Shown here: one piece after another, positions 1 to 64,000 of the stretch | Position numbering within the stretch: position 1 is the stretch's first letter | Layout of the letters: each line of letters opens with the position of its first letter | Source: Bryobacterales bacterium | Lineage (GTDB): Bacteria; Acidobacteriota; Terriglobia; Bryobacterales; UBA6623 | DNA length: 64,000 bases | Assembly (NCBI GenBank): GCA_965248365.1 | Contig: CBDFJA010000004.1 | Span: 662,187-726,186, forward strand | Direction of reading: 5' to 3' | Notes under the pieces: model-generated | What the model was told of the DNA's origin: nothing | Seen by the model: only the letters and a program-made list of their open reading frames with translations | Databases searched by the model: none | Position numbers and translations under genes: made by a program

Positions 1-356
1 CGCTGCGGATCGCCATGTGCGGGGAGTTTCTCGGCCACGGCGTTTTCGCCTACCAAGCCGCCCCTGATTTCCGGCTGCTGCTGATGGGGTCGTTGGGCGT
101 CTCCGAGGAAACGGCAGCGACGGTTCTCCCCGTAATCGGCATCATGGATTTTGTAATCGCAGCCCTGGTTCTGGTCAATCCCATCCGAGCCGTCCTGCTG
201 TGGGGAGCCATCTGGGGGCTTCTCACGGGACTGGCGCGTCCTCTTTCCGGCAAGGAAATTTGGGATTTCCTGGAGCGCTTCCCAAATTGGGGCATCCCCT
301 TGGCGTTGCTGTTGGTTCGAGGGGTTCCCAGCAACTGGAGAGATTGGCTGCGCTAA
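1..356 (+). CDS. Hypothetical integral membrane protein, 5' end outside the window
   Basis: The reading frame of ORF 15..356 is open to the window edge. The translation is mostly hydrophobic helices (VLPVIGIMDFVIAALVLVNPIRAVLLWGAIWGLL). No family recognised. Confidence 0.45.
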   Translation, partial: LRIAMCGEFLGHGVFAYQAAPDFRLLLMGSLGVSEETAATVLPVIGIMDFVIAALVLVNPIRAVLLWGAIWGLLTGLARPLSGKEIWDFLERFPNWGIPLALLLVRGVPSNWRDWLR

Positions 357-443
357 CGCGCGGCCGGGCCCTCGTGCCTCAATCTCGTTGAAAACTTCGC
401 GGGTAGGCGTTCATGTGTGTCCCGCCCCGGCAGCCGGCAGCCG

Positions 444-622
444 GGGAGGCGAAGTGCGTGAGAGGCCCCTCAGTACAAGGCGCGCGCCGCCCAGCGCCCC
501 GTTTCTTGAACCATGCGGGCTCCTTCCTTGATCCCTACGTTGAACACGGCGAGCAAGCGCAACGCAGTAATGGCGGGCCTATTGCGTGCTTCGACCGTCA
601 GGTGGTGAGAAATGCGGGCTAG
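444..622 (+). repeat. R1 repeat, copy a (left terminus missing)
   Basis: Aligns to the other R1 copies from GGCGAAGTGCGTGAGAGGCCC through GTGGTGAGAAATGCGGG|CTAG (619-622). Confidence 0.85.
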
Positions 623-1227
623 GATCGCCAGCGGTTGACGAACCATTTCGTCCGCCGGACGTCACAAAGCCGCGGGTCCGGACCTTCTTCCCCGAGAAGA
701 ACCGCCAGCCGCTCCAGATGGCTCCAACCGCAAATGACCAGCGTATTGCGAGTCCGGCCGCCGTGCCGCCTCAGCTTGTCGTACATGAACCGCTCTCGGA
801 GCGCTTGCCAGCGGGCGACTTGCCCGGATGGATATCGGGCGTCCGGCTGGAGATAGTCGCCCGGAATCCCCAGCTTGCGTCTTTCTTGCTTGACGGCGTC
901 AATGGTGACGTATTCGCATCCGTGGGTGTCGGCGAGTTTTTGAGCGATGGTTTCCTCCCCGGCGCGGGTCTCCTCACCGATCAAATCGATCGCATGCTTG
1001 CCGATCAGCCCCTCCAGCATCCGCAAAAAATGATGCTTCTGACCGTGTTCGATCTCGGCGTCGCCAATACCGAGGCTCGCCCTCGGCTGCAAGCTGTGTT
1101 CGCAGCCTACCAAAACGATTGTGGCCGGCAAACTTTGATTGCCTCTCCAAAGTTCGCCGCCGCGCCCCCACCAAGTCGGCCAGGGAACACCCGCCCGCGC
1201 GGCCCCGAAACAACCGTCTGATCGCAT
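619..1227 (-). CDS. Conserved hypothetical protein
   Basis: 202-aa ORF with protein-like segments (IVLVGCEHS, AIDLIGEE, LVICGWSHLERL). Its TAG stop (619-621) lies in the CTAG flank of R1 copy a, as seen for three other genes. The overlapping plus-strand ORF 586..1221 is less protein-like. Confidence 0.45.
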   Translation of the reverse strand: MRSDGCFGAARAGVPWPTWWGRGGELWRGNQSLPATIVLVGCEHSLQPRASLGIGDAEIEHGQKHHFLRMLEGLIGKHAIDLIGEETRAGEETIAQKLADTHGCEYVTIDAVKQERRKLGIPGDYLQPDARYPSGQVARWQALRERFMYDKLRRHGGRTRNTLVICGWSHLERLAVLLGEEGPDPRLCDVRRTKWFVNRWRS

Positions 1228-1460
1228 CGGATCTCTTATCGGTCAAGACGCTGGAATCGCACCGCACAGCGGAACGTCTGGCGGCGCGCCGGTCTACACG
1301 ACGTTCGAGATCCCGGCGTTGGGGAAGAACTTCTTGCGATGAGGTATTGGGGCAGCGCCGTGTTCGCTGCCTCCGGCCAAGGACCGGTAAGATTGCCGGT
1401 CCCTGCTGCGCGCCGCGCCTCGCCGTAAGCGCCGAACGCGAAAACGCCTACCAGACTACT

Positions 1461-1540
1461 GATCCTAGCGACGTGGCGCACGCTTCCAGCGTGCTGTGTC
1501 GGGCTTTCGAGCCCGACATTTCCGAATCTATAATGAGTTC
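1461..1540 (+). repeat. R2 structured repeat, copy a (short form)
   Basis: GATCCTAGCGACGTGGCGCACGC..GCGTGC, followed by a perfect 9-bp hairpin TGTCGGGCT-TTCG-AGCCCGACA (1497-1518). Homologous to 28228-28370 and 49153-49363. Confidence 0.8.
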
Positions 1541-1557
1541 GTCTCCAGGACAGTTTG

Positions 1558-1757
1558 CTAGCTCGCTTTTCTCACCACGTGGCGAGGCGAAGTGCTTGAG
1601 AAGCCCGTCAGTACAAGGCGCGCGCCGCTCAGCGCCGCATTTCTTTAATAATGCGGGCGTACTTGAACCCTACGTTGAGCACGGTGAGCAAGCGCAACGC
1701 GGTAGTGGCGGGCTTATTGCGTGCTTCGACCGTCAGGTGGTGAGAAAAGCGAGCTAG
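1558..1757 (+). repeat. R1 repeat, copy b (full length, CTAG/CTAG flanks)
   Basis: CTAG|CTCGCTTTTCTCACCAC ... GTGGTGAGAAAAGCGAG|CTAG. The terminal inverted repeat is perfect and the element is one long imperfect palindrome. Confidence 0.9.
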
Positions 1758-2863
1758 TCGCTCGCGGACTCTTCGCCCCCAGGCGCGCCAACATTATCGG
1801 GCATCTCCGCGGTCAGCGCTTCCATGAACGCGACCAGGGCGTCGCGCTCCTTGCGAGTCAGATGGTCGAGCTCCTTGAGCTCCTTGTCGCGCCAGGGGTT
1901 GGAATTGCCGGCGCCGATGTAGAAGTCCACAACGTCCTTGAGCGTCGTCAGGCTGCCGTCGTGCATGTAAGGCGCTGATTGCGCAATGTTTCGTAGTGTG
2001 GGAGTTTTGAAGGCGCCCCGGTCCGCATCCTGCTTGGTCACTTCATAGCGGCCCAGGTCGCTCAGCTCGCCCTCGTCGTCGACGCCGACGCCCAGGTTGT
2101 GGAACTTGTTGTCGCTAAACAGCGCCGATTTCTCGTCGATACTGTGGCAAACGGCGCAGTTGCCTTTTTCCTCGTTGCGGAACACCTCCAAACCGAGTTT
2201 GGCGGACTCGCTCAACACCGACTCGTCGCCGCCGTACATGTAGCGGTCGAAGGGCGAATTCCCGCTGAGAACCGTTCGCTCAAAAGAAGCGATCGCCTTG
2301 ACGACCTTGTCGAAGGTTACCGCACCGGGCCCGTAGGCTTTTTCAAATCGCGCCACGTAGCCGGGGTCGCCCGAGAGATCGCCGACCACGCCTTCGACAG
2401 TATGCGCCATCTCAATGGGATTCTGCATCGGCCCGCCGGCCTGGTCTTCGAGGCTGGCGGCTCGCCCGTCCCAAAACTGCGTCGTGTAGTAGGCCGCATT
2501 GATCACGCTGGGCGCCTGCCGGCCGCCTTTCTTGCCGCCTACGCCGCTCGAAAACTGGTCCGGGTCGGCGAAGCCAGCGTCAGGCCGGTGGCAAGAGGCG
2601 CAGGCGATCGTGCCGTCCACCGACAGCAAGGGATCGTAGTAAAGTTGCCGCCCCAGAGCGATGGTTTCCGCCGTCGGCGGATTGTCTTCCGGGATGGGCA
2701 AGGGCGGCAACCCGAGCGGAACCGAGATTTCAACAGTCTCCCCAATCAACTTCGCGGCCGGGGGGGCGACTTCGGGTTCCGGCTGCGGCGCACACGAGAT
2801 GCCAAGAAGAACAATCGCGGATACGGACAGGGCAACCAATTTGAAACGAAGAGCAGCTGTCAC
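1754..2863 (-). CDS. Di-haem cytochrome c peroxidase (CCP/MauG family)
   Basis: 369 aa with a signal peptide, two CxxCH haem motifs (CASCH, CAVCH) and the FKTPTLRN motif typical of bacterial CCPs. Confidence 0.85.
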   Translation of the reverse strand: MTAALRFKLVALSVSAIVLLGISCAPQPEPEVAPPAAKLIGETVEISVPLGLPPLPIPEDNPPTAETIALGRQLYYDPLLSVDGTIACASCHRPDAGFADPDQFSSGVGGKKGGRQAPSVINAAYYTTQFWDGRAASLEDQAGGPMQNPIEMAHTVEGVVGDLSGDPGYVARFEKAYGPGAVTFDKVVKAIASFERTVLSGNSPFDRYMYGGDESVLSESAKLGLEVFRNEEKGNCAVCHSIDEKSALFSDNKFHNLGVGVDDEGELSDLGRYEVTKQDADRGAFKTPTLRNIAQSAPYMHDGSLTTLKDVVDFYIGAGNSNPWRDKELKELDHLTRKERDALVAFMEALTAEMPDNVGAPGGEESASD

Positions 2864-3161
2864 GGTTCACCTCCAGTTCGATGACGTTTCCGGGGACACT
2901 CCCTCCCCGGCCCGCTTCGTTTCGCCACCTGGCGAGAAACGCACGCTAGATCAGGAAGAAGTAAGCTTTTCATGGTTGTTACCTTTGAGGCCGTTTGTCA
3001 ACTGTTGGCGGCCCGCGGATCGAATTCTTGCCAGATTGGTGGGAAATCGGGCGAGATCGATCTCCCCGCGGCGGGCCGAGATCGCCTAGCTCGAAACATG
3101 TCCGGGAACCGTAGAGGGCGAAAAGCGGGTCGGATTCCCGTCGGCCGGGGCCCAGGGGGCG

Positions 3162-3434
3162 CTAACCCGTTTTTCTCACCACGTGGCGAGGCGAAGTGCG
3201 TGAGAGGCCCGTCAGTACAAGGCGCGCGCCGCTTGGCGCCGCATTTCTTGAATGATGCGGGCGTACTTTCGCGGGTGCAGCCTAGCCATTCGTATTGTGG
3301 CTCTAGCGAAAGAAGTAGCGACCCGCGTTCGACGCCCGACCGGGAAAGTACATTGAGCAAGGCGAGCACGCGCAACGCAGTAATGGCGGGCCTATGGCGT
3401 GCTTCGACCGTCGGGTGTGAGAAATGCGGGCTAA
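3162..3434 (+). repeat. R1 repeat, copy c (CTAA/CTAA flanks, expanded apex)
   Basis: CTAA|CCCGTTTTTCTCACCAC ... GTGTGAGAAATGCGGG|CTAA. 81 nt lie between the two apical GTAC motifs (3263-3266, 3348-3351), against 7 nt in other copies. Confidence 0.85.
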
Positions 3435-3503
3435 CCCGGCGGCGTTCCCGCGGGCGCGCGCCACCTAGTGAGTCTCGCAAGTTATGGTCACATCGTCCGC
3501 GTT

Positions 3504-3561
3504 CGGACTCCAGGGGCACAGCTTGCTGTGCTCGGGTTCCAGAGTCACTGCGTTTTGCGAG
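3504..3561 (+). repeat. R5 repeat, copy a (GGGGCACAGC-TGCTGTGC hairpin element)
   Basis: CGGACTCCAGGGGCACAGCTTGCTGTGCTCGGGTTCCAGAGTCACTGCGTTTTGCGAG aligns with 52706-52763. Confidence 0.7.
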
Positions 3562-3609
3562 TGTCCATAGACCCGCAACGCTACTCCTTGCACAACGCTG
3601 CTCCTTGCA

Positions 3610-3638
3610 TTGACAGCCCTCAGGCAGACAGCTATGCT
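3610..3638 (+). promoter_or_regulatory. Candidate sigma70-type promoter of rpsT
   Basis: TTGACA (3610-3615), a 17-nt spacer, then TATGCT (3633-3638), about 60 nt upstream of the rpsT start. Confidence 0.5.
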
Positions 3639-3699
3639 GGAGAAAAGCCGTCCATTGCCCCTCCCAAGTGCGGTACACGGCTTCTTCAAAGGAAATCTC

Positions 3700-3975
3700 G
3701 TGGCAAATACGCGTTCCGCGATCAAGCGCATCCGCCAGACGGCGAAGCAGACCGAGGTCAATCGCCGCAATCGGAGCCGGATGCGAACCCAGGTCAAGAA
3801 GCTCGAAAAAGCGCTTGCCGACAAGGACGCCGATGCCGTCCAGCAACTGTTGAATCCCACGCTGAGCATCGTCGACAAGTCGGTGCAGAAAGGCGTGCTG
3901 AAGAAGAACACCGCTTCGCGGATGAAGTCCCGGCTCACCGTTCTGGCAAAAACCCTCCCAGCGAAAGCGGGCTGA
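3700..3975 (+). CDS. rpsT: 30S ribosomal protein S20
   Basis: A GTG start gives VANTRSAIKRIRQTAKQTEVNRRNRSRMRTQVKK, the canonical S20 N-terminus. About 91 aa. Confidence 0.9.
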   Translation: MANTRSAIKRIRQTAKQTEVNRRNRSRMRTQVKKLEKALADKDADAVQQLLNPTLSIVDKSVQKGVLKKNTASRMKSRLTVLAKTLPAKAG

Positions 3976-3987
3976 ATCAAGCTCCGC

Positions 3988-5058
3988 TTAGCCAGTCAAC
4001 CTGACCACCAGTTGCTCCATGATGATGCGGTCGCCCGGCCGCTCGCGCCGAAGATCCCGATCGGCCTGGAATAAGGAGGTCAGCGCGCCCTCGAGTTCGT
4101 CTTGGGAGAATCGGCGAGCGATATCAAGCACTTGCCTTGCTCTCGACGGCCACATGCGAACGCCGCTTTGTTGGCATTGCCGCATCAACTCCGCGCTGTT
4201 TCGCGCACCCCCTTCTTTCGCCGCCAACGCCTGGCGGAACAGCCCGGCCAGAAGGTTGATCTGCATGGGCCAGTACTCGCCGCTTCTGGCCAGCGTATCG
4301 AGCACGTCGAGCGCCCGCGGACGGTTCTTCCGGGCCAGCGCGTCGGAGAACTCGAATACGCCCCGCTGACGGGCCTCGGGAATCAAAGTCTCGAGATCTT
4401 GGGAGCTGATCGCCCGCCCGTCGGCGGCGTAGAGGGCCAGCTTCTCCAATTCGTTGCCCAGGCGGGCCATGTCGTTCCCTAACATTTCCACCAGCTCGGA
4501 CAAAATGGGCCGCTCGATGTTGAGTCGCAGCTCCTTCACCAATTGCGCGGCGGCCGCGATCGCCTCCTGTGGGGTCAGCCGCCCCAGCTCAACGGTCGCG
4601 GGGACCCCCGCGTAGAACTTCGCCACTCGTTCGAGATTGGCCTTGTCGCCGCGATCATTCCAATCGTAGCGGGTCGCCTCGAACAGCAATACGACCCCGG
4701 CTACCGGGTCGGCGAGATAGTCCGCAAGCGGGTCACTACCGGGGGACGCGGCTGCTGTGCGCGTGGGGACTCGCCTGGGCAGTACGGCTTCCGCATTCAG
4801 ACCGACGATAAGCCGGCGGGGAGCAAACAATGAGAGCGTCCGGGCTTCATCCAGCAGCCGGTTCAAGGGCTGCTCGCCTAGATCGAGATCGATCAACCCT
4901 TCCGGGGAGCCGGTCTCGGGGTGATCCCGGTCGCCCAAGACGGCTTTGATGAGCGCCTGGCGGCAGCGGTCTCGAAAGAACCCTTCATTGCCGAGAAACA
5001 GGTAAGCCGGGGCTGGCGGGGATCGGTCCAGACTGGCGAGAAACTGTTTAGGCTTCAT
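3988..5058 (-). CDS. holA: DNA polymerase III subunit delta
   Basis: 356 aa. The N-terminal AYLFLGNEGFF motif, the length, and the conserved position next to lptE all fit. Confidence 0.8.
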   Translation of the reverse strand: MKPKQFLASLDRSPPAPAYLFLGNEGFFRDRCRQALIKAVLGDRDHPETGSPEGLIDLDLGEQPLNRLLDEARTLSLFAPRRLIVGLNAEAVLPRRVPTRTAAASPGSDPLADYLADPVAGVVLLFEATRYDWNDRGDKANLERVAKFYAGVPATVELGRLTPQEAIAAAAQLVKELRLNIERPILSELVEMLGNDMARLGNELEKLALYAADGRAISSQDLETLIPEARQRGVFEFSDALARKNRPRALDVLDTLARSGEYWPMQINLLAGLFRQALAAKEGGARNSAELMRQCQQSGVRMWPSRARQVLDIARRFSQDELEGALTSLFQADRDLRRERPGDRIIMEQLVVRLTG

Positions 5059-5064
5059 CTCGAT

Positions 5065-5598
5065 TCAGAAACCTTCGAGCACGGCGGAAACCAGGCTCCG
5101 CGCCAACCCGTCGCCCGTCCGCGCCAAGGCGGCCCGCCTCTCCTCCAAATAGGCTTCCGGATCGATCGTGACCTCGTAGCGCTCACGGTACTCGAAGGCC
5201 GGGTTCTGGTAGATCACCTTGGCCGTGTTGCGCTCGATCAACGCGACCTGGACCTGGGTCAGAGTGGCAACGCTGGTCGACCGGCCCGTCTTGGGGTCGA
5301 ACACGACGGGGAAAACGAAGAAGTTGAGTACCGTGCCCGTCAGGGTCGCGTCGGCCTCCGCCGGGTCGCTGACGATCCGATAGCGCGTGCGCGTCATGAA
5401 TTCCTGTGCGACCGCGCTGGTCACGTACTGCTCGATCTTGAATTCGGTCGTGTTGTTTCTAAACGTGGGAATGGCGATGGTGTGGACGGTATCGGGTACC
5501 GTGTCGGCGCGTCCCGCCAGGCGATAGCCGCAGGAGCCGGCGGAAAAAGCAACCGCCAACCAGACGACGGCGGAACCATACGCGGGGTTAACGCGCAT
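5065..5598 (-). CDS. lptE: LPS-assembly lipoprotein LptE-like
   Basis: 177 aa with a lipoprotein signal ending in a lipobox (AFSAGSC). Followed by IAIPTFRNNTTEFKIEQ. The lptE-holA gene order is conserved. Confidence 0.7.
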   Translation of the reverse strand: MRVNPAYGSAVVWLAVAFSAGSCGYRLAGRADTVPDTVHTIAIPTFRNNTTEFKIEQYVTSAVAQEFMTRTRYRIVSDPAEADATLTGTVLNFFVFPVVFDPKTGRSTSVATLTQVQVALIERNTAKVIYQNPAFEYRERYEVTIDPEAYLEERRAALARTGDGLARSLVSAVLEGF

Positions 5599-5660
5599 TT
5601 CTCACCACCTGACGCCTCTCGCGCACTTCGCCCCGCCAGCTGGTGAGAAAAGCGGGTTAG
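5588..5660 (-). repeat. R1 repeat, copy d (73-bp internally deleted mini-copy, TTAA/TTAG flanks)
   Basis: Retains both R1 termini (TTAA|CGCGCATTTCTCACCACCTGACG ... CTGGTGAGAAAAGCGGG|TTAG). It overlaps the lptE start codon. Confidence 0.8.
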
Positions 5661-5824
5661 CGCGCCTTCGAGCGTACAACGGCGCCATTCCTTTGTGGGG
5701 ACCAAGCTTCCCGAACGGCGGACACGAGCCCGCGGAAGAGTTTGCCCCATCTAGGCAAATAAAACAAGCGCTACTCAACATGTTGTAGTCAAAAACGCCG
5801 AATTTCGTTCTCGGTGACAGAGTC

Positions 5825-6706
5825 CTAGCGCGGGTCCGCGACCGACTCCCTGACCGCGTGTTCCGACCTTGCGACCGACCGGCGTCGGCGCCGAAACAGC
5901 CCCCCAATGCGCGTCACAATGCCGCTGAGCACGAAGGTGGAGGCCATCGCCAGCAACACCGGCTCCGAGAAGTTCCAGATGAGATAAATCAAAGTCGCGA
6001 AGAAAACGACCATCACCAACGACGGAATCTGGAGAAGACCGACGTCCTTCAAGCTCGCATACCGCCAAGTCGAGATCATCAGAAATGAAAGCAGCGCGAT
6101 CAGCACCAGCCAGAGAATGCCCCAGGGCCACCAATTCTGGATCGGGTACCCACCGCAAAAGTGCACGACCGCGGCCAGCATCCCCGCGGCCGGAGGAATC
6201 GGCAGACCCACGAAGTAGCGGCGTCCGGGGTGCCCCGGGTTCTTCGGCGTCGGATTTTTCTGCACGTTGAAGCGCGCCAGGCGGGCGGCGCCGCAGGTCA
6301 GGTAAAGGAACGTCATCAGGTACCCGATGGCCGGCAGCCAGTCGGCCAACCAGAGGCCGGCGGCCAGCTCAGGGGAGCGAATCCCCCAGGCGAAAGCCAG
6401 CGTGGCCGGCGCGACGCCGAACGTGATCGCATCGGCCAGCGAGTCGATCTCACGTCCAAAGTCGCTGACGGCGTTGGTCATCCGCGCTATGCGGCCATCC
6501 ATGCCGTCGGTAAACACCGCCAGACCGATGGCCAAGGCGGCGTGGTTGTAAAGCCGGGCCGCCTCGTCTCCCAGGTCGGGCGGCAGCGAGATCGCCTGTA
6601 CGGTCTTCATCAGGCAGTAGTAGCCGCAAAACAGCGTACCCACAGTGAAAACCGTAGGCAGGGCATACGTTCGACGAGGGTTCCTCGTGGTTTGGATTTC
6701 GCCCAT
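5825..6706 (-). CDS. pssA: CDP-diacylglycerol--serine O-phosphatidyltransferase
   Basis: CDP-alcohol phosphatidyltransferase motif DGMDGRIARMTNAVSDFGREIDSLADAITFG. Polytopic membrane protein, immediately downstream of psd. Confidence 0.85.
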   Translation of the reverse strand: MGEIQTTRNPRRTYALPTVFTVGTLFCGYYCLMKTVQAISLPPDLGDEAARLYNHAALAIGLAVFTDGMDGRIARMTNAVSDFGREIDSLADAITFGVAPATLAFAWGIRSPELAAGLWLADWLPAIGYLMTFLYLTCGAARLARFNVQKNPTPKNPGHPGRRYFVGLPIPPAAGMLAAVVHFCGGYPIQNWWPWGILWLVLIALLSFLMISTWRYASLKDVGLLQIPSLVMVVFFATLIYLIWNFSEPVLLAMASTFVLSGIVTRIGGLFRRRRRSVARSEHAVRESVADPR

Positions 6707-6707
6707 T

Positions 6708-7313
6708 CTATGAATCCCGTCGACGAGCTAGAATCGAGCTCCCCCCTTTGACGCGCTGCCCCCGTTGCACCAACAAGTCCCACTCCGGTCCCAGCAAGAT
6801 GTCGACGCGGGAGCCGAACTTGATCAAGCCGAATCGCTCTCCTTTTTCGACGACGTCGCCCTTGGACTTGTGGCAAACAATGCGCCGAGCCACCAGCCCG
6901 GCGATCTGTCTGACGACCACTGTCGCGCTTCCCGACTCGATCGTCAAGCTCGTCTGTTCGTTTTCCACCGACGCGCTTTCCCGATTCGCCAAGCGGAACT
7001 TCCCCGGCCGGTACTCGAAGGCCGTAATGCGGCCACTAACAGGCATGCGATTGACGTGGACGTCAAAGATATTGAGGAACACGCTAACCCGCCGGCCACC
7101 GTCTCCGCTCGGCTGCAACCCGACCACTTTCCCGTCGGCCGGCGAAACAGCGACGGCGCCAGCGGGAATCTCCCTCTCCGGGTCACGGAAAAAGTACAGG
7201 CAGAAGGCGGCCATCACGAAAAAAGGAAGCCCCCAAGCCGGCGACGAAAATAGACTTGCCAGAAGCCCCCCCGAAGAGAGACCAACCCCGTAGTGGATCC
7301 CGTCACGCACCAT
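6708..7313 (-). CDS. psd: Phosphatidylserine decarboxylase proenzyme (short form)
   Basis: 201 aa. Contains the LIKFGSRVD motif with the self-cleavage GS site. Forms an operon with pssA. Confidence 0.8.
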   Translation of the reverse strand: MVRDGIHYGVGLSSGGLLASLFSSPAWGLPFFVMAAFCLYFFRDPEREIPAGAVAVSPADGKVVGLQPSGDGGRRVSVFLNIFDVHVNRMPVSGRITAFEYRPGKFRLANRESASVENEQTSLTIESGSATVVVRQIAGLVARRIVCHKSKGDVVEKGERFGLIKFGSRVDILLGPEWDLLVQRGQRVKGGSSILARRRDS

Positions 7314-7348
7314 CGATCGCCGTGCTCCGCAGGCTATTGTACCAGCCC

Positions 7349-7486
7349 CTAACCTGCTTTTCTGCTTTTGAAATAGGCCCTGTCTGTAACATGAATTACG
7401 TTACGGGGCATATTTTCATTTCGCGGGCCGGACGAAGTTCATCGTCACTCACCAGGTGGCGAGGCGAAGTACGTGAGAGGAGCGGG
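7349..7486 (+). repeat. R3 repeat, copy a (R1-like terminus, different core)
   Basis: CTAA|CCTGCTTTTCTGCTTTTGAAATAGGCCCTGTCTGTAACATGAATTACGTTACGGGG..., ending in an R1 left-arm-like CTCACCAGGTGGCGAGGCGAAGTACGTGAGAGG. Homologous to 61328-61520 and 30440-30490. Confidence 0.7.
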
Positions 7487-7586
7487 ATCGAAACAAAGCA
7501 CTTAACCTGAAGCGATGGCCGCCTGTACCGCCTGTACCCGATTTTCCGTTGTCTCGTCAGCGCGCTGTCTAGTCCGACCGATTTCG

Positions 7587-8525
7587 TTAGGCCAAAAGCT
7601 GCCGCAAGTTGCCGCCCAGGATTGCGGCAACCTCATCCGCGGCGAGCGAAAGCCGCTCGAATACCGGGAGCTGAGCTTCGAGAACCGCCGCATTCCAACC
7701 GCGCGGGAAGAAGGATGAGTCCGAGCCGAAGAGCAGGCGGTTCGCGCCGTAGACGGCAAGCGCTTGCGCGAAGACGGCATGGAGGTCGAGCGGGGGAACC
7801 TGATACTTCGTCCAGGAGTTCGAGCTCGACGTGTCGAGATAAATGTTAGCCGCGAGATCCCCCAGCATCAAGACCTCCCGGAAGTAGCCCGCGCCGAAGT
7901 GAGGAATCACGAAGTTCACTTTCGGGAACTCGAGCGCCACTCGGTGCAGATCGATCGGGTTCGAGTAGCTCATGTCGAATTTCGACGGCAGCCCCAGCTT
8001 GTTCCGGACGCCGACGGTCAGCACCCCCATATGAACGAAGACGACGACGCCGGGGCGCTCGGAAGCAAGCTCGTAGATGGGCTTGAGGCGGTCATCTTGG
8101 ACGGAGAATCGATGCATCGCCGGAAACAGGCAAATGCCGCGCAGTCCGAATTTGTCGAGCGCCGCCTCGGTTCGCTCCGCGGCGTCGGGCGCCAACGGGT
8201 TGAGCATGAAATAGCCCCAGAAGCGATCGGGAAATGCTCGAACAGCGTCAGCCGCCGATTGCTCGTCGCCCGGAACGCTAGCGATCAACACAGCCTTTTC
8301 GACACCGTGTCGGTCAAGCTCCTCCACCCATCGTGCGGCCAGTTGGGCGTTGTCCTCGGACGGCAGGTCCCAACCGAGTTGCTCGACCATGGTTTCGACG
8401 GGCCGCTCCGGCGGCAGGTCTTTTTTCTGCGAGGCCAAGGCCTTGAAAAAATCGCGTGAAAAAAGATGCGCGTGCACATCGCGGACAGCAAGGTCACCCC
8501 AGGAAGTTTTCATTTGGATCCTCAA
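7587..8525 (-). CDS. Amidohydrolase-family (TIM-barrel metal-dependent hydrolase) protein
   Basis: 312 aa with an N-terminal DVHAHLF metal-binding motif and a later HMGV/IPHFG-type motif. The start could be 8513. Confidence 0.6.
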   Translation of the reverse strand: MRIQMKTSWGDLAVRDVHAHLFSRDFFKALASQKKDLPPERPVETMVEQLGWDLPSEDNAQLAARWVEELDRHGVEKAVLIASVPGDEQSAADAVRAFPDRFWGYFMLNPLAPDAAERTEAALDKFGLRGICLFPAMHRFSVQDDRLKPIYELASERPGVVVFVHMGVLTVGVRNKLGLPSKFDMSYSNPIDLHRVALEFPKVNFVIPHFGAGYFREVLMLGDLAANIYLDTSSSNSWTKYQVPPLDLHAVFAQALAVYGANRLLFGSDSSFFPRGWNAAVLEAQLPVFERLSLAADEVAAILGGNLRQLLA

Positions 8526-9545
8526 CTCTACGCAAACAGTAAACTCCTATTCTAGGGAAACGCGGCCTTGGACTTGTCGCCATTGGCAAGTTTTTGACTC
8601 CACAAAAATGTCCGGGAGCACCCTGCCGCGCCCGGACGATGGCGTGGCAGCCCACTTGGGGGAACATCGACCAGAGAATCGGCGCCACGCTCTTGGATCG
8701 TAATCGTGGGCCTTATCCTAGGGAAAACCGGGATTTTCCAGTTTATTAGGACTTGCTTTCAGCCATTATTACCTGTACCATACGGACCGGAGACGAGTTG
8801 GGACTTCCGAGATTTAGAAGCTGAGCCACTGACTTGGGAAGCCAAAAATGGCCGTTGGTCCAAAACTTGGGAAAGAAACGCCGAAATTTCGGCCGCCGGA
8901 AGAGATTTTAATCGGGAAGAAATCACTGGCCGAGATACTGAAGGCTCACGAGCAGTGGCTCGATACGGGCGGCAACTACGGCGAGCAAGCCGTTCTGGGA
9001 GAGGTTGATCTCAGCTGGGCCGACCTTTCCGGGGTCAATCTTCAGGGGGCTGTCCTCGACCGAACTGAACTTCGCAGAGCGAATCTCGAGAACGCCAAGC
9101 TTTGTAGGGCGCAGCTCAAGGGCGCCGACTTCGAGGGGGCCAACCTCCAAGATGCCAACCTGAATGAGGCCAACCTCCAAGGGGCTAGCCTCCCCGGAGC
9201 CAACCTTCAGAACGCGCACCTCAAGAAAGCCATACTTTGGGGTGCCAATTTGCGGAGAGCGCACGTCGATTTAGCCGACCTGCCGCATGCCATTCTCAAT
9301 GAGGCCGACCTCCGCGAAGCCAGCCTTCAGGGTGCTGATCTTGAGGGGGCCGATGTATGTGGCGCTCAGCTGCAAAAAGCCAACTTCCTCAAGACCAGGT
9401 TGCTCGCGGCGAACTTGGAGGGTGCCGATCTCACCGGGGCAAAGAGTCTCTTGTCAGGGCAACTGGGCGGCACAAGCTTGGCTGGAGCAAGATTGCTGGA
9501 GGATGTCACTAGGTTTGAAACACTGCGGGTCGTCGAGGAAACTTC

Positions 9546-10646
9546 TATTGAATTTCGCATAATATCGAGTTAGTCAAGGCCAAGAGAAGACTGCTTCCAG
9601 AAGGCCGTAATCAAGCGCGGTTTGCGGCGCATGCGACGCAGGGATTTGCGGGCACGCTCGTCCAGCTCCCAGTAGTCCTTCGGACAGACGTTCGGCAACT
9701 CGTGCTGCTTCCAGTAAGCCCAAATGTATTCCACCGGGTTCAGCTCCGGTGCATAGGGCGGCAAGCACTCCGTGGCGATGTGGCCTTCGGAGAGCTCGAT
9801 GAACTCCCGCACCAGGCGGCTGCGGTGCGCCGGCAGGCGGTCCCAGACGATCAGCAGCGGGCCGTCGATGTGGCGGACCAAAGCCTTCAGGAAGTCGATG
9901 ACCTCCAGCTCGCCGATGGCGCCGGGATAGAGCCGGAAGTAGAAGTTGCGCAAGGTCAGCCCGGCGGAAACGGAAAGTTTCTGCCAGTTGAAGTTGAACT
10001 CCAGCACAGGTGTCTCGCCGCGGGGCGCCCAGGTGCGGCAACGATGGGGCTTCTGACTCAGTCCGCTTTCGTCGATGAAGACGATCGTGCGGCCTTGTTT
10101 TTGGGCTTTTTTTTAGTGGCCGGCCAAGTCTTGCGCCGCCAGTTGCGGATGGCTTCTTCGTTGCGCTCGCGGGCCTTGCCGACAGGCCGTTGCGGGCTCC
10201 AGTGGAGCGCCCGCAGGATCTTCCAAACATGACCTTCGTGATAGCGCACGCCGAACTCGTCGGCGATCAGACGAGCGACTCGCGGACAAGTCCACAGCGG
10301 CGTCGAGAAGCCTTGCGCTTCGGGGCCCCGCAGCAGCATTGCCTCCAGACGTTCCCGTTGCGTGGCGTCTAACAGCGGCTTGCGGCCAGCGCGCCCGGCC
10401 CGGCGGAGTCCGGCGGCACCGTGCGCGCCATGCTCGCTAACCCAACGGCTCACGCTTTGCTGCGCCGCCTTCACGCGCCGTGCTGCCTCGGACTGACTCA
10501 AACCTTCGTCGACGACCAGCCGCACGGCCTCCAGCCGTCGCTTTTCCAGAGCATCAAAATCGCGCCTTACGCCTCTTGGGTTCCCCATGTCTATTAAGAC
10601 GAGCAGACCCCCCAAAAGATTACTCTATATTATGCGGGAGTCAATA
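9546..10646 (-). mobile_element. IS630-family insertion sequence (about 1.1 kb) with TA target duplication
   Basis: Terminal inverted repeats TATTGAATTTCGCATAATATCGAG / CTCTATATTATGCGGGAGTCAATA match at 20 of 24 positions. TA is present at both junctions, and the host ORF is restored when the IS plus one TA are removed. Confidence 0.9.
9570..10615 (-). CDS. IS630-family transposase, two frames joined by a -1 frameshift at A_AAA_AAG
   Basis: orfA (10058-10615) has an HTH N-terminus. The downstream frame continues KKAQKQGRTIVFIDESG ... DRLPAHRS ... PPYAPELNPVEYIW (DDE_3-like). The slippery run A8-G lies at 10106-10114 on the minus strand. Confidence 0.85.
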
Positions 10647-11021
10647 AGAATGCTCGCAAGGTGTTCGTGGCGATCCTTGTAGGATGCCTCTATTGCTTAC
10701 TCACGATCGGAGTGACAACGGACGTCGACCTTCTGATGGGCAAGGAATCGGCGCCCCTTCCGTTCGTTGACAGGAGTATTCCGATCGTCGGGTTTTTCTT
10801 CGTAGCACCTCTGCTGCTGCTAGTTTTCTACCTCTACTTTCATTTCTACATGCAAAATTTATGGGCGATCCTGGCCACTCTACCGGCTGTATTCCCTGAT
10901 GGTATCCCTCTCCACGAGAAGGCCTACCCTTGGCTTCTCAACGATCGAGTACGGTCTCATTTCGCGAGACTGGCGGAAAGCGTACACTCTCTGTCTCGAT
11001 GGAGGGAGTTGATTTCTGTTT

Positions 11022-11295
11022 GTGGGGTATCCATTTGACTCAGGTAGCCACAAGATGTTGTGGTCGCGCGAAAGCATCTACCAAGAAGCGAATCCCGAGG
11101 TTACTGCTCTGGCGCGGCGTGGGGCTGCGTAACGCGTCCGATTCTCGGAGTTGCCGCCCGAAGGCTGCCACCGCAATGAATTCGCGTGTGGGTCGGCTTG
11201 GCGGCCACTCGCACGATCCTCGCAATCTCACATTCCTGTCCGGAGCCACGAGGCCACAACCCATAGGGTGTACCTGAATGAAGTGGATACCCCAC
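11022..11295. mobile_element. Novel 274-bp MITE with 25-bp terminal inverted repeats and an 8-bp duplication
   Basis: GTGGGGTATCCATTTGACTCAGGTA (11022-11046) versus TACCTGAATGAAGTGGATACCCCAC (11271-11295). Flanked by TTCTGTTT at 11014-11021 and 11296-11303. No ORF. Confidence 0.8.
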
Positions 11296-11386
11296 TTCTG
11301 TTTTTTTGGGGTGGTGGATCGTTCCTTTGATTCTGCTTCTCATCTGGGGCCGATATCTACGGTGCCAAGAGTGGGGTCTCACGACT

Positions 11387-11613
11387 GTAGCGCGATACAC
11401 ATTTCTGAAACTCTTTGCTCGGTAGGTGCTCGATCAGTTGGGAGAAAACCGTACGGCCAAGGTTCATCCCTCATTGTGCCGCGTCCGGATGCTCCGTTCA
11501 GGCGACCATTTGCGGCCTCGGGATTTCAAATCGTTCCCGGGCAAAACAGGCCATAAGACATTGAGCGGTCGAGACTTACCGTCCGATGGCGCGACTTTCC
11601 CCGGACAGCACTG
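11387..11613 (-). mobile_element. Remnant (227 bp, IRL end plus the first 27 codons) of the 1329-bp IS
   Basis: Identical to the IRL-proximal part of copies B and C, ending ...CCGGACAGCACTG at 11613. The rest of the IS is absent. Confidence 0.9.
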
Positions 11614-11665
11614 ACAAGTACTATTGCACGTTCACTCGATTATCTTCCAAGGAGGCAAACCAGGC

Positions 11666-11989
11666 ATGGGCAATCTGATTCTTACTCTTCTGGCACAAGG
11701 GGCATTGTTAGCCTCCATCACGCTCACGGCCACCGGCCATCGATCGGACGTCGGCCGGCGGCAGATGGCCGAGCAGCAAACGAAAGGGGCAACGCTAATT
11801 TGGGAAAACCCCGGATCTCCAATTCCAGTTCAACAGAGTGACCGGGGATGTTGTGTTCTAAGGTGTTCAGCCAGCCAACCGAGGCGGTTTTATACCACGA
11901 GGAGGAATTGCACCGAGGCAGCGGGGAGACCCGGGTGCTCGTCCTCGTTCCACAAGGATCGGCGCTGTGGGGACGTTCGAAGCGACTGA
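11666..11989 (+). CDS. Small hypothetical protein with signal-peptide-like N-terminus (doubtful)
   Basis: AGGAGG lies 10 nt upstream of the ATG. The N-terminus MGNLILTLLAQGALLASITLTATG looks like a signal peptide. The C-terminal half is Arg/Cys-rich and uses rare codons, so a frameshift or non-coding status is possible. Confidence 0.25.
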   Translation: MGNLILTLLAQGALLASITLTATGHRSDVGRRQMAEQQTKGATLIWENPGSPIPVQQSDRGCCVLRCSASQPRRFYTTRRNCTEAAGRPGCSSSFHKDRRCGDVRSD

Positions 11990-12100
11990 GTGAATGAAAG
12001 GTGACGGCGTAAAACTCTCACTACCTGAAGCACTCGGCTTCTGCTGCACGCCCGATACGGCGAACGGAACAGCAGGTGGGTCACATCCCAGGCGCTCGAG

Positions 12101-13789
12101 TCACCCTCCCTTCCTGCCCCGCCATCCTGGCCCGCGGACGAAGCGGCCCGGCTTCGCCCCCGTATGCTCACCGTTCTTGATCACTTGCACGCCGTTGACG
12201 AAAACATGCAGAACCCCGGTGGCATACTGGTGCGGCTCTTCGAAAGTGGCGTGGTCTTGAATCGTGTTTGGGTCAAAAACGACAACGTCGGCGTAGTAGC
12301 CTTGCTGGAGCATCCCGCGCCGGTCGAGCTTGAGGTTTTGAGCCGGCAGCGACGTCAGCTTGCGAATCGCTTCCTCTAACGGAATGACCTTCTCATCCCG
12401 AACGTATTTTCCCAGCAGCCGCGCGAAACTGCCGTAGGCCCGCGGGTGGACGCTGCTGTTCAGGAATACGCCTTCGGCGGCCGGCGACGGCGAGTCGGAG
12501 CAGAAACTGACCCACGGCAGGGCGATCTTTTTCTTGACGTTTTCCTCCGACATCATGGAATAGACCGTGTCGATGCGGAACTCGTCTTCGACGATCAAGT
12601 CCATGGCGGTTTCCGCCGGCGATTTCCCCCGCGTCTCGGCGACCTCGGCCAGCGTTTTTCCGGTGAAACGCTTCAGCTTGTCGCTCTTGAAGCCCACCAG
12701 CAACATGTTGTCCGGGGATCCCACAATCAGGTACATGTTTTCCCATTCGTCGCTCGGCTCGACCATCTCACGGGCGATTCGCCGGCGTGTGGCGGGGTCC
12801 TTCATCCGCTGGAGGGAAGCCTCGAATCCTCCCTCCTGCACCCATGGCGGGATGATCGCGTTCAGCCCCGTCGAACCGGCCGTGTAGGTGTACATGTCCG
12901 CGGTGACGGCCAGACCTTCCGCCCTTGCGCGTTTGATCTTCTCAATCGCCTGATCGAGCTTCGGCCAGTTCTCTGCGCCAATCGCTTTTAGGTGATAGAC
13001 TTCGGCGCGAATTTCGGCCTCCCGGGCGATCGTGATCAGCTCGTCCAGAGCTTCGAGGAGCTGCGCGCCTTCACTGCGCAGGTGGGAGACGTAGATGCCG
13101 TCGTACTCGGCCGCGGCCTTGGCCAGCGCGATCAGCTCGTCGGTTTCCGCAAAAACGCCCGGCGGATAGATCAGCGACGACGCCACGCCCAGCGCGCCCT
13201 CCTCCATCGCATTGCGCACCAATGCACGCATTTGCTCCAATTCCTCGGCTGTCGGCTCGCGATTCTCGTGGCCGATGACGTAGACGCGGGGACTCGCGGC
13301 TCCTATAAATGAGGCCACATTGGGCGAAACACCGCGCTTCTCGAGATAAGCGAGATACTCGCCGAGGGTTGTCCATTCGACGTCATATCTGATGTCTGCC
13401 TGCGCCGCGACCATCTCCTTCTTCATGGCCTCGTTGAGCGGTCCCATCGAGCGGCCTTCGCCCAGTACTTCGAGAGTCACCCCCTGGCGAACGTCGCTCT
13501 GCGCGCGGCCGTCGGCGATGAGGGTTTCGTTCGCCCAGCACATCATGTTGATGAAGCCGGGGGCGACGGCGAGTCCCCCGACATCGATCTCCGCTTTGCC
13601 GCGCACCTCGCCCAGATCTCCCACGGCGATGATTCTGTCGTCCTGGATCGCCAGATCAGCCACAACCGGTGAGGAGCCGCTGCCGTCGTAGATGGTTCCG
13701 TTGCGCAGAATCAGGTCGTAATCGGGTTTCGGGGCACAGGCGGACATAAGCATCAGGCCGATCGGCAAAAGGATTCTCGCTTTCCGCAT
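12101..13789 (-). CDS. N-acyl-D-amino-acid deacylase (D-aminoacylase) family amidohydrolase
   Basis: Lipoprotein-like start MRKARILLPIGLMLMSACAP, then a D-aminoacylase-like N-terminus (DLILRNGTIYDGSG), with FINMMCWAN further downstream. The long ORF start at 13858 overlaps the upstream gene. Confidence 0.75.
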   Translation of the reverse strand: MRKARILLPIGLMLMSACAPKPDYDLILRNGTIYDGSGSSPVVADLAIQDDRIIAVGDLGEVRGKAEIDVGGLAVAPGFINMMCWANETLIADGRAQSDVRQGVTLEVLGEGRSMGPLNEAMKKEMVAAQADIRYDVEWTTLGEYLAYLEKRGVSPNVASFIGAASPRVYVIGHENREPTAEELEQMRALVRNAMEEGALGVASSLIYPPGVFAETDELIALAKAAAEYDGIYVSHLRSEGAQLLEALDELITIAREAEIRAEVYHLKAIGAENWPKLDQAIEKIKRARAEGLAVTADMYTYTAGSTGLNAIIPPWVQEGGFEASLQRMKDPATRRRIAREMVEPSDEWENMYLIVGSPDNMLLVGFKSDKLKRFTGKTLAEVAETRGKSPAETAMDLIVEDEFRIDTVYSMMSEENVKKKIALPWVSFCSDSPSPAAEGVFLNSSVHPRAYGSFARLLGKYVRDEKVIPLEEAIRKLTSLPAQNLKLDRRGMLQQGYYADVVVFDPNTIQDHATFEEPHQYATGVLHVFVNGVQVIKNGEHTGAKPGRFVRGPGWRGRKGG

Positions 13790-13806
13790 GGGGCCTTCGC
13801 CCTCCC

Positions 13807-15240
13807 TCACCACTCCATCGATTTCCCGCGGCTGCTCATCGGACGGACTTCCAGGCACCCCTTTCCCGTCGGCAGGAGCTTGCCGGGATTCAGGCGCCGG
13901 TCGGGGTTGAAGACCACGATCAGCCGTTCCATCAGTTCCAGGCTTTCGGGCGCGAACAGCATCGGCATCAGATCGTTCTTTTCCATGCCGACGCCGTGTT
14001 CGCCGGTGATGGCCCCTCCGACCTTCACGCAGTACTCGAGGATTTCCGCTCCGGCGCGTTTCGTGCGTTCGAGCTCGTCGGGGTTTCGGTCGTCGAACAT
14101 GATGATGGGATGCATGTTGCCGTCGCCGGCGTGAAAAATGTTGCTGATTTTCAGTTTGTATTTGTCGGAGACCTTGTAGATGAAGCGGAGGGTGTCGGCG
14201 ATGCGGGTACGTGGTACAACGCCATCTTGGACGTAGTAGGTCGGGCTGACCCGTCCCACGGCGCCAAAGGCGTTCTTGCGCCCCTTCCAGAGCAGATCAC
14301 GCTCCTCGGCGGAACGCGCGATGCGCACTTCCCGAGCGTTATTCTCCCGGCAAGCGTCGCCGATCTGCGCGACTTGCTCTTCCACGGTCTCTTGAAGACC
14401 CTCTACCTCGATCAGCAGCACGGCGTTGGCGTCCATCGGATAGCCGGCGTGGGTCGCCTCCTCGACCATTCGCAACATAACGCCGTCAAGCATTTCTACG
14501 GCCGCCGGGACGATGGCCCGCGCCGTGATGGCGGCCACCGTGGAAGCAGCGTCTTCGGGCTCGTCGTAGACGGCCAGCAGCGTCTTGACCATTTCGGGCG
14601 ACCGCATGAGCCGCACGATGACCTTGGTGACCAGCACCATGGTTCCTTCCGAGCCAGTCAGCAGACCAGTGAGATCATAGCCCGGACGATCCGCTTCCTT
14701 GCCCCCGGTGGTGATGACCGTGCCGTCGGGCAGGACGGCTTCGACCCCTAAAACGTGGTTCGTCGTGACTCCGTAAGCCAGCGTGTGCGGCCCCCCTGCG
14801 TTTTCGGCGACGTTGCCCCCGATGGTGCACGCTCTTTGGCTGGAAGGGTCGGGAGCGTAGTAATATCCATTCCCCTGGACGGCTACGGAGATGTCCAGGT
14901 TCACGACACCGGGCTGCAAGACGGCGCACTCGTTTTCGAGATCGATTTCGAGGATCTTGTTCATCCGGGCGAAGCCGATCATGATGCCGCCTTGCGTAGG
15001 GATCGTGCCGCCGCTTAGCCCGGTCCCCGCGCCGCGACCTACCAGGGCTAAGTCGAACTGCTTGGCGATCTTAACGATGCCGACGACATCTTCGGTCGTC
15101 GAGGGGAAGACGACGCATTCGGGACGGCCCTTCTCGATGCTCCCGTCGTACTCATAAAGCATCAGGTCCTGGGGCCGCTCGAGCAGGCCGCGGGGGCCGA
15201 CGACGGCGCGCAAAGCCGCCAGCGCTTCGGTAGGGATCAC
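13807..15240 (-). CDS. FAD-linked oxidase (glycolate oxidase GlcD / D-lactate dehydrogenase family)
   Basis: 477 aa. FAD-binding PCMH-type region (VVFPSTTEDVVGIVKIAKQF, GRGAGTGLSGG) and a C-terminal GEHGVG motif. Confidence 0.8.
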   Translation of the reverse strand: MIPTEALAALRAVVGPRGLLERPQDLMLYEYDGSIEKGRPECVVFPSTTEDVVGIVKIAKQFDLALVGRGAGTGLSGGTIPTQGGIMIGFARMNKILEIDLENECAVLQPGVVNLDISVAVQGNGYYYAPDPSSQRACTIGGNVAENAGGPHTLAYGVTTNHVLGVEAVLPDGTVITTGGKEADRPGYDLTGLLTGSEGTMVLVTKVIVRLMRSPEMVKTLLAVYDEPEDAASTVAAITARAIVPAAVEMLDGVMLRMVEEATHAGYPMDANAVLLIEVEGLQETVEEQVAQIGDACRENNAREVRIARSAEERDLLWKGRKNAFGAVGRVSPTYYVQDGVVPRTRIADTLRFIYKVSDKYKLKISNIFHAGDGNMHPIIMFDDRNPDELERTKRAGAEILEYCVKVGGAITGEHGVGMEKNDLMPMLFAPESLELMERLIVVFNPDRRLNPGKLLPTGKGCLEVRPMSSRGKSMEW

Positions 15241-15544
15241 ACCTAAATCATATTACGTATCAGTTGCCGGGACATCTTTCTTGCAGCGCAAGGCTTCCAT
15301 GGGTTGCGTAGCGCAGCGGTTTTGTAGCGCGGGGCTTGGCGGCTGTTTGCCGAGACCCGCGGCCGGTGGACCGGCGCTGGTGGGAGCGCCCGCTAGGTCA
15401 CGCAGAGAACCGGCCATGCGTAGCGCAGCCGTTGTTCGGGCCAGACCCCCGAGCCGTTTCTTGCGCCGTGCGGTCGTGGGTCGTCTTCCGCCGCAATGGA
15501 TCAGCCGGCCGGCTCACAGCGGGCCTCCGTGCGCCCCATCCCGA

Positions 15545-17782
15545 CTACACCCCGATCACCAGGGCCTCGTGCACTTCATCGGTTTGCAGCCGGATCGTAC
15601 GTCCCTTCCGTTTGGCCTTTGTGCCGGCGCCTAGGACCTTGACGCTGCGAATCGGCGCGCGCACTTCGACGCTCGCTTTGTAGAGACGTGGTTCCTGAAC
15701 CGGCCCCAGCGAATGCGGTGAAAGCCCGCGCGTATAGACTCCCCCGGCAACACCCGAGAGGAAGTGGATGATCCAGCGCCGGCCGGCGTCGTCCTTGGTA
15801 ACGACGATCTCGACGGTTGAGGGAGCATCCACGACGACTGGAGGCGCCGGGTTCAGGTAGCGAATGGCGTTGCGGATCAGGAAACGATGCTCGGGCATGC
15901 GATATTCGGCGCCCCAACTCGCGTCCGGTGAAGCCGGTATGTAGACAACCCGCCCTTCGCCGACCTGGTTCACAAGCACCGCCGGTCCCACGGCCTCCTT
16001 GGCCGACATGGCGCGGTGCGGGTCTTCACCCTCCCAACTGCGCTTCGGCGTGCGATGCGGAAGCCATAATTGACCGATTGCCTCGGCCCCGTTCGGCTCG
16101 AACTCGGCCCAGTCACCCCAAGCCAGCATGGACCAGTCCGATGGAATGTCCGTCTGCAAAGCCCTGCCCAGCTCGTCATCGGGAGCGTCGAACCGAAAGT
16201 AGTGGTCCTTGGTTTCCATCCGCCGGACGAACTTTGCGCCGATCAACTCCGCGATCACCGATTCCTTCCTCGGCCTGCCCATCCCGTCATAGAGGCCGGT
16301 GAGGCCGGTGGCGAGCAGGTTGCCGCCCGTCTCGACGTACTCTCGCAGCAGGCCGGCCTGCTTCTCGGTGAGGCAGGCCGCGTTCGGCAAGTAGGCAACC
16401 GGGAACTCGCGCAGCTTTTCGACCGAGAGATTCCCGTCGAAAAGGATCCCGCAAGGTATGTGGCCCTCGACCATGGCGCTGTGCGCCCCGAGAAAAGACT
16501 GGTAGTACTTTTCCGTCGGCATCCGCTCGACCCGCATGATCTTGGCGGGCGTCTCATCCCCTTGGCCGTACCAGTCCCGCGTGCGCTCGGAAAAGTAGAT
16601 ACCCGCCTCCCGCACCGGCCTGTGACCGAAGTACTCGCTCTTCGCTCGCGCCTCGCCGAAGGCTTCGCCCATGCGGCGGTAGGCTTCATGGTCGAGAGTG
16701 CCCTCGTAATCGGCCTTGTCCACGATGGTGCAAAACGCTCCGTGGGCCAGGTAGGTCATGACCTCGGCCTTGATGTCGATCGCCGGCCGCACCGTGTAAT
16801 CGTGATACTCGCGAATCCCCCGCCAGGTCACCCCCTGAGCCAACCCCTCCGGATGGCTGGCGACCATGAAGAGCGTAATCAGGCTCGGCATCGTATAGCC
16901 GAAGGCCCACGGCAGCCCCTCGGCCGTGACGAAGTCGCTCATCGCCGAGTGCGGTATCGGCAGCTCGCCCACCTGCCAGTCAAAGGGCGGATAGCCGTGG
17001 TAGTTGAAGTCGACCGAGATTCGCGGATTCTTGGAGTGGACATAAGCGCGAAGCTCGTTGCAGAACCCCGAGTTCGATGCATACCGGAACTGTAGGAACT
17101 TTTCCCAAAGCTCGTCCCAGGTTCGCTTCCGAGGCATCTCGACGCCGTGCTGTTTTTGAAATAAGTCCCGACAAGTCGGGCACCAGCACCCGTAGGGCTT
17201 GCCAAAGCCGTAGTCGAGCATGTCGAAATGAAACCCGGCAATCTCGTATTCCATCAGCTCATCGGCGACTCGCTTGGAGTGCTCGAGATAGCCGCGGTTG
17301 TAGCAGAGCCGGTTGGGGATGTCCTTTCCGTCGACGTCCTGCATGCGGTACTCGGGGAACTTTCGCCAAGCCGCCGAATCGTATTGGATCTGCTGGTAGA
17401 CGATGATCGGCATCTCGTGCTTGGCCGCTTCGTCGAAGCACTCCCGCAACAGATCGCGGCCTTTGAGATTCGGACACTGACGGGCGATACGGCTGGCGTA
17501 AAACGCAAACTCAAAGTCCTTCATGAACAGGACGGCGTACTGCGCCTTGGCCACCACCAGCTGCTCGATCCACTCCTTGCCGGTAGCTTTTGACATGAAA
17601 ATGTCGTCGCCGTCGTTATTGCCCGTCGGCCCGATCTCGATGCCGACCTTGAGCTTGCGGTACCAGGGGACGAACTCTTCGTCCCGGCTGGCGGCCGCGC
17701 TCGACTGCGCCGCGGCGGGCAGTCCCGCCGCCAGCGACATCATCCCCAGACCGCGTCCGAAATCTCGACGATTCATTCTCAC
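15545..17782 (-). CDS. Tat-exported glycoside-hydrolase-like protein
   Basis: 745 aa. Twin-arginine signal MNRRDFGRGLGMMSLAAGLPAAA, a TIM-barrel-like N-terminal half and a trimerisation/GATase-like middle segment. The exact family was not determined. Confidence 0.5.
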   Translation of the reverse strand: MRMNRRDFGRGLGMMSLAAGLPAAAQSSAAASRDEEFVPWYRKLKVGIEIGPTGNNDGDDIFMSKATGKEWIEQLVVAKAQYAVLFMKDFEFAFYASRIARQCPNLKGRDLLRECFDEAAKHEMPIIVYQQIQYDSAAWRKFPEYRMQDVDGKDIPNRLCYNRGYLEHSKRVADELMEYEIAGFHFDMLDYGFGKPYGCWCPTCRDLFQKQHGVEMPRKRTWDELWEKFLQFRYASNSGFCNELRAYVHSKNPRISVDFNYHGYPPFDWQVGELPIPHSAMSDFVTAEGLPWAFGYTMPSLITLFMVASHPEGLAQGVTWRGIREYHDYTVRPAIDIKAEVMTYLAHGAFCTIVDKADYEGTLDHEAYRRMGEAFGEARAKSEYFGHRPVREAGIYFSERTRDWYGQGDETPAKIMRVERMPTEKYYQSFLGAHSAMVEGHIPCGILFDGNLSVEKLREFPVAYLPNAACLTEKQAGLLREYVETGGNLLATGLTGLYDGMGRPRKESVIAELIGAKFVRRMETKDHYFRFDAPDDELGRALQTDIPSDWSMLAWGDWAEFEPNGAEAIGQLWLPHRTPKRSWEGEDPHRAMSAKEAVGPAVLVNQVGEGRVVYIPASPDASWGAEYRMPEHRFLIRNAIRYLNPAPPVVVDAPSTVEIVVTKDDAGRRWIIHFLSGVAGGVYTRGLSPHSLGPVQEPRLYKASVEVRAPIRSVKVLGAGTKAKRKGRTIRLQTDEVHEALVIGV

Positions 17783-17935
17783 GGTTTTCCCCTATTCATA
17801 AAGATCAGAGCGCATGGACAGACAGCGCCGGACTCCCTCTGGCAGGCCGCCCCGCCACAAACGCTGAAGTCTACCACAGCCGATTCTTCGCCGGCGAAGC
17901 CGTTCGGCCAGGCGCGTCTCGGCACGGTTCACTAT

Positions 17936-20908
17936 TCAGAAACTGAAGCGCAGCTGCAAACGGATCGTACGGTTCCCGGCGCCCGAGCTGCCTCGGCCAA
18001 ATCCCGCTGACGCGTTGGACTGTCCGAACAGCTGTGAGCTTAAGTTTCCGATCGGGGCAGCCGGGTTGGTCGTATTGAAAACGTTCCGAGCGGAGAGGGA
18101 AAAGGTAAGGCTGTAGCGGTGCTCGGAACTGCCGCCCCCGAAGAAATGCCCGCGGCGTCCTCCGCGTCCTCCACGGCGGCGGTGCCGAGAGCCTCCGATC
18201 ATGATCCCGTCGCCGGGCCTGCGGCCTCCGGAGGCGTCCGCCGAGGCGGACGCTTTCTTTCCGAAGCCGAACGTCCTGCTGATGCGAAAATTGATCGCGG
18301 AGTAGGAAGGCCCCTCGGCGAAGTTCCTTGCGATGACCGGGGTTCCCGGCTCGGGAGTCGGGTCGAAAACGCCGAAGCGGGTGACAATCGCGTCCGGGTC
18401 GTTCGGGTCGGTCGCCAGGGCTGGACGGTCGGTGAACATCAGGTCGGCGTTGTTGTCCCCGCCGGTGGTGATATTGAAAGGTATCCCGGAGCGCAGGATG
18501 ATGAACGGGCTGAATCGCAGCCCGGCGGGCCCGGTGATCGATCCACCCATTCCGAAGCGATGCCGGATGTCCAGGGCGGAGCGTCCATATTCGGTGCTGA
18601 GGTCGTATTGGTTAGCCGGAAAGCTGCCCACGCCGTCGGTGTCGCTCTTGGCCTTGTTCAGGGAGTAGAAGCTGAACAGCGACACGCGGGAGTGAAAGCG
18701 GGTTCGGACATTGGCAATCAATTGGTTCTGGCGCATAAACCCGGTCGTTTCGAACTGGAACAAGTCGTCACTGCCGAAAGGGCGTTCCCCGCTCCCCGGC
18801 AGGGGTGCGTTGATGTTGCGGCTGCGCAGCAAATGCACGCCGCGCGTGTGCGTATAGGTGGCAGCCGCCGTGGTGCGGCGCGGGAGCTGGCGTTCGATGC
18901 CGATGGCTGTCTGCATCAGGTAAGGGGCCCGCGCATCCGCCGCCAGCCGCCGGATGGTCTGCGGCGCCAGCAGATCGGCGAGGGTGTCGGTGGAAGGAAC
19001 GAAAGGGTAGAAGTCGGGATTGCGAACAATGTATTGCTGCTGGGTAAGACCATTGAAACGGAGCGACTGCAACGTCAGGTCCTCGGAGACGCGGTCGTAG
19101 AACATCCCGAAGCCCCCGCGGACAACCGTCTTGCCGCGGCCCGACGCCCCGGCTCGCGGAGACCAGGCCACTCCGATCCGCGGCGCGAAATTCGTCCCCC
19201 GGCTGATATTGGTTTGCGTCTCGTAGCGCAGGCCCAGGCTCAAGGAAAGGTTGGGGCGCGTGCGCCAGTCATCGAGCAGGAAAACGCCCAGATCCATCTG
19301 GTTTACTTCCGCACTAGGGTTTCCGCTGGCAATGGAGAATTGAGTGGCGCCCCCGCCGAGACTACGAATCTGCTCGCCGGTCAGTCCCTGCTGCCCGAAC
19401 AGAACCGTTCGGCGATAGCGCTCGACGGAGGTGATCGGGATCATCACGGGTTGCCCCGAGGCGTCGACCACGACCCGGTTCGTCGCGTCGAGTTCCGGGG
19501 CGAAGCCTCCGCCAAAGGTGAACGTGCCGCCGAAGTTCCGCGGCGAAAGGTCCAAAACGTCGGCTGTTCGCAGCCGCCCGCCGAACTTCAAGGTATGTTT
19601 GCCCAGCGAACGGGTCGTATAGTTTTGGATCTCCCAGCTATCGACCGTGTTTTCCGATAACCCCACCTGCGCGCCGCCGTCCTGAAACGCCTGCAGGACG
19701 TTCGTCGTGGGGATGGAGTTGTCTCCCAACCGATCAAACCGGTTTCTCCTGAACTGAAGCCGGGTTTCGTTCACCGTCTCCGCGCTGAGTACGGCCGTCT
19801 CGGTTACCTGAACGGTGTGCCCTGATCGGAGGGTGTCGTAGGCGAGAGACGGCAGGGAGAACTCTCCGACTCCCCGATCGTCAAGGTCGTCTCGGAAGTG
19901 ACGGTAACGCATCACCAGCGTGTGCTTTTGGCCCAGTTGGTAATCGAAGCGCGGGCCGATCGATGTGCGGCGCCGCGGCGTGACCACCGCTCGGCTAAAT
20001 GGGACGATCGACAGGCTGGGGTCCAAGACCGTTGCATTGACAACCGCGTTGTCGTCGATCGCCCGGCGCTGGACATCAAAAAAGAAGGAGGATTTCTTGT
20101 TGATCGGGCCGCTGAGATCGCCTCCGAAGAGCCTTGATTGGTAAGGCGCGCGGTTCGGAGCGAACGGGTTCCGGGAATTGAGGCTCTCGTCGCTAAAGGT
20201 GAGGAACGTGCTGCCTCGGAACTTGTCGCTGCCCGGTTTGGTAAACACCTCGATGCGCCCAAAGCCCAACCGATCGTATTGCGCGGAGAAGGGATCGGAA
20301 TTGATGCGGATCTCCCGAATCGAGTGTTTCGGGGGCAGGCGGGCTCCGGAAAACCCGTCGACGAAAATCTGGCCGCCGCTCGGGCCGGCCGAGGGCCCGG
20401 CGAGCGCCTGGAGGTCGGCGGCGAGATCGTCCGGGTCATCGGAGAGGGCGTCAAGATCCTCTCCCCGCAGGACGAGGGACCCCACATTGCTTTGAGGATC
20501 CACGCTGATCCCCTCCGACGACTCATCGTCCACGGTTAACTCTTGCTTCTCGAAAGAGACGCGCAAGGGGAGATCGATGGTCCGGCCGGAGCCGGCTTCG
20601 ATTTCCACCCATACTTCCTCATACGGCACATAGCCTTGGGCAACCGCGCGGACCGAGTAGCGCCCGGGGGCAAGACCGCTCACCTCGTAGGCGCCCAGGT
20701 TGTCCGCGGCGGCCGTGCGGGTATCGCCCTTCGGGCTTCTGACCAAAACCGTGGCGGCGGGAATGACGGCTCCCGTCTCGTCGAGAACACGTCCGCTGAT
20801 CGTGCCGGGTTTGGCGGGTTCCTCGGCCGCCGAGCAGGGCAGGCCGAGCAACAAGCAAACGGCGGCCCACACTATTGAGGCTCGCAAAATACGGTGGCTT
20901 TGGAACAC
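17936..20908 (-). CDS. TonB-dependent-receptor-like outer-membrane protein with carboxypeptidase-regulatory-like N-domain
   Basis: GTISGRVLDETGAVIPAATVLVRSPKGDTRTAAADNLGAYEVSGLAPGRYSV (CarboxypepD_reg), a long beta-barrel and a C-terminal ...RLQLRFSF. The start is uncertain: GTG at 20908, or up to 21028. Confidence 0.75.
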   Translation of the reverse strand: MFQSHRILRASIVWAAVCLLLGLPCSAAEEPAKPGTISGRVLDETGAVIPAATVLVRSPKGDTRTAAADNLGAYEVSGLAPGRYSVRAVAQGYVPYEEVWVEIEAGSGRTIDLPLRVSFEKQELTVDDESSEGISVDPQSNVGSLVLRGEDLDALSDDPDDLAADLQALAGPSAGPSGGQIFVDGFSGARLPPKHSIREIRINSDPFSAQYDRLGFGRIEVFTKPGSDKFRGSTFLTFSDESLNSRNPFAPNRAPYQSRLFGGDLSGPINKKSSFFFDVQRRAIDDNAVVNATVLDPSLSIVPFSRAVVTPRRRTSIGPRFDYQLGQKHTLVMRYRHFRDDLDDRGVGEFSLPSLAYDTLRSGHTVQVTETAVLSAETVNETRLQFRRNRFDRLGDNSIPTTNVLQAFQDGGAQVGLSENTVDSWEIQNYTTRSLGKHTLKFGGRLRTADVLDLSPRNFGGTFTFGGGFAPELDATNRVVVDASGQPVMIPITSVERYRRTVLFGQQGLTGEQIRSLGGGATQFSIASGNPSAEVNQMDLGVFLLDDWRTRPNLSLSLGLRYETQTNISRGTNFAPRIGVAWSPRAGASGRGKTVVRGGFGMFYDRVSEDLTLQSLRFNGLTQQQYIVRNPDFYPFVPSTDTLADLLAPQTIRRLAADARAPYLMQTAIGIERQLPRRTTAAATYTHTRGVHLLRSRNINAPLPGSGERPFGSDDLFQFETTGFMRQNQLIANVRTRFHSRVSLFSFYSLNKAKSDTDGVGSFPANQYDLSTEYGRSALDIRHRFGMGGSITGPAGLRFSPFIILRSGIPFNITTGGDNNADLMFTDRPALATDPNDPDAIVTRFGVFDPTPEPGTPVIARNFAEGPSYSAINFRISRTFGFGKKASASADASGGRRPGDGIMIGGSRHRRRGGRGGRRGHFFGGGSSEHRYSLTFSLSARNVFNTTNPAAPIGNLSSQLFGQSNASAGFGRGSSGAGNRTIRLQLRFSF

Positions 20909-21032
20909 GCGCTCAGCACGCCCCACCCCTATAGCGGGAACAGGGGTCCTGTCACCACAATTTGCGAGACTGACGAAGAGTCTGCCTATCGAATCCAGGC
21001 TTCGTGCGCGAGGGTTTGATTCATGCATGGCT

Positions 21033-22241
21033 TTACTGGGGTACGTTGACGCTCATGCTCCAGGGACCGCCCAGCGGACCCAGTGCCCCTGGGCCGGCGG
21101 CGAGTAGTGGCTCGACACCGGCTACTACCGTGATGGCTTTGATCGGCGTATCGCCCTCGCCCGTCGTGCTTGAGACGATGAGCGGCTCTCCAGGTTTCAA
21201 CTCGTCAATCGAGAATTGCGGCGCCCGCTGAAGAACCTCTTGAAAGCTCATGTTCGGACGCCGTCCGCCCATCGCGCCGGGCCTCGATCCCCCGCCCGGG
21301 CCGCCGGACCCGCCGCCCGGGGGCCGTCCGCCGCGCCCCGATCCGCCTCGGCGGAAGTTCCGCGGGGGGCCTGCCTCCCCGGAATTCGACCGCTGCAGAG
21401 CCATTCCCAAAAAGAACGCCATCCGCTCAGGTAGGCGCCGCAGGACGGATTCCTCGACAATGTGGACCGAGAAAGTCTTGCCCGTCTCGAGGTCTTTGAC
21501 TCTGACCGTGCTTTCGCCCGCCTCGACGCCTCGAACCGTCGCCGCGAAGTTGCGGAACGCCCCGGCTACAAGCTGTTCCGCCTCAATTCTCGCCCCTTCG
21601 GGATTCTCTTGGCTTTCGCCAAGTACCCAGAGCTGGTCGCCTACTTTGAGTTCCTCGAACGAGCTGGGGCGAGCCTCCTGGAAGCGAATCGACCCCGGTG
21701 CGTAGCGGCGGATTCCGGTCTCCCTCTGAACGGCAACAATCGTCGTTTTGGTTTCCCGAAGAGACTGCGCTACGAGCGTGACTTCTGTTGCCGAGGCGTC
21801 AAGCGAAGCGATTCTGCCGACCGTGCCGCGGGTTTTCCAGTCCGCGAGTTCCTGCTTCCGCTTCTGCTCCAAGTCGGCTCGGGGCATGACCAGAACCAGG
21901 CTCGCCGCCGCAGGTGGACCGCTCGTAGAGGTCGGAACCCGGGCAAGCACGCGGTCACCGAGGTTGATGTCGGCGATCCCAATCGGAACCGCGTTCGCCA
22001 GGCTCTTTTCGCCGGGAGGAACGCGCATACATCGAGTAGAGCCGTCGATCCCGACCGTTACCGCTTCCCCTTGGTCGGTTTCGACGGTGAGATTCCCCTG
22101 CTCGGCGTTCGCGGACGTCACTCGTCCGACCAAGCGGCGCTCGGCGGTCGCCGTCCCTTCCGTTGCCGATTGAGCGGCAAGGAGGGTCCCCAGAACCACC
22201 GACAGGCCCGTCGATAGAACAAGTGCTGAGCGTCTAACCAC
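21033..22241 (-). CDS. Secreted hypothetical protein with Gly/Pro/Arg-rich segment
   Basis: 402 aa. Signal peptide MVRRSALVLSTGLSVVLGTLLAAQS and a low-complexity stretch RRGGSGRGGRPPGGGSGGPGGGSRPG. Confidence 0.6.
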   Translation of the reverse strand: MVRRSALVLSTGLSVVLGTLLAAQSATEGTATAERRLVGRVTSANAEQGNLTVETDQGEAVTVGIDGSTRCMRVPPGEKSLANAVPIGIADINLGDRVLARVPTSTSGPPAAASLVLVMPRADLEQKRKQELADWKTRGTVGRIASLDASATEVTLVAQSLRETKTTIVAVQRETGIRRYAPGSIRFQEARPSSFEELKVGDQLWVLGESQENPEGARIEAEQLVAGAFRNFAATVRGVEAGESTVRVKDLETGKTFSVHIVEESVLRRLPERMAFFLGMALQRSNSGEAGPPRNFRRGGSGRGGRPPGGGSGGPGGGSRPGAMGGRRPNMSFQEVLQRAPQFSIDELKPGEPLIVSSTTGEGDTPIKAITVVAGVEPLLAAGPGALGPLGGPWSMSVNVPQ

Positions 22242-22402
22242 GGCAACCTCTCATCTCGCGACCTCTAGCATCTCGTGGTAGAACCATGACGAGGAGCGAA
22301 TTGATGGCAATCCCCGTTTTTCGCTCCTACACGACTATCGCCACAAGCTGTTGGTCTCTTCAGCATACCCGGATAACGCGAAAACAACTTTTCCGCGAGA
22401 TT

Positions 22403-22421
22403 AAGCTTTGTGAAGCTTTGT
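22403..22421 (+). promoter_or_regulatory. Tandem 10-bp-phased direct repeat AAGCTTTGT-G-AAGCTTTGT upstream of the response-regulator remnant
   Basis: Two identical 9-mers one helical turn apart, 50 nt upstream of the GTG at 22471. This is the geometry used by OmpR/PhoB-type regulators. Confidence 0.3.
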
Positions 22422-22470
22422 TTAGAAAACTTTACGGTTCGCCCTTGCCTGTCCTGCTACATTCGAGGTA

Positions 22471-22965
22471 GTGCAGGTACTGCTTATCGATGACGACGTG
22501 GAGTTGGGCGTTCTCCTCGAGAAATTTCTCAAAAAGGAAGGCTACCATCTTGACCGTGAATACGAGGGGACGCGCGGCTTAAGGCGGGCTCTGGAGGGCG
22601 CTCACGACCTTGTGGTCCTCGATGTCATGCTCCCGGGCCTGGACGGTTTTGAGATACTGCGTCAGATTCGCCGAGAGAGCCAAATCCCCATTCTGATGCT
22701 GACCGCTCGCGGAGAGGACGTAGATCGCATCGTAGGGTTGGAACTCGGCGCGGCGGCGGAAGATCTCGATAGAATCTTCGATCCTTTCTATCGTGTCAAC
22801 GGGGATCGCGATCGATCCAGTGGCGGCGTCGGGCTGGGACTTTCCATAGCGCGGCGAGCGGTGGAGCTGCACCACGGTGATCTCCGGGCGCGGAATTCGA
22901 GTCCGGGGCTGACCGTGGAAATGCGGCTTCCGGGGCTGTTGTCCGATGCGGCGACGGCTGCGTAG
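22471..22965 (+). pseudogene. In-frame chimera: OmpR-type receiver domain fused to the C-terminal HATPase_c fragment of a histidine kinase
   Basis: Residues 1-94 are a receiver domain (LLIDDD..., VVLDVMLPGLDG, LMLTARGEDVDRIVGLELGA). The sequence then jumps directly to LDRIFDPFYRV...GGVGLGLSIARRAVELHHG. The DNA-binding domain, HisKA and sensor parts are absent. Confidence 0.7.
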
Positions 22966-23099
22966 AATTGTTGAGGGGCCTCAGGGCCTCCGGTATGAGA
23001 TAACGGAGAAAACCAAAGGTCGAGGCGCCCAGAGACAGCGCAACCGGGAGCGGGATCAAGCCCGGTAAACTGATGACACGGGCGGCGCGCGGCAAGCTG

Positions 23100-23130
23100 C
23101 GACCGTCAGCTCGCGAGAAAAGCGGGCTAG
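23100..23130 (+). repeat. R1 repeat, copy f (right-terminal stub)
   Basis: GACCGTCAGCTCGCGAGAAAAGCGGG|CTAG, followed immediately by GAGG, so the junction reads CTAGGAGG. Confidence 0.6.
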
Positions 23131-23144
23131 GAGGTATACCTCTA

Positions 23145-23948
23145 ATGATGAAACCCAAACTTAAACTTTTTGGACTTGGTCTGGTTGGGGCGGCCATCCT
23201 TTCGGCCGCGAACTTTTGGGAGACGAAAGATTACACCGAGTGGAGCGCGAAGGAAGTCCGCAGAATCCTTAACAATTCTCCCTGGGCGAAAAAGGTCACC
23301 CTCAGCTTCGGGGGCATGGGTGGCCCGGGCGGACAAGGGTCTCGCGGCGGGTACGGCGGCGGAGCCGGTGGCGGCCGTGGTGGCGGCGGCGGCGGCGGAG
23401 GATTTGGCGGCGGTGGTGGCGGAGGCGGCGGTGGCGGAGGATTTGGTGGCGGTGGTGGCGGTGGCGGCGGAGCTTCCCGCGGTGGCGGCGGCTATAACCG
23501 CGCCGGTGGCGGCCGCATGCCTCCCTCCCCTGAACTTACGATTCAGTGGTCCAGCGCCCTGCCCATCAAGCGGGCCCTGATGAGAGGCCGTTTCGGCAAC
23601 GAGGCCCACACGGCCGCGGAATCCAAGCAGTTCCTTGAAAGGCGCGAGACGCACTACGTTGTCTCGGTGGCCGGGTTCTCGGGCCGTATGGCGGGCATGT
23701 CGAAGAACACGGATCGTCTCAAGGAAACCACCTCCCTGAAGCGCAAGAATAAAGATCCCATTCACCCTGAGATCGTTCAAACGCATAGGCGGGAGGAGTC
23801 TGTTACCTTGTTCGTCTCCTTCCCGCGTACCGACCCGATCGCGCTCGAAGACAAGAACGTAGAGTTCGAGATGAAGCTCGGACCGATGACGCTCAAGCGC
23901 AAGTTCAAGCTGAAAGACATGGTTTTCGACGGCAAGCTCGAGCTCTGA
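23145..23948 (+). CDS. Secreted hypothetical protein with poly-Gly tract
   Basis: An AGGAGG RBS precedes MMKPKLKLFGLGLVGAAILSA (signal peptide). Followed by NSPWAKKV and about 70 residues of G-rich sequence, including two tandem 39-bp units (23397-23474). Confidence 0.65.
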   Translation: MMKPKLKLFGLGLVGAAILSAANFWETKDYTEWSAKEVRRILNNSPWAKKVTLSFGGMGGPGGQGSRGGYGGGAGGGRGGGGGGGGFGGGGGGGGGGGGFGGGGGGGGGASRGGGGYNRAGGGRMPPSPELTIQWSSALPIKRALMRGRFGNEAHTAAESKQFLERRETHYVVSVAGFSGRMAGMSKNTDRLKETTSLKRKNKDPIHPEIVQTHRREESVTLFVSFPRTDPIALEDKNVEFEMKLGPMTLKRKFKLKDMVFDGKLEL

Positions 23949-23994
23949 GCAGTTCCGCGCTTGGGGTTGCCGAATGGAACTCACCGGTTGCCGA

Positions 23995-25227
23995 TCAAAG
24001 TTGCGCGATTTGCTCGACAGCGGACCACAAATCCAGCTGATCGACCGCGTGGCTGCGGTAGATTCCGACCGCGTCGGCTCCGCTGGCTCGCGCGCGGCGG
24101 GCGGCCTCGACCATTCGTTTCGGGTCCTGGATGCTTCCTGGGTGGTAGCAGGAAATCTCGGCGATCAGAGGGACGCGGCCGGCTATGATTTCCGCGGCCT
24201 GCTTGACGTGGCGTTCCAGCGTACCGATGTCCGAGGTCGTGCGGAACCAGACGTAAAACTCGTCGATCAATCCCTCCTCGACCCAGCGAGGCAAGTCCTG
24301 GCCGACTTTGATGTAATCCTCCCGGTCGCGGTCAATCACCGTTACCGATAGGAGCGCCCGCGGAAACTTATCCTTCAGCCTCTGCCGCAACTCCCGTAGG
24401 CATGTCGTGACCTGGTCCGCGCGGAACTGCACCCAACCAGGATCGTTGTTGGCCAGCTTAAGGGGACTCTTCCCGAACTTCTCCCGATATGCGGCGACCA
24501 TCGGCTGCTCGTAACCGAAGATCGCCACGCCATCCTCATCCTTATTCTCGGAAATGAACTCTACTTGAACACCGTCTCCGCCGGTGTTTTCGAGCAGCGA
24601 CAAGTACTGTCTGTTTTCATAAGCGCGTACCTCGGGCACGGCTAGGCTCATGACGCGCTTTCGGCCGACGTCGAGCTCCTTGGTTAGCTGACGGTCGAGA
24701 GCCCACCACTCGGGATGCTGCTTGGCGAATTCGCTCACCCCTGCTGAATAGCGCCGATGGGCCCAGATGGGGCGATGGTGATCTAGGATGTCCTTGGCTT
24801 CGGGCGTCCCTATAGGCGGCCCAACGTAGTTGACGGACCAGGTGTACCTCACGTTCTTTCGACCATAAGAGTTGAAAGCCAGATACGGATGGACCTCGAT
24901 GTTCTTTTCGCGAGCGGCTTCGACCAGCACGCGCGACCCGGTCCACGGGAAGAGCCTCGTCACTCCGTGGTCGGCGCATTTCCGGACGAAATCCCTGACC
25001 TTCTTTTCGTCCCCGGGTTCGGTGGGGTCAATGAGCCCTCCTTTGTCGCACCACAGGGGGAATCCGATCTTCTTGCCCGCCGTACTCGGTATCGGTGGCT
25101 GCGCGGCTGAAGCGGCGTTGCCCGCCGCGGCGGCGGTCAGAGAAAGCGTACCGCCAAGGAACGTCCTGCGGCTTACGCTCGCAGACCGGGGGTTGTTGTC
25201 TTGCTCGGGATTTTCCATTTCGCTCAC
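23995..25227 (-). CDS. Tat-exported TIM-barrel glycosidase-like protein
   Basis: 410 aa with a twin-arginine signal SVSRRTFLGGTLSLTAAAAG. The family was not determined. Confidence 0.5.
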   Translation of the reverse strand: MSEMENPEQDNNPRSASVSRRTFLGGTLSLTAAAAGNAASAAQPPIPSTAGKKIGFPLWCDKGGLIDPTEPGDEKKVRDFVRKCADHGVTRLFPWTGSRVLVEAAREKNIEVHPYLAFNSYGRKNVRYTWSVNYVGPPIGTPEAKDILDHHRPIWAHRRYSAGVSEFAKQHPEWWALDRQLTKELDVGRKRVMSLAVPEVRAYENRQYLSLLENTGGDGVQVEFISENKDEDGVAIFGYEQPMVAAYREKFGKSPLKLANNDPGWVQFRADQVTTCLRELRQRLKDKFPRALLSVTVIDRDREDYIKVGQDLPRWVEEGLIDEFYVWFRTTSDIGTLERHVKQAAEIIAGRVPLIAEISCYHPGSIQDPKRMVEAARRARASGADAVGIYRSHAVDQLDLWSAVEQIAQL

Positions 25228-25354
25228 CTACCGAGGGGATTGTACGCCCCCAACCAGCCGGAGAGCAATGGCCGCCCGGCCAGGTGGAAGCCAATGCACG
25301 CACGACAGGCCCACGAAAATAGCTGTGTTCGCCAGGTGGAGTTAGCCTTTCTTG

Positions 25355-25395
25355 TTGACAGGCACCTACAATTTATGATTATATCATCTTATAAT
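25355..25395 (+). promoter_or_regulatory. Promoter-like AT-rich block with palindrome
   Basis: TTGACA (25355-25360) followed after 17-19 nt by ATTATATC. The palindrome ATGAT-TAT-ATCAT overlaps it, and a second TATAAT lies at 25390-25395. Local GC is far below the window average. Confidence 0.35.
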
Positions 25396-25516
25396 AAGCT
25401 TACAGATAGGAGTTTAGGAGAAAAGTTAAAATGACAAACAATAGTTTTTCGGGGAAGCGTCTTCGTGGAAAGATTCTTTTTTTGGAGATCAACCAGAACT
25501 CCGCGACTGTTCGACT

Positions 25517-25927
25517 TTGTTGAAGTATGAGGTGGACCATAACCTTACGTCAAAACGTTCTCCTGGATTGCCGGGGGGATACCTAGAGCTGGAGGGGGGA
25601 GCGATGTATGATCTTCACGGCCAGTTCCTCTATAGTGACAAGCCAGACTTGGGCGTATACGTTAACGGGGAACGTGGTAGACCCTCCCACTTTCCTGTCG
25701 GTCCTCACCGCAAGGCCTTCTTCTACTACGATACGCCGGAGGTCCGCGAACACAACCGCTTTATCCAGATTGATCAAGCGTTTAGCGGACGGCCGCAGTC
25801 GCCCTCGGCACTCCGAGAGACCGTCAGGCGGAATTCGTCTAACGAGAGCGAATTTCGAGAGCGTCTTCGAGCCTTGGAACGCGCCGCGCAGGTCCTGTCT
25901 CGGTGCGGGAATGGTTCCAAGCGTTAG
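25517..25927 (+). CDS. Orphan hypothetical protein in a low-GC islet
   Basis: 136 codons from a TTG start. It is preceded by a 30-codon ATG ORF (25431-25523) with a good RBS in another frame, so this is either a frameshifted single gene or a leader peptide plus a gene. Confidence 0.3.
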   Translation: MLKYEVDHNLTSKRSPGLPGGYLELEGGAMYDLHGQFLYSDKPDLGVYVNGERGRPSHFPVGPHRKAFFYYDTPEVREHNRFIQIDQAFSGRPQSPSALRETVRRNSSNESEFRERLRALERAAQVLSRCGNGSKR

Positions 25928-26180
25928 CGGGAGGAGAAGCCTTTTCTCGCCCCTCGCCTGGGAGAAGGATGACACAGGGGCCAGCCTCCTTCCCACCCCG
26001 AGTCGAGGCCGATCGTTCATCGCGCCACGGAGACACTTGACACGCTCGCTATTCTGAAGGAGGAGACCACGAGCCCGGCACGACGCTCGACGGGCGAATT
26101 AAGAAAAAGCGAAACCAACCCAATTTCGCGGAACCGACTTGTAGTCAATGGGTTACGGTGGTCCGGGAGCGGGGGGCTGA

Positions 26181-26240
26181 CTAGCCTGCATTTCTCGCCA
26201 CCTTCGAGGCGAAGTTCGTGATAGGCCTCGCCGTTGAACC
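26181..26240 (+). repeat. R1 repeat, copy g (left arm only)
   Basis: CTAG|CCTGCATTTCTCGCCACCTTCGAGGCGAAGTTCGTGATAGGCC... Confidence 0.65.
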
Positions 26241-26252
26241 TGGGCAGTGATC

Positions 26253-26894
26253 TCAGCTTTGGGAAACCTTCGACAGACTCTCGAGGCTTTCGGTGTGTGC
26301 CGACTGACCATGGTTTTCCGGCGCTGGCAGGCTTAGACGCAAGCGGATCTCCTCGTAGATTCGCGGGATCGGGCGGTTCGCGTCTATGGTGATCAGTATT
26401 TCCTTTTTGCGGTAGAGATCCAGAAGCGGTTGCGTCTTTTCGTGGTATTCACGGAGTCGGGTGGTCAGCGCCTCGGGGTCGTCGTCAACCCGCTTCGTGA
26501 AGCGGCTACCCTCCCCGACCCTGGCCCGATGCATGACTCGCCCGGACACCACTTCGTCGGGGATGTCGAGGTAGATCACCTTGTCCAGGTTCCAGTTCTC
26601 GAAAAGATACTCCGCCTGCCGCTGGGTTCGCGGAAAACCGTCGAGCGCAAACCCGTAGTTCCAGTCATGCTCTTCGAGGCGCTTGCGCACGATTTGTTCG
26701 ACAATGTCGTCGGGAACCAGAAGTCCTTGCTCGGTGATGCGACGGATTCTCGCCGCCAGCTTGGTGTGGTTTCGAACGTGCCGGCGGAAGATTTCACCGA
26801 TCGAGATGTGGACGAAGTCGTAATCGCGGCAAAGTAGCTCGCTTTGGGTGCCTTTGCCGCAGCCCTGCGGTCCGCAGACAACGTATTTATGCAT
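26253..26894 (-). CDS. adk: Adenylate kinase
   Basis: P-loop GPQGCGKGTQ, GEIFR, and LLVPDDIV...DGFPRT motifs. The start is MHKYVV, or 26924. Confidence 0.8.
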   Translation of the reverse strand: MHKYVVCGPQGCGKGTQSELLCRDYDFVHISIGEIFRRHVRNHTKLAARIRRITEQGLLVPDDIVEQIVRKRLEEHDWNYGFALDGFPRTQRQAEYLFENWNLDKVIYLDIPDEVVSGRVMHRARVGEGSRFTKRVDDDPEALTTRLREYHEKTQPLLDLYRKKEILITIDANRPIPRIYEEIRLRLSLPAPENHGQSAHTESLESLSKVSQS

Positions 26895-27020
26895 CGGATT
26901 CGACGGTTCCGCCTCTACGGTCATTATCGATCCGGCGCCGATAGAACTTGAGCCCGCCGGCCCGGTTCTTCGGATGCAAGCCGGCGCTTCCGCGTAAGCG
27001 CTACGGAATGGCTGACGCAG

Positions 27021-28130
27021 CTACTCGATCCAGCCGCCGCCGAGCACTAGATCGCCATCGTAAAAGACGGCGGCTTGACCGGGCGTGACCGCCCGTTGCG
27101 GCTGGTCGAACTCGACTTCGACGCGCTGAGGATCCGATGTCGGGCGGACCTCGGCCCAGGCCGGTTTGAACTGGTGCCTGATCTTGACCTCGACGCGCAG
27201 CGGCTCGCGGAGATCTTCCACCGCTATCCAATTGACGCCACCGGCTGGAAACTGCTTGCGAAGCAGCGCCTGCCCGTCCCCGACGACGACCCGTTGGCCG
27301 GCGGGTTCAATCTTGACGACATACATGGGCCGCCCGGTGGCAACCCCCAGTCCGCGCCGTTGGCCGATCGTATAGTGATGGATGCCCGTGTGCTCGCCGA
27401 GCACATGGCCATCCTCGGAAACGATCTCTCCGGATGACTCCTTGCGTTCGGACCCCTTGCCCTCGACGTAAAGTTCCACGAAACGAGCGTAGTCGCCGTT
27501 GGGCACAAAGCAGATCTCGTGGCTCTCACCCTTGTGAGCCACGGGAAGCCCCATTTCGGCGGCCAGGCGGCGAACTTCCGACTTGGGCACGCCCCCGAGA
27601 GGAAACAAGCTGCGCTCCAACTGAAGCTGAGTAAGCCCGAAAAGAAAATACGACTGGTCTCTGGACGTATCGACGCCGCGGCGCAACAGGTAACGGCCGC
27701 CGGCGGGGTCGAAGTCGATGCGAGCGTAATGTCCGGTGGCGATACGCGACGCACCCACCTGCTCGGCCAGCCGAACGAATTGGTCGAACTTGACGAAGTT
27801 GTTGCACAGCGTGCAGGGAATCGGTGTTCTGCCCGCGAGGTAATCGTTGACGAAAGGTTCGACGACTTCTTTTTCAAACCCGTCTTCGAAATTGACGACG
27901 TAGTAGGGGATGCCGAGATGCTCGGCAACGTGGCGGGCGTCGTAGACGTCGTCGAGCGAGCAGCAGCGTCCGGCCGTTGCACCCTCGACCGCCAGCTCCG
28001 GGAAGCGGCGCTGGTTCCAGAGCTGCATCGTCAGCCCGACGATGCGTTGGTTCTGCTTTTTGAGCAGACCGGCAACCGTCGAGCTATCCACGCCGCCGCT
28101 CATGGCGACGGCAATGAGATCATCAGCCAT
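27021..28130 (-). CDS. mnmA: tRNA 2-thiouridine(34) synthase
   Basis: PP-loop [11 protein letters not shown] and a canonical MnmA-like central region (CNNFVKFD...). About 369 aa from MADDLIAV. Confidence 0.9.
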
Positions 28131-28227
28131 TTGTTTTCTTCGAATCCCGATTACAGTCGATCGTCGACGCCTGACATCGGCGAGAAACACCGGCCAACGC
28201 TAGGAGGCTGTCGCGGACAAGGGCTTT

Positions 28228-28370
28228 CTGATCGTCCGGGTAACGTGGCGCACGCATTCTTGCGTGCCGTGTCGCCATTCGTGGCGACATCGAGTCTCGG
28301 CGTGGCCCCGGCTTTCAGTGTGCTGTGTCGAGCTTTCGATCCCAACATTTCCGCATCTATTGTGAACTCA
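28228..28370 (+). repeat. R2 structured repeat, copy b
   Basis: CTGATCGTCCGGGTAACGTGGCGCACGCATTCTTGCGTGCC, then a perfect hairpin TGTCGCCA-TTCG-TGGCGACA (28270-28289), then ...GCTTTCAGTGTGCTGTGTCGAGCTTTCGATCCCAACATTTCC. Confidence 0.8.
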
Positions 28371-28383
28371 TTTCAAGGGCGGG

Positions 28384-29559
28384 CTAGGGCCGCTCCGCCG
28401 ATCCCGCGTAGGCCGGGGAGAGCTGGCGCAAGTGCCGGACGACCCTGGGAAGGGCGCCGAGCAGGGCGTCCACCTGCCGCACGTCATTTTGCCGGCCCAG
28501 GGAGAATCGGATGCTCGAGCGCGCTTGATCGGCCGACAGGCCTATGGCGATCAACACATGTGACGGCTCGACAGCGCCGCTGGAGCAAGCCGCGCCGCTC
28601 GAGACCGCCATGCCCTTGAGGTCGAGAGCGATGACCAGTGCCTCCCCTTCCAGACCATCGAAGCGGATGTTGGTCGTGTTTGGAACTCGATCCGTTCCGC
28701 GGCCGTTGACCCTGGCGCTTTCGATGCCCTCGAGGATGCCGGCTTCAAGCCGGTCACGCAGACCGGCGAGACGCTCTGCTTCAGCGGGCATTTTCTTTCG
28801 AGCGAGCGCCGCCGCCTCGCCGAGACCGACGATGCCGGGCACATTCTGCGTGCCGGCGCGATACCCTCGTTCGTGACGCCCGCCGTGTTGAATCCGCTCG
28901 AGTTGGCTCCCCTTCCTCACAAAGAGCGCTCCGGCGCCCTTCGGCCCGTAAAACTTGTGGGCGCTGAGACTAAACAGATCAACCCCAAGCGTGTCCACTT
29001 CGGTGGGGATTTTCCCCGTGCTTTGCACGCCGTCAGAGTGAAACACGACGCCGGCTTCGCGCGCGATTTCCGAAATTGGGGCGACGGGCTGCACGGTTCC
29101 CAATTCGTTGTTGGCGTGCATGATCGAAATCAGCTCGGTGTGTGGCCGCAGGGCAGCCCTCACATCGTCGGGAGAGACGACGCCGTCCGAGCCGACCCCG
29201 ACGTGGGAGACCTCGATCCCCTCCTTCTCGAGCTGTTGGCAAGTATGCAGGACCGCGGGATGCTCGATCGAGCTCGTGATGACGTGCTTCCGGGAGCGGG
29301 TCGAGGCTCGCACGGTCCCGAGAATGGCTAGGTTATCGGCCTCGGTTCCGCCGCTCGTAAAGACGATTTCGGCGGGGCTGCAACACAACAACTCGGCGAC
29401 TTGGCGGCGAGCGTGCTCGACGCGCGCCTTGGCGTCCTGTCCAAAACCGTGAATGCTCGAGGCGTTGCCGTAGGATCCTTCCAGGCACAAGACGATCGCG
29501 TCTCGCACCTCGGGTGCGACAGGCGTCGTGGCGTTATGGTCGAAGTAGTAGCGCTGCAT
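28384..29559 (-). CDS. Cysteine desulfurase (NifS/IscS class)
   Basis: 391 aa. MQRYYFDHNATTP start, SAHKFYGPKG PLP-lysine motif, SSGAACSSG active-site loop. Confidence 0.9.
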   Translation of the reverse strand: MQRYYFDHNATTPVAPEVRDAIVLCLEGSYGNASSIHGFGQDAKARVEHARRQVAELLCCSPAEIVFTSGGTEADNLAILGTVRASTRSRKHVITSSIEHPAVLHTCQQLEKEGIEVSHVGVGSDGVVSPDDVRAALRPHTELISIMHANNELGTVQPVAPISEIAREAGVVFHSDGVQSTGKIPTEVDTLGVDLFSLSAHKFYGPKGAGALFVRKGSQLERIQHGGRHERGYRAGTQNVPGIVGLGEAAALARKKMPAEAERLAGLRDRLEAGILEGIESARVNGRGTDRVPNTTNIRFDGLEGEALVIALDLKGMAVSSGAACSSGAVEPSHVLIAIGLSADQARSSIRFSLGRQNDVRQVDALLGALPRVVRHLRQLSPAYAGSAERP

Positions 29560-29588
29560 ACCGGGGGGCTGGCATCATTGATTATAAC

Positions 29589-30395
29589 GTGCGCTCCGGA
29601 ATCATCACCCTCACCACGGACTTCGGTCTTGCCGACCATTATGTCGGCGTAATGAAGGGGGTTATGTTGACGATTCACCCCGAAGCGCGGGTGGTTGACG
29701 TCAGTCATGACATAGCCTCCCATAGCATTGCGGAGGCCGCCTTTACGGTTGCCCAGGCCTATCGCTACTTCCCCCGCGGGACGGTACACGTCGTCGTGGT
29801 CGACCCCGGGGTCGGAACCGAGCGACGGCCGATCGTCGTCGACGCGGGGGGCTATCACTTCGTCGCTCCGGATAACGGAGTGCTCTCGCAGGTTTATGAA
29901 CGAGAAACTCCGTCCGTAAGGAGTGTGGATACGGACCGCTACGCGCTCAAGCCAACCAGCCGGACTTTTCACGGCCGCGACGTTTTCGCGCCGGTCGCGG
30001 CGCGGCTTTCAAAAGGAACTCGGAGCGAGGAATTCGGCGAGCTGATTTCGGACTACCTGAGGCTAGCCCCGACGGCGCCGCGGCTCATCGAACCGGGAAG
30101 ATGGCAGGGGAGAATCCTGCACGTGGATCGATTTGGGAACTTGGTAACAAGCTTCCCCGCCGATCTGATCAGGGATGAGTCGCGTTTCCATCATTTGATC
30201 GCCGGAGGGAAAGCAGTCGACTCGTTTGCCGAGGCCTACGCGCTGGGGCCGGACGATTCCCCGTTTGTGATCGCCGGCAGCTCCGGCTATCTGGAAGTGT
30301 CGATCAACCGAGCTTCAGCCGCGGACTGGGCGGCGATTGGGGTCGAAGACACGGTCGAGCTCGCGCTTACGCCGGGACGCGGTCCCGCGGTGTGA
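29589..30395 (+). CDS. SAM hydroxide adenosyltransferase (DUF62 / chlorinase-fluorinase family)
   Basis: GIITLTTDFGLADHYVGVMKGVM and HVVVVDPGVG motifs. GTG start at 29589; the annotated ORF start at 29514 overlaps the divergent gene. Confidence 0.8.
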   Translation: MRSGIITLTTDFGLADHYVGVMKGVMLTIHPEARVVDVSHDIASHSIAEAAFTVAQAYRYFPRGTVHVVVVDPGVGTERRPIVVDAGGYHFVAPDNGVLSQVYERETPSVRSVDTDRYALKPTSRTFHGRDVFAPVAARLSKGTRSEEFGELISDYLRLAPTAPRLIEPGRWQGRILHVDRFGNLVTSFPADLIRDESRFHHLIAGGKAVDSFAEAYALGPDDSPFVIAGSSGYLEVSINRASAADWAAIGVEDTVELALTPGRGPAV

Positions 30396-30439
30396 CAGCC
30401 CGCGGTGGAAATCTTTGGCCTTCAATAATGAGTGCCGTC

Positions 30440-30490
30440 ATGCCGTAACGTAATTCATGTTACAGACAGACCTATTTTCAAAATAGAAAG
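30440..30490 (-). repeat. R3 repeat, copy b (core fragment)
   Basis: ATGCCGTAACGTAATTCATGTTACAGACAGACCTATTTTCAAAATAGAAAG matches the R3 core in reverse orientation. Confidence 0.7.
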
Positions 30491-30573
30491 TGTAGGCTGA
30501 GCACCTCCCGTGCGTTCAAAACCAGCGCGGTTTGCACTGGCATGTAGAAAATAAACATCAAAGGCCAAATATC

Positions 30574-30603
30574 TTGACTATTCCGACGTGTGGTGAACAT
30601 AAT
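30574..30603 (+). promoter_or_regulatory. Candidate sigma70-type promoter
   Basis: TTGACT (30574-30579), an 18-nt spacer, then CATAAT (30598-30603), in an AT-richer patch. The next plus-strand gene starts more than 400 nt downstream. Confidence 0.35.
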
Positions 30604-31029
30604 AAGAGCCTCAATCCCTTGAAGAAAGGTTCGATGTCGGGGGCCAAAAAACCTGCTTGATGGAAGGACTGCCTCGCGACGGCAGGTGCCTGGGAAGTCT
30701 TCAGAAAGCCGGGCGACGATTGCGGCCGAGAGATGCTCAGGAGTCACGAGTGACTTGACGGCTGATGCGCTGCCGCGAGTTAGGCGTGCGGCTGTAGAGA
30801 GCGAGAGCGGCGCCGCCCTGCGACCTGACCCCGACGGCGGGATTCGGGCGCGGCCCCCCCCCCGCTCCTAAGTCAAGACGGCCGACTCGAAACAAGACCG
30901 TAGTAGTGCTTGAACGACGCTTCTTGCCGGAGATGCCTAGTGCCCGAGCCGAAGCTCCAGCCGCAAGCGGCTGACCGGGATCGAAAATCCGAAGCCGCGC
31001 CAAAACGGGCGGAAACCGGCGGTCTTCCC

Positions 31030-31884
31030 TTGACCGTCACCGCGTATCGCCTCAAGCCGGTGACGATGAAAATCGTTCCCGCTTCGGAAGAGCGCCGCTG
31101 GATGGACTGGCACTCGAACGGTGCCTACCGCTGCTTGCCTTTGCGCATCGCCAACCAGGCCGGCTGGTTTCTTCTCAACGACTGTGACTTTGAAGTGCTT
31201 TGGACGGGGAAACCCCACGTTGACAGTCTGAAAATCAAATACCCTCGAAACCAAAAGTCTCGGTTTGTTCTGAATATCTTCGGCCACGGTATTCTCACAT
31301 GGCATATTCCTTATCTCTTCCGCACGCCTCCGGGATACAATCTGTTCGTTCGCGGTCCGACCAATTGGATTAAGGACGGCGCGTGCCCCCTCGATGCTAT
31401 TGTGGAAACCGACTGGGCAGTAGCAACGTTCACGATGAATTGGAAGCTGACGCGGCCACTTTGCAGGGTGAAGTTTCGCAAGGACGAGCCGATTTGCATG
31501 ATCCTTCCTCAGCGCCGCGGTGAACTGGAAGCCTTTCGGCCGGAAGTTCGCAATATCGAATCCGAACCTGAGCTCGACAAAGGGCACCAAGAGTGGTCCG
31601 ACGCACGGCGCCAACTTGTTCGGGAGAAGAAGGTTCTCGCGGAGGAAACTACGCGGGGCCTGCATAAAGCCAAGCCGGCTCCGTGGCAGCCGGAGTACTT
31701 CCTAGGGACGGCGCCCGGCGGCGCGAAGGCCCTCGAGCACCAGATCAAGCTAGAGGTTCGCGCGTTCGACGAGATGGAGGCTCCGCGCGAGGCTGTTGCG
31801 GTGCCGGAGGACGGTCAGCCATCCCGAGAGCGCGGTTCCGTACTCGATCGTGTGAAACGGCTTTGGCGCAGGGAGAACAGCTAA
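31030..31884 (+). CDS. Hypothetical protein resembling the DUF6065 family
   Basis: TAYRL...IVPASEERRWMDW...AYRCLPLRIANQAGWFL is the N-terminal pattern I associate with DUF6065. The start is uncertain: TTG at 31030, ATG at 31066, or the ORF start at 30910. Confidence 0.55.
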   Translation: MTVTAYRLKPVTMKIVPASEERRWMDWHSNGAYRCLPLRIANQAGWFLLNDCDFEVLWTGKPHVDSLKIKYPRNQKSRFVLNIFGHGILTWHIPYLFRTPPGYNLFVRGPTNWIKDGACPLDAIVETDWAVATFTMNWKLTRPLCRVKFRKDEPICMILPQRRGELEAFRPEVRNIESEPELDKGHQEWSDARRQLVREKKVLAEETTRGLHKAKPAPWQPEYFLGTAPGGAKALEHQIKLEVRAFDEMEAPREAVAVPEDGQPSRERGSVLDRVKRLWRRENS

Positions 31885-32092
31885 GCCCGCACTTCTCACC
31901 AGCGACCGGCAGCCGTGGAGCAAAAACCGGCCGGCGGGGATGCCCGGGCACGGCATGCCCTGCCCCAGGCGCGATTCATAGCGCCGGCTTGCAGACAGAC
32001 TGTACGCTGGACGATATACACAAACTGTTGCCGCGAGTCCTGGCCATCGGGTCTTCCCGATCGCCGTGACAGTGGAAAGAAAAGCAGGCTAG
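31881..32092 (-). repeat. R1-related repeat, copy l (CTAA/CTAG flanks, divergent interior)
   Basis: CTAA|GCCCGCACTTCTCACCAGCGACCGG ... GTGACAGTGGAAAGAAAAGCAGG|CTAG. The interior contains an R5-like near-palindrome GGGCACGGCATGCCCTGCCC. Confidence 0.65.
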
Positions 32093-32149
32093 TCGTCCCT
32101 GCGCCGCCGAAAACGGGGCGGTCCTCGGAGATCCATCGCCTCATAGATC

Positions 32150-34992
32150 ATGGGCAGGACGCCAAAACTTTCCGTCGCCGATTCCGGTCGCGAAACAGGA
32201 CTTTGCTTTTCGAGGGCACGCCCAGCGCAAAGGGCCGTGTTCGCCACCTTGGCAGCTTGCTTGTTTGTACTTGCGCTTCACGCCTTGGCGTGTGGCGCGT
32301 TCTCGCGTCTTCCCACCGTACGCCTTGGCCCCGGCATGCTTGAAGAGGAGGTGTTTGTCGATCAGTGGCAATTGATCGGGCCGTTCCGGTTCGATAAGGA
32401 AGAGCTGCTCGCTCCCGACGCCCACACACGACCGGTCGGGTTGAATCGCGATTTTCTTGCTCTTTTCGGCCTTAGCGAAACGGAAATTACCGAGGAGCGG
32501 CTGCTGAGTCTCACGAAGGACCAGGCTCGGGACGCTTCGGTCCTGGCGCCCGACTTCGGCAATTTCCGATATCGAATCCGGGAGATTCCCAAGATCGATT
32601 TCACGAAGGTCTTCGACGTGCCTCAATCCTTGGTGGTCTACGGCGCCATCGCCATCGAAAGCCCCGACGACCGGAGAATCGCCCTGGCCCTCGGCAGCGA
32701 CGACACCATGAAGCTATGGTGCAACAACGAACCCGTGGTTGCCGAACGGAACACCAATTTTCATGGTGTGAAAAAATACGGCCTTTTTGCGTCCGTCGAG
32801 CTCAAGAAAGGGCGCAACCTTGTCGTTGCCAAGGTCGCTCACAAGTCGGGAGGCTGGGGCCTGTCGGCAAGACTTTTGGCGCTTGACTCGGCTGTCGAGA
32901 AAGCCAAGCATTACGGATTACTACTACCCCTGCATGACCGCATATTGGCACCGGACGACCTGTTCAGTATCGATCTCGATCTCTACGGCCAGGACTTTCC
33001 CGGTGCGTTGGATATCGTCGACGAAAACGATGCAGTGGTTCACTCCGAGCAGTTTCGCTACCAACGGACCACGACGCAGGCGACCACGATGCCCGTGCCC
33101 GTTCTTCAGAACGGTCTCTACATCGCCCGACTGACCTTCCCCATGGATACGCTGGAGACACCCGTCTACTTCGGGGACCCCTTTGAACTGCGATCGGCTT
33201 TCCGGTCCCGCCAGGGGGCGTTTGGATCGATCCCCGAAAGCCATGGGCTCAATTTGGAGGCGATGCTATTTCGCTACGAGCACCTGCTGGCACACGTACA
33301 TGCCGATCTGGAAGGACGTATCCACTCGGCGTGGCAAGCCAAGACAATCCATCTGATCGGTGAAATCGAAACGACGCTCAGGGCATTGGAAGCAGGCCTA
33401 GACCCGTTTCGAGAGAGACGAGGCCGGCACTTGCGGGCGTTCGTGTCCGAGATTGACGGGCAAGTCCAGCACTTCCAGCACTATATGGTTCACGTGCCGA
33501 AGAACGCCAAGGCCCCGTTACCATTGGTCATGTTCATGCCCCATCAAGTTGCCACGCTTCGACCCTTCTTGAAGAGTATTTACGTCGCCTTCTTGCGTGA
33601 AATTATTCCCGTGGAAGGGTCGGCCAACAAACACGGTTTCGGCGGCGTTTGGGTCAATGGGCGGGGCCATAGCTACGGCGCGGCTATGGGTATGACGGAC
33701 GTCTTCGAAGTACTGAACGACTTGAAGAGGGACTATGCCATTGATCCTGATCGCCTTTACTTGACCGGTCAGTCGGAAGGTGCGAGACTCGCTCTGCTGA
33801 TGGCGGCGAGGTTCCCCTCGCTGTTCGCGGCGGCCGGCGGGATTTCACCGATTTTCGGCAAGAATTCAAACTCCCCGCGTCGCAGCCCAAAAACGATCGG
33901 TCGGAGCTTGCGAAACACTCCTGTGTACATTCTGCACGGCCGCTACGACAAGAGCTTGCCTTTGCAAGTGATCATCGACTTCACGGATGAACTGCGCCGG
34001 CAAGGCGTGGATGTGGAACTCGATATTGGAGACGATGAGCACGGCATGCAGAACTCCGGCGACCCCTCCGAAAAAACCTTCGCGTTTTTCGCGGACAAAA
34101 AGAGGGCTCGTTTTCCGAAAGAAGTTTCCTTGCCACGGCTCAGCTCCGGCACAACACCGTCCACTGGCTGCGAATCACGGGGATCGAGGACTTGAGCCGC
34201 ACGGCGACGATCGACGCTGCGCGAGTGTCGCCCGAGCTGGTGAGGGTCGAAACCGACAACGTTAGCAGCTTTGAAATCATATTGAGCGAGCTGGGTTCTC
34301 CCCCCGGCGAGCATCTGACGGTGAGGAGTAACGGGCGGACAAGTTTCGAGGGTATTCCGCGGGAACAGACGATCCGGGTAGGGGTGACCGGCCAGGGGGA
34401 GGCAGTCGCCGGTCCGTGGCGAAAAAGCGCTTTGCTTTCAGGCCCGGTGGAGGACGCCTTCGGCAGCTCCTTTCTCGTGGTCGGAGGTAGCGGCGGAGAC
34501 AAAGCCAGTGTCGAGAGCATGACGGCCGCGGTGACGTCGCTACGCGAGTCGTGGCGGAAGGAGCGGTTCGTGGACTGCCGATACAAGATTGACTCGGCCG
34601 TTACTGAAGATGACATTGCCAAAATGAACCTGGTTCTGGTCGGTCATCCAGGGACAAACAAGATCCTCGAGAGGGTGGCCGACAGCCTGCCGGTTGCGTT
34701 CAGGCCCGACGGCATCGAAGTCGGCGGGAGAACCTATCTGGGGGATAACATCACCGTTGAAATGGTCCATCCGAATCCCTTGAATCCGGGAAAGTACGTA
34801 GTCGTCGTCGGATCGAATAACACCAAGGCGTGGGAGGTGGTCGACGCGGACCCGGCAACACGCGGCATCTTTGATTTTCGAGTCTGGAAAGACAACAACC
34901 CGATCGACGCGGGATATTTCGATGCTTCCTGGGAAAATGCCCTTCCGGTAGGTAATGAGGCTTTGTCGGGGCCTGGTCGGCGCAATCGGTGA
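32150..34992 (+). pseudogene. Large secreted alpha/beta-hydrolase (S9/esterase-like) split by a -1 frameshift near 34130
   Basis: ORF 32150-34195 carries the hydrolase core (LYLTGQSEGARLALLMAA nucleophile elbow, YILHGRYD). The frame of ORF 34192-34992 is open upstream and reads ATAQLRHNTVHWLRITGIEDLSRTATID, continuing the protein. Confidence 0.6.
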
Positions 34993-35252
34993 CAGGCCGG
35001 GGCAGCGAGATAGTCGAGGACGATTGCCGGCCCGCCAAAGAGTCGCCGCCCGCCGGGAATCGACCGCTCCCGAAGTCCGCAAATTATCGAACGACCGGGC
35101 GGGGCGAGTTGATCGGTTGTCGGAACAGAGCACCCGTTAAGCCTTAGTGAGGAATGCGGGGAAGCCTGGGATGGGCTAGCATCCTCCGCCCCCTTCGGGA
35201 GCTAAGGATGTTCTTAAGTGACGAGTATCGGGGCTAATTCCGCGGTGATCCC

Positions 35253-36590
35253 ATGATGATGGCTGTCCGGGAAACGACTTGGTCCGCGAAACTAGCCGGG
35301 CTTCTCGATCACCCGGTCGCGGAACGGCCGGTTTGGGAGCTGCTCGCGGTGGGTTCGGTGATCGCCGGGATTGCGGCCAGCCTCCTCGGTCGGCCCAATG
35401 TCGCTGTAGTGCCGCTCACCGCTGTCGTCCTGGTGGTCCTAGCCATGTTGGCCCGTGGTGGACGGCTTCGAACAGCGCTACGGCCGGGTTGGGCCGGGAC
35501 CGCCCTGCTGATCGTCATTGCCGTCGAGACGATCGGTGTATTGGCATCGACATACGCGCACAACTCCATCCGATTTCTAACCGGCCTGTACCTGCTGGGC
35601 GTCGTGTACTTCCTCGCCAGGAACACTTGTCATCGTGTCGAATATCGCCGCTTCTACCATATGGCGATGAGTCTGCTGGGAGCGGCCCTAGCGATCGTTT
35701 TTGTTTGGAATGCCCTGACAAAAATTCCTGACCTTCGCTCTCTGGGCCTTGAGGACCTCGCCCGCTTCAAAAACTTGATTCCCCCTGTCGCCGGAGGAGC
35801 GGTGGCCGAGACCGTGACCGTCCTGCTCTCGTTGCTGCCGTTTACCGTTGTCCTGCTTTGGATCCCCGGCGACTTGAAGCTTCTGTGGGCGGCCTCCTCC
35901 GTCTTATCCGTCGTCGCAATTTTGCTTACTTTGTCGCGAGGCGGATACATCGCCCTGGTCGCTTTCGTAGTCCTATCGGCGGCTTACTTGTGTGTCGGGG
36001 CCGGCCGGCGACGGGGACAACGGCGGGCTTTGCTTGCTCTCGCCGGTCTGCTGCTTGCCTCTGCCGCGGGGGCGGTTCTGCGCACCTTCCGCATCGTGGA
36101 CTCGGCTTCCCACTCTCGCAGCATCGATGGGCGGTTCCGGATTTGGGGAAGAGCAGCCGAGATGGTCGAATCTCGTCCGCTGTTCGGGGTTGGGGCCTCC
36201 AATTTCGCGCTGGCGAATGTTGCCTTCGGCGCCAAGAGCGACGGGGTTCCGTTTGCCGCGCAACCCTTTAACATTGTTTTGGAGGTCCTTGTAGAAAGGG
36301 GGGTGATCGGTGCGATCGGTTATCTCTGGTTGGTCTTCTCTTTCTTTGCCGTGTCGATTCAAGCCATGAGGCGATCACCCGACCGAGTCACAAGGGACGC
36401 GGCGGCCTTATTGGCGATTGGTTTTTTCACGGTTCTCGTGCGGGATGGAACGTACTCATCGATGATCAGCAACGCAGGCGTATCGGCAGTGGTCATTTTT
36501 CTGATGGCCCACAACAGCTCTCTGCTCCATCAAGCCTCTCCGCGCCGATCGGCGGCTCCGGAATCTGCTGGAGCGAGCGAAGCGAACTAG
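35253..36590 (+). CDS. O-antigen ligase / polymerase family membrane protein (Wzy_C)
   Basis: 445 aa, polytopic. LTLSRGGYIALVAF and RFRIWGRAAEMVESRPLFGVGASNF motifs. Confidence 0.75.
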   Translation: MMMAVRETTWSAKLAGLLDHPVAERPVWELLAVGSVIAGIAASLLGRPNVAVVPLTAVVLVVLAMLARGGRLRTALRPGWAGTALLIVIAVETIGVLASTYAHNSIRFLTGLYLLGVVYFLARNTCHRVEYRRFYHMAMSLLGAALAIVFVWNALTKIPDLRSLGLEDLARFKNLIPPVAGGAVAETVTVLLSLLPFTVVLLWIPGDLKLLWAASSVLSVVAILLTLSRGGYIALVAFVVLSAAYLCVGAGRRRGQRRALLALAGLLLASAAGAVLRTFRIVDSASHSRSIDGRFRIWGRAAEMVESRPLFGVGASNFALANVAFGAKSDGVPFAAQPFNIVLEVLVERGVIGAIGYLWLVFSFFAVSIQAMRRSPDRVTRDAAALLAIGFFTVLVRDGTYSSMISNAGVSAVVIFLMAHNSSLLHQASPRRSAAPESAGASEAN

Positions 36591-36605
36591 GATCAGGACT
36601 AACTA

Positions 36606-37835
36606 ATGACCTTGGACGGCGCAGGTGCAAAGTTCAGGAAAAACGCCGTGCCGGTGTTCCTGTTGGCGGTCGCAATCTGCTGGTCCTGTTGGGTGTTGTC
36701 TTGGTTCTTGCGCCACGTTCAAGCGGACGCGGAGTTCGCACGGGCAGTTCGGTTGGCCTTCAGCGGCGATCATGTCGCGGCGCTCGAACACGCAAGGCGG
36801 GCGGCATCCGCCGATCCTGACAACGCCCACTACTGGGGCACGGCGGCACTGCTATCGGAGAGGGCGCTCGGACACCCCTTTGACGTGGAGCCGATTCTGC
36901 GGCCGGGCGCGGAACTCTCGCCTCTTGGCGCCGAGGCGCTCGGCGACTCGATGGAGTGTTATTCTCGGGCTCTTGCTCTGAGTCCCAGCGACGACTGTTT
37001 CCTGCACAACATCGCTTGGATCCACGCTCTGACGGGGCGATGGGAGCCGGCCTATGCCTACGTCGAGCGCGCGCGCGCCGTGTACAAGACGGGTGAGTAT
37101 CAAATCAGCGCCGGTCTGATGCTCGAAAGACTCGGGCATCAGGACCGGGCGTTCAGCGCCTACGTAGAAGCGCTTTCCTTGGAGCCCGACATTGTGGATT
37201 CGAAGTTCTCCCGGGATCTGGAGAAGCGGCATCCGGGAAAACTTCATGAGCTTGTCGACAGCGCCATTTTGCAACTCGAGCAGAGGCCGAGGACTCCGAT
37301 CCTCGGGGCCAGAATCGGCAAACTCTGTCTGTTCCGCGGTCGATTAAAAGAAGCCCGCCGCTATCTGGAAGGGGCAGCGACTGAGTTGCCGAATCTTTCC
37401 AGGCCCTGGTTGAATCTCGCCATGTTGACCAAGACGTCCGGTCACAGCCGGGAATGGGAGGCTTACCTGCGGCGCGCCGCCGAGCTGGGCCGAGGAAACG
37501 AGCAGGCGTGGCACCATCTGGGGAGGCTATTGGAGAGTCGCGAGAAGACGGACGCGGCAATCAGAGCCTATTTGAGAGTGGCCGGGATGCGGGGTCTGCG
37601 AGTATCGTCGCACGCCCGCCGATCTTCGCGAATGTACAAGACGCGGTTCATCATGCCGGACGACGTCATTCCCCATGGCCTGCTTGCCTACAGCAACCCT
37701 CCCAGTCGAAGAGTACACGCACTCGAACGCCTTTCGGCCCTCTACTCAATCAGCGGCAAGCGCAAGCTGGCCGAGCGTTTTTCTCAGTTGTCGCAAAAAG
37801 CTCGGGCCGAAGAAGAGAACCGATCCAACCCTTAG
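36606..37835 (+). CDS. TPR-repeat protein with N-terminal membrane anchor
   Basis: 409 aa with repeated AxxxYxxAL-type TPR helices. One N-terminal TM segment. Confidence 0.65.
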   Translation: MTLDGAGAKFRKNAVPVFLLAVAICWSCWVLSWFLRHVQADAEFARAVRLAFSGDHVAALEHARRAASADPDNAHYWGTAALLSERALGHPFDVEPILRPGAELSPLGAEALGDSMECYSRALALSPSDDCFLHNIAWIHALTGRWEPAYAYVERARAVYKTGEYQISAGLMLERLGHQDRAFSAYVEALSLEPDIVDSKFSRDLEKRHPGKLHELVDSAILQLEQRPRTPILGARIGKLCLFRGRLKEARRYLEGAATELPNLSRPWLNLAMLTKTSGHSREWEAYLRRAAELGRGNEQAWHHLGRLLESREKTDAAIRAYLRVAGMRGLRVSSHARRSSRMYKTRFIMPDDVIPHGLLAYSNPPSRRVHALERLSALYSISGKRKLAERFSQLSQKARAEEENRSNP

Positions 37836-37840
37836 GAGGG

Positions 37841-38209
37841 TTAGGTGGCGCGCTCCCCTAGTTGGCCGGCCATCGCCTTGGCCCCGTCTAGAGCGAGCAA
37901 GGCCGCGTGCTTGGATTCGTTGGAGAGACCCCCGACGGCCTCCTCGACATCCTCGCGGGTCAAGGCCAAGACCTGCTCCGCTGTCTTGTCCAACAGCAAC
38001 TCGGTTAAAGCGGAGCCGGCGGCAATCGAAGCCGTACACCCACGGGTCAAATAGCGCACCGCGGCTACTCGACCGTCCCTGACCCGCGCGCTCAGCTGGA
38101 GAATGTCCCCACAGACGGGATTCGACACCTCGACCCGGATGTCCGGGCTCGCTAACTCGCCGACGTTGCGGGGATTCTGAAAATGATCAAGGAGCCGATC
38201 GCTATACAC
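37841..38209 (-). CDS. Fe-S cluster assembly scaffold, IscU/NifU N-terminal type
   Basis: YSDRLLDHFQNPRNVG, NPVCGD, GCTASIA and SNESKHAAL motifs. 122 aa. Confidence 0.85.
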   Translation of the reverse strand: MYSDRLLDHFQNPRNVGELASPDIRVEVSNPVCGDILQLSARVRDGRVAAVRYLTRGCTASIAAGSALTELLLDKTAEQVLALTREDVEEAVGGLSNESKHAALLALDGAKAMAGQLGERAT

Positions 38210-38313
38210 GAGCCCCTATTCTACTGTTCCGGCGCGGGCTCCGGCTCAGGCCTTCTCGCTCGTGTGAGCCGAGTCGCTGGGAAAGATCCTCGTCCCAGCA
38301 CCAGGAAGATCCT

Positions 38314-38685
38314 CTAGGCGCACGCCGCGTTGGCCCGCACCGCCGCCGTTTTTGCTTTCATGCTGCAGGCGCTCAAATACTCCAGCAGCACGATCATCTG
38401 GTGCGAGACATCCTGGCTTTTAGGCGAAATCTTCAAGCCGTTCGATCTCCGCGGGGTCTTGCGCTTACCTTCATACCGCTCGATCTGATGAGCCATCTCG
38501 TCTCGACTCTGCTCGGGGCCGGTCTGTTCGGGCTCGAGCAACCTTGCGCCGAAATACGCGGCTATGTACTGCAACTCATCCGTGGAGAGGCCTTCCAGAA
38601 AGCGGCGAGCCGCCCGACGGCGCCCCGATGTAGACATGGAAGAAATAGCGCTAACGAGAGAAGCTCTTTCTCGTCTCAAATGCAC
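38314..38685 (-). CDS. Hypothetical protein
   Basis: 123-aa ORF (an alternative start at 38637 gives MSTSGRR...). No family recognised. Confidence 0.3.
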   Translation of the reverse strand: MHLRRERASLVSAISSMSTSGRRRAARRFLEGLSTDELQYIAAYFGARLLEPEQTGPEQSRDEMAHQIERYEGKRKTPRRSNGLKISPKSQDVSHQMIVLLEYLSACSMKAKTAAVRANAACA

Positions 38686-38837
38686 GTCGGCGACTCCTGT
38701 TGCGGGCCAGGAATTGTTGAAGCTCTACCATTATCACCTGAACCCACCGCGGGGTGCAACTCTACACGAGATGCGACAAAGCACTTAGCTGCTTTTCCTC
38801 AGCCCCCGGCGCGCCTTTTCCACAGCCTGTAAGTTAT

Positions 38838-39063
38838 TGAAACGCCGAGGATGTGATCGCCGACTGCGAAGGGCCCGAACTTCTAGGAGCCTTCGACAAG
38901 GCGATTTCAACGGTCACGGTGCTCGGTCCGGCCCGTGGTTCCGGAGCGTTCCTGCTCGCGGCTCTCTACATCTTCGAGACGCTCCACCAAGCGCGCCTGA
39001 TCCTGGTATCCGGGGCAGCGAGGGTGTATACTGGCCCTTGCCAGGAGCAAGTGAAATCCTGGT
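38838..39063 (+). pseudogene. Fragment of a SAM-dependent (N6-adenine type) DNA methyltransferase, motif I region only
   Basis: The translation ...TVTVLGPARGSGAFLLAALYIFETL resembles motif I (vLDPAcGSGaFLl) with D-to-G and C-to-R changes. It is bounded upstream by a stop at 38835 and downstream by the IS4 end. Confidence 0.35.
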
Positions 39064-40535
39064 TTAGACTCAATACTGTCGAGTTAAGAATATTTTCATG
39101 CTATCCTGTTCTCATCAACAGGAGGTGCGTGACATGGCACGAACGTTGGCGGAGATTCCCCCCGGCTCGCGAATTAGCGACTACATCAGTTTGGGCGTGC
39201 TGGCCCGGCGGTTTCCGCGTTCGACGGTGGATCGCGTGTTGCGGCGCAGCGGTCGGGACGACCGTCGTCAGCGCGATTTGCCGGCACCGGTGATGGTCTA
39301 CTACGTGATCGCCTTGGCGTTGTATATGCAGGTGTCCTATCGCGAAGTGTTGCGTTGCCTGCTGGAAGGACTCAGCTGGCTGCGGGCCGCTCACAAACGG
39401 CCGGCGGCGGCGAGCCGCTCGGGCATCTCGCGGGCCCGCATACGGCTGGGGGCCGAGCCCCTGCGGCAATTGCACGACGAGGTCGTCAAGCCGATCGCCG
39501 ACCCCACCACTCGCGGCGCCTGGTACGGTCGCCGGCGGCTGGTCTCGCTCGACGGCAGCGTTCTCGACCTCGCCGATGAGCCGGGCAACCGGCAAGCGTT
39601 CGGGCGTCCGGGGGTCTCGCGGGGCGCCAGCGCCTATCCCCAATTGCGTTTCGTATCCCTGGTGGAAAACGGCACGCACGTGCTGTTCGGCTCTCGCCTG
39701 GGACCCTACGCGAGGAGTGAAATCGCACTGGCCCAGCAGCTGCTGCCGGCGCTCGAAAAGGACATGCTCTGCCTGGCCGACCGCAATTTCTTCAGCTATC
39801 CGCTGTGGAAGCAGGCGCGTGGGACGGGGGCGGCTCTGTTGTGGCGTGTCAAGAAGAACTTGCGTTTGCCCCTCCAGCGGCGACTCGCCGACGGCTCCTA
39901 TCTGAGCCGTATCTATTCCGGCGAAGGGGACCGCCGACGCCAAACCAACGGCCTCGAGGTGCGCGTCATCAAGGATCGGCTCGAGGGTGTTGACAACGCC
40001 GAACCCCTCTACCGTTTGCTGACCAGCCTGCTCGACCCGGCCGCGGCGCCGGCCCCACCACTGGCGGCGCTCTACCACGAGCGCTGGGAGATCGAAACGG
40101 CGTTTGACGAACTCAAGACGCACTTGCGAGGATCCAAGATCGTGCTACGCAGCAAGACGCCGGAGCTGGTGCGCCAGGAGTTTTGGGGGCTGCTGCTGGC
40201 GCATTTTGCGATTCGCGATCTGATGCATGAGGCCGCCGTCAACAGCCAACAGGATCCAGATCGGCTTTCCTACGTGCATGCGCTGCGGGTGGTCCGCCGC
40301 AAACTGGCCATGGCGGTGGCTATTCCCCCCTCGAGCTAGAAAAGCGTTTCATCGACAGGTTCTCGACGAACTGCTCGAGGAGCGGGTGGTCTCCAGCCGC
40401 GGCCGCCGCCGTCCGCGCGGCGTCAAGCGCAAGATGAGCAGCTACCCGCTGCGCCCGCGCGCCCCCATCCGCAACGACCGCAGGAAAGTCGAGATTTCCA
40501 TGCTTCTTTCTGAAATCGACAGTATTGGGGCTAAG
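39064..40535 (+). mobile_element. IS4-family insertion sequence (about 1.47 kb)
   Basis: Inverted ends TTAGACTCAATACTGTCGAGTTAAGAA (39064-) and TTCTGAAATCGACAGTATTGGGGCTAA (-40535). No direct repeat is visible in the flanks. Confidence 0.75.
39098..40339 (+). CDS. IS4-family DDE transposase, C-terminus frameshifted
   Basis: RLVSLDGSVLDL, LCLADRNFFSY and YHERWEIETAFDELK (YREK) motifs. After a C7 run (about 40325-40331) the protein-like sequence continues in another frame (...RGVKRKMSSYPLRP) to about 40547. Confidence 0.8.
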   Translation: MLSCSHQQEVRDMARTLAEIPPGSRISDYISLGVLARRFPRSTVDRVLRRSGRDDRRQRDLPAPVMVYYVIALALYMQVSYREVLRCLLEGLSWLRAAHKRPAAASRSGISRARIRLGAEPLRQLHDEVVKPIADPTTRGAWYGRRRLVSLDGSVLDLADEPGNRQAFGRPGVSRGASAYPQLRFVSLVENGTHVLFGSRLGPYARSEIALAQQLLPALEKDMLCLADRNFFSYPLWKQARGTGAALLWRVKKNLRLPLQRRLADGSYLSRIYSGEGDRRRQTNGLEVRVIKDRLEGVDNAEPLYRLLTSLLDPAAAPAPPLAALYHERWEIETAFDELKTHLRGSKIVLRSKTPELVRQEFWGLLLAHFAIRDLMHEAAVNSQQDPDRLSYVHALRVVRRKLAMAVAIPPSS

Positions 40536-40609
40536 CCCCGAACCTAAGTGAGCGCCCATGGGCTTCACGGCTCACCCGAGAGATGAAAAACGGCGGGTTT
40601 TCGACGGAG

Positions 40610-43600
40610 CTACTGGATGTAGCCCAGACTGCGCAGACGCTGCAGTTCCTCGTCGCTTAGGCCTTCGGTTGAATCGGCCGGCGGTAGTTTTCCTGCCTGG
40701 GTGAGATCCCGCCAGGCCTGAAGTTCCCCAAGCAACTTCTCCACGACGTCGGGGTGCTCGTCCGCAACGTTCTCGAGATCCAAGGGATCTTTCGCGTGCT
40801 CGAACAACTCGAACTCGGGCCTGCCCGAAGAGCTTTTCGTGTTGTGAATCAGCTTCCAGCCGTCGAGCACAATCGAGACGGCCTCGTCGTCGCGGGGGCG
40901 GGGTCCGCCGCTCCGCTGGGTCGTAGCGCGCTCGGAGACCGCGGGACGCCTTTGCCAACCCAAATCCGCGGCAAGGCCGGCCACCGTGGACTCTGTCGCA
41001 TCGGCCCCGGGCAGCTCGGCTGCCGCCTTCATCAAAGGCACGAGACTCTGGCCCTGCAAGCCATCCGGCAGGGCTCGCCCGGTGACGTCGAGTAATGTCG
41101 GCATCAGATCGATGCTGCGAACCGTTTCATCGACCACCACCCCGTTCGGCACGACCCCAGGCCAGAACAAGACCAGAGGTACGTTCGTCAGCTCCCCATA
41201 AAGAGTCTGTCCGTGAAACATGCGGCCGTGGTCGAGAAACTCTTCGCCGTGATCGGCGATGAACGCGATCATGGTTTTCTCGGCCAGGCCGAGCGTCTTC
41301 AGCCGCTCAAGCACCCGCGCCAGCTCCGCGTCCATGGCGCGGATGGAACCGTCGTACCAGTCCTTCTCATAGGCAAGGTATTGCTGGGTATCGATATTCG
41401 CCTCTTCAAATTGCCGCCGCGTGCCCATGGCTCGCGTTCTCATAAAGGGATCGGGGATCACTTTCCGGAGCTTGTCGGCATCGCGCTCGTGGTCTTCCTT
41501 TTTGCCAGGGTCGGCCCACATCGATTCGTAGGGCCGGCGGGGCTCGTAGGGGTCATGCGGGTCGAAGACGTGAAAGAAGACGAAAAACGGGGCGTCGCGA
41601 TGTTCCTCGAGCCAAGCGCATAGCCGGTCCGCGTACACCCGGGCGGTTTTTGTGCGGCGCTTGAGCTGGGTTGATCCCAGTTCGTGGAGCTCTTCGAATC
41701 CTTGGTGCAGGTTGGTCAGTTTTCCTGAAAAGGCAACCGAGGAGTAGCTGAGGGTGGCGTAGCCGGCGGCGCGATAAGCTTCCGCCAGTGTATTCGCGGC
41801 CGCCGGAAGCCGGTCGGTGACCTCGGCGATGCCGTGGGAAGTGGGGTAAAGCGAGGTCATGATCGAAGGCACGGAGACCTTCGTCCAAGTTGCCTGGGAA
41901 ACGACGTCGCGGAAAAGGGCGCCCTCGGCGGCCAGCCGGCTCAGGGTTGGCGCGGTTTGCCGCTTGTAGCCGTACGAGTCGAGGTGGTCTTTTCGCAGCG
42001 TGTCGGCCACCATCAGGATGATTCCTTGCGGAGCCGGCGCGCGAGCTAGATCGCCTGAGGATTCATCCGCCCGCATGGGCGGCCCACCCCGCGCGCGAAC
42101 CACTGGGCTGCCCCAAAAACCCAACGTTCCGTCTTCCCCATCGGGCAGGGAAAACGCCAGGGTCACCTCCTGACCGCCATAGGCGGCAAGATCAACGTGC
42201 GCGGTCTCCCAGCGATGCGGCGTCGTTAGGGTACGCTCCAGCAACACGACCTCGTCGCCGGCTGCTGACGAGAGACCTACGCGAAAGGTGACCGCGCCGT
42301 CCTCGGGCGTGCCGAGGTGGAGATCGAGCCAGGGGTCGTCGGGCAAAGTAAGCGGCAGTCGGATGGTTTCCGGCGATCGCGCGACGACGGTCTCGCGGAA
42401 AATCTCACCGAGACCCTGCCATCCCACTCCAGAGGGAATCCGGGCCAGCCGTTCCCGCTGCGAGAGAAGGCGAACGGATTCGATCTCGACAACGTCGCGG
42501 GCGAAAACCAGAGCTTGGGTATCTTCGTAAACCAGCGCCCACTCCGGGTAGGAGGGTCCCGAGAGGGCAAGCGCCAAGGGGTAGATCACGCCCGAGGCGA
42601 ACTCAAAGGCGTTCGTAACGACGAATTGCACTTTGTAGCGGTCGAGCAGCCGGGTTCGCAACTCCTTCCCTTTTGCGCCGGCGGAGCGCTTAATATGCAG
42701 GATCTTGGCGTAGTCCTTGTACACGGTTTCGTTCAAGGCGCGGCCGTCGATAAAGGTTCGCTGCTCGGGCCATAGCGCCCAGATCAAATAACCTCCGTAC
42801 TCGTAAGAGTTGAAGATGGGATCGGTGATCTGGTTCCGGCGCAGGAATTCGGCGGCGCCCTGGGGAAACTTCCACTCGGCCGCCCGAAGCTGATAAAGGC
42901 CGCCTGCCGACCCCTGGTAAACGAGCAATCCCGCCAGCCCCAGCGACACGAGGAGGTTAGCGACGCCGGCCGGCAGCCGGGGCAGCTTCGTTGCCAGGAG
43001 CGGCCAGGCCTAGGTGGCCAGCAACACCGGAGCCAAAAAGGCGACGAACACGATATTGCGGAAGGCCATCAACGAGGCCGACCCGAAGGCGGCGAACAGT
43101 AAGACGTCCCAAGGACGAAGCTTCCTCCAAGTCGCTATCATTGCCGCGGCGGTCGAGTAGAGCAACAGGTTATAGCTGTAGGGAGGCCCCCAAAGGAAAG
43201 GGCGTTTCCACTCGATCAGCGTGCTCGTCAGGTAGCTCTCCCGATAGGCCGGCAGCACCTCAAGTATCCGAAACCCGTTGGGATTCAGAGCGCTCAGCAG
43301 AATGCACAGCCCGGCTGCGAGCCACAACGGTTTCCGCCGCTCGGTGGGCAACCGCCAAGCTCCGACGCTGTAGGCCGCCAGCGCGCCCCAACCCAGAAAA
43401 AAACCGCCGTGCGAGTTGGCCCAGACAACATGCAGGGGGATGAGCACCCATAGCCACGCCACCCGGCCGCCGGAGACGTAACCGTCCAAGACGAGGACGA
43501 ACACCGCCACCAACGCAAACGTCACCAGCGCCGGCCGGTCGGCGGAAAAGAGCGTAAGCACGGGAACGGGCGCCAGAGCGGCAAGGATACCAAGATAGAA

Positions 43601-43957
43601 ATTCCCCGCTCGCCGGGCCGCCAGGCATCCCGCGGCGGCGCACACTACGCTCAAAAGAAATCCCTTCCACAGCACCACGGCGGGGAATCCGCCGAGCCGG
43701 TAGAGAAGCCACCAGAGAACCTGAGCTAGCCACTCGTGGGTCAAGTTGAAGTAACGGACCGTCTCTTCGCCTGGGTAGGCGGGCCGGCCGTGGCTCGAGG
43801 TGTAAGAAAACGGATCAGGTACCGGGAGCTTGCCGTGCTCGACAATGTACTCGCCGGTCTTGAGGTGCCACCAGAAATCGGTGTCCGCCGCTTCGGTACT
43901 GAAAATACCGCAGAGAAACAGGGCCACCCCTACAGCCAGGAGTGCCCCGAAGGCCAC
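40610..43957 (-). pseudogene. About 1115-codon membrane (GT39/ArnT-like N-domain) plus sulfatase-like (alkaline-phosphatase superfamily) protein, interrupted by an in-frame TAG
   Basis: ORFs 43010-43957 and 40610-42949 are in the same frame and are separated only by TAG (43010-43012) plus 20 sense codons. The C-terminal half has a sulfatase-type core (ILMVADTLRKDHLDSYGY..., TWTKVSVPSIMTSLYP). Confidence 0.7.
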
Positions 43958-44176
43958 CGAGGAGGGTTCCCCAATTGAGGGGGGGATGAGGAATATGGAC
44001 GGGTCGGGCGCGGACTCGCGCGGGAGGCTCTTCTTTTTCTTTCGCCGCGGCAGAAAACTAGGCTAGCGTCCGGCCATGCCGCTCGGCAAGCAGTGGTTTG
44101 CCATCGTATACGCGACCGTGTGTTGTAGCCCAATGATAATGTCCCCTCATCCGGAGCTCCAAAGGAGGAGCCGAGA

Positions 44177-44420
44177 TTGGGAAGGACATGGATGAATGCC
44201 AGGGAACTGAGGCGCGGCGAAGTGCTGAGCCGAGTGAAACGAGGGAAGCTGAAGTTAACGGAAGGGGCCGAGTTGCTGGAGATCAGTTACCGGCAAGCGA
44301 GGCGGCTCAAGAAGCGTTACGGCGAGGGGAGGGTCGCAGGCTCTGGTGCATGGCAGCGTCGACCGGGTTTCGAATCGAGCCGATCCCCAGCGACGTGAGC
44401 AGTGGACTTAAAATGGGTTT
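44177..44420 (+). pseudogene. Degraded N-terminal HTH fragment of an ISNCY/IS481-like transposase
   Basis: ELRRGEVLSRVKRGKLKLTEGAELLEISYRQARRLKKRYGEG, then (after a frameshift) ALVHGSVDRVSNRADPQRRE. No catalytic domain follows. Confidence 0.45.
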
Positions 44421-44705
44421 TCTGTTTGGAGTCGGAGCGTGTGGTTTCCAACAGGTGCGGGTCTGCCTCTACGACGTCAACGTGAACCGAACAACGCCGT
44501 CCTGAGGCGCTTCTCGGCCTGTCTGACGAACGGAGGCCTACCAGCCCGTGGTGGAAGTACACGTCGCGAAAATCGGGTACAGCCAGCCAATTCGCTTCGT
44601 GCTAAGTGGTTCGTTTCGAGGGTCATGATGGGAGCAAATTGGTGGCAGTCCTGGCAGCCCCCATCTTTCGCTCCTGCAAGACTTCTACCACGGGCTGCCT
44701 ACCCC

Positions 44706-44981
44706 TCAGTTCGTCTCGCGAATGCAGAATAGCGCCGTCTCGCTGCGCAGGAGAATTTCGCCGTTGGCGATCGCTGGCGAGGCAACGAAGGTCTGTCCCG
44801 CAAGCGTGTTGGTCGCCAGTACTTCGTACTTCTCTCCCATTTTGAGGACAATCACGTCCCCCTCTTCGCTCGACAGGTAGAGTTTGCCGTTGGCGCCGAC
44901 GAGCGAGGCCTTGAACTTGTAAGGTTTGGGGGGGCGCTGCTGTTTGTAGTAGGGCACCCCGGTCGTGGCGTTATAGCAGCT
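44706..44981 (-). pseudogene. C-terminal fragment of a beta-propeller (PQQ/BamB-like repeat) protein, 5' part removed by IS copy A
   Basis: ...GANGKLYLSSEEGDVIVLKMGEKYEVLATNTLAGQTFVASPAIANGEILLRSETALFCI. The reading frame runs straight into the IS end at 44982. Confidence 0.55.
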
Positions 44982-46310
44982 CAGTGCTGTCCGGAGAAAG
45001 TCGCGCCATCGGACGGTAAGTCTCGACCGTTCAATGTCTTATGGCCTGTTTTGCCCGGGAACGATTTGAAATCCCGAGGCCGCAAATGGTCGCCTGAACG
45101 GAGCATCCGGACGCGGCACAATGAGGGATGAACCTTGGCCGTACGGTTTTCTCCCAACTGATCGAGCACCTACCGAGCAAAGAGTTTCAGAAATGTGTAT
45201 CGCGCTACCGCGGCGATTCCTATCTGAAAAGTTTCTCCTGCTGGGATCAGTTTCTTGCGATGGCATTCGCCCAGCTGACCTATCGGGCAAGCCTCCGCGA
45301 CATCGAGACGTGCCTGCGTTCGATGCACGGCAAACTCTACCACATGGGATTCCGCGGCAGGGTAGCGCGCTCGACACTGGCCGATGCGAACGAGTCGCGC
45401 GACTGGCGGATCTACGCGGACTTCGCGCAGGTCTTGATTGGCATGGCACGGCCGTTATATGCCCACGACCCGATCGGTGTGGACTTGGACCAGACTCTGT
45501 ACGCTCTCGACTCGACAACAATCGACCTCTGCCTGTCGCTGTTTCCGTGGGCGAGATTCCGCAAGCAAAAGGCCGCCGTGAAGATGCCCACGCTGCTGGA
45601 TCTGCACGGCAATATTCCCACGTTCATCCGCATTACTGGAGGCAAAGTGCACGACATCAACATCCTCGACGAGATCGGCCCGGAGGCCGGCGCGTTCTAC
45701 GTCATGGATCGGGCCTACGTCGATTTCGAACGCCTCTTCGTGTTCACTCTCTGCTCGTCGTTCTTCGTCGTGCGAACCAAGAAGAACATCTTGCTCCAAC
45801 GGCGCTACTCGCATCCCGTCGACAAATCCACGGGCTTGCGCTCGGATCAGACCGTCATACTGGCTGCCATCGAATCGGCCCAAGCCTATCCCGACCCGTT
45901 GCGGAGGGTCAGTTACTTCGACGCCCGGACGAACAAGCGGCTGAAGTTTCTGACCAACAACTTCGCGCTCCCGGCGCTGACCATCGCCCACATCTACAAG
46001 TCGCGTTGGCAGATTGAGTTGTTCTTCAAGTGGATCAAGCAACATCTGCGAATCAACTCGTTTTACGGCACCAGCGAGAACGCCGTCAAGACGCATATCT
46101 GGATCGCTGTCTCGATTTACGTGCTCATCGCCATCGTCCGGAAACGGCTCGGGCTGGAAGCGAGTCTTTACCAGATTCTACAGATTCTCAGCGTTACGCA
46201 ATTCGAAAAAATGCCCCTTTTACAGGCACTCCAGCCATCCGACTCCCCAAACGAATCCCCCTATGACCCCAACCAATTGATTCTATTCGACTTTTAACCG
46301 GACAGCAGTG
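44982..46310 (+). mobile_element. 1329-bp IS (IS4/IS5-superfamily), copy A
   Basis: Ends CAGTGCTGTCCGG... and ...CCGGACAGCAGTG. Nearly identical to copies B and C. Confidence 0.9.
45128..46297 (+). CDS. DDE transposase of the 1329-bp IS (copy A)
   Basis: 389 aa. The N-terminus MNLGRTVFSQLIEHLPSKEFQKCVSRYRGD..KSFSCWDQFLAMAFAQLT is typical of DUF4372-type IS4-family transposases. FYVMDRAYVDF and SRWQIELFFKWIKQHL motifs. Confidence 0.9.
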   Translation: MNLGRTVFSQLIEHLPSKEFQKCVSRYRGDSYLKSFSCWDQFLAMAFAQLTYRASLRDIETCLRSMHGKLYHMGFRGRVARSTLADANESRDWRIYADFAQVLIGMARPLYAHDPIGVDLDQTLYALDSTTIDLCLSLFPWARFRKQKAAVKMPTLLDLHGNIPTFIRITGGKVHDINILDEIGPEAGAFYVMDRAYVDFERLFVFTLCSSFFVVRTKKNILLQRRYSHPVDKSTGLRSDQTVILAAIESAQAYPDPLRRVSYFDARTNKRLKFLTNNFALPALTIAHIYKSRWQIELFFKWIKQHLRINSFYGTSENAVKTHIWIAVSIYVLIAIVRKRLGLEASLYQILQILSVTQFEKMPLLQALQPSDSPNESPYDPNQLILFDF

Positions 46311-46876
46311 CTCATGGGTATCGTTCCGCAGCAAGACGCGACTCGGTTCCACCTCGGAATCACGAATGAGACGGCGAAACGCCTCCGGTTCAATCCTGAC
46401 TAGTCTCAGCGATCCACTGCTACGAGTCTCGTGTCCTCTGCTCATCAAACCCCTCATACGGGCGCTTAACTCTTGATCTTCTTGGAGGACAAGGAGATTG
46501 ATCATGTAATCACGATTCAGTTCATCCAGGCGTCTTGCCTTGCGATGAATATCCTCTAGGGTCTGGGCTGGATAGACGCGTTTATTTGAGTAGCTGAGAA
46601 ACTCGACGGATAGGGCGGGTATCTCGAAAGAGTGGCAAAAGACAATGTTCCGATACTCGGTGTTGTCCCTTACGAAATAGGCGATCTCCGCCGGCTCAGA
46701 GATTGGGTTTGGAAAGTATTCGCGGTATCTGCTGTGATTCGCCTCAATATAGAAAGCCCCCAGTAGGACAGCTAAGAGCGCTGCTAGGGATACGCCAGAC
46801 GCCTTGCCCGCGCCCCGAGCCAGCCCGGGGAGAGGTATGGTTGCGAAGACCTTGCCCCCTAAAACGAGTCCAAGTT
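46311..46876 (-). pseudogene. Fragment of a membrane-anchored hypothetical protein, truncated at both ends (IS copy A and the IS3 remnant)
   Basis: ...VSLAALLAVLLGAFYIEANHSRYREYFPNP...LVRIEPEAFRRLIRDSEVEPSRVLLRNDTH, then runs into the IS end. GC is lower than the surroundings. Confidence 0.4.
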
Positions 46877-47037
46877 GAATGTTAGAATTTTCGGTTTTAG
46901 GAAGGAGGCAAGAGATGGCAGGGAAGCGATTTAGTGCAGAACAGATCATCATCAAGTTGCGTGAGGCAGAGGTGGGTCTAGCTGTGGAGCCTCAACAGGT
47001 TGTTCCGGGGAGGAGGGAGTCGGCTGATAGGGGGATT
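46877..47037 (+). mobile_element. IS3-family left-end remnant (first 20 or so codons of orfA)
   Basis: GGAAGGAGG RBS, then ATG at 46915 and MAGKRFSAEQIIIKLREAEV, the conserved IS3 OrfA N-terminus. Similarity is lost afterwards and the fragment is cut by IS copy B. Confidence 0.55.
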
Positions 47038-48366
47038 CACTGCTGTCCGGTTAAAAGTCGAATAGAATCAATTGGTTGGGGTCATAGGGGGATTCGTTTG
47101 GGGAGTCGGATGGCTGGAGTGCCTGTAAAAGGGGCATTTTTTCGAATTGCGTAACGCTGAGAATCTGTAGAATCTGGTAAAGACTCGCTTCCAGCCCGAG
47201 CCGTTTCCGGACGATGGCGATGAGCACGTAAATCGAGACAGCGATCCAGATCTGCGTCTTGACGGCGTTCTCGCTGGTGCCGTAAAACGAGTTGATTCGC
47301 AGATGTTGCTTGATCCACTTGAAGAACAACTCAATCTGCCAACGCGACTTGTAGATGTGGGCGATGGTCAGCGCCGGGAGCGCGAAGTTGTTGGTCAGAA
47401 ACTTCAGCCGCTTGTTCGTCCGGGCGTCGAAGTAACTGACCCTCCGCAACGGGTCGGGATAGGCTTGGGCCGATTCGATGGCAGCCAGTATGACGGTCTG
47501 ATCCGAGCGCAAGCCCGTGGATTTGTCGACGGGATGCGAGTAGCGCCGTTGGAGCAAGATGTTCTTCTTGGTTCGCACGACGAAGAACGACGAGCAGAGA
47601 GTGAACACGAAGAGGCGTTCGAAATCGACGTAGGCCCGATCCATGACGTAGAACGCGCCGGCCTCCGGGCCGATCTCGTCGAGGATGTTGATGTCGTGCA
47701 CTTTGCCTCCAGTAATGCGGATGAACGTGGGAATATTGCCGTGCAGATCCAGCAGCGTGGGCATCTTCACGGCGGCCTTTTGCTTGCGGAATCTCGCCCA
47801 CGGAAACAGCGACAGGCAGAGGTCGATTGTTGTCGAGTCGAGAGCGTACAGAGTCTGGTCCAAGTCCACACCGATCGGGTCGTGGGCATATAACGGCCGT
47901 GCCATGCCAATCAAGACCTGCGCGAAGTCCGCGTAGATCCGCCAGTCGCGCGACTCGTTCGCATCGGCCAGTGTCGAGCGCGCTACCCTGCCGCGGAATC
48001 CCATGTGGTAGAGTTTGCCGTGCATCGAACGCAGGCACGTCTCGATGTCGCGGAGGCTTGCCCGATAGGTCAGCTGGGCGAATGCCATCGCAAGAAACTG
48101 ATCCCAGCAGGAGAAACTTTTCAGATAGGAATCGCCGCGGTAGCGCGATACACATTTCTGAAACTCTTTGCTCGGTAGGTGCTCGATCAGTTGGGAGAAA
48201 ACCGTACGGCCAAGGTTCATCCCTCATTGTGCCGCGTCCGGATGCTCCGTTCAGGCGACCATTTGCGGCCTCGGGATTTCAAATCGTTCCCGGGCAAAAC
48301 AGGCCATAAGACATTGAGCGGTCGAGACTTACCGTCCGATGGCGCGACTTTCCCCGGACAGCACTG
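47038..48366 (-). mobile_element. 1329-bp IS, copy B
   Basis: CACTGCTGTCCGG at 47038 and CCGGACAGCACTG ending at 48366. Inverted relative to copy A. Confidence 0.9.
47051..48220 (-). CDS. DDE transposase of the 1329-bp IS (copy B)
   Basis: 389 aa, with 1 aa difference from copy A (H/Q). Confidence 0.9.
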   Translation of the reverse strand: MNLGRTVFSQLIEHLPSKEFQKCVSRYRGDSYLKSFSCWDQFLAMAFAQLTYRASLRDIETCLRSMHGKLYHMGFRGRVARSTLADANESRDWRIYADFAQVLIGMARPLYAHDPIGVDLDQTLYALDSTTIDLCLSLFPWARFRKQKAAVKMPTLLDLHGNIPTFIRITGGKVHDINILDEIGPEAGAFYVMDRAYVDFERLFVFTLCSSFFVVRTKKNILLQRRYSHPVDKSTGLRSDQTVILAAIESAQAYPDPLRRVSYFDARTNKRLKFLTNNFALPALTIAHIYKSRWQIELFFKWIKQHLRINSFYGTSENAVKTQIWIAVSIYVLIAIVRKRLGLEASLYQILQILSVTQFEKMPLLQALQPSDSPNESPYDPNQLILFDF

Positions 48367-48980
48367 ATGCAAGCTAGCAAGCCGCCGACCGCCATCAGCA
48401 TCATCAAATAGGGAGCCGCTACCGGGTCGAACACGCCGAAGAGTTCACTGGCCGTCTTCGAACCCACCCAGGCGCCCAGGGAACTGCCCACGCCGACCAA
48501 AGGAAACAGCCGCTTGCCCTGCTCTTCGGTAAAAACGTCGTTCGCGAAGGCCCAAAACTGCGCGATCACCAGAACATTAAAAATGCCGATCCACAGAAAG
48601 AAGGCCACGCCGACCCGTACGCCCGAGACGCCCAAGACAGCGAAGATTCCGAGATGAGAGATGAAAGAAAGCGTCACCCAAGTAATCAGGCGAGTGCGGT
48701 TGACCTTGCCCGCAAACGCTCCGTAAGCAGGGACCACGGCCAGCAGCAGAAGAGCCTGGCCCGCCGCGGCATAGCTCTTGATCTCAGCGCCGCCCTCGCT
48801 GAGGATGAGGGCTTCCCGGACCGTCTTGAGCAGATAGTAAGAGGCGAGCAGCAGGAATACATTGGCGGCGAGTAACAGCGCGGTGGCGCCTTCGCCGGGT
48901 TTGACCTGGCTGAAAACCGAAAGGGCCTTGTCCAGAAGCCCTTTCTTCCCCTCCGCGATGGGCTTAACAACCTCTTGCAT
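48367..48980 (-). pseudogene. 5' fragment of a TLC/AAA-family (ATP:ADP antiporter-like) transporter, truncated by IS copy B
   Basis: MQEVVKPIAEGKKGLLDKALSVFSQVKPGEGATALLLAANVFLLLASYYLLKTVREALILSEGGAEIKSYAAAGQALLL... Only about 200 aa (6 helices) remain before the IS end. Confidence 0.5.
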
Positions 48981-49152
48981 GGTCGAGCCCCAGGGCCTTG
49001 GCGGCCGAGACAAGCAACCAGTGTAACAGCCCGCCGTGGCCTCCTTCCGAGATGCCGATGCCCTTCCAGCACGAGGCGGGTCGACGTCGGATCAAGCGCC
49101 GCGACGGACGCCCGGCCGCCGAGCTCTAGCCGTCTGTTTCAGACAAAACCGT

Positions 49153-49363
49153 CTGATCCTCCAGGCGACGTGGCGCGCGCATTCTTGCGTGCCGTGTCGC
49201 CATTCTTGGCGACATTTCTCATTGCTGCGCCGGCCCTTCTGCCGGGCATTGGGATGCCGGCAAGCATGCCGGCACAGCACGCTGAAAGCGTGCGCCACGT
49301 CGTTGTCAAGCCGATCAGATCCTGTCGCTTTCGAGCCCGACATTCTCAAATCCGTGGTGAACC
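49153..49363 (+). repeat. R2 structured repeat, copy c (long form with inverted duplication)
   Basis: CTGATCC..GACGTGGCGCGCGCATTCTTGCGTGCC, the hairpin TGTCGCCA-TTCT-TGGCGACA, ... GCACGCTGAAAGCGTGCGCCACGTC..GATCAG, ending TGTCGCTTTCGAGCCCGACATTC. Confidence 0.8.
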
Positions 49364-49386
49364 CGTTTCGAGAACAGGCCACCCGC

Positions 49387-49689
49387 CTAGTCCAGGTCGA
49401 TGTCGCGGGGGAACTGTTTTTGAGGACCTTCCGAGCGCGCCTTCTTGAGCAGTCCCTCGAAGCGCTTATCGAGCACCTTGCCGTGTTGGCGTTCGGCCTG
49501 CACTTGCTCGCGAAACCTCTGATCACGACTACCTTCTTCCGACTTGAGTTGCCGGACCGCCTTTTGAAGATCGAGCGGGGCTTCCTTCGGCTTCGGCGCT
49601 TGATGAGATAGGATGGCCTCGGTCTCCGCGTCGACTTCGAGCTTGGCGCCGCAGCAAGGGCACTCGATCTCGAAAACCCCGTCGTCCAT
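49387..49689 (-). CDS. Small zinc-ribbon protein (hypothetical)
   Basis: 100 aa with an N-terminal CPCCGAKLEV motif followed by a charged, helical tail. Confidence 0.5.
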   Translation of the reverse strand: MDDGVFEIECPCCGAKLEVDAETEAILSHQAPKPKEAPLDLQKAVRQLKSEEGSRDQRFREQVQAERQHGKVLDKRFEGLLKKARSEGPQKQFPRDIDLD

Positions 49690-49814
49690 GCCTATATCCT
49701 AGCGAAACAAGACCCGGGCGGAAGCGAGACTTTGCGCGCCCTGCCCTTCAGATCGCGACAAGCAAGCGCTTGTGTGTGTTCAGTCGCGCGGTATACTAAT
49801 TTTGCGTCCTCCGC

Positions 49815-49888
49815 TGGGAGGTAGTGTAACGGTAACACGACAGATTCTGGATCTGTTTATCGGGGTTCGAGTCCCTGCCTCCCAGCCA
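49815..49888 (+). tRNA. tRNA-Gln (anticodon CUG)
   Basis: Manual cloverleaf: acceptor TGGGAGG/CCTCCCA, D arm GTGT-AACGGTA-ACAC, anticodon arm ACAGA-TTCTGGA-TCTGT, T arm CGGGG-TTCGAGT-CCCTG, G73, encoded CCA. 74 nt. Confidence 0.9.
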
Positions 49889-50019
49889 ATATTTTCTTTC
49901 TCTTTTATTTGTAATCACTTACAGTCGTGAGATAATCTTGGTGCCCGTTAGTTGTGGTGTTTTGGGCACCAAGGGCTTCCGCTGTGGGGGCCTGTTTTTG
50001 TTTCCAAAGGAGTCCCCTC

Positions 50020-51130
50020 GTGAGAACCGGCAAGCGGGTCAGGATCATCAAGAAGATTCGTGAGGAGAGCGGCCGGTGGCGATTTGTCTATCTGCAACGC
50101 AACGGGAATCGCTACGTTTGGGACGACCGCCCGGGCACCTACTTCCTGGAGTGGTGGCAAGATGGTGGGAAACGGCGTCAGACGGCAGGCCAGACTCCAA
50201 GTGAAGCAATTGAAGTCCAGCGCCGAAAGCGCAACGAGCTAATTGGTGAGATGGTCAGCGGCGGCAGGGAGGTTGTGTTGAGGAACAAGGCTCGGGCACG
50301 ACAATCGGTGAAGCCAAGGCCATGTTTTTGGATCATGTCCTGGTGCATTCGCCTGATAAGCCCAACACCCTCCGGCGCTACGGAAAGGTGCTTGAGCACT
50401 TTGAGCGGGTCATGGGCAAGGGCAAGTTCGTTGAAGCCGTCAGCCGGGCCGACGTTGATGATTATAAGACCCGTCGGAGCAAGCAGAAGGTTCAGTGGCC
50501 CCTGGGAAGTGAGCGGCTGATTACTCTCCGAACTATCAATTTTGAGGTCAGCGTCCTTCGGACGTTTTTTTACTTCTTGATGAACGAGCGGGGCCTGAAG
50601 ATGGAGAATCCATGTGCCCGCTTTAAGGCCCTGAAGGACTCGAAAGAGAAATCGAAGCGCAAACCCCCGACCTACTCACAAGAGGAACTCGACAAGCTGT
50701 TTGGGGCTTGCAGCGAGTTCGAGAAAACGGTTTTCGCCACATTGCTTCTGACCGGCTTTCGGGAACAGGAGCTTTGCTACCTTGTATGGCCTGATGTCAG
50801 TCTTAGACAGAGCAAAAAGGCAACTGTCCGGCTGAGCGGTGAAGGCAAGGATGGATTCTCGCCCAAGGACTATGAGGAACGCACAATTCCGATACCTGAA
50901 GAGTTGTCAGGCCTCTTGAAGAAGCTGCCACGAACCTCAGAGTGGGTCTTCCCGAACGGTAAGGGCGGGAGAATGACGCACTTGCTGAGGAGACTGAAGA
51001 AGGTTGCTGGCCACACCGGGGTCAGAAATGCCACTCTCCACAAATTCCGCCACACCTACGCGACGAGGCTTCTTGAGTCGGGCTGTGACATCGTCACGGT
51101 TCAGAGGCTGATGGACCATAGTGATCTGGA
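50020..51130 (+). pseudogene. Tyrosine recombinase (phage-type integrase), frameshifted near 50295 and truncated by IS copy C before the catalytic Tyr
   Basis: AAGGAG RBS and GTG start. The N-terminal arm-binding-like VRTGKRVRIIKKIREESGRWRFVYLQRNG is in one frame, and TIGEAKAMFLDHV... through HKFRHTYATRLLESGCDIVTVQRLMDHSDLD is in another. The IS begins at 51131. Confidence 0.8.
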
Positions 51131-52459
51131 CACTGCTGTCCGGTTAAAAGTCGAATAGAATCAATTGGTTGGGGTCATAGGGGGATTCGTTTGGGGAGTC
51201 GGATGGCTGGAGTGCCTGTAAAAGGGGCATTTTTTCGAATTGCGTAACGCTGAGAATCTGTAGAATCTGGTAAAGACTCGCTTCCAGCCCGAGCCGTTTC
51301 CGGACGATGGCGATGAGCACGTAAATCGAGACAGCGATCCGGATCTGCGTCTTGACGGCGTTCTCGCTGGTGCCGTAAAACGAGTTGATTCGCAGATGTT
51401 GCTTGATCCACTTGAAGAACAACTCAATCTGCCAACGCGACTTGTAGATGTGGGCGATGGTCAGCGCCGGGAGCGCGAAGTTGTTGGTCAGAAACTTCAG
51501 CCGCTTGTTCGTCCGGGCGTCGAAGTAACTGACCCTCCGCAACGGGTCGGGATAGGCTTGGGCCGATTCGATGGCAGCCAGTATGACGGTCTGATCCGAG
51601 CGCAAGCCCGTGGATTTGTCGACGGGATGCGAGTAGCGCCGTTGGAGCAAGATGTTCTTCTTGGTTCGCACGACGAAGAACGACGAGCAGAGAGTGAACA
51701 CGAAGAGGCGTTCGAAATCGACGTAGGCCCGATCCATGACGTAGAACGCGCCGGCCTCCGGGCCGATCTCGTCGAGGATGTTGATGTCGTGCACTTTGCC
51801 TCCAGTAATGCGGATGAACGTGGGAATATTGCCGTGCAGATCCAGCAGCGTGTGCATCTTCACGGCGGCCTTTTGCTTGCGGAATCTCGCCCACGGAAAC
51901 AGCGACAGGCAGAGGTCGATTGTTGTCGAGTCGAGAGCGTACAGAGTCTGGTCCAAGTCCACACCGATCGGGTCGTGGGCATATAACGGCCGTGCCATGC
52001 CAATCAAGACCTGCGCGAAGTCCGCGTAGATCCGCCAGTCGCGCGACTCGTTCGCATCGGCCAGTGTCGAGCGCGCTACCCTGCCGCGGAATCCCATGTG
52101 GTAGAGTTTGCCGTGCATCGAACGCAGGCACGTCTCGATGTCGCGGAGGCTTGCCCGATAGGTCAGCTGGGCGAATGCCATCGCAAGAAACTGATCCCAG
52201 CAGGAGAAACTTTTCAGATAGGAATCGCCGCGGTAGCGCGATACACATTTCTGAAACTCTTTGCTCGGTAGGTGCTCGATCAGTTGGGAGAAAACCGTAC
52301 GGCCAAGGTTCATCCCTCATTGTGCCGCGTCCGGATGCTCCGTTCAGGCGACCATTTGCGGCCTCGGGATTTCAAATCGTTCCCGGGCAAAACAGGCCAT
52401 AAGACATTGAGCGGTCGAGACTTACCGTCCGATGGCGCGACTTTCCCCGGACAGCACTG
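51131..52459 (-). mobile_element. 1329-bp IS, copy C
   Basis: CACTGCTGTCCGG at 51131 and CCGGACAGCACTG ending at 52459. Same orientation as copy B. Confidence 0.9.
51144..52313 (-). CDS. DDE transposase of the 1329-bp IS (copy C)
   Basis: 389 aa, with 2 aa differences from copy B (P/H, W/R). Confidence 0.9.
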   Translation of the reverse strand: MNLGRTVFSQLIEHLPSKEFQKCVSRYRGDSYLKSFSCWDQFLAMAFAQLTYRASLRDIETCLRSMHGKLYHMGFRGRVARSTLADANESRDWRIYADFAQVLIGMARPLYAHDPIGVDLDQTLYALDSTTIDLCLSLFPWARFRKQKAAVKMHTLLDLHGNIPTFIRITGGKVHDINILDEIGPEAGAFYVMDRAYVDFERLFVFTLCSSFFVVRTKKNILLQRRYSHPVDKSTGLRSDQTVILAAIESAQAYPDPLRRVSYFDARTNKRLKFLTNNFALPALTIAHIYKSRWQIELFFKWIKQHLRINSFYGTSENAVKTQIRIAVSIYVLIAIVRKRLGLEASLYQILQILSVTQFEKMPLLQALQPSDSPNESPYDPNQLILFDF

Positions 52460-52557
52460 TACTTGAACAGTACGTTGAGCACGGCGAGCAAGCGCAACAC
52501 AGTAATGGCGGGGCTATTGCGTGCTTCGACCGTCAGGTGGTGAGAAATGCGGGCTAG
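52460..52557 (+). repeat. R1 repeat, copy h (right half only, cut at the apex by IS copy C)
   Basis: TACTTGAACAGTACGTTGAGCACGGCGAGCAAGCGCAAC...GTGGTGAGAAATGCGGG|CTAG. Confidence 0.85.
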
Positions 52558-52705
52558 GGGAGTTCAGACTTGCGGTGTCGCAAGCAGGCCGGTATAAAGA
52601 ACTAAAGTTCCCCCGGCTGTATTCTAGGGGATCAGGTCCTCACGGACAGGAAACAGAGTTTCTGAACCGCTGAGTCCCGCGAATCATGCTGCCACGGCCT
52701 GTGTC

Positions 52706-52763
52706 CGGACTGTAGGGGCACAGCATGCTGTGCCCGTGACCCAAAGTCGCCGTATTTCGCGAG
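52706..52763 (+). repeat. R5 repeat, copy b
   Basis: CGGACTGTAGGGGCACAGCATGCTGTGCCCGTGACCCAAAGTCGCCGTATTTCGCGAG. Includes the perfect 20-nt palindrome GGGCACAGCATGCTGTGCCC (52716-52735). Confidence 0.7.
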
Positions 52764-52839
52764 ACCCAATAGGGGACGGGGTCATCCCCCCGGGTGGGGA
52801 TCATTCCGTTCCCGCCGCGAGCAAACTTCCGAGGAAACC

Positions 52840-54102
52840 ATGGACGCCAACCGCCAACTGCTTGAAGCGAACGATCCCGAGATTTTCGACGCGCTCGTTG
52901 GGGAGGAGAAACGCCAGCAGGCCGGCGTCGAGCTTATCCCTTCCGAGAACTATACTTATCCGGAAGTTCTGGCTGTGTTGGGCTCCGTCTTCACCAACAA
53001 GTATTCGGAGGGCTATCCGGGAAGACGCTACTACGGCGGGCAACAGTATACCGACGTGATTGAAGACTTGGCCCGCGACCGCGCGAAGCAGTTGTTCGGC
53101 TGCGAGCACGCCAACGTTCAGCCCCTTTCGGGCTCGCCGATGAACCAGGCTGTTTACATGGCCTTTCTCCAGCCCGGGGACACCGTGCTCGGGATGGATC
53201 TCTCACACGGCGGCCACCTCACGCACGGCGCGCCTGTCTCGCACATGGGCAAGATCTACAACTTCATTCGCTACAAGACGCTTCCCGAGGAAAAGGGCCG
53301 AATCGACTTCGATGAGCTTCGCCGAACGGCGATTGAGTCTAAGCCCAAGCTGGTCTTATGCGGCTACTCTTCCTACCCGCGCGACTATGACTACGCGAAC
53401 TTCAAGGAGATCGCCGACGAAGTGGGCGCCCTTACCATGGCCGATGTTTCGCACATCGGCGGCTTGATCGCCGGAGGCGCCATGAGAAACCCCTGTGACG
53501 CGGGCTTTGATTTCGTCACCACCACCACGCACAAATCGATGCGCGGTCCGCGCGGCGGGATGATTCTCTGCAAGAAGGAGTTCGCCAAAACGATTGACCG
53601 CTCGGTGTTCCCCGGTCTCCAAGGCGGTCCGCACATGAACGCCGTGGCGGCCGTGGCCATCACCCTGGGCAAAGCGGGCCAACCCGAATACAAGGAGTAT
53701 TGTCGCCAGGTTCTCGACAATGCCCAGGTGCTGGCTCAGACGCTGATCGAAAACGGCGCCAAGCTGATCACCGGCGGCACCGAAAACCACATGATGGTCA
53801 TCGACACGGTGACAAGTTTCGGCATCAACGGGCGCGTCGCCGAGGAGGCCCTGGACGAAGTTTCGATCACGACCAACAAGCAAGTCATCCCCGATGACCC
53901 GAATCCGCCGCTTCGCCCCAGCGGCATTCGCCTCGGCACGCCGGCGGCGACGACGCGCGGTATGAAAGAACCGGAAATGAAGCGTCTGGGGCAGTGGATG
54001 ACCAAGGCTCTCCACCACCACGAGGACAAAGCTCTGCTGGCCTCGGTTCGCGGTGAAGTCGAAGAGTTGTGTTCGCGACTTCCCGTGCCGGGAATTACCT
54101 GA
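52840..54102 (+). CDS. glyA: Serine hydroxymethyltransferase
   Basis: 420 aa. ELIPSENY, YSEGYPGRRYYGG and TTTTHKSMRGPRGG (PLP lysine) motifs. Confidence 0.95.
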   Translation: MDANRQLLEANDPEIFDALVGEEKRQQAGVELIPSENYTYPEVLAVLGSVFTNKYSEGYPGRRYYGGQQYTDVIEDLARDRAKQLFGCEHANVQPLSGSPMNQAVYMAFLQPGDTVLGMDLSHGGHLTHGAPVSHMGKIYNFIRYKTLPEEKGRIDFDELRRTAIESKPKLVLCGYSSYPRDYDYANFKEIADEVGALTMADVSHIGGLIAGGAMRNPCDAGFDFVTTTTHKSMRGPRGGMILCKKEFAKTIDRSVFPGLQGGPHMNAVAAVAITLGKAGQPEYKEYCRQVLDNAQVLAQTLIENGAKLITGGTENHMMVIDTVTSFGINGRVAEEALDEVSITTNKQVIPDDPNPPLRPSGIRLGTPAATTRGMKEPEMKRLGQWMTKALHHHEDKALLASVRGEVEELCSRLPVPGIT

Positions 54103-54186
54103 GGTCGGGTTTCGCTTAGCAAGTCATTCGAAAATTCGTTTGCAAAAGGCGGCCGACTGTAGACCGATCGCCGTAGTGTCGTAGCC

Positions 54187-54371
54187 CTAGCCCGCTTTTC
54201 TCACCACGTGGCGAGGCGAAGTGCGTGAGAGGCCCGTCAGTACAAGGCGCGCGCCGCTCGGCGCGCGGAGGCGTACTCGAACAGTACGTTGAGCACGGCG
54301 AGCAAGCGCAACGCCGTAATGGCGGGCCTATTGCGTGCTTCGACCGTCAGGTGGTGAGAAATGCGGGCTAG
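54187..54371 (+). repeat. R1 repeat, copy i (intact, CTAG/CTAG flanks)
   Basis: CTAG|CCCGCTTTTCTCACCAC...GTGGTGAGAAATGCGGG|CTAG. 185 bp. Confidence 0.9.
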
Positions 54372-54518
54372 GCGGAACGGCCTCGAACCTCTTGCTTGAC
54401 CAACTACGCCTCGGCGCGCAGGGCCGTTGCCGATCGGCGCTTCCCATCCGCCCGGGTGCTCGAATTCGTTTTGCAGTGCGGCGACTTTCTGCCTAGAATA
54501 AAGTGGGCGGTGAAACGA

Positions 54519-54809
54519 ATGGCAGAGAGAATGGTTCAATGCGTAAAGTTCGGCAAACAGCTTCGCGGTCTCGATGAGACGCCTTTTGAAGGGGAGTTGG
54601 GCCAGAGGATCTATGACAACGTGTCAAAAGACGCTTGGGCATTGTGGGCCGAGCACCTGAAGATGGTCATCAACGAGTACCGGCTCAACCCGGCGACGAT
54701 GGAGGCGCAGGAACTCATCATGAAGCAGATGGAAGAGTTCTTCTTCGGCGAGGGATCGCAGCTCCCCCCGGGATATGTCCCGCCCACGCCCGGGCAGACG
54801 AAACAGTAA
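54519..54809 (+). CDS. yggX: Fe(2+)-trafficking / oxidative-damage protection protein YggX
   Basis: MVQCVKFGKQLRGLDETPFEGELGQRIYDNVSKDAWALWAEHLKMVINEYRL is the YggX signature. The start is at 54519 or 54531. Confidence 0.8.
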   Translation: MAERMVQCVKFGKQLRGLDETPFEGELGQRIYDNVSKDAWALWAEHLKMVINEYRLNPATMEAQELIMKQMEEFFFGEGSQLPPGYVPPTPGQTKQ

Positions 54810-54858
54810 TCGGCGTTCCGCCGCGTCGGACAGGGACACCAGCCAGCGCCCGGCAAGA

Positions 54859-55833
54859 TCAATATCGATAAAGCCAGCGCGCTTTTTCGACCACCTTCTC
54901 CGCATTCGGCAGGAAGGCTTTTTCCAAGGGCGGGCTATAGGGCACGGGCGTATCGGGAGGGGCGATGCGAACGAGGGGTCCGTCGAGATGCTCGAAAGCG
55001 TGCTCGCTGATCAGGCCGGCCAGCTCGCCGCCCAGCCCGCCGGTTAGCGTATCCTCGTGCAGCAGAATCACTTTGCCGGTTTTCTTCGCTGTTGCCAGCA
55101 CGGCCTCGCGATCGAGCGGCATGAGTGTTCTGAGGTCGACGATTTCGCTGTCGATGTCTTCTTGGGCGAGTGTTTCGGCCGCCTCGAGCGCTACGTGAAC
55201 CATCGCACCGTAGGTGATCACGCTCAAATCCCGGCCCGATCGGCGGACGGCCGCTTTGCCGAGCGGGACGGTGTAGTCGTCGACGGGGACATCTCCTTTG
55301 ATACGGCGATAGAGGTGCTTGTGCTCTAGAAAGATGACCGGGTCGTTGTCGCGGATGGCCGCCTTCAGTAATCCCTTGGCGTCGTAGGCCGTGGAGGGTT
55401 CAACAACCTTCAGGCCGGGCGTGTGCACATAAGGCATTTCCGGATTTTGGGAGTGAAAAGGACCGCCGCTAAAGCCGCCTCCCGTCGGGGCGCGGACCAC
55501 GAGAGGAACGTTCCCTCCCCAGCGAAAGCGGCACTTGGCGGCGAAGTTCGTGATTTGGTCGAACGCGCAGGCCATGAAATCGGAGAACTGCATTTCGACG
55601 ACCGGCCGCAGGCCGTTGATGGCCGCCCCTGTTCCGGCCCCCACGATGGCCGCCTCCGACAGCGGCGTGTCGATCACTCGCCGCTCGCCGAAGCGCTCCA
55701 GAAAACCCTTGGTTACCTTGAAGGCGCCGCCGTAGGCGGCAATGTCCTCGCCCATCACGAAAACGGACTCGTCACGCTCCATCTCTTCCCAAAGGCCCTG
55801 GCGAATCGCTTCGACGTAGGTCATCTCGGCCAT
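54859..55833 (-). CDS. 2-oxoacid (pyruvate/branched-chain) dehydrogenase E1 component, beta subunit
   Basis: MAEMTYVEAIRQGLWEEMERDESVFVMGEDIAAYGGAFKVTKGF and IDTPLSEAAIVG motifs. Adjacent to the alpha subunit. Confidence 0.85.
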   Translation of the reverse strand: MAEMTYVEAIRQGLWEEMERDESVFVMGEDIAAYGGAFKVTKGFLERFGERRVIDTPLSEAAIVGAGTGAAINGLRPVVEMQFSDFMACAFDQITNFAAKCRFRWGGNVPLVVRAPTGGGFSGGPFHSQNPEMPYVHTPGLKVVEPSTAYDAKGLLKAAIRDNDPVIFLEHKHLYRRIKGDVPVDDYTVPLGKAAVRRSGRDLSVITYGAMVHVALEAAETLAQEDIDSEIVDLRTLMPLDREAVLATAKKTGKVILLHEDTLTGGLGGELAGLISEHAFEHLDGPLVRIAPPDTPVPYSPPLEKAFLPNAEKVVEKARWLYRY

Positions 55834-55880
55834 AGTTTTCCTTGGGCGTTGCCGACCGGTCCCGACGCCGAACCGGCCTG

Positions 55881-56879
55881 CTAGATCTTCTCGTAGACGT
55901 TCTGTTCCAGGGTGGCGGGATCGGGGTAGAGCTGCTTGAGCCCCCACTCGACAGCGTCGTCAATCTCGGCCAAAACTCGCGTTCTGATTTGCTTGAAATC
56001 CTGCTCGCTCGACCAGCCTCTTTCCACCATCGATTTCTGGAGTTTGAGGATGGGGTCCCGCCTGGACCATTTTTCACGCAGTTCGTGGGGGACGTAATCG
56101 GCGGAGTCGTGCGCGGAGTGTCCGCCGACACGGAAAGTCTTGCACTCGATCAGGTACGGGCCGTGGCCCTCTCGGGCATACGCGGCTGCTCGCTTGGCGG
56201 CTTCGTAAACGGCGATCACATCGTTTCCGTCCACGATCTCGGCCGGCATGTTGTAACCGGCGGCGCGGTCGGCCACGTTCTCGATGGCCATCTGTAGCTC
56301 GAGCGGGGTCGAGTAAGCGTAGAGGTTGTTGTTGCACAAGTAGACGATGGGGAGCTTTTGGACGGACGCGAAGTTGACGCCCTCGTGCCAATCTCCTCGG
56401 CTCGTGGCGCCGTCGCCCCAGTAGTTGAACACGACATGCGGCTCACGACGGTACTTGATCGACAGGGCGATGCCGCCGGCGACGGGCACGTTCGACGCAA
56501 TGCTGCTGATGATCGGAAGGATCTTGCGCCGCTGACAGCCGATGTGCATATTGGCATCCCGTCCGTTGGTGGGGCTGCCCACTCGGCCGAGATATTGGGC
56601 CAGCATCTCCCGCGGCGTTATACCGCGGATCAGGAACGCTGCCAGGTCGCGGTGAGAGGGGCAGAAGTAGTCGTCCGGCTCGGCGGCCAGGGCGCTTCCG
56701 GCGGGTATGGCCTCCTGTCCCCGGCCGGTATAACAGCCGCCCGCGATCTTGCCTTGGCGATAAAGCTTGAGCTCGACGCGGTCTTCGAGTTCCCGCATCA
56801 GTTCCATGTAATAGAGGAATTCCCCGCACAACTCCGGCGTGACGTCCGCGCGGGCCGAGACCGTTGCCGTAGCACTCAT
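55881..56879 (-). CDS. 2-oxoacid dehydrogenase E1 component, alpha subunit (TPP-dependent)
   Basis: 332 aa. YRQGKI.G..YTGRGQEA, the GDGATSRGDWHEGVNFA TPP motif, and VYLCNNNLYA. Confidence 0.85.
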   Translation of the reverse strand: MSATATVSARADVTPELCGEFLYYMELMRELEDRVELKLYRQGKIAGGCYTGRGQEAIPAGSALAAEPDDYFCPSHRDLAAFLIRGITPREMLAQYLGRVGSPTNGRDANMHIGCQRRKILPIISSIASNVPVAGGIALSIKYRREPHVVFNYWGDGATSRGDWHEGVNFASVQKLPIVYLCNNNLYAYSTPLELQMAIENVADRAAGYNMPAEIVDGNDVIAVYEAAKRAAAYAREGHGPYLIECKTFRVGGHSAHDSADYVPHELREKWSRRDPILKLQKSMVERGWSSEQDFKQIRTRVLAEIDDAVEWGLKQLYPDPATLEQNVYEKI

Positions 56880-57034
56880 CGCACCTACGAAAGATAGCGG
56901 AACTGAAACACATTTTCAACCACCACCGGGAGGTTGTGCGAGGGACATATGTCCTAGTAGTAGGACCATAGTTTTCGGAGTGCCGATTGTGCCCGGTCCG
57001 GTCACCGCGGCCCACTTCCACTACGGCCCGCCAA

Positions 57035-59851
57035 CTAACCCGCCCCGTCAAGAACCTTCGCCAGGTACCGCCCGGTGTGCGACTCGGGGCAGGCCGCTAC
57101 CTGCTCGGGGGTTCCCTCGACGACGATCCGTCCTCCGCCTTCGCCCCCCTCCGGACCTAGATCGATGATCCAATCGGCGCACTTGATGACATCGAGGTTG
57201 TGCTCGATGATCAGAACAGATCCTCCCTTCGCCAGCAGCTTCTGAAAAGCGCTCAGCAGCTTGGCAATATCGTCGAAATGGAGCCCCGTGGTCGGCTCGT
57301 CAAACATGTAGAGGGTGTTTTCGCACTTCGCCTGGGCGATGTGGCCGGCCAGCTTGACTCGCTGCGCTTCGCCCCCGGAGAGCGTCGTGGCCGATTGGCC
57401 GAGCCTCAGGTAACCCAGCCCGACCTCGGCGAGACTCGACAGCTTGTTGATGATCTTGGGAGTGCGAATGAAGAATTTCAGGGCCTCGCTGACCGTCATT
57501 TCGAGCACTTCCCGAATGTTCTTACCTTGGTAGCGAGCGTTTAAGATGTCGCTCTTGTAGCGCGCCCCGTTGCAGTCCTCGCAAACCAGCTCGACGTCGG
57601 CCAGAAACTGCATCTCGACGGTTACTCGACCGTCACCCTGGCAAGTTTCGCAGCGCCCCCCGGGGATGTTGAACGAAAAGTTGCCCGGCGTAAAACCCAT
57701 ACGGTCGGCGTGGGGCGTGGACGCGAAAAGTTCGCGAACCCCGTCGAAAGCCTTCACGTAGGTCACCGGGTTCGAGCGGGGAGAGCGCCCGATGGGCGAC
57801 TGATCGACGAGAATGACCTCGTCGATCAGGGAAGCGCCTAAGATTCGCCGGGAAGGTAAGGGCAAGGCCTTCTCGTCAGCCGTATCGTGGCCGTTGCGTC
57901 GCTTGGCCGCCCGCAGGCCCTCGTAGATGACGTCGTGAACCAACGTCGACTTGCCGGACCCGGAAACTCCGGTGACGACCGTGGTCACGTCCAGTGGAAT
58001 CGTGACGTCGATGCCTTTTAGATTGTGCTTGATCGCTCCGCTGAACTTGACCCGCCGCCGCTTCTTTGCCTTGCGCCGCTTTTTGGGCAGCGAAATCGAG
58101 AAGTCCCCGCTCAGGTAGTAGCCGGTGAGCGATCGGCCGCCGTTCGAGAGGATCTTCGGGAAATCGCCCGCGAACACAACTTTGCCTCCCCGCTCTCCGG
58201 GCCCGGGACCGAGATCCACGATGTGATCGGCGGCCTGCATGATCTCCCGATCGTGCTCCACCACCAAGATGGTGTTTCCCAGGTCGCGCAAATGTTCGAG
58301 AATGCGAATCAGGCGCCGAGTGTCCCGGCTGTGGAGTCCGATCGATGGCTCGTCGAGCACGTAGCAGGCTCCGACCAGCCGCGACCCCAGCGACGTCGCA
58401 AGCTGAATACGCTGCGCTTCCCCGCCCGACAGCGTGGAGGCCAATCGATCGAGGGTCAAATACTCCAATCCGACGTCGTTGAGGTAGGCCAGCCGGTGGC
58501 GAATGTCCTCCAGAAGCTGTCCCGCGATTTGGGCCTCCTGTCCGGTTAGCCGCAGTTTTGCGAAGAATTTCTTGGCCCCCTCGAGACTCATCAAAACGAT
58601 ATCCCGGACCGTTTTGCCGCCTACCTTGACATGGAGTGCTTCGGCCCGCAGGCGTCCGCCCCGACACGACGGGCAGAGGGCGTAGCCGCGATACCGGCTG
58701 AGAAAAATCCGCACGTGCATCTTGTATTTTTTTCTTTCCAGGTAGTTGAAAAAACCTCGCACGCCGGGAAAGCCGCCGCTTCCGTTCACAACGAAATCCG
58801 TCTCTTCGGGAGTTAGCTGATAGTAGGGGGCGTCGACCCGCACGCCCGCGTCTTTGGCGGCGTGAAGCAGCTTCTGCTGATACCTCCGGTAGCGGGGCTT
58901 CGTCCATGGGTCGACGGCGCCTTCGTCGAGAGATTTGAACTTGTCGGGCACAACCAGATCCATGTCGAAATCGATCGTGTTCCCGAACCCGTGGCAAGTG
59001 GGACAGGCGCCGAACGGACTGTTGAAGCTAAACAAGCGGGGTTCGGGTTCGAGATACTCCAGGTTGCACTGGCGGCACTCAAACCTTTCGCTGAACCAAA
59101 GACGCTCGCCCGCGTGCTCTGCGGCCGGCTCGAAAGCCGCCTCGCGCGACTCGCGAAAACACGTTTCCACCGCGTCGACCACCCGCTGGTGAAGATGGCG
59201 GGCGATCACGAGCCGATCAACCAGCGCATAGAGCGGCTTGCCGAAGTCGATTTCCAACAGCGACTCAGGCGTTGAGAATTCAAACAGCCGCCCGCTCTGG
59301 TAGAGGCGATTGAACCCCTTGCCCCTCAGCTCGGCAAGGCGCGTTTTCAACCGCGGGGTTAATCCGTCAGGGGATCCGCGCTCAACGGGGAACAATACGT
59401 GCCGCCGCGATCCTTCCGGGAGAGCGAGGACGCGGGAGGCAACGTCGTCAACCGTGTCCTTTCGCACTCGGCTGCCGCAGTTGGCGCAGAACGTCCGCCC
59501 GACTCGCGCGTAGAGCAGCCGCAGGAAATCGTAGATCTCGGTCGCCGTGGCGACGGTCGAGCGGGGACTTCGGGTGGTGTTCTTCTGGCGAATCGCCACG
59601 GCCGGCGCGATGCCCCTGATCTCGTCGACATCGGGTTTTTCCATGCGCTCAAGGAACTGCCGCGCGTAGGCCGACAGTGACTCCACGTAGCGGCGCTGGC
59701 CCTCGGCGTAAATCGTGTCGAAGACGAGCGAGGATTTCCCCGAACCCGAAACCCCGGTTACGACGATCAGCTTGTTGTGGGGGAGCCGCAGGTCAATGTT
59801 CTTGAGATTGTGGACGCGGGCCCCACGGATCTCAAGATAGTCCTGCGACAA
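57035..59851 (-). CDS. uvrA: Excinuclease ABC subunit A
   Basis: 938 aa. [15 protein letters not shown], two ABC ATPase modules ([10 protein letters not shown] / [10 protein letters not shown]) and zinc-finger CxxC pairs. Confidence 0.95.
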
Positions 59852-60090
59852 GGCTGAGCTCTCAGGCTGATGGGAAAGTTGCGGCCGGCCGCGGCCCGCG
59901 CATTCATTATATCGGAGCTACCTCCCGCGACCCCAAGCTGGCGAAACAAAGCCGCGGGCTTGAGCCCGCGGTCAAGGCGCGAACGACTTCTTCCATGCTA
60001 CGACCCCTTGTGCTCACGCGGCTTCGACCGCACCCTTTCGGGAGCGGCTCCGTTTGCACCCCGTGTGAGCAAGCCACTGACCCTGGAACG

Positions 60091-60273
60091 CTAGCCGATC
60101 TCGGCGAGAGTTAACACATGAGGCGCCAGCCGGGGCCACCTGCGCACTAACTGAGCGAATCTCTTATCGGCGGTCACCAAAGGCACACCCCTATCCGCCG
60201 CCAAAGTCAGATAAAGGCAATCGTAAACCGGATGCTCCAATTCGACTGCCAGACGGAGCGACGCTAACAACAC
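60091..60273 (-). pseudogene. C-terminal remnant of a PIN-domain (VapC-like) toxin
   Basis: ...HPVYDCLYLTLAADRGVPLVTADKRFAQLV matches the last third of VapC proteins. The upstream part of the ORF is not PIN-like, and no antitoxin ORF is present. Confidence 0.4.
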
Positions 60274-60390
60274 GTTTTCGGTGGGGAAGGCTCTTTGACT
60301 CAGTGCTGACGGCCGGCGGCGCGACCGCGGGCCCGCGGGCCGTTCGCGGCGGCGAGTTTCCCCTATACTGAAATTTGGAGGACTATTCCA

Positions 60391-60720
60391 ATGGCTGAAG
60401 ACCATAGTGATACAAGCTTGGCCTGGTTCCTGGCGGGAGCCGCTCTGGGAGCCGCGGGGGCCTTGTTGCTGGCCCCACAGTCGGGAAGCGAAACAAGAGA
60501 GGTGCTACGTCGTAGGACGCTCGAAGGCCGCGAGAGGCTGAACAAGTCGGGAAGAGAAGCCTTCGAAAAAGGCCGCGAGCTTTACGACCGTGGTAAAGAG
60601 GTGGCGGAGGACGCGGCTGAGCTGTTCGAGCAGGGGCGAAAAGTGGTTAGCGAGAAGTTTTCTCCCGTAGGCTCGGGGTCGCAGGACGGCGAACCGGAAA
60701 AGCAGGAGTCAGCCACCTAA
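60391..60720 (+). CDS. YtxH-domain protein
   Basis: LAWFLAGAALGAAGALLLAPQSGSETREVLRR followed by a charged helical tail. 109 aa. Confidence 0.75.
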   Translation: MAEDHSDTSLAWFLAGAALGAAGALLLAPQSGSETREVLRRRTLEGRERLNKSGREAFEKGRELYDRGKEVAEDAAELFEQGRKVVSEKFSPVGSGSQDGEPEKQESAT

Positions 60721-60916
60721 CCTGCGTTTCTCACCAGCTGACGGTCGAAGCACGCCATAGGCCCGCCATGACTGCGTTGCGCTTGCTCACCGTGCTCAAC
60801 GTACTGTTCAAGTACACCCGCATTATTCAAGAAATGCGGCGCCGAGCGGCGCGCGCCTTGTACTGAGGGGCCTCTCACGCACTTCGTCTCGCCACGTGGT
60901 GAGAAACGCAGGCTAA
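60717..60916 (-). repeat. R1 repeat, copy j (full length, CTAA/CTAA flanks)
   Basis: CTAA|CCTGCGTTTCTCACCAGCTGACGGTCGAAGCACGCC ... GCCACGTGGTGAGAAACGCAGG|CTAA. Confidence 0.9.
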
Positions 60917-61327
60917 CTTCTTTTACGGGCCGCCAACCCTCTTTTCTCACGACGGCTGCGGTGAACAAGGCTAAAAGGCGCGGTGGCCAGGGAGCGCGGC
61001 AACAGGTTATCTACATCACCCGGCGTACACTATCTCGCCAAGCGGGCGCGATTGATCGCCGAGTTGTCCGAATTAGCCGTCTGCTAACCGAGGCGTGGTT
61101 TCTACAGGAAAAATTTGCCCCAGGAGGCTTCGGCAGGGCAGGCCCTCGAGTAGAAACCTGCTGCTGTCCGACTAATCACGGCCCCGCATCCCTGATGGCG
61201 GGGCTTTGGTCCGCTGAACGGCCAACCTGAAACTCAAATTGGGCGGGGCCCGGCCCTTCTGCCGGCGTTGACCGATAAACTCAATCGTTCCAACAAGTTT
61301 CCCGCCTGAGGGTCCGGCCGGTACCCA

Positions 61328-61520
61328 CTAGCCCGCATTTCTCGCCACCTGACGGTCGAAGTGCGCCATAGGCCCGCCATTACGTCGTTACGTTTGTCCA
61401 CCGCGCTCAACCGGTGGTGAGTCACCATGAACTTCGTCCACCCCGCAGCACGAAAATATGCCCCATAACGTAATTCATGTTACAGACACGGCCTATTTTC
61501 AAAACAGAAAAGCGGGTTAG
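61328..61520 (-). repeat. R1/R3 hybrid element (CTAG/TTAG flanks)
   Basis: The left part equals the R1 right arm in reverse (CTAG|CCCGCATTTCTCGCCACCTGACGGTCGAAGTGCGCCATAGGCCCGCC...). The right part equals the R3 core (...CCCCATAACGTAATTCATGTTACAGACACGGCCTATTTTCAAAACAGAAAAGCGGG|TTAG). Confidence 0.75.
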
Positions 61521-61536
61521 TTGCGAGAAATGCGAG

Positions 61537-61609
61537 AAGCCGGGAAGGTGTGTTTCAGGGGTCTTTTGGTTGAGGTTTGTCTCGCTTTGGTGGGGTTGCC
61601 TCCCCGGCT
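61537..61609 (+). repeat. 73-nt direct repeat, unit a (self-complementary ends)
   Basis: GAAGCCGGGAAGG...CAGGGGTCTTTTGGTTGAGGTTTGTCTCGCTTTGGTGGGGTTGCCTCCCCGGCT. Matches 61811-61886. Confidence 0.7.
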
Positions 61610-61810
61610 CAATTCAAATATACCAAATCTCATAGGAGAAGGCAATCCCTCCGTCCAGGACCCTGTGATATGAATTACACAGCGGCTCCGACCCTCACCG
61701 GGCGTCGGTCATCGTAGTTGTACCGGAACAAACGTGGCCGCCGCTGCTAAGACTTGCCCTTCTAGTGGACTAGGGGGACGAGATGCGCGGCAAAAACGGC
61801 GAAGGGAATA

Positions 61811-61886
61811 GAAGCCGGGGAGGTTTTCGCTTCAGGGGTCTTTGGTTGAGGTTAGTCTCGCTTTGGTGGGAGTTGCCCCCCCGGCC
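61811..61886 (+). repeat. 73-nt direct repeat, unit b
   Basis: GAAGCCGGGGAGG...CAGGGGTCTTTGGTTGAGGTTAGTCTCGCTTTGGTGGGAGTTGCCCCCCCGGCC. Confidence 0.7.
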
Positions 61887-61948
61887 TTCTTACATTATAC
61901 GGGAAACTCCTTGACGACGCAAGCTTCTCTACGATTCGTGGAATTCTT

Positions 61949-62854
61949 CTATTTCTTGGATTTCTTGGCCTGGATCTTGACTCCTGCCCAGTCCTCCAAC
62001 AGACTGACCACCGAGCAGAAATCCTCGTCCCCGTGGCCGCGGGCAACGCTTGCTCCGAAGAGCTGATGGACGAGCGAGGTGGCCGGCAGGGGAACCTTCA
62101 ACTCCTGACCTGAGTCGAGCATCAAGCCGACGTCCTTGTGCATCCACTTCAAGGGGAAGTTGGCGCGAAAATCGCGTCCGAAGATGTAGGGCGCCTTGAA
62201 ACTGATAAGGGTGGCTTTGGCGGCGCTGGCGTCAAGGATATCGCGCATCTGCTCGGGATCGACTCCGCCCTTTACGGCCAGGGCCATCCCTTCGACGAAG
62301 CCTTGCATGATGTTGGCGATCACCAGGTTCTGCGCGAGTTTGGCCTGCAGCCCCATTCCCTGCTTGCCGCAATAGAACAATGTCTTGCCCATGGGGTGAA
62401 AGTACTCCTCGACGCGCTTGAAGACCTTCTTCGGGCCGCCGATCATGAAGGTCAGCGTCCCCCCCGTCGCGCCGGGGGTCGAGCCGGTGCAAGGTGCATC
62501 CAGGTAATAGCCGCCCTTCGCTTCAAAGGCTTTCGCGATCTTGCGGGCGACGCTGGGGGCGATCGTGCTGGCGTCGGCGACGACGGCGTTTTTCCTGATG
62601 CCCTTGATCACGCCTTCGGTTCCGAGCAGGACGGACTCCGACATCTCGGAGTTCCCTACGCAGAGGAACGTGCATTCGGCGAACTTGCCCACTTGCCGAG
62701 GCGTTTCACAAAACAGGCCGCCTTCCGCCTTGGCGAGCCGCCGCGCCTTCGCGGATCGGTGGCTCCATAACGCCACCTGATGACCCGCCCTGAGCAGGTT
62801 GCGCGCCATCGGGTAGCCCATCAACCCAAGTCCGAGAAAGCCTAGCTTAGCCAT
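61949..62854 (-). CDS. NAD(P)-dependent oxidoreductase of the 3-hydroxyisobutyrate / tartronate-semialdehyde reductase family
   Basis: MAKLGFLGLGLMGYPMARNL Rossmann start. 301 aa, HIBADH-like throughout. Confidence 0.8.
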   Translation of the reverse strand: MAKLGFLGLGLMGYPMARNLLRAGHQVALWSHRSAKARRLAKAEGGLFCETPRQVGKFAECTFLCVGNSEMSESVLLGTEGVIKGIRKNAVVADASTIAPSVARKIAKAFEAKGGYYLDAPCTGSTPGATGGTLTFMIGGPKKVFKRVEEYFHPMGKTLFYCGKQGMGLQAKLAQNLVIANIMQGFVEGMALAVKGGVDPEQMRDILDASAAKATLISFKAPYIFGRDFRANFPLKWMHKDVGLMLDSGQELKVPLPATSLVHQLFGASVARGHGDEDFCSVVSLLEDWAGVKIQAKKSKK

Positions 62855-62916
62855 ACTGTTTCACCTCAGGTTTTCAATTGTACGCTTTGGCGGGCTTGTG
62901 AGACAATAATTCACCA

Positions 62917-63891
62917 ATGAAACCGAAGGTCCTTGTTACCAAGCGCGTTTATCCCGAGGCTATCGATTATCTCCAGCCACACACCGAGGTGGAATATCAC
63001 GACTCCGCCATCAGCTACCCGCCGGAAGAGCTGCTTGCCCGGCTCGAAGACAAGGCGGGCGCCATCAGCCAGTTGACGGATAAGTTCTCCGCCGAGGTGA
63101 TGGACCGCTGCCCGCAACTCAAGGTCATCGCCAATGTCGCCGTCGGGTTTGACAACATCGACGTCCAAGCGGCTACCGAGCGTAAGATTGCCGTCGCCAA
63201 CACTCCCGACGTGCTGACGAATACGACGGCGGACTTTGCCTTCACGCTGCTGATGGCGACCGCGCGGCGGGTCGCTGAAGCGGATCGCTTCATGCGCGCC
63301 GGCCAATGGCGGCAATGGAGCATCGACCTGCTCTGCGGGCAAGACATTCACAGGCGGACGCTCGGGATGGTCGGCATGGGACGCATCGGCCAGGCCATGG
63401 CGCGCCGTGGCCGGGGTTTCGAAATGCGGCTGCTCTACCACGACGCCATTCGCGCCCCGCAAGAGGTGGAAGCTGATCTCGGTCTGGAGTTCGTTCCACT
63501 CGAACAACTGCTTCGGGAGTCCGACTTCGTCAGCCTCCACGTGCCCTTACTTCCCGAGACCCGCAAGCTGATCAGCACCACGCAGCTTACGATGATGAAA
63601 GAGACCGCGATCCTGATCAATACCTCCCGCGGTCCCGTGGTGGACGAAGCAGCGCTTGCGGATGCGTTGACGGAAGAAATTATCGCCGGCGCGGGGCTTG
63701 ATGTCTTCGAGCGCGAACCTGAAGTGGAACCACGATTGCTGAACCTCGACAACGCCGTACTCGCTCCGCACATCGCCAGCGCCTCGATTGACACGCGCCG
63801 CAGAATGAGCGTTATGTCCGCGGAAAACGTCGTAGCCGCCCTCCAAGGGAACCGGCCGCCGAACCTGGTCAACACGGCGCTCTTCGACTAG
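62917..63891 (+). CDS. D-isomer-specific 2-hydroxyacid dehydrogenase (glyoxylate/hydroxypyruvate reductase type)
   Basis: 324 aa. GMVGMGRIGQAMARR NAD motif, NTSRGPVVDE, APHIASAS. Confidence 0.85.
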   Translation: MKPKVLVTKRVYPEAIDYLQPHTEVEYHDSAISYPPEELLARLEDKAGAISQLTDKFSAEVMDRCPQLKVIANVAVGFDNIDVQAATERKIAVANTPDVLTNTTADFAFTLLMATARRVAEADRFMRAGQWRQWSIDLLCGQDIHRRTLGMVGMGRIGQAMARRGRGFEMRLLYHDAIRAPQEVEADLGLEFVPLEQLLRESDFVSLHVPLLPETRKLISTTQLTMMKETAILINTSRGPVVDEAALADALTEEIIAGAGLDVFEREPEVEPRLLNLDNAVLAPHIASASIDTRRRMSVMSAENVVAALQGNRPPNLVNTALFD

Positions 63892-63899
63892 GCTCGGCC

Positions 63900-64000
63900 G
63901 TGTCGGAAATAAAGGACACCCTCCGTCAACTGTTCCTCTCAACGCTGGAAGGTTTGTCTCTCAATCGGGTCATGCCGGAAAAGTTGGCCTGCCGCGATGA
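63900..64000 (+). CDS. Start of an unidentified gene (possibly glycerate-kinase-like), 3' end outside the window
   Basis: Open frame from GTG 63900 (VSEIKDTLRQLFLSTLEGLSLNRVMPEKLACRD...). The functional guess rests only on context next to hydroxypyruvate-reductase-type genes. Confidence 0.2.
   Translation, partial: MSEIKDTLRQLFLSTLEGLSLNRVMPEKLACRD

Follow-up and report, generated by a model that had tools for sequence, protein, structure and literature searches.

The start of lptE in a Bryobacterales genome apparently derives from a small mobile element with IS1380-type ends

In a 64,000-nucleotide stretch of a Bryobacterales genome (the window, in what follows), lptE appears to owe its start codon, its SD-like box and its first codons to a mobile element, a 65-bp internally deleted copy of a repeat family termed R1. 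The element evidently entered the ancestral coding sequence of lptE, at a site that is uninterrupted in four relatives. The whole explanation, that a MITE with IS1380-type ends lies in codon 7/8 of lptE, that its ATG now serves as the start, and that initiation there would be coupled by stop and restart to a remnant of the ancestral reading frame, is considered probable on balance; the coupling on its own, granted the element-derived start, is about an even call. The comparison provides a before-and-after case: a mobile element apparently took the place of the start codon, of the ribosome-binding site and of the charged signal-peptide end of a conserved envelope gene, and the gene was not destroyed.

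Insertion of an R1 element within lptE

The 177-codon ORF matches the Pfam LptE family (PF04390, E = 7.5e-10; score 39.9 bits, cut-off 23), and its product has 95 homologues, mostly from Bryobacterales-like Acidobacteriota (best identity 88-90%), several of which carry the name LptE in their sources. Proteins of this family plug LptD and are needed for LPS export, a role that is putative for the window gene. The gene lies between pssA and holA in the order psd-pssA-lptE-holA, which is kept in three other genomes (L001, L002 and L098); in E. coli, lptE is likewise immediately upstream of holA.

An alignment of the lptE 5' regions of relatives, the check that had been proposed beforehand, supports an element-derived start: four relatives from different samples (L001, L096, L097 and L002, LptE 85-90% identical) have an uninterrupted site, no R1 and a different start. 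The empty site reads ...CGAAGGCG.G.TAACCG... and is laid out as AAGGAA, an 8-nt spacer and TTG (T/G)xx CCT CGA AGG CGx G(C/A)T AAC CGx, whereas the window has TTG TAC GCT CGA AGG CGC G-CTAA-(65 bp)-TTAA-C CCC GCG TAT GG. Where the window has CTAA...TTAA, the empty site holds a single CTAA, ATAA or CTAG. The lptE genes of all four relatives start at TTG with AAGGAA as the SD, and the closest LptE proteins (88-90% identical) begin M(L/F)PRRR(A/D)NR, in place of the MRVN of the window protein. The filled site was seen in the window only, and exact sequence look-ups with LptE and HolA of the window gave no match in the collections searched. Since the site is empty in the four relatives compared, codons 1-3 of the window gene can be assigned to element DNA, as can the ATG and the SD-like box. 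The same comparison indicates that the element landed within the ancestral coding sequence, at the CTAA of codons 7/8 (GCT AAC), which corrects the earlier account of an insertion upstream of lptE. The earlier note had also taken the first four codons, M-R-V-N, to be element-derived; this holds for codons 1-3, and codon 4 draws on the duplicated TAA; the right target copy TTAA provides GTT (codon 3) with its last base and AAC (codon 4) with its first two.

The 73-nt string reported previously for this locus is an exact match to the window (CTAACCCGCTTTTCTCACCAGCTGGCGGGGCGAAGTGCGCGAGAGGCGTCAGGTGGTGAGAAATGCGCGTTAA, the minus-strand sequence of 5660-5588), and its description as an internally deleted mini-R1 that keeps only the two ends is a fair one: alignment with full-length copies (1559-1757, 54188-54372, 60717-60915 and others) shows that a left arm of ~43 nt and a right arm of ~22 nt are retained and that the middle is absent. 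The insertion amounts to 69 bp, a multiple of three, and contains an in-frame TGA (5604-5602). The target duplication comprises at least TAA, its exact length of 3 or 4 bp being ambiguous for this copy. The two arms differ from the family consensus at ~10% of positions. The internal deletion may have occurred before or after insertion; other mini copies (58-64 bp) in related genomes have internal junctions unlike that of the lptE copy. The features of the locus and of the R1 family are given in Table 1.

Table 1. Coordinates of the lptE locus, of R1 copies and of related features (window positions unless a locus is named)
Feature	Position	Strand	Basis or remark
lptE, 177 aa, LPS-assembly lipoprotein	5065..5598	-	Pfam PF04390, homologues
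Downstream in-frame TTG, codon 14, rejected start	5557..5559	-	Lipoprotein rule fails
Right target copy TTAA	5588..5591	-	Comparison with empty sites
RNA hairpin from two terminal repeats (predicted)	5589..5659	-	Folding prediction; encloses SD-like box, TGA and ATG
Mini-R1 core, 65 bp	5592..5656	-	Alignment; missing at the orthologous site of L001, L096, L097 and L002
Apparently element-derived ATG, present lptE start	5596..5598	-	In-frame TGA upstream, lipobox rule
SD-like box AGGTGGTGA in right terminal repeat	5602..5610	-	Last three bases are the in-frame TGA
Remnant ORF MYARRRANPLFSPAGGAKCARGVRW, 25 codons	5602..5679	-	TTG start, 7 native and 18 element codons, ends TGA
Left target copy CTAA	5657..5660	-	Within ancestral codons GCT AAC
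Native SD AAAGGAA of ancestral lptE	5688..5694	-	8 nt upstream of TTG
R1 variant, degenerate left end	419-623	+	Repeat alignment
Full-length R1 reference, 199 bp	1559..1757	+	Repeat alignment
R1 variant, extra internal insert	3163-3436	+	Repeat alignment
Full R1 copy	54188-54372	+	Repeat alignment
Full R1 copy	60717-60915	-	Repeat alignment
Partial R1 copies	52459-52558, 61328-61411, 26180-26227		Repeat alignment
1330-bp IS, three identical copies	44981-46310, 47038-48367, 51131-52459		
Squalene/phytoene synthase	L086:517-1401		Start is R1 ATG
MFS transporter	L043:2126-3406	-	Start is R1 ATG

The R1 family and its IS1380-type ends

R1 is present in the window as repeats of ~190-200 bp whose long terminal inverted repeats are imperfect. 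With at most 3 mismatches, AGGTGGTGAGAAATGCG, the 17-nt motif of the termini, has 15 occurrences (0.22 expected), a count that 0 of 100 shuffles reached. Both termini carry the ends CCCGC(T/A)TTTCTCACCAC in inverted arrangement, with imperfect similarity continuing to ~48-55 nt. At least 93 further R1 stretches were found outside the window, mostly from ~15 Bryobacterales MAGs, in a scan of one genome per species in which the genome of the window was not included; a few of the matches listed are in MAGs labelled Gammaproteobacteria, Pirellulales and Terriglobales. The family falls mainly into a size class of 180-200 bp, together with minis of 58-73 bp, and the more than 100 distinct copies have neither a transposase nor a long ORF inside. 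R1 is flanked by direct YTAR tetranucleotides, CTAG/CTAG in 45 of 88 copies; the matching flanks other than CTAG, which are non-palindromic, are direct and identical in 11 copies (TTAG, CTAA, ATAG) and identical as an inverted pair only in none, which supports target duplication at YTAR. Elements of the IS1380 family make target duplications of 4-5 bp.

An IS of 1746 bp (L068:2554-4300), located in a MAG labelled Gammaproteobacteria, has at both ends a terminal 17-21 nt identical to R1, and encodes a 485-aa transposase (PF13701, DDE_Tnp_1_4, E = 1.5e-156). Thus, R1 is a non-autonomous element with terminal inverted repeats, a MITE, with ends of the IS1380-family type. No IS with identical ends was seen in the Bryobacterales loci examined; two of these (L036 and L076) encode IS1380-like transposases 26-29% identical to the L068 protein, and the ends of their elements have only CCCGCATTT (approximately the first 10 nt) in common with R1. 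The 1330-bp IS that occurs in the window was rejected as a parent of R1, its ends (CAGTGCTGTCCGG...) being unrelated and its coding content being DUF4372 and DDE_Tnp_1. R1 was also considered as a known RNA family, and Rfam at gathering thresholds gave only a tRNA in the window.

Present start, remnant reading frame and predicted hairpin

The ATG at 5598-5596 is located inside the conserved R1 terminal motif and is preceded, two codons upstream, by the in-frame TGA, as previously reported, and no start 5' of this TGA can serve lptE. Translation from the ATG gives a product that agrees with the signal-peptide rule for lipoproteins (a PROSITE-style pattern, Cys range 15-35), with the lipobox Cys at position 23 and Arg2 as the sole K/R among the first seven residues. 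Arg2, the only positive charge in the n-region of the signal peptide, is specified by an element codon. The SD-like box has its GGUGG core 6 nt from the AUG and a predicted duplex energy of -12.0 kcal/mol with a generic 16S 3' tail, not that of the host, as against -6.7 to -8.0 for native SDs. The earlier note had described this box as close to the ideal anti-16S sequence and at a workable spacing; its free-standing use is unlikely, the box and the ATG being fully paired in the predicted hairpin described below.

Because the 69-bp insertion is a multiple of three, the remnant ORF and lptE are in one frame, and because it keeps this frame and brings a TGA into it, lptE is split into a remnant ORF and a body. 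The native TTG is retained at 5679-5677 with its native SD and now opens the remnant ORF only; the TTG and the first codons align with the lptE starts of the four relatives. The earlier account, which did not include a native start, is amended accordingly: the ancestral SD and TTG survive and lead into 25 codons, the stop of which lies 3 nt ahead of the ATG. AAGGAA is kept in four of five aligned relatives (the four with the empty site), and differs in the more distant L098. The spacer between the SD and the TTG is variable, the window and L001 being unlike at 5 of 8 positions, whereas the SD and the TTG are conserved. The stop and the new start are arranged as TGA-GAA-ATG, 3 nt apart, and the SD-like box overlaps the stop.

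The hairpin predicted to form from the two terminal repeats (5659-5589) is placed entirely inside, or at the end of, the remnant ORF (5679-5602). Its minimum free energy is -38.5 kcal/mol (z = -3.7, equal stability in 1 of 200 shuffles), and the stem, of the 27-bp class, recurs when folded in a 141-nt context. In the predicted mRNA fold every base of the SD-like box and of the AUG is paired, the probability of being unpaired being ~0. The hairpin was rejected as an intrinsic terminator, the stem being followed by no U-run. With the SD-like box and the ATG buried in the hairpin, a free 30S subunit would be unlikely to load there; this burial, combined with the retention of the native start, points to stop-restart coupling. 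Ribosomes initiating at the native TTG would melt the hairpin while translating the remnant ORF, stop at the UGA and, aided by the SD-like box, begin again at the AUG 3 nt downstream, the coupling operating by RNA unfolding and/or by reinitiation. The insertion may have survived by the chance of an orientation and a frame that put the element ATG in frame with lptE, which would be the case for ~1 in 6 insertions.

Two readings would place the start of LptE elsewhere than at the element ATG. Initiation at the downstream TTG (5559-5557), which the earlier note had set against its own reading and which would reduce the element to 5' UTR, has in its favor that TTG is the type of start codon native to lptE in the relatives; but it would leave M-AVAFSAGS-C, with the Cys at position 10, nine residues before it and no K/R, a product at variance with the lipoprotein rule. 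No SD-like sequence precedes this TTG, and the same codon, TTG or CTG, is an internal Leu in all relatives. This start is highly improbable, and since there is no valid start upstream, the TTG disagrees with the rule and the ATG agrees with it, lptE is concluded to start at the element ATG. Read-through of the UGA, yielding a functional fusion from the native TTG, is hardly credible: although the common frame of the remnant ORF and lptE would allow it, such a fusion would have its lipobox Cys at approximately position 50, beyond the 15-35 that the rule allows, there is no evident read-through signal, and read-through normally accounts for a small part of termination.

Given initiation at the element ATG, the R1 end could still be an independent ribosome-binding site, with AGGTGGTGA as the SD, an aligned spacing of 6 nt and the ATG, in which case the remnant ORF would be irrelevant. 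Its duplex energy, stronger than those of the native SDs, favors such independence, as does a PBP1A gene (L052/L028) with the R1 ATG in frame and no upstream ORF crossing the element; but the predicted stem leaves the box and the ATG unpaired with a probability near zero, which argues against it, as do the three well-supported start replacements, all of which retain their native start and a frame that is open as far as the TGA, and the other R1 ATGs of the window, the longest ORF of which is 34 aa. This alternative is regarded as unlikely. The suggestion that lptE is a recently inactivated pseudogene, its function being supplied by another copy or being dispensable, is quite improbable. It draws on the severing of the native start from the body of the gene and on a junction-pattern scan of JGI metagenome contigs, in which the filled site had no match; yet the 177-codon ORF is intact with a dN/dS of 0.135 relative to L001, and the signal peptide and lipobox still conform to the rule. 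The divergence of the two arms from the consensus also speaks against a very recent event, although a diverged source copy could explain it as well, and the analogous R1 start of an MFS transporter is common to 96%-identical proteins, so that such a start persists through divergence.

R1 ends as gene starts elsewhere and related systems

The stop-restart layout preferred here for lptE has parallels in related genomes, whereas within the window no gene starts at any other R1 terminal ATG, the ORFs from these being 8, 12, 12, 14, 16 and 34 aa long. The scan for further ORFs that begin at an R1 ATG, which the earlier note had suggested, thus found none in the window, but did find a squalene/phytoene synthase and an MFS transporter in related genomes; the proposal of a portable initiation cassette holds to the extent that R1 ATGs have replaced native starts there. 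Of the at least 93 copies elsewhere, 20 have an ATG frame that stays open for 100 codons or more, compared to 11 for the +1 frame, the corresponding counts for 300 codons or more being 10 and 4, a modest excess that is suggestive; the third frame is always shut by a TAG of the element itself. Two to approximately five of these listed copies give the only feasible start of a gene.

The squalene/phytoene synthase (L086) has its Pfam domain from residue 17 and no further possible start before codon 36. ATGC-CTAG directly upstream of the half-R1 at this locus predicts a native MPSV start; the N-terminus is now MRASVEESFAYC, and the closest orthologue (94% identical) begins MPSVDESFAYC, as predicted, a match that verifies, at the level of sequence, an independent start replacement by R1. 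The MFS transporter (L043) begins MRASTGISVSGY and has its next possible start at codon 34, within the first transmembrane segment; GTG and three native codons are located just upstream of a full-length R1. A 96%-identical protein from another assembly has the same MRAS start, and more distant orthologues keep native N-termini of matching length. Both genes retain the native start upstream, and R1 can be read in an open frame as far as the TGA 3 nt before the ATG. With lptE, therefore, a native start and a frame open to the same TGA are found in three of three start replacements, against a background openness of ~0.4 (p ~0.06, suggestive). As for PBP1A, either its ATG would function uncoupled or translation actually begins at the TTG of codon 6.

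A frame held open through R1 was rejected as a selected property: of 109 copies, 45 (~40%) are open in frame 0, the ATG frame, and 46 and 31 in the others, so that the ATG frame is open no more often than the other frames, and no sign that R1 evolved for a start-supplying role is apparent from these counts. Start replacement recurs in a few percent of R1 copies, which fits a survivorship filter on orientation and frame rather than a dedicated function of the element. A more general proposal, possible though doubtful, is that the right end is a compact SD-stop-start unit (AGGUGGUGA-GAA-AUG) that makes in-frame insertions in first codons survivable, upstream ribosomes stopping within the SD-like box and starting anew at the element AUG, with N-termini repeatedly rewritten to M-R-A/V-x, in lptE and in the squalene/phytoene synthase and the MFS transporter of other Bryobacterales. 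If true, R1 could colonise the 5' coding regions even of essential genes.

Donation of gene ends by small repeats is already documented, and the lptE case belongs with these examples and introduces no new principle. According to a published report, MITEAba12 of Acinetobacter provides neighbouring CDSs with their first four residues, MQQS (PMC6382973). Like R1, which gives M-R-A/V-(S/N/R), it is a MITE with an outward-reading terminal inverted repeat that bears a start codon; unlike R1, with its IS1380-type ends, it is IS5-related (ISAba12) and 113 bp long. Its fusions were identified from annotation with no empty-site comparison, and neither a stop-restart layout nor sequestration in a hairpin was described. 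An outward promoter was proposed for MITEAba12, whereas none was detected at the lptE R1, a scan for sigma-70-type promoters giving no such site in 5400-6000. The REP2 repeats of Neisseria and the IR repeats of Borrelia carry a promoter and a ribosome-binding site, plus an ATG (PMC3184786). REP2 has no terminal inverted repeats, includes a promoter and is positioned upstream of a co-regulated set of genes; R1, in contrast, is an element with terminal inverted repeats and target duplications, of which only a few percent of copies supply a start, and neither in the window nor among the at least 93 copies elsewhere are its copies regularly placed as gene starts. In the pneumococcal BOX element, boxC can encode a start codon, and small repeats give ORFs their terminal codons (PMC3049150); the ORFs started by BOX are hypothetical and have no good SD, whereas lptE, an envelope gene, is conserved and has an SD-like box.

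Translational coupling, in which an upstream ribosome unfolds a downstream ribosome-binding site and/or reinitiates, has been reviewed (PMC12548453). The layout at lptE resembles that of coupled gene pairs in having the stop and the start 3 nt apart, an SD just before the restart and an upstream ORF that runs through an inhibitory hairpin at the ribosome-binding site (predicted here), but the upstream ORF is a transposon-made remnant of 25 codons and not a functional cistron, and the coupling is itself putative. Among insertion sequences of the IS1380 family such as IS1247 and ISEcp1, IS1247 makes a 5-bp target duplication (PMC3281130); R1 shares with the family its short target duplications and the ends of the PF13701 element in L068, and differs in having no transposase and a length of ~190 bp, or 65 bp for the copy in lptE. 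No description of IS1380-derived MITEs in Acidobacteriota was found in the literature searched, the coverage of which is incomplete. Four features are particular to the present case: the target is an envelope gene of an essential type, together with its signal peptide; the site is empty in four relatives; ends of the IS1380 type occur in Acidobacteriota; and a stop-restart layout is placed in a predicted hairpin. If this layout is functional, small elements could spread into the 5' ends of coding sequences and would repeatedly provide soil Acidobacteriota with new N-termini. Genes that contain such insertions can be split, or given a wrong start, by gene callers.

Two minor features of the surrounding region may be recorded. 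Approximately 100 bp after the pssA stop (5722-5822) are absent from L001; this segment is unique, having no second copy among the sequences compared. In L002, another small element upstream of lptE leads to a 239-aa call for the gene.

Insertions at the pssA-lptE junction

Judged from the sequences compared, two element families have inserted independently at the junction of pssA and lptE, the gene of an LptE-like lipoprotein. One is R1, a terminal-inverted-repeat element that supplies the present ATG of lptE in the window. The relative in which this site is empty (L001) carries R1 copies at other sites, so both lineages have the R1 family and the insertion at lptE is specific to one of them. 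The other is a small repeat, distinct from R1, found in a second relative with an empty lptE site (L002) at CTAG between pssA and the lptE Shine-Dalgarno sequence (CTAG on both flanks, 87% identical to window 1465-1554); where it sits, the gene caller has lengthened the lptE ORF to 239 aa. The window also has an extra segment between the pssA stop codon (5827-5825) and the conserved lptE leader that is missing from L001 and has no second copy among all sequences compared. This segment includes, on the minus strand, a terminator-like hairpin followed by a T-rich stretch (5814-5798). Should transcription of pssA end at this hairpin, lptE would depend on a separate promoter; a sigma-70 scan of window 5400-6000 found none for this gene.

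R1 ends near other probable gene starts

A solo R1-type end (23084-23129), with AAG replacing ATG, terminates at CTAG, with a start codon following approximately 15 nt downstream. GAGG directly follows this CTAG, creating GGAGG across the junction, and an 11-nt spacer then leads to ATGATG (from 23143), where a secreted protein that includes a long Gly-rich tract probably begins. A PBP1A-type gene in each of two different Bryobacterales MAGs (L052:3640-6204, minus strand, and L028) has an R1 end 4 nt ahead of a candidate TTG start, and the ATG of this R1 end shares the reading frame of the gene (MRASRLGAIV...). Since the insertion is shared across species, the native Shine-Dalgarno sequence was displaced and this state has persisted.

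R1 variants and other elements in the window

The R1 copy adjoining rpsT (3163-3436) has an additional internal segment of about 75 bp (about 3268-3345) with no counterpart in other copies. In mosaic elements, the R1 right arm is fused with a repeat module of another kind (TTTTGAAATAGGCC...GTAACATGAATTACGTTACGG), which is also found without R1. A 1330-bp IS is present in three copies, two of which form direct repeats at a distance of 4093 bp, with a tRNA gene (49815-49885) between them. The copy ending at 52459 adjoins the right half of an R1 element (52459-52558), so that an R1 copy seems to have been its target.

Features at the junction, in the window and in other loci
Feature	Location	Remarks
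Full R1 copy	L001:11618-11801	directly after holA
Short rearranged R1 copy	L001:7774-7849	
Extra pssA-lptE segment	5722-5822	minus strand; ~100 bp
Small non-R1 repeat	1465-1554, 28298-28378, 49152-49377; L002:10020-10160	
Tandem repeats	23332-23497	code Gly-rich tract of predicted secreted protein
1330-bp IS	44981-46310, 47038-48367, 51131-52459	DUF4372 + DDE_Tnp_1; ends CAGTGCTGTCCGG; 100% identical
228-bp fragment of 1330-bp IS	11387-11614	
R1 right arm-repeat module mosaics	61328-61520 (minus), 7349-7454, 30443-30483	
Exact 23-nt R1 end	L009, L020, L034, L038, L077, L084, L085	Gammaproteobacteria Ust_6
Exact 23-nt R1 end	L044; L068	MAGs assigned to other phyla
Exact 23-nt R1 end	L049	Pirellulales
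Exact 23-nt R1 end	L013, L075	Terriglobales

R1 ends in MAGs labelled as non-Bryobacterales

A scan of one genome per species for the R1 end yielded at least 93 stretches. Among the matches listed, MAGs placed in other phyla also contain the exact 23-nt end, as a result of either cross-phylum spread of the IS or binning contamination. The sole IS1380-family element with identical ends among these matches is likewise in a MAG assigned to another phylum.

Follow-up and report, generated by a model that had tools for sequence, protein, structure and literature searches.

The stretch of Bryobacterales DNA analysed here (the window, 64 kb in length) carries chromosomal housekeeping genes, among them those for serine hydroxymethyltransferase (SHMT), a transketolase-like subunit, UvrA, and cytochrome c peroxidase; the source-named homologues of the peroxidase come from Acidobacteria, Bryobacteraceae or Solibacter. 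An IS4-family insertion sequence (IS) of 1330 bp is present in three identical copies (44982-46311, 47038-48367, and 51131-52460) and as a 228-bp fragment (11387-11614). Its ends read CACTGCTGTCCGG, its 389-aa transposase (DUF4372 plus DDE_Tnp_1) scores 243 bits with the NF033592 model, and the whole element is 99% identical to a copy in a Bryobacterales MAG (L056). A tRNA gene (49815-49885; Rfam RF00005, 64.9 bits) lies between two of the IS copies, where it adjoins a member of a small repeat family. The members of this family (28200-28393, 49125-49390, and 1460-1557) are ~100-260 nt long, and two of the three have CTAG at their borders; one end, when read on the reverse strand, is CCCGCCCTTGAAA, which is IS1380-like.

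A different repeat family, R1, is the subject of this analysis. Its intact copy at 54187-54371 consists of CTAG, a 177-nt core that starts with CCCGCTTTTCTCACCAC and finishes with GTGGTGAGAAATGCGGG, and a second CTAG. As the original prediction stated, the core ends in a 17-nt terminal inverted repeat (TIR) with one mismatch; across the family the TIRs have 0-3 mismatches. The copy, described earlier as one long imperfect palindrome, folds as a single, near-perfect 177-nt hairpin with an RNA MFE of -128.2 kcal/mol (z = -11.8). The sole open reading frame (ORF) that overlaps it, 54237-54539 on the minus strand, extends beyond the element. When up to 3 mismatches are allowed, the 17-nt terminus CCCGCWTTTCTCACCAC matches 20 times within the 64 kb, while ~0.5 matches are expected. 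Dinucleotide-preserving shuffles of the window give 0.48 +/- 0.76 matches, and 20 is reached by none of 100 shuffles; the terminus is thus enriched 40-fold, in agreement with the proposal that these are members of a dense family of TIR elements. The R1-related elements of the window, recovered either with an nhmmer profile of family members or by direct reading of the sequence, are collected in Table 1.

Table 1. R1 and R1-related elements in the window
Element	Position	Strand	Structure and flanks
Intact R1 MITE	54187-54371	+	Core 54191-54367 (177 nt), CTAG/CTAG; intergenic, after the serine hydroxymethyltransferase gene
Intact R1 MITE	1558-1757	+	192-nt core, CTAG/CTAG
R1 MITE	3162-3434	+	265-nt core, CTAA/CTAA; ~88 nt added at hairpin apex
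Intact R1 MITE	60717-60916	-	192-nt core, CTAA/CTAA; opposite orientation
R1 without left TIR	444-622	+	Model positions 21-177; right TIR and CTAG
Right half of R1	52460-52557	+	Left half removed or displaced by the IS4-family IS at 51131-52460
Mini derivative	5588-5660		65-nt core: two TIRs separated by a short spacer; TTAA/TTAG
Same TIRs, unrelated interior	31881-32092		CTAA(G)/CTAG; extra G between CTAA and TIR
R1/R3 chimera	61328-61535	-	R1 arm plus R3 arm ending ...CAGAAAAGCGGG, then TTAG; left flank CTAG
R3-type terminus plus R1 arm fragment	7349-7486	+	CTAA, then CCTGCTTTTCTGC...; R1 arm at 7447-7484
Left-end fragment	26181-26240	+	CTAG, then CCTGCATTTCTCGCCAC and ~30 nt of arm
Right-end fragment	23093-23130	+	...GCGAGAAAAGCGGG, then CTAG
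Solo TIR-like 17-mer	60937-60953	+	2 mismatches; adjoins the 60717-60916 copy

In total the window holds about 12 R1 copies, whether full, truncated or chimeric, with core sizes of 65-265 nt among the related elements. This corresponds to about one copy per 5 kb, where one per 5-6 kb had been proposed. All of the copies listed previously were recovered, with two corrections of detail: the second chimera ends at 61535 rather than at 61520, and the element at 31881 contains the additional G. Pairwise identity among the window copies is 89-96%, so the expansion of the family is not very recent. At 52460 the apex of an R1 element is interrupted by one copy of the IS4-family IS, and a 41-nt direct repeat (61565-61605 and 61841-61881, 276 nt apart and 85% identical) lies just downstream of the chimera at 61328-61535. 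In the 192-nt variants of R1 the apex bears a 25-nt micro-palindrome, CCCGCATTATTCAAGAAATGCGG (window 1640-1665, 3245-3270, and 60805-60830), that is missing from the 177-nt variants. At both ends it repeats the opening 8-9 nt of the TIR, and it may represent a mini-element nested in R1 or an internal site for transposase.

An exact-match scan for the 17-mer, with one genome per species, returns at least 110 stretches, every one of them from a MAG. Among the matches listed, the hosts are Acidobacteriota, Planctomycetota, Gamma-, Alpha-, and Deltaproteobacteria, Verrucomicrobiota, Chloroflexota, Armatimonadota, and Actinomycetota. Together, the window and these genome loci yield at least 66 short elements (132-295 bp) with paired TIRs. 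With the TIRs trimmed off, the 66 sort into roughly a dozen groups according to host genome; one Planctomycetota MAG, for instance, has a family of 173 nt, and a gammaproteobacterial MAG has one of 159 nt. R1 proper (at least 45 bits) is present, among the matches listed, only in the window and in Bryobacterales MAGs, which also contain the closest copies among those matches, and it comprises two subfamilies. The interior of R1 is most clearly seen in MAGs of Bryobacterales; the other phyla have different small elements with the same ends. The window and the Bryobacterales MAG loci hold 24 R1-type copies, and since at least 10 other Bryobacterales MAGs have such copies, the family is not confined to this region, as it would be if it had arisen by local duplication. 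Neither the element nor 8 kb of its flank matches a plasmid in PLSDB, and viral contigs contain two solo ends only.

The tetranucleotide YTAR is found at 104 of the 132 flanks of the 66 short elements (CTAG 73, TTAG 18, CTAA 7, and TTAA 6), compared with a background of 0.32% per position. The same tetranucleotide is present on both sides of 31 of the 66 elements. When such an identical pair is not palindromic, it is always a direct repeat (TTAG/TTAG in four cases, CTAA/CTAA in two, and CTGG/CTGG in one), and inverted-type pairs number zero. Consequently, YTAR is a duplication of the target rather than a part of the TIR. The same conclusion follows from a filled and an empty version of one site. 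Locus L051 reads ...CACTTG CTAG (R1) CTAG CCCGGCG..., while L033 reads ...CACTTG CTAG CCCGGCG...; over a longer interval, L051 is ...TTCCACTTG-CTAG-(R1)-CTAG-CCCGGCGATGCC... and L033 is ...TTCCACTT-GCTAG-CCCGGCGATGCC.... This pair, the one perfectly clean empty site obtained, has the single YTAR that had been predicted for sites without the element. Judged by its translation, the L051 flank at the R1 insertion looks like the 5' portion of a group II intron. Another pair suggested by BLAST, L060 and L022, was dropped since the alignment is not clean.

Relatives of the window also differ in the presence of R1. Loci L111 and L113 (85-89% nt identity) are without the copy downstream of the peroxidase gene (1558-1757), and at the 619-622 junction, occupied in the window by CTAG and the 444-622 copy, both contain just one CTAG and no element. 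The repeat at 1460-1557, which belongs to the small family near the tRNA gene and adjoins R1, is also missing from L111 and L113. In the syntenic loci L114 and L115 (78% nt identity, with shorter, diverged intergenic regions) nothing aligns to the 3162-3434 copy, and L114 likewise has no counterpart that aligns to the 5588-5660 copy. None of these junctions at the window's own loci is base-perfect, because the 1460-1557 repeat is co-inserted, because the far side is rearranged (444), or because the relatives, at 78% identity, are too diverged. In the closest relative found (L111/L112, aligned with window 1-3100), the peroxidase is 95% identical in amino acids and 86% in nucleotides, and the 21 kb around its gene contain 0-1 R1 copies plus a fragment. 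The high density of R1 in the window is therefore specific to its lineage. R1 is thus small and non-coding, with TIRs, a target duplication checked against an empty site, dispersed copies, and differences in presence or absence, and these are the features of a MITE, as had been proposed.

The position of many R1 copies with respect to genes follows from the choice of target. In 21 of the 66 insertions (window and loci listed), the duplicated YTAR contains the stop codon that ends a frame of 120 codons or more; of all 2519 YTAR sites, 14.4% do so (p = 3e-4). Within the window, the right CTAG of the 1558-1757 copy provides the TAG stop (1754-1756) of the cytochrome c peroxidase gene (1754-2863, minus), and the CTAG of the 444-622 copy is the stop codon of an ORF at 619-1227 (minus). 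Similarly, the left CTAA of the 60717-60916 copy is the TAA stop of an ORF at 60391-60720, and the CTAA of the 31881-32092 element contains the stop codon of a DUF6065 gene (30910-31884). In this G+C-rich genome YTAR is rare, and about a seventh of the YTAR sites are the stop codons of genes. Insertions inside genes would be lost; an insertion on a stop codon would regenerate the stop and leave the gene intact, since the target tetranucleotide holds TAG or TAA, which the duplication restores. Because YTAR is both rare and often a stop codon, many of the surviving insertions would lie exactly on stop codons. Target choice together with purifying selection is the simplest reading of this placement.

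The hairpin itself is probably maintained. In an alignment of 15 Bryobacterales copies, the consensus hairpin has 65 pairs and 96.3% of the cells are paired. Compensatory change is seen in 12 of the 65 stem pairs, compared with 5.5 +/- 1.3 in shuffles (none of 500 reaches 12) and 0-3 in slid controls. Two-sided differences between the R1 subfamilies, at 27/153, 28/152, 43/137, 44/136, and 67/113, all still give standard pairs. The covariation counts are inflated by the shared descent of the two subfamilies; thus, the evidence that compensatory changes actively maintain the long hairpin is good but not overwhelming. The two strands are not equivalent. Seven G·U columns are conserved in at least 10 of the 15 copies, all of them on the strand that is "+" at 54187, and conserved A·C columns number zero. 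This strand folds better than its complement in all 24 copies, mostly by ~20 kcal/mol (range 6-31), with 6-15 G·U pairs (mostly 7-9) compared with 1-9 (mostly 2-3) on the complement; for a single copy, an asymmetry of 8 versus 3 is not significant alone. The conservation of the seven G·U columns across the subfamilies is suggestive and, together with the better-folding strand, points to the folding of one particular strand. The hairpin might help the two ends of a very short DNA to synapse, or it might act as a hairpin of one single strand.

These properties could also mean that R1 has a function of its own beyond that of a MITE, namely, as a strand-specific hairpin built around a central stem-loop, either in RNA (a stabiliser or processing site in the 3'-UTR) or as a structure in ssDNA. 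The paired and covarying stem and the asymmetric G·U positions speak for such a hairpin. So does the central module, which is common to several phyla, has a covarying stem, and is not found in the IS copies with the same ends (see below), and so does the fact that a third of the copies immediately follow a stop codon. However, the orientation of R1 relative to the upstream gene is random, with 8 forward and 7 reverse among all orientable copies; thus, an RNA role for one co-transcribed strand is not supported. A bias of 6 to 1 among the stop-codon copies, which would favour such a role, comes from a motif-based count of too few cases and is gone when all orientable copies are counted. Rfam, at the gathering and E-value thresholds, gives no match in the element (mir-248, at E = 0.11, is meaningless), and a scan for promoter or terminator consensus sequences finds none inside it. 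In addition, the shared descent that inflates the covariation weakens this argument as well, and the siting at stop codons is explained by target choice and purifying selection. A function of this kind is therefore unlikely, although several of the observations are in keeping with it.

The transposase that mobilises R1 can be approached through larger elements with the same ends. Three pairs of TIRs lie more than 1 kb apart in the genome loci listed (L009, L109, and L076). In L009, positions 1518-3265 are a 1748-bp IS, bounded by CTAG on each side, whose left end is CCCGCATTTCTCACCAC and whose right end is GCGGTGAGAAATGCGGG (0 and 1 TIR mismatches). Its one ORF encodes a 475-aa IS1380 transposase, which scores 539 bits with Pfam DDE_Tnp_1_4 and 389 bits with NCBIfam transpos_IS1380 (NF033539; cut-off 180), and ~20 bits each with the IS4 and IS701 models. 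In L109 the two TIRs enclose a decayed IS1380. The third element (L076:60-2084, in a Planctomycetota MAG) is bounded by TIRs and interrupted by a group II intron with a 459-aa reverse transcriptase (RVT_1 plus GIIM). Two further IS1380 elements, in L094 (87% aa identity) and L053 (57%), are each present with one end, and its TIR is exact. Thus, all of the full-length transposase-encoding elements found between these termini belong to the IS1380 family. A metagenome scan with the L009 protein adds 80 loci at 61-88% aa identity, nearly all with CCCG(C/G)ATTTCTCAC... at both ends. For 49 of these IS copies, 1623-1806 bp in length, both ends are present; YTAR lies on both sides in 46 of the 49, and the flanks are identical in 31, with nine non-palindromic direct pairs and two of the inverted type. 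On one contig (L162), an IS of this IS1380 clade and a related MITE are 1.5 kb apart.

R1 is therefore a non-coding MITE that is very probably mobilised by an IS1380-family transposase and that shares its ends with an autonomous IS family, whose cognate members are present in other genomes and in metagenomes. A DDE transposase of this family, encoded outside the window, would recognise the 17-bp ends CCCGCWTTTCTCACCAC and insert the element at YTAR, mostly CTAG, with duplication of the 4 bp. As the original prediction held, the window encodes no cognate enzyme: tblastn detects neither an IS1380 transposase nor a remnant of one in the 64 kb, and the IS4-family IS has ends unrelated to those of R1. 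The Bryobacterales MAGs yielded no IS1380 element whose ends have the 17-nt TIR exactly, and the IS1380-family copies in Bryobacterales MAGs (L049 and L074) encode transposases 29% identical to that of L009. A cognate IS1380 transposase is presumably present in the window's own genome, and the R1 copies may still be mobile. Searches of the more than 80 IS copies for the R1 interior or R1-like subterminal sequence give no match beyond the TIR; R1 is thus not a simple internal-deletion derivative of any IS sampled. Many MITEs do have an interior that arose from their IS by deletion, but this is not a defining feature of mobilisation in trans.

The parentage originally proposed for R1, mobilisation by an IS5-type DDE transposase, had been deduced from the 4-bp YTAR targets. 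A 4-bp YTAR duplication is typical of IS5, and in R1 this duplication is real. However, it is common to IS5 and to the IS1380 clade, as the 46 of 49 IS1380 copies demonstrate, and consequently does not discriminate between them. The long elements with these ends that encode a transposase all have one of the IS1380 family (the L009 protein scores 389 bits with NF033539), no IS5-family model is among the NCBIfam matches listed for the L009 protein, and no IS5-type gene lies between such ends among the at least 110 genome loci and the 80 metagenome loci. An IS5 origin is thus very improbable, and the assignment has to be changed to IS1380. The remaining alternative, that R1 consists of REP/BIME-like repeats that include the CTAG and are spread by a RAYT (an IS200/IS605-type Y1 enzyme), would fit a palindromic, mainly intergenic sequence with a conserved bordering tetranucleotide, but it can be discarded almost entirely, since it is contradicted by the one CTAG of the empty site and the two of the filled site, by non-palindromic flanks that are direct rather than inverted, by a length of ~180 nt that greatly exceeds the 20-40 nt of REPs, and by the occurrence of the same ends on IS1380 elements.

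Although the arms between the TIR and the centre have diverged, the MITEs of several hosts share, in addition to the TIRs, a central block, AGGC-RTAS-(TTGACA/TCGACA/TTGAACA)-STAY-GTYGAGCAC. The block is found in MITEs of Bryobacterales, another Acidobacteriota MAG, five gammaproteobacterial MAGs, and one deltaproteobacterial MAG. It forms a stem-loop of roughly 30 nt whose 4-bp stem covaries (GTAC/GTAC in nine cases, ATAG/CTAT in six, GTAG/CTAC in one, and ATAC/GTAT in one; ATCG/CGAT occurs in one MAG). A profile of the block detects 49 sites in the window and the genome loci listed, and on the 80 IS loci it detects none, save the MITE on L162. It is conceivable, if on balance doubtful, that a superfamily of IS1380-mobilised MITEs in Acidobacteriota and in Gamma- and Deltaproteobacteria carries this stem-loop, which has conserved G·U pairs and covarying stems and folds on one strand only, as a functional part of its own that is specific to the MITEs. 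Our guess is that the module might be a bending or accessory site that helps the two ends of a ~177-bp DNA to synapse or, alternatively, the nucleation point of a single-strand hairpin used in transposition; it could instead be used by the host. If the module does have such a function, the MITEs that bear it would be more than passive deletion derivatives. Missing as it is from the parent ISs, the module raises the question of what short MITEs need in order to transpose.

A second lineage of IS1380 may be connected with the R3 ends seen in two of the elements of Table 1. The R3 terminus (window 7349-7400 and 61480-61535) reads CTAA followed by CCYGCTTTTCTG(Y)TTTGAAA(A)TAGGCC. It resembles the left end of an element in L074, a Bryobacterales MAG locus with a second IS1380 lineage, where positions 2555-2580 read CTAA followed by GCCCGCATTTTCAATTTG and the end begins CCCGCATTTTCAATTT. 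It is the transposase of this lineage that is 29% identical to the L009 enzyme.

The members of the IS1380 family, which include IS1380, IS1247, ISEcp1, and ISPme1, have ends that start CC(C), a short target duplication of fixed length, and, within 1.6-1.8 kb, a single DDE_Tnp_1_4 transposase gene. With the IS1380 clade described here R1 shares the exact TIR and the YTAR duplication; it differs from the ISs in its length (~180 bp), in having no transposase, and in an interior unrelated to those of the sampled ISs. The clade here duplicates 4 bp at YTAR, whereas IS1247 is listed with a 5-bp DR (PMC3281130). With the IS5 group, R1 has in common the 4-bp YTAR duplication, but neither its ends nor the transposase associated with them is of the IS5 type.

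R1 resembles ERIC, Correia/NEMIS, and Nezha, small, non-coding hairpin MITEs that have TIRs and target duplications, are mostly intergenic, and presumably depend on a related IS for mobilisation in trans. R1 differs from these, and from MITEPye1, in its partner (IS1380), in its target (CTAG/YTAR), and in a central module conserved across phyla. MITEPye1, like R1 small, non-coding, and mostly intergenic, with TIRs, a target duplication, and a long stem-loop, is a hairpin-forming MITE inferred to be mobilised in trans by IS1182 (PMC11578231). Full-text literature searches that combine IS1380 with MITE find, among the hits examined, no description of an IS1380-derived MITE, and those that combine Acidobacteria with MITE find none of R1. 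R1 belongs to an ordinary type of element and does not represent a new kind of system; what changes is its parentage. The correction, from IS5 to IS1380, matters to the census or annotation of a repeat that is very abundant in Bryobacterales-type genomes.

The ends of IS1380 start with CC, and the family is a prokaryotic relative of piggyBac, which has a TTAA target and CCC ends. When compared by ends and target alone, R1 resembles piggyBac in its CCC ends and in a 4-bp, palindrome-like target with a central TA (TTAA in piggyBac; YTAR, which includes TTAA, in R1), and differs from it in being prokaryotic and in preferring CTAG over TTAA. IS1380 transposases serve as an outgroup for piggyBac (PMC10813416). 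With its strict 4-bp YTAR target, mostly CTAG, and a 17-bp end that is conserved across many phyla, the IS1380 clade that includes the probable partner of R1 thus parallels piggyBac.

Follow-up and report, generated by a model that had tools for sequence, protein, structure and literature searches.

R1 is a mobile MITE family of the Bryobacterales (Acidobacteriota), a non-autonomous DNA transposon, and about one R1 copy in four starts at the base after a stop codon, with the stop itself lying inside the duplicated target. Very probably, this overlap is explained by three things together: the properties of R1 as a MITE, its duplication of the tetranucleotide YTAR, and the loss of insertions that break genes. 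Under this explanation, the position on the stop codon is largely a by-product. The analysis began from a window of 64,000 nt, the whole stretch of DNA examined here, and was extended to R1 copies elsewhere. The features of the window are collected in Table 1.

Table 1. R1 copies, related repeats, and neighboring genes in the window (TSD, target-site duplication; TIR, terminal inverted repeat; CCP, di-haem cytochrome c peroxidase; handles beginning with L denote other loci)
Feature	Position	Strand	Remarks
R1 copy A	60721-60912	+	reference orientation, L end 60721; full length, 192 bp; precise empty site in L188
Left TSD of copy A, CTAA	60717-60720	+	holds YtxH TAA stop 60718-60720
Right TSD of copy A, CTAA	60913-60916	+	
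YtxH-domain gene, 109 aa	60391-60720	+	Pfam PF12732; stop inside TSD
R1 copy B	~445-618	-	L end 618; far TIR lost; decayed remnant in L185, element missing in L186
CTAG at copy B	619-622	-	holds TAG stop 619-621 of 202-aa gene
R1 copy C	1562-1753	-	L end 1753; full length; missing from orthologous locus L185
TSD of copy C, CTAG	1754-1757	-	holds CCP TAG stop 1754-1756; partner TSD 1558-1561
CCP ORF	1754-2863	-	stop 1754-1756
Repeat X	1441-1557	-	117 bp, unrelated to R1; between copy C and original downstream flank of CCP stop
R1 copy D	3166-3430	-	78-bp internal insertion; TTAG TSD on both sides; intergenic
Derivative I, 65 bp	5593-5656	+	deletion form, two terminal repeats only; flanks TTAA and TTAG
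Element H	31885-32088	+	different MITE family with R1-like terminal repeats; abuts DUF6065 stop
R1 copy F	52458-52553	-	L half only, cut by IS 51131-52459; TSD CTAG 52554-52557
R1 copy E	54191-54367	-	176-bp length variant; CTAG TSD on both sides; 88 nt downstream of SHMT stop
R1 copy G	61332-61411	+	L part only, fused to other repeat 61412-61545; CTAG 61328-61331

The family was delimited by its ends. Matches to the motif GGTGGTGAGAAANGCGGG, with up to 3 mismatches allowed, number 17 in the window against 0.3 expected, and their layout is invariable: YTAR/CCYGC...TTTCTCACC ... GGTGAGAAA...GCRGG/YTAR, the slashes marking the element borders. Because the motif always takes this inverted layout, it is the TIR and is present at both ends of each R1 copy. 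The end pair is CCYGCATTTCTCACC ... GGTGAGAAATGCRGG, and the interior is asymmetric. R1 has a size of 176-192 bp, TIRs of 18-20 bp, and a 4-bp YTAR TSD for which CTAG is preferred; in 90 copies, 93% of the TIR pair cells are complementary. BLAST and an nhmmer profile place about 10 copies or fragments within the 64-kb window, which also holds several R1 relics. The copies carry no transposase gene, and the sole ORF called within one of them is a low-scoring artefact of 58 aa. A comparison with Rfam 15 at the gathering threshold left R1 unmatched and gave a tRNA as the only match in the window, where a tRNA gene lies at 49815-49885.

Beyond the window, many Bryobacterales MAGs and 69 metagenome contigs carry R1, and its hosts are Acidobacteria of soil and sea. 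The first contig search used a pattern of 16 nt with two degenerate positions; most of its 115 loci were chance matches, and about 23 Bryobacterales loci were usable. After deduplication, the insertion sites number 156, of which 146 lie outside the window. R1 thus has the TIRs, the fixed-length TSD with an empty site, the small size, and the dispersal with presence/absence polymorphism by which a MITE is recognized. It belongs to a well-known kind of element; we found no description of the family itself in the literature searched.

Four genes of the window had been singled out by the first-pass annotation as having their stop codon within an element's target duplication. For the YtxH, CCP, and 202-aa genes, this is correct, and the element is R1. 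The homologues of the YtxH gene have 109 aa and 84-100% identity. The gene next to copy B (ORF 619-1227, minus strand) has no Pfam match; its homologues of 201-202 aa align with full coverage and lie beside CCP in other genomes. This full coverage indicates that ORF 619-1227 is a real gene with its native C-terminus. The fourth case, the DUF6065 gene, has to be set apart. Its neighbor is element H rather than R1, and one extra base separates the element from the CTAA that holds the stop (TAA 31882-31884; CTAAG/CCCGC). The far flank of H is CTAG (32089-32092), not CTAA, and its interior belongs to a repeat family other than R1, which occurs a second time at 60975-61059. A 98%-identical DUF6065 orthologue carries the same H element, with CTGAG in place of CTAAG. 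A further element of 173 bp with CTAG flanks was seen in L190 (~1750-1925), inside the regenerated CTAG at the right end of H.

Sites at which the element is missing reveal the order of events. Junction BLAST among the fetched loci returned self-matches only, and the empty sites were recovered through orthologue look-ups. A contig with a 91%-identical YtxH gene, L188, reads ...GCCAC CTAA CTTCTTTTACGGGCCGC..., with a single CTAA, and the sequence after it is exactly what follows the right-hand CTAA of copy A in the window. This precise empty site demonstrates that the YtxH stop pre-dated copy A and was preserved by the duplication. In L185, which has an orthologue of the 202-aa gene that is 92% identical to that of the window, the CCP gene ends ...GCGAT TAG and there is no copy C; the downstream flank then aligns with the window flank, and the CCP end there is TTAG. 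At copy B, L185 retains only eight bases of the repeat, and in L186 the 202-aa gene ends in CTAG with no element. Since copy B has decayed differently in L185 and in the window, insertion B is old and decaying, and C and A are younger.

These comparisons also bear on the idea that R1 might be a REP-like or IS200/IS605-type palindrome, one that inserts beside a fixed tetranucleotide and duplicates nothing. Its strongly palindromic structure and the constant presence of an adjacent tetranucleotide are what such an element would show. However, CTAA occurs once at the empty site in L188 and twice at the filled site in the window, the flanking 4-mers differ between copies but match within a copy, and long TIRs are present; the idea is almost certainly wrong. 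The REPs themselves are elements of 20-40 bp that lack TIRs and a TSD and are moved by RAYT tyrosine transposases (PMC3733652). R1 resembles REP/BIME and ERIC elements in being an extragenic palindrome just downstream of genes, and is unlike REP/BIME in its proven TSD and long TIRs.

The target of R1 is short. A logo of the insertion sites gives 1.1, 2.3, 2.3, and 1.1 bits for Y, T, A, and R, respectively, and outside these four bases there is at most 0.06 bit per position and no extended motif. In copies whose two flanks are both YTAR, the flanking tetramers are identical in 51 of 67 cases, compared with 43% by chance; the matched flanks are CTAG/CTAG (36), TTAG/TTAG (10), and CTAA/CTAA (4), so that the tetramer varies between copies. 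Relative to the number of sites available, R1 uses CTAG three to four times more often than the remaining YTAR tetramers.

A simple scheme would account for these features. A DDE-type transposase, acting in trans, would move R1, cutting at YTAR, with CTAG preferred, and leaving a stagger of 4 bases, from which the duplication of four bases would follow. Every YTAR includes TAA or TAG, whichever strand is read. In frame, TAR exists only as a stop; thus, stops preceded by C or T make up a large share of the YTAR sites at which an insertion is not disruptive. Since the first copy of the duplication stays with the gene, neither its stop codon nor its protein is altered. Insertions within genes would be removed by purifying selection, and the copies that remain would be intergenic or, for about one in four, on a stop codon, with an orientation relative to the gene that would be random. 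The first-pass annotation had likewise proposed that YTAR, which holds TAA/TAG and is duplicated, lets the element land on a stop and leave the ORF intact. This is borne out by the empty sites in L188 and in L185/L186, and by ten abutting genes whose Pfam domains, in 10 of 10 cases checked, reach the end of the profile. A target that contains a stop and is duplicated on insertion would therefore provide a "safe harbour" at gene ends with no dedicated targeting.

Duplication regenerates the target on both sides of the element, and consequently a stop codon that has been hit once can be a target anew and insertions can stack there. The CCP stop-codon target in the window was used twice, by copy C and by repeat X. 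Repeat X has internal hairpins, and further occurrences of it lie at 28298-28378 and 49269-49302.

How often R1 sits on stop codons was determined with genes called by a home-made codon-usage caller trained on these sequences, and with the elements excised to rebuild the target sites. Genes missed by this caller would inflate the number of "intergenic" null sites. Among the 146 deduplicated copies outside the window, 36 (25%) are on stop codons, 105 are intergenic, and 5 are apparently in genes; the count of 36/146 is robust to the gene-call threshold. If all YTAR sites are taken as the null, a stop share of 7.2% is expected against the 25% observed (p = 5e-11). Stop codons make up 13.8% of the non-disruptive YTAR sites overall and 20% of those that are CTAG, and when the non-disruptive sites are weighted by the tetramers used, the expectation rises to 16% against 25.5% observed (p = 0.003). 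A local null, in which the choice is among the YTAR sites inside the interval that was hit, yields 25.7/114 expected versus 33/114 observed when unweighted (p = 0.005), and 28.3/114 versus the same 33/114 when weighted for CTAG (p = 0.047). Within the window, stops account for 24 of 118 non-disruptive YTAR sites (20%), and 24 of the 51 called genes end in Y-TAR. With a share of 20%, the finding of R1 on stops at 3 of 10 sites is as expected (p = 0.33).

Together, these results indicate that the overlap with stop codons arises largely from the supply of sites plus the loss of gene-breaking insertions, and that the residue is at most 1.2-1.6-fold, the global non-disruptive null being exceeded 1.6-fold and the local one 1.2-1.3-fold. 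Part of the stop-codon excess is left over when site supply alone is considered.

The residue could reflect active targeting, in which the transposase or a host factor recognizes the context of a stop or terminator and insertion is biased to the first base after the stop. The excess over the non-disruptive null is 1.6-1.9-fold at all gene-call thresholds, the observed count also lies slightly above that of the local null, and YTAR sites with no gene end within 200 nt are under-used (ratio 0.51), all of which such a bias would produce. Long "intergenic" stretches that are under-used would, however, equally result from missed genes or other mobile DNA. Against targeting, the information outside the four target bases does not exceed the value given above. 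When the YTAR sites in the 0-50 nt downstream of stops are compared, the stop represents 57% of the unused sites and 63% of the used ones (OR 1.29, p = 0.45) and is thus not preferred to the others, and many R1 copies adjoin gene starts. Selection of gene ends as targets, as suggested at first, is thus distinctly improbable.

In the window, copies A, B, and C all have the L end toward the gene (3/3, two-sided p = 0.25), and a constant orientation relative to transcription had been claimed on the grounds that the GGTGGTGAGAAAnGCGGG end abuts the gene in each case. That observation is uninformative, since the motif is the TIR and stands at both ends; the ends have to be told apart by the interior. 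When this is done for the stop-abutting copies outside the window, 15 face the gene with L, 20 with R, and 1 with both, and orientation is unbiased at all distances from the stop up to 150 nt. Given the family-wide split of 15 L to 20 R, the 3/3 of the window is due to chance. In the non-window members of the CCCGC-type subfamily, which resemble the window copies, the stop-abutting end is R in 10 and L in 2, a weak and unexplained tendency opposite to that of the window.

R1 is also predicted to fold. The whole element pairs end to end in a hairpin of ~67 pairs, with z from -5.5 to -8.3. Over 90 copies, 89% of the pair cells are paired, and double changes occur at 21 pairs, compared with 6-11 when the partner is slid; these counts were taken on the fold of the consensus, and RNAalifold on a trimmed alignment gave almost no structure. 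In copies flanked by CTAG, the prediction places the UAG stop among the paired bases at the foot of the stem. Hairpins near stop codons matter in E. coli, as known from its REP elements. Palindromes of the REP, BIME, and ERIC types in 3' untranslated regions can stabilize mRNA, and Liang, Rudd, and Deutscher reportedly found in 2015 that an E. coli REP within ~15 nt of a stop codon lowers translation. A transcribed R1 hairpin behind a stop might likewise stabilize or terminate the upstream mRNA, or tune translation termination, and be kept by selection for this reason, as the first-pass annotation had proposed for 3' UTR hairpins. The predicted fold, the double changes, the pairing of the UAG, the E. 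coli precedent, and the mildly enriched use of sites that lie at gene 3' ends or close to them would all fit such a role.

Other properties of R1 argue against functional retention. Its palindromic symmetry is explained equally well by two transposase-binding ends as by an RNA or DNA hairpin. No intrinsic terminator, consisting of a G+C-rich stem and a U tract, was detected on the transcribed strand of copy A; the stem is not followed by a U tract, and the one weak internal terminator-like match is on the opposite strand, the wrong one for copies A-C. The copies show no bias in orientation, but a symmetric hairpin would need none. The stop-abutting copies are no more conserved than the others (0.906 vs 0.892 identity to the consensus, p = 0.52). 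Finally, copy B lacks its far TIR in the window and is almost wholly deleted in L185, decaying differently in two related genomes, and copies A and C are missing in close relatives whose genes are otherwise intact. Retention of R1 as a functional hairpin is thus unlikely.

A broader possibility is that the residual excess on stops is real and that the roughly 25% of copies located there form a genome-wide post-transcriptional layer, in a position favored by selection or by targeting. If so, a hairpin of ~67 pairs would sequester the UAG or UAA and slow termination or protect the 3' end of the mRNA, at hundreds of genes. We regard this as doubtful. Neither dedicated targeting nor functional retention is needed to account for the data, and a weak effect is possible. 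A modeled hairpin at a stop may influence expression as a side effect of insertion; were this true, many genes would have their expression affected by such hairpins.

The preferred explanation, a MITE whose YTAR duplication falls on stop codons because other sites in genes are lost, calls for a transposase supplied in trans. In ~0.9 Mb of related sequence, a search for TIR pairs 0.7-3.5 kb apart that enclose a transposase found no partner for R1. Searches for fuzzy TIR pairs spaced 0.6-3.5 kb and for generic inverted repeats flanked by YTAR gave only pairs of neighboring MITEs. With no partner found, the transposition mechanism given above is deduced from the TIRs and the TSD only.

Three candidates were rejected. 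A 1.6-kb "long copy" in L109 (6305-7920), considered as the parent, is a MITE split by a 1.4-kb insertion with a 410-aa ORF, which we judge from its sequence to be IS110-like. In L185, a transposase with the Pfam domains DDE_Tnp_1_4 and DDE_Tnp_1 lies beside an R1 copy; we take it to be of the IS1380 type, and it has no R1-like ends. The IS of the window, with DUF4372 and DDE_Tnp_1 domains, is unrelated to R1. A separate arrangement in L177 (2937-4350) resembles a composite transposon: two inverted R1 copies bracket ~1 kb and have identical outer CTAG flanks.

Several known systems resemble R1 in part. Transposases of the Tourist / PIF-Harbinger elements are related to those of IS5 and duplicate a stop-like TAA/TTA target. 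These elements differ from R1 in their 3-bp duplication and their eukaryotic hosts, and we know of no described link between them and stop codons. Literature searches likewise yielded no report of MITE duplications that overlap stop codons.

IS5 itself duplicates 4 bp of its target, for which the consensus is 5'-YTAR-3' (PMC5009759). Its target motif is enriched in non-coding DNA. R1 is like IS5 and the IS5-derived MITEs in its 4-bp YTAR duplication, its TIRs, and the enrichment of its target motif in non-coding DNA. Unlike IS5, it has no IS5-type transposase with R1 ends in the related sequence searched, and it favors CTAG, the rarest YTAR in E. coli. Its terminal repeat, CCYGCATTTCTCACCACC, is not known to resemble the ends of IS5. 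Elements of the IS701 type generate exact 4-bp duplications; their published end consensus is ---YACT-Y--YR-, which according to the same paper is not valid for the whole family (PMC2266710). Here the length of the duplication fits, but positions 4-7 of R1 are GCAT rather than YACT in register, and the ~0.9 Mb searched gave no partner transposase of this kind. As a sequence feature, then, duplication of YTAR is a hallmark of IS5 and would be compatible with IS701-type elements.

The Correia/NEMIS elements of Neisseria are co-transcribed with neighboring genes, and their RNA stem-loops are cleaved by RNase III (PMC2229807). They share with R1 the form of a short, TIR-bounded, hairpin-forming MITE and a duplication that contains TA. 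In contrast to the 4-bp YTAR of R1, their duplication is the 2-bp TA, and they belong to another phylum and have another sequence.

The overlap has practical consequences for annotation. With the stop codon inside the TSD, gene ends can be wrongly trimmed or lengthened by repeat maskers and gene callers, and assemblies tend to break exactly at gene ends.

The window and related contigs contain additional mobile and repeated DNA. An IS of 1330 bp is present in three identical copies (44981-46310, 47038-48367, and 51131-52459), the third of which cuts copy F, and it encodes a 389-aa DUF4372+DDE_Tnp_1 transposase (IS4-like). A 99.5%-identical contig, L187, has a full-length copy F plus ~790 bp that are absent from the window; this comparison suggests a recent IS-adjacent deletion in the window near copy F. 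An exact look-up of the SHMT protein, encoded upstream of copy E, gave no match. Derivative I (5593-5656) overlaps ORF 5065-5598 in the region of its predicted start. Small repeats of a third family occur at 61412-61545, where the repeat is fused to the left part of copy G, and also at 7349-7454 and 30443-30489.
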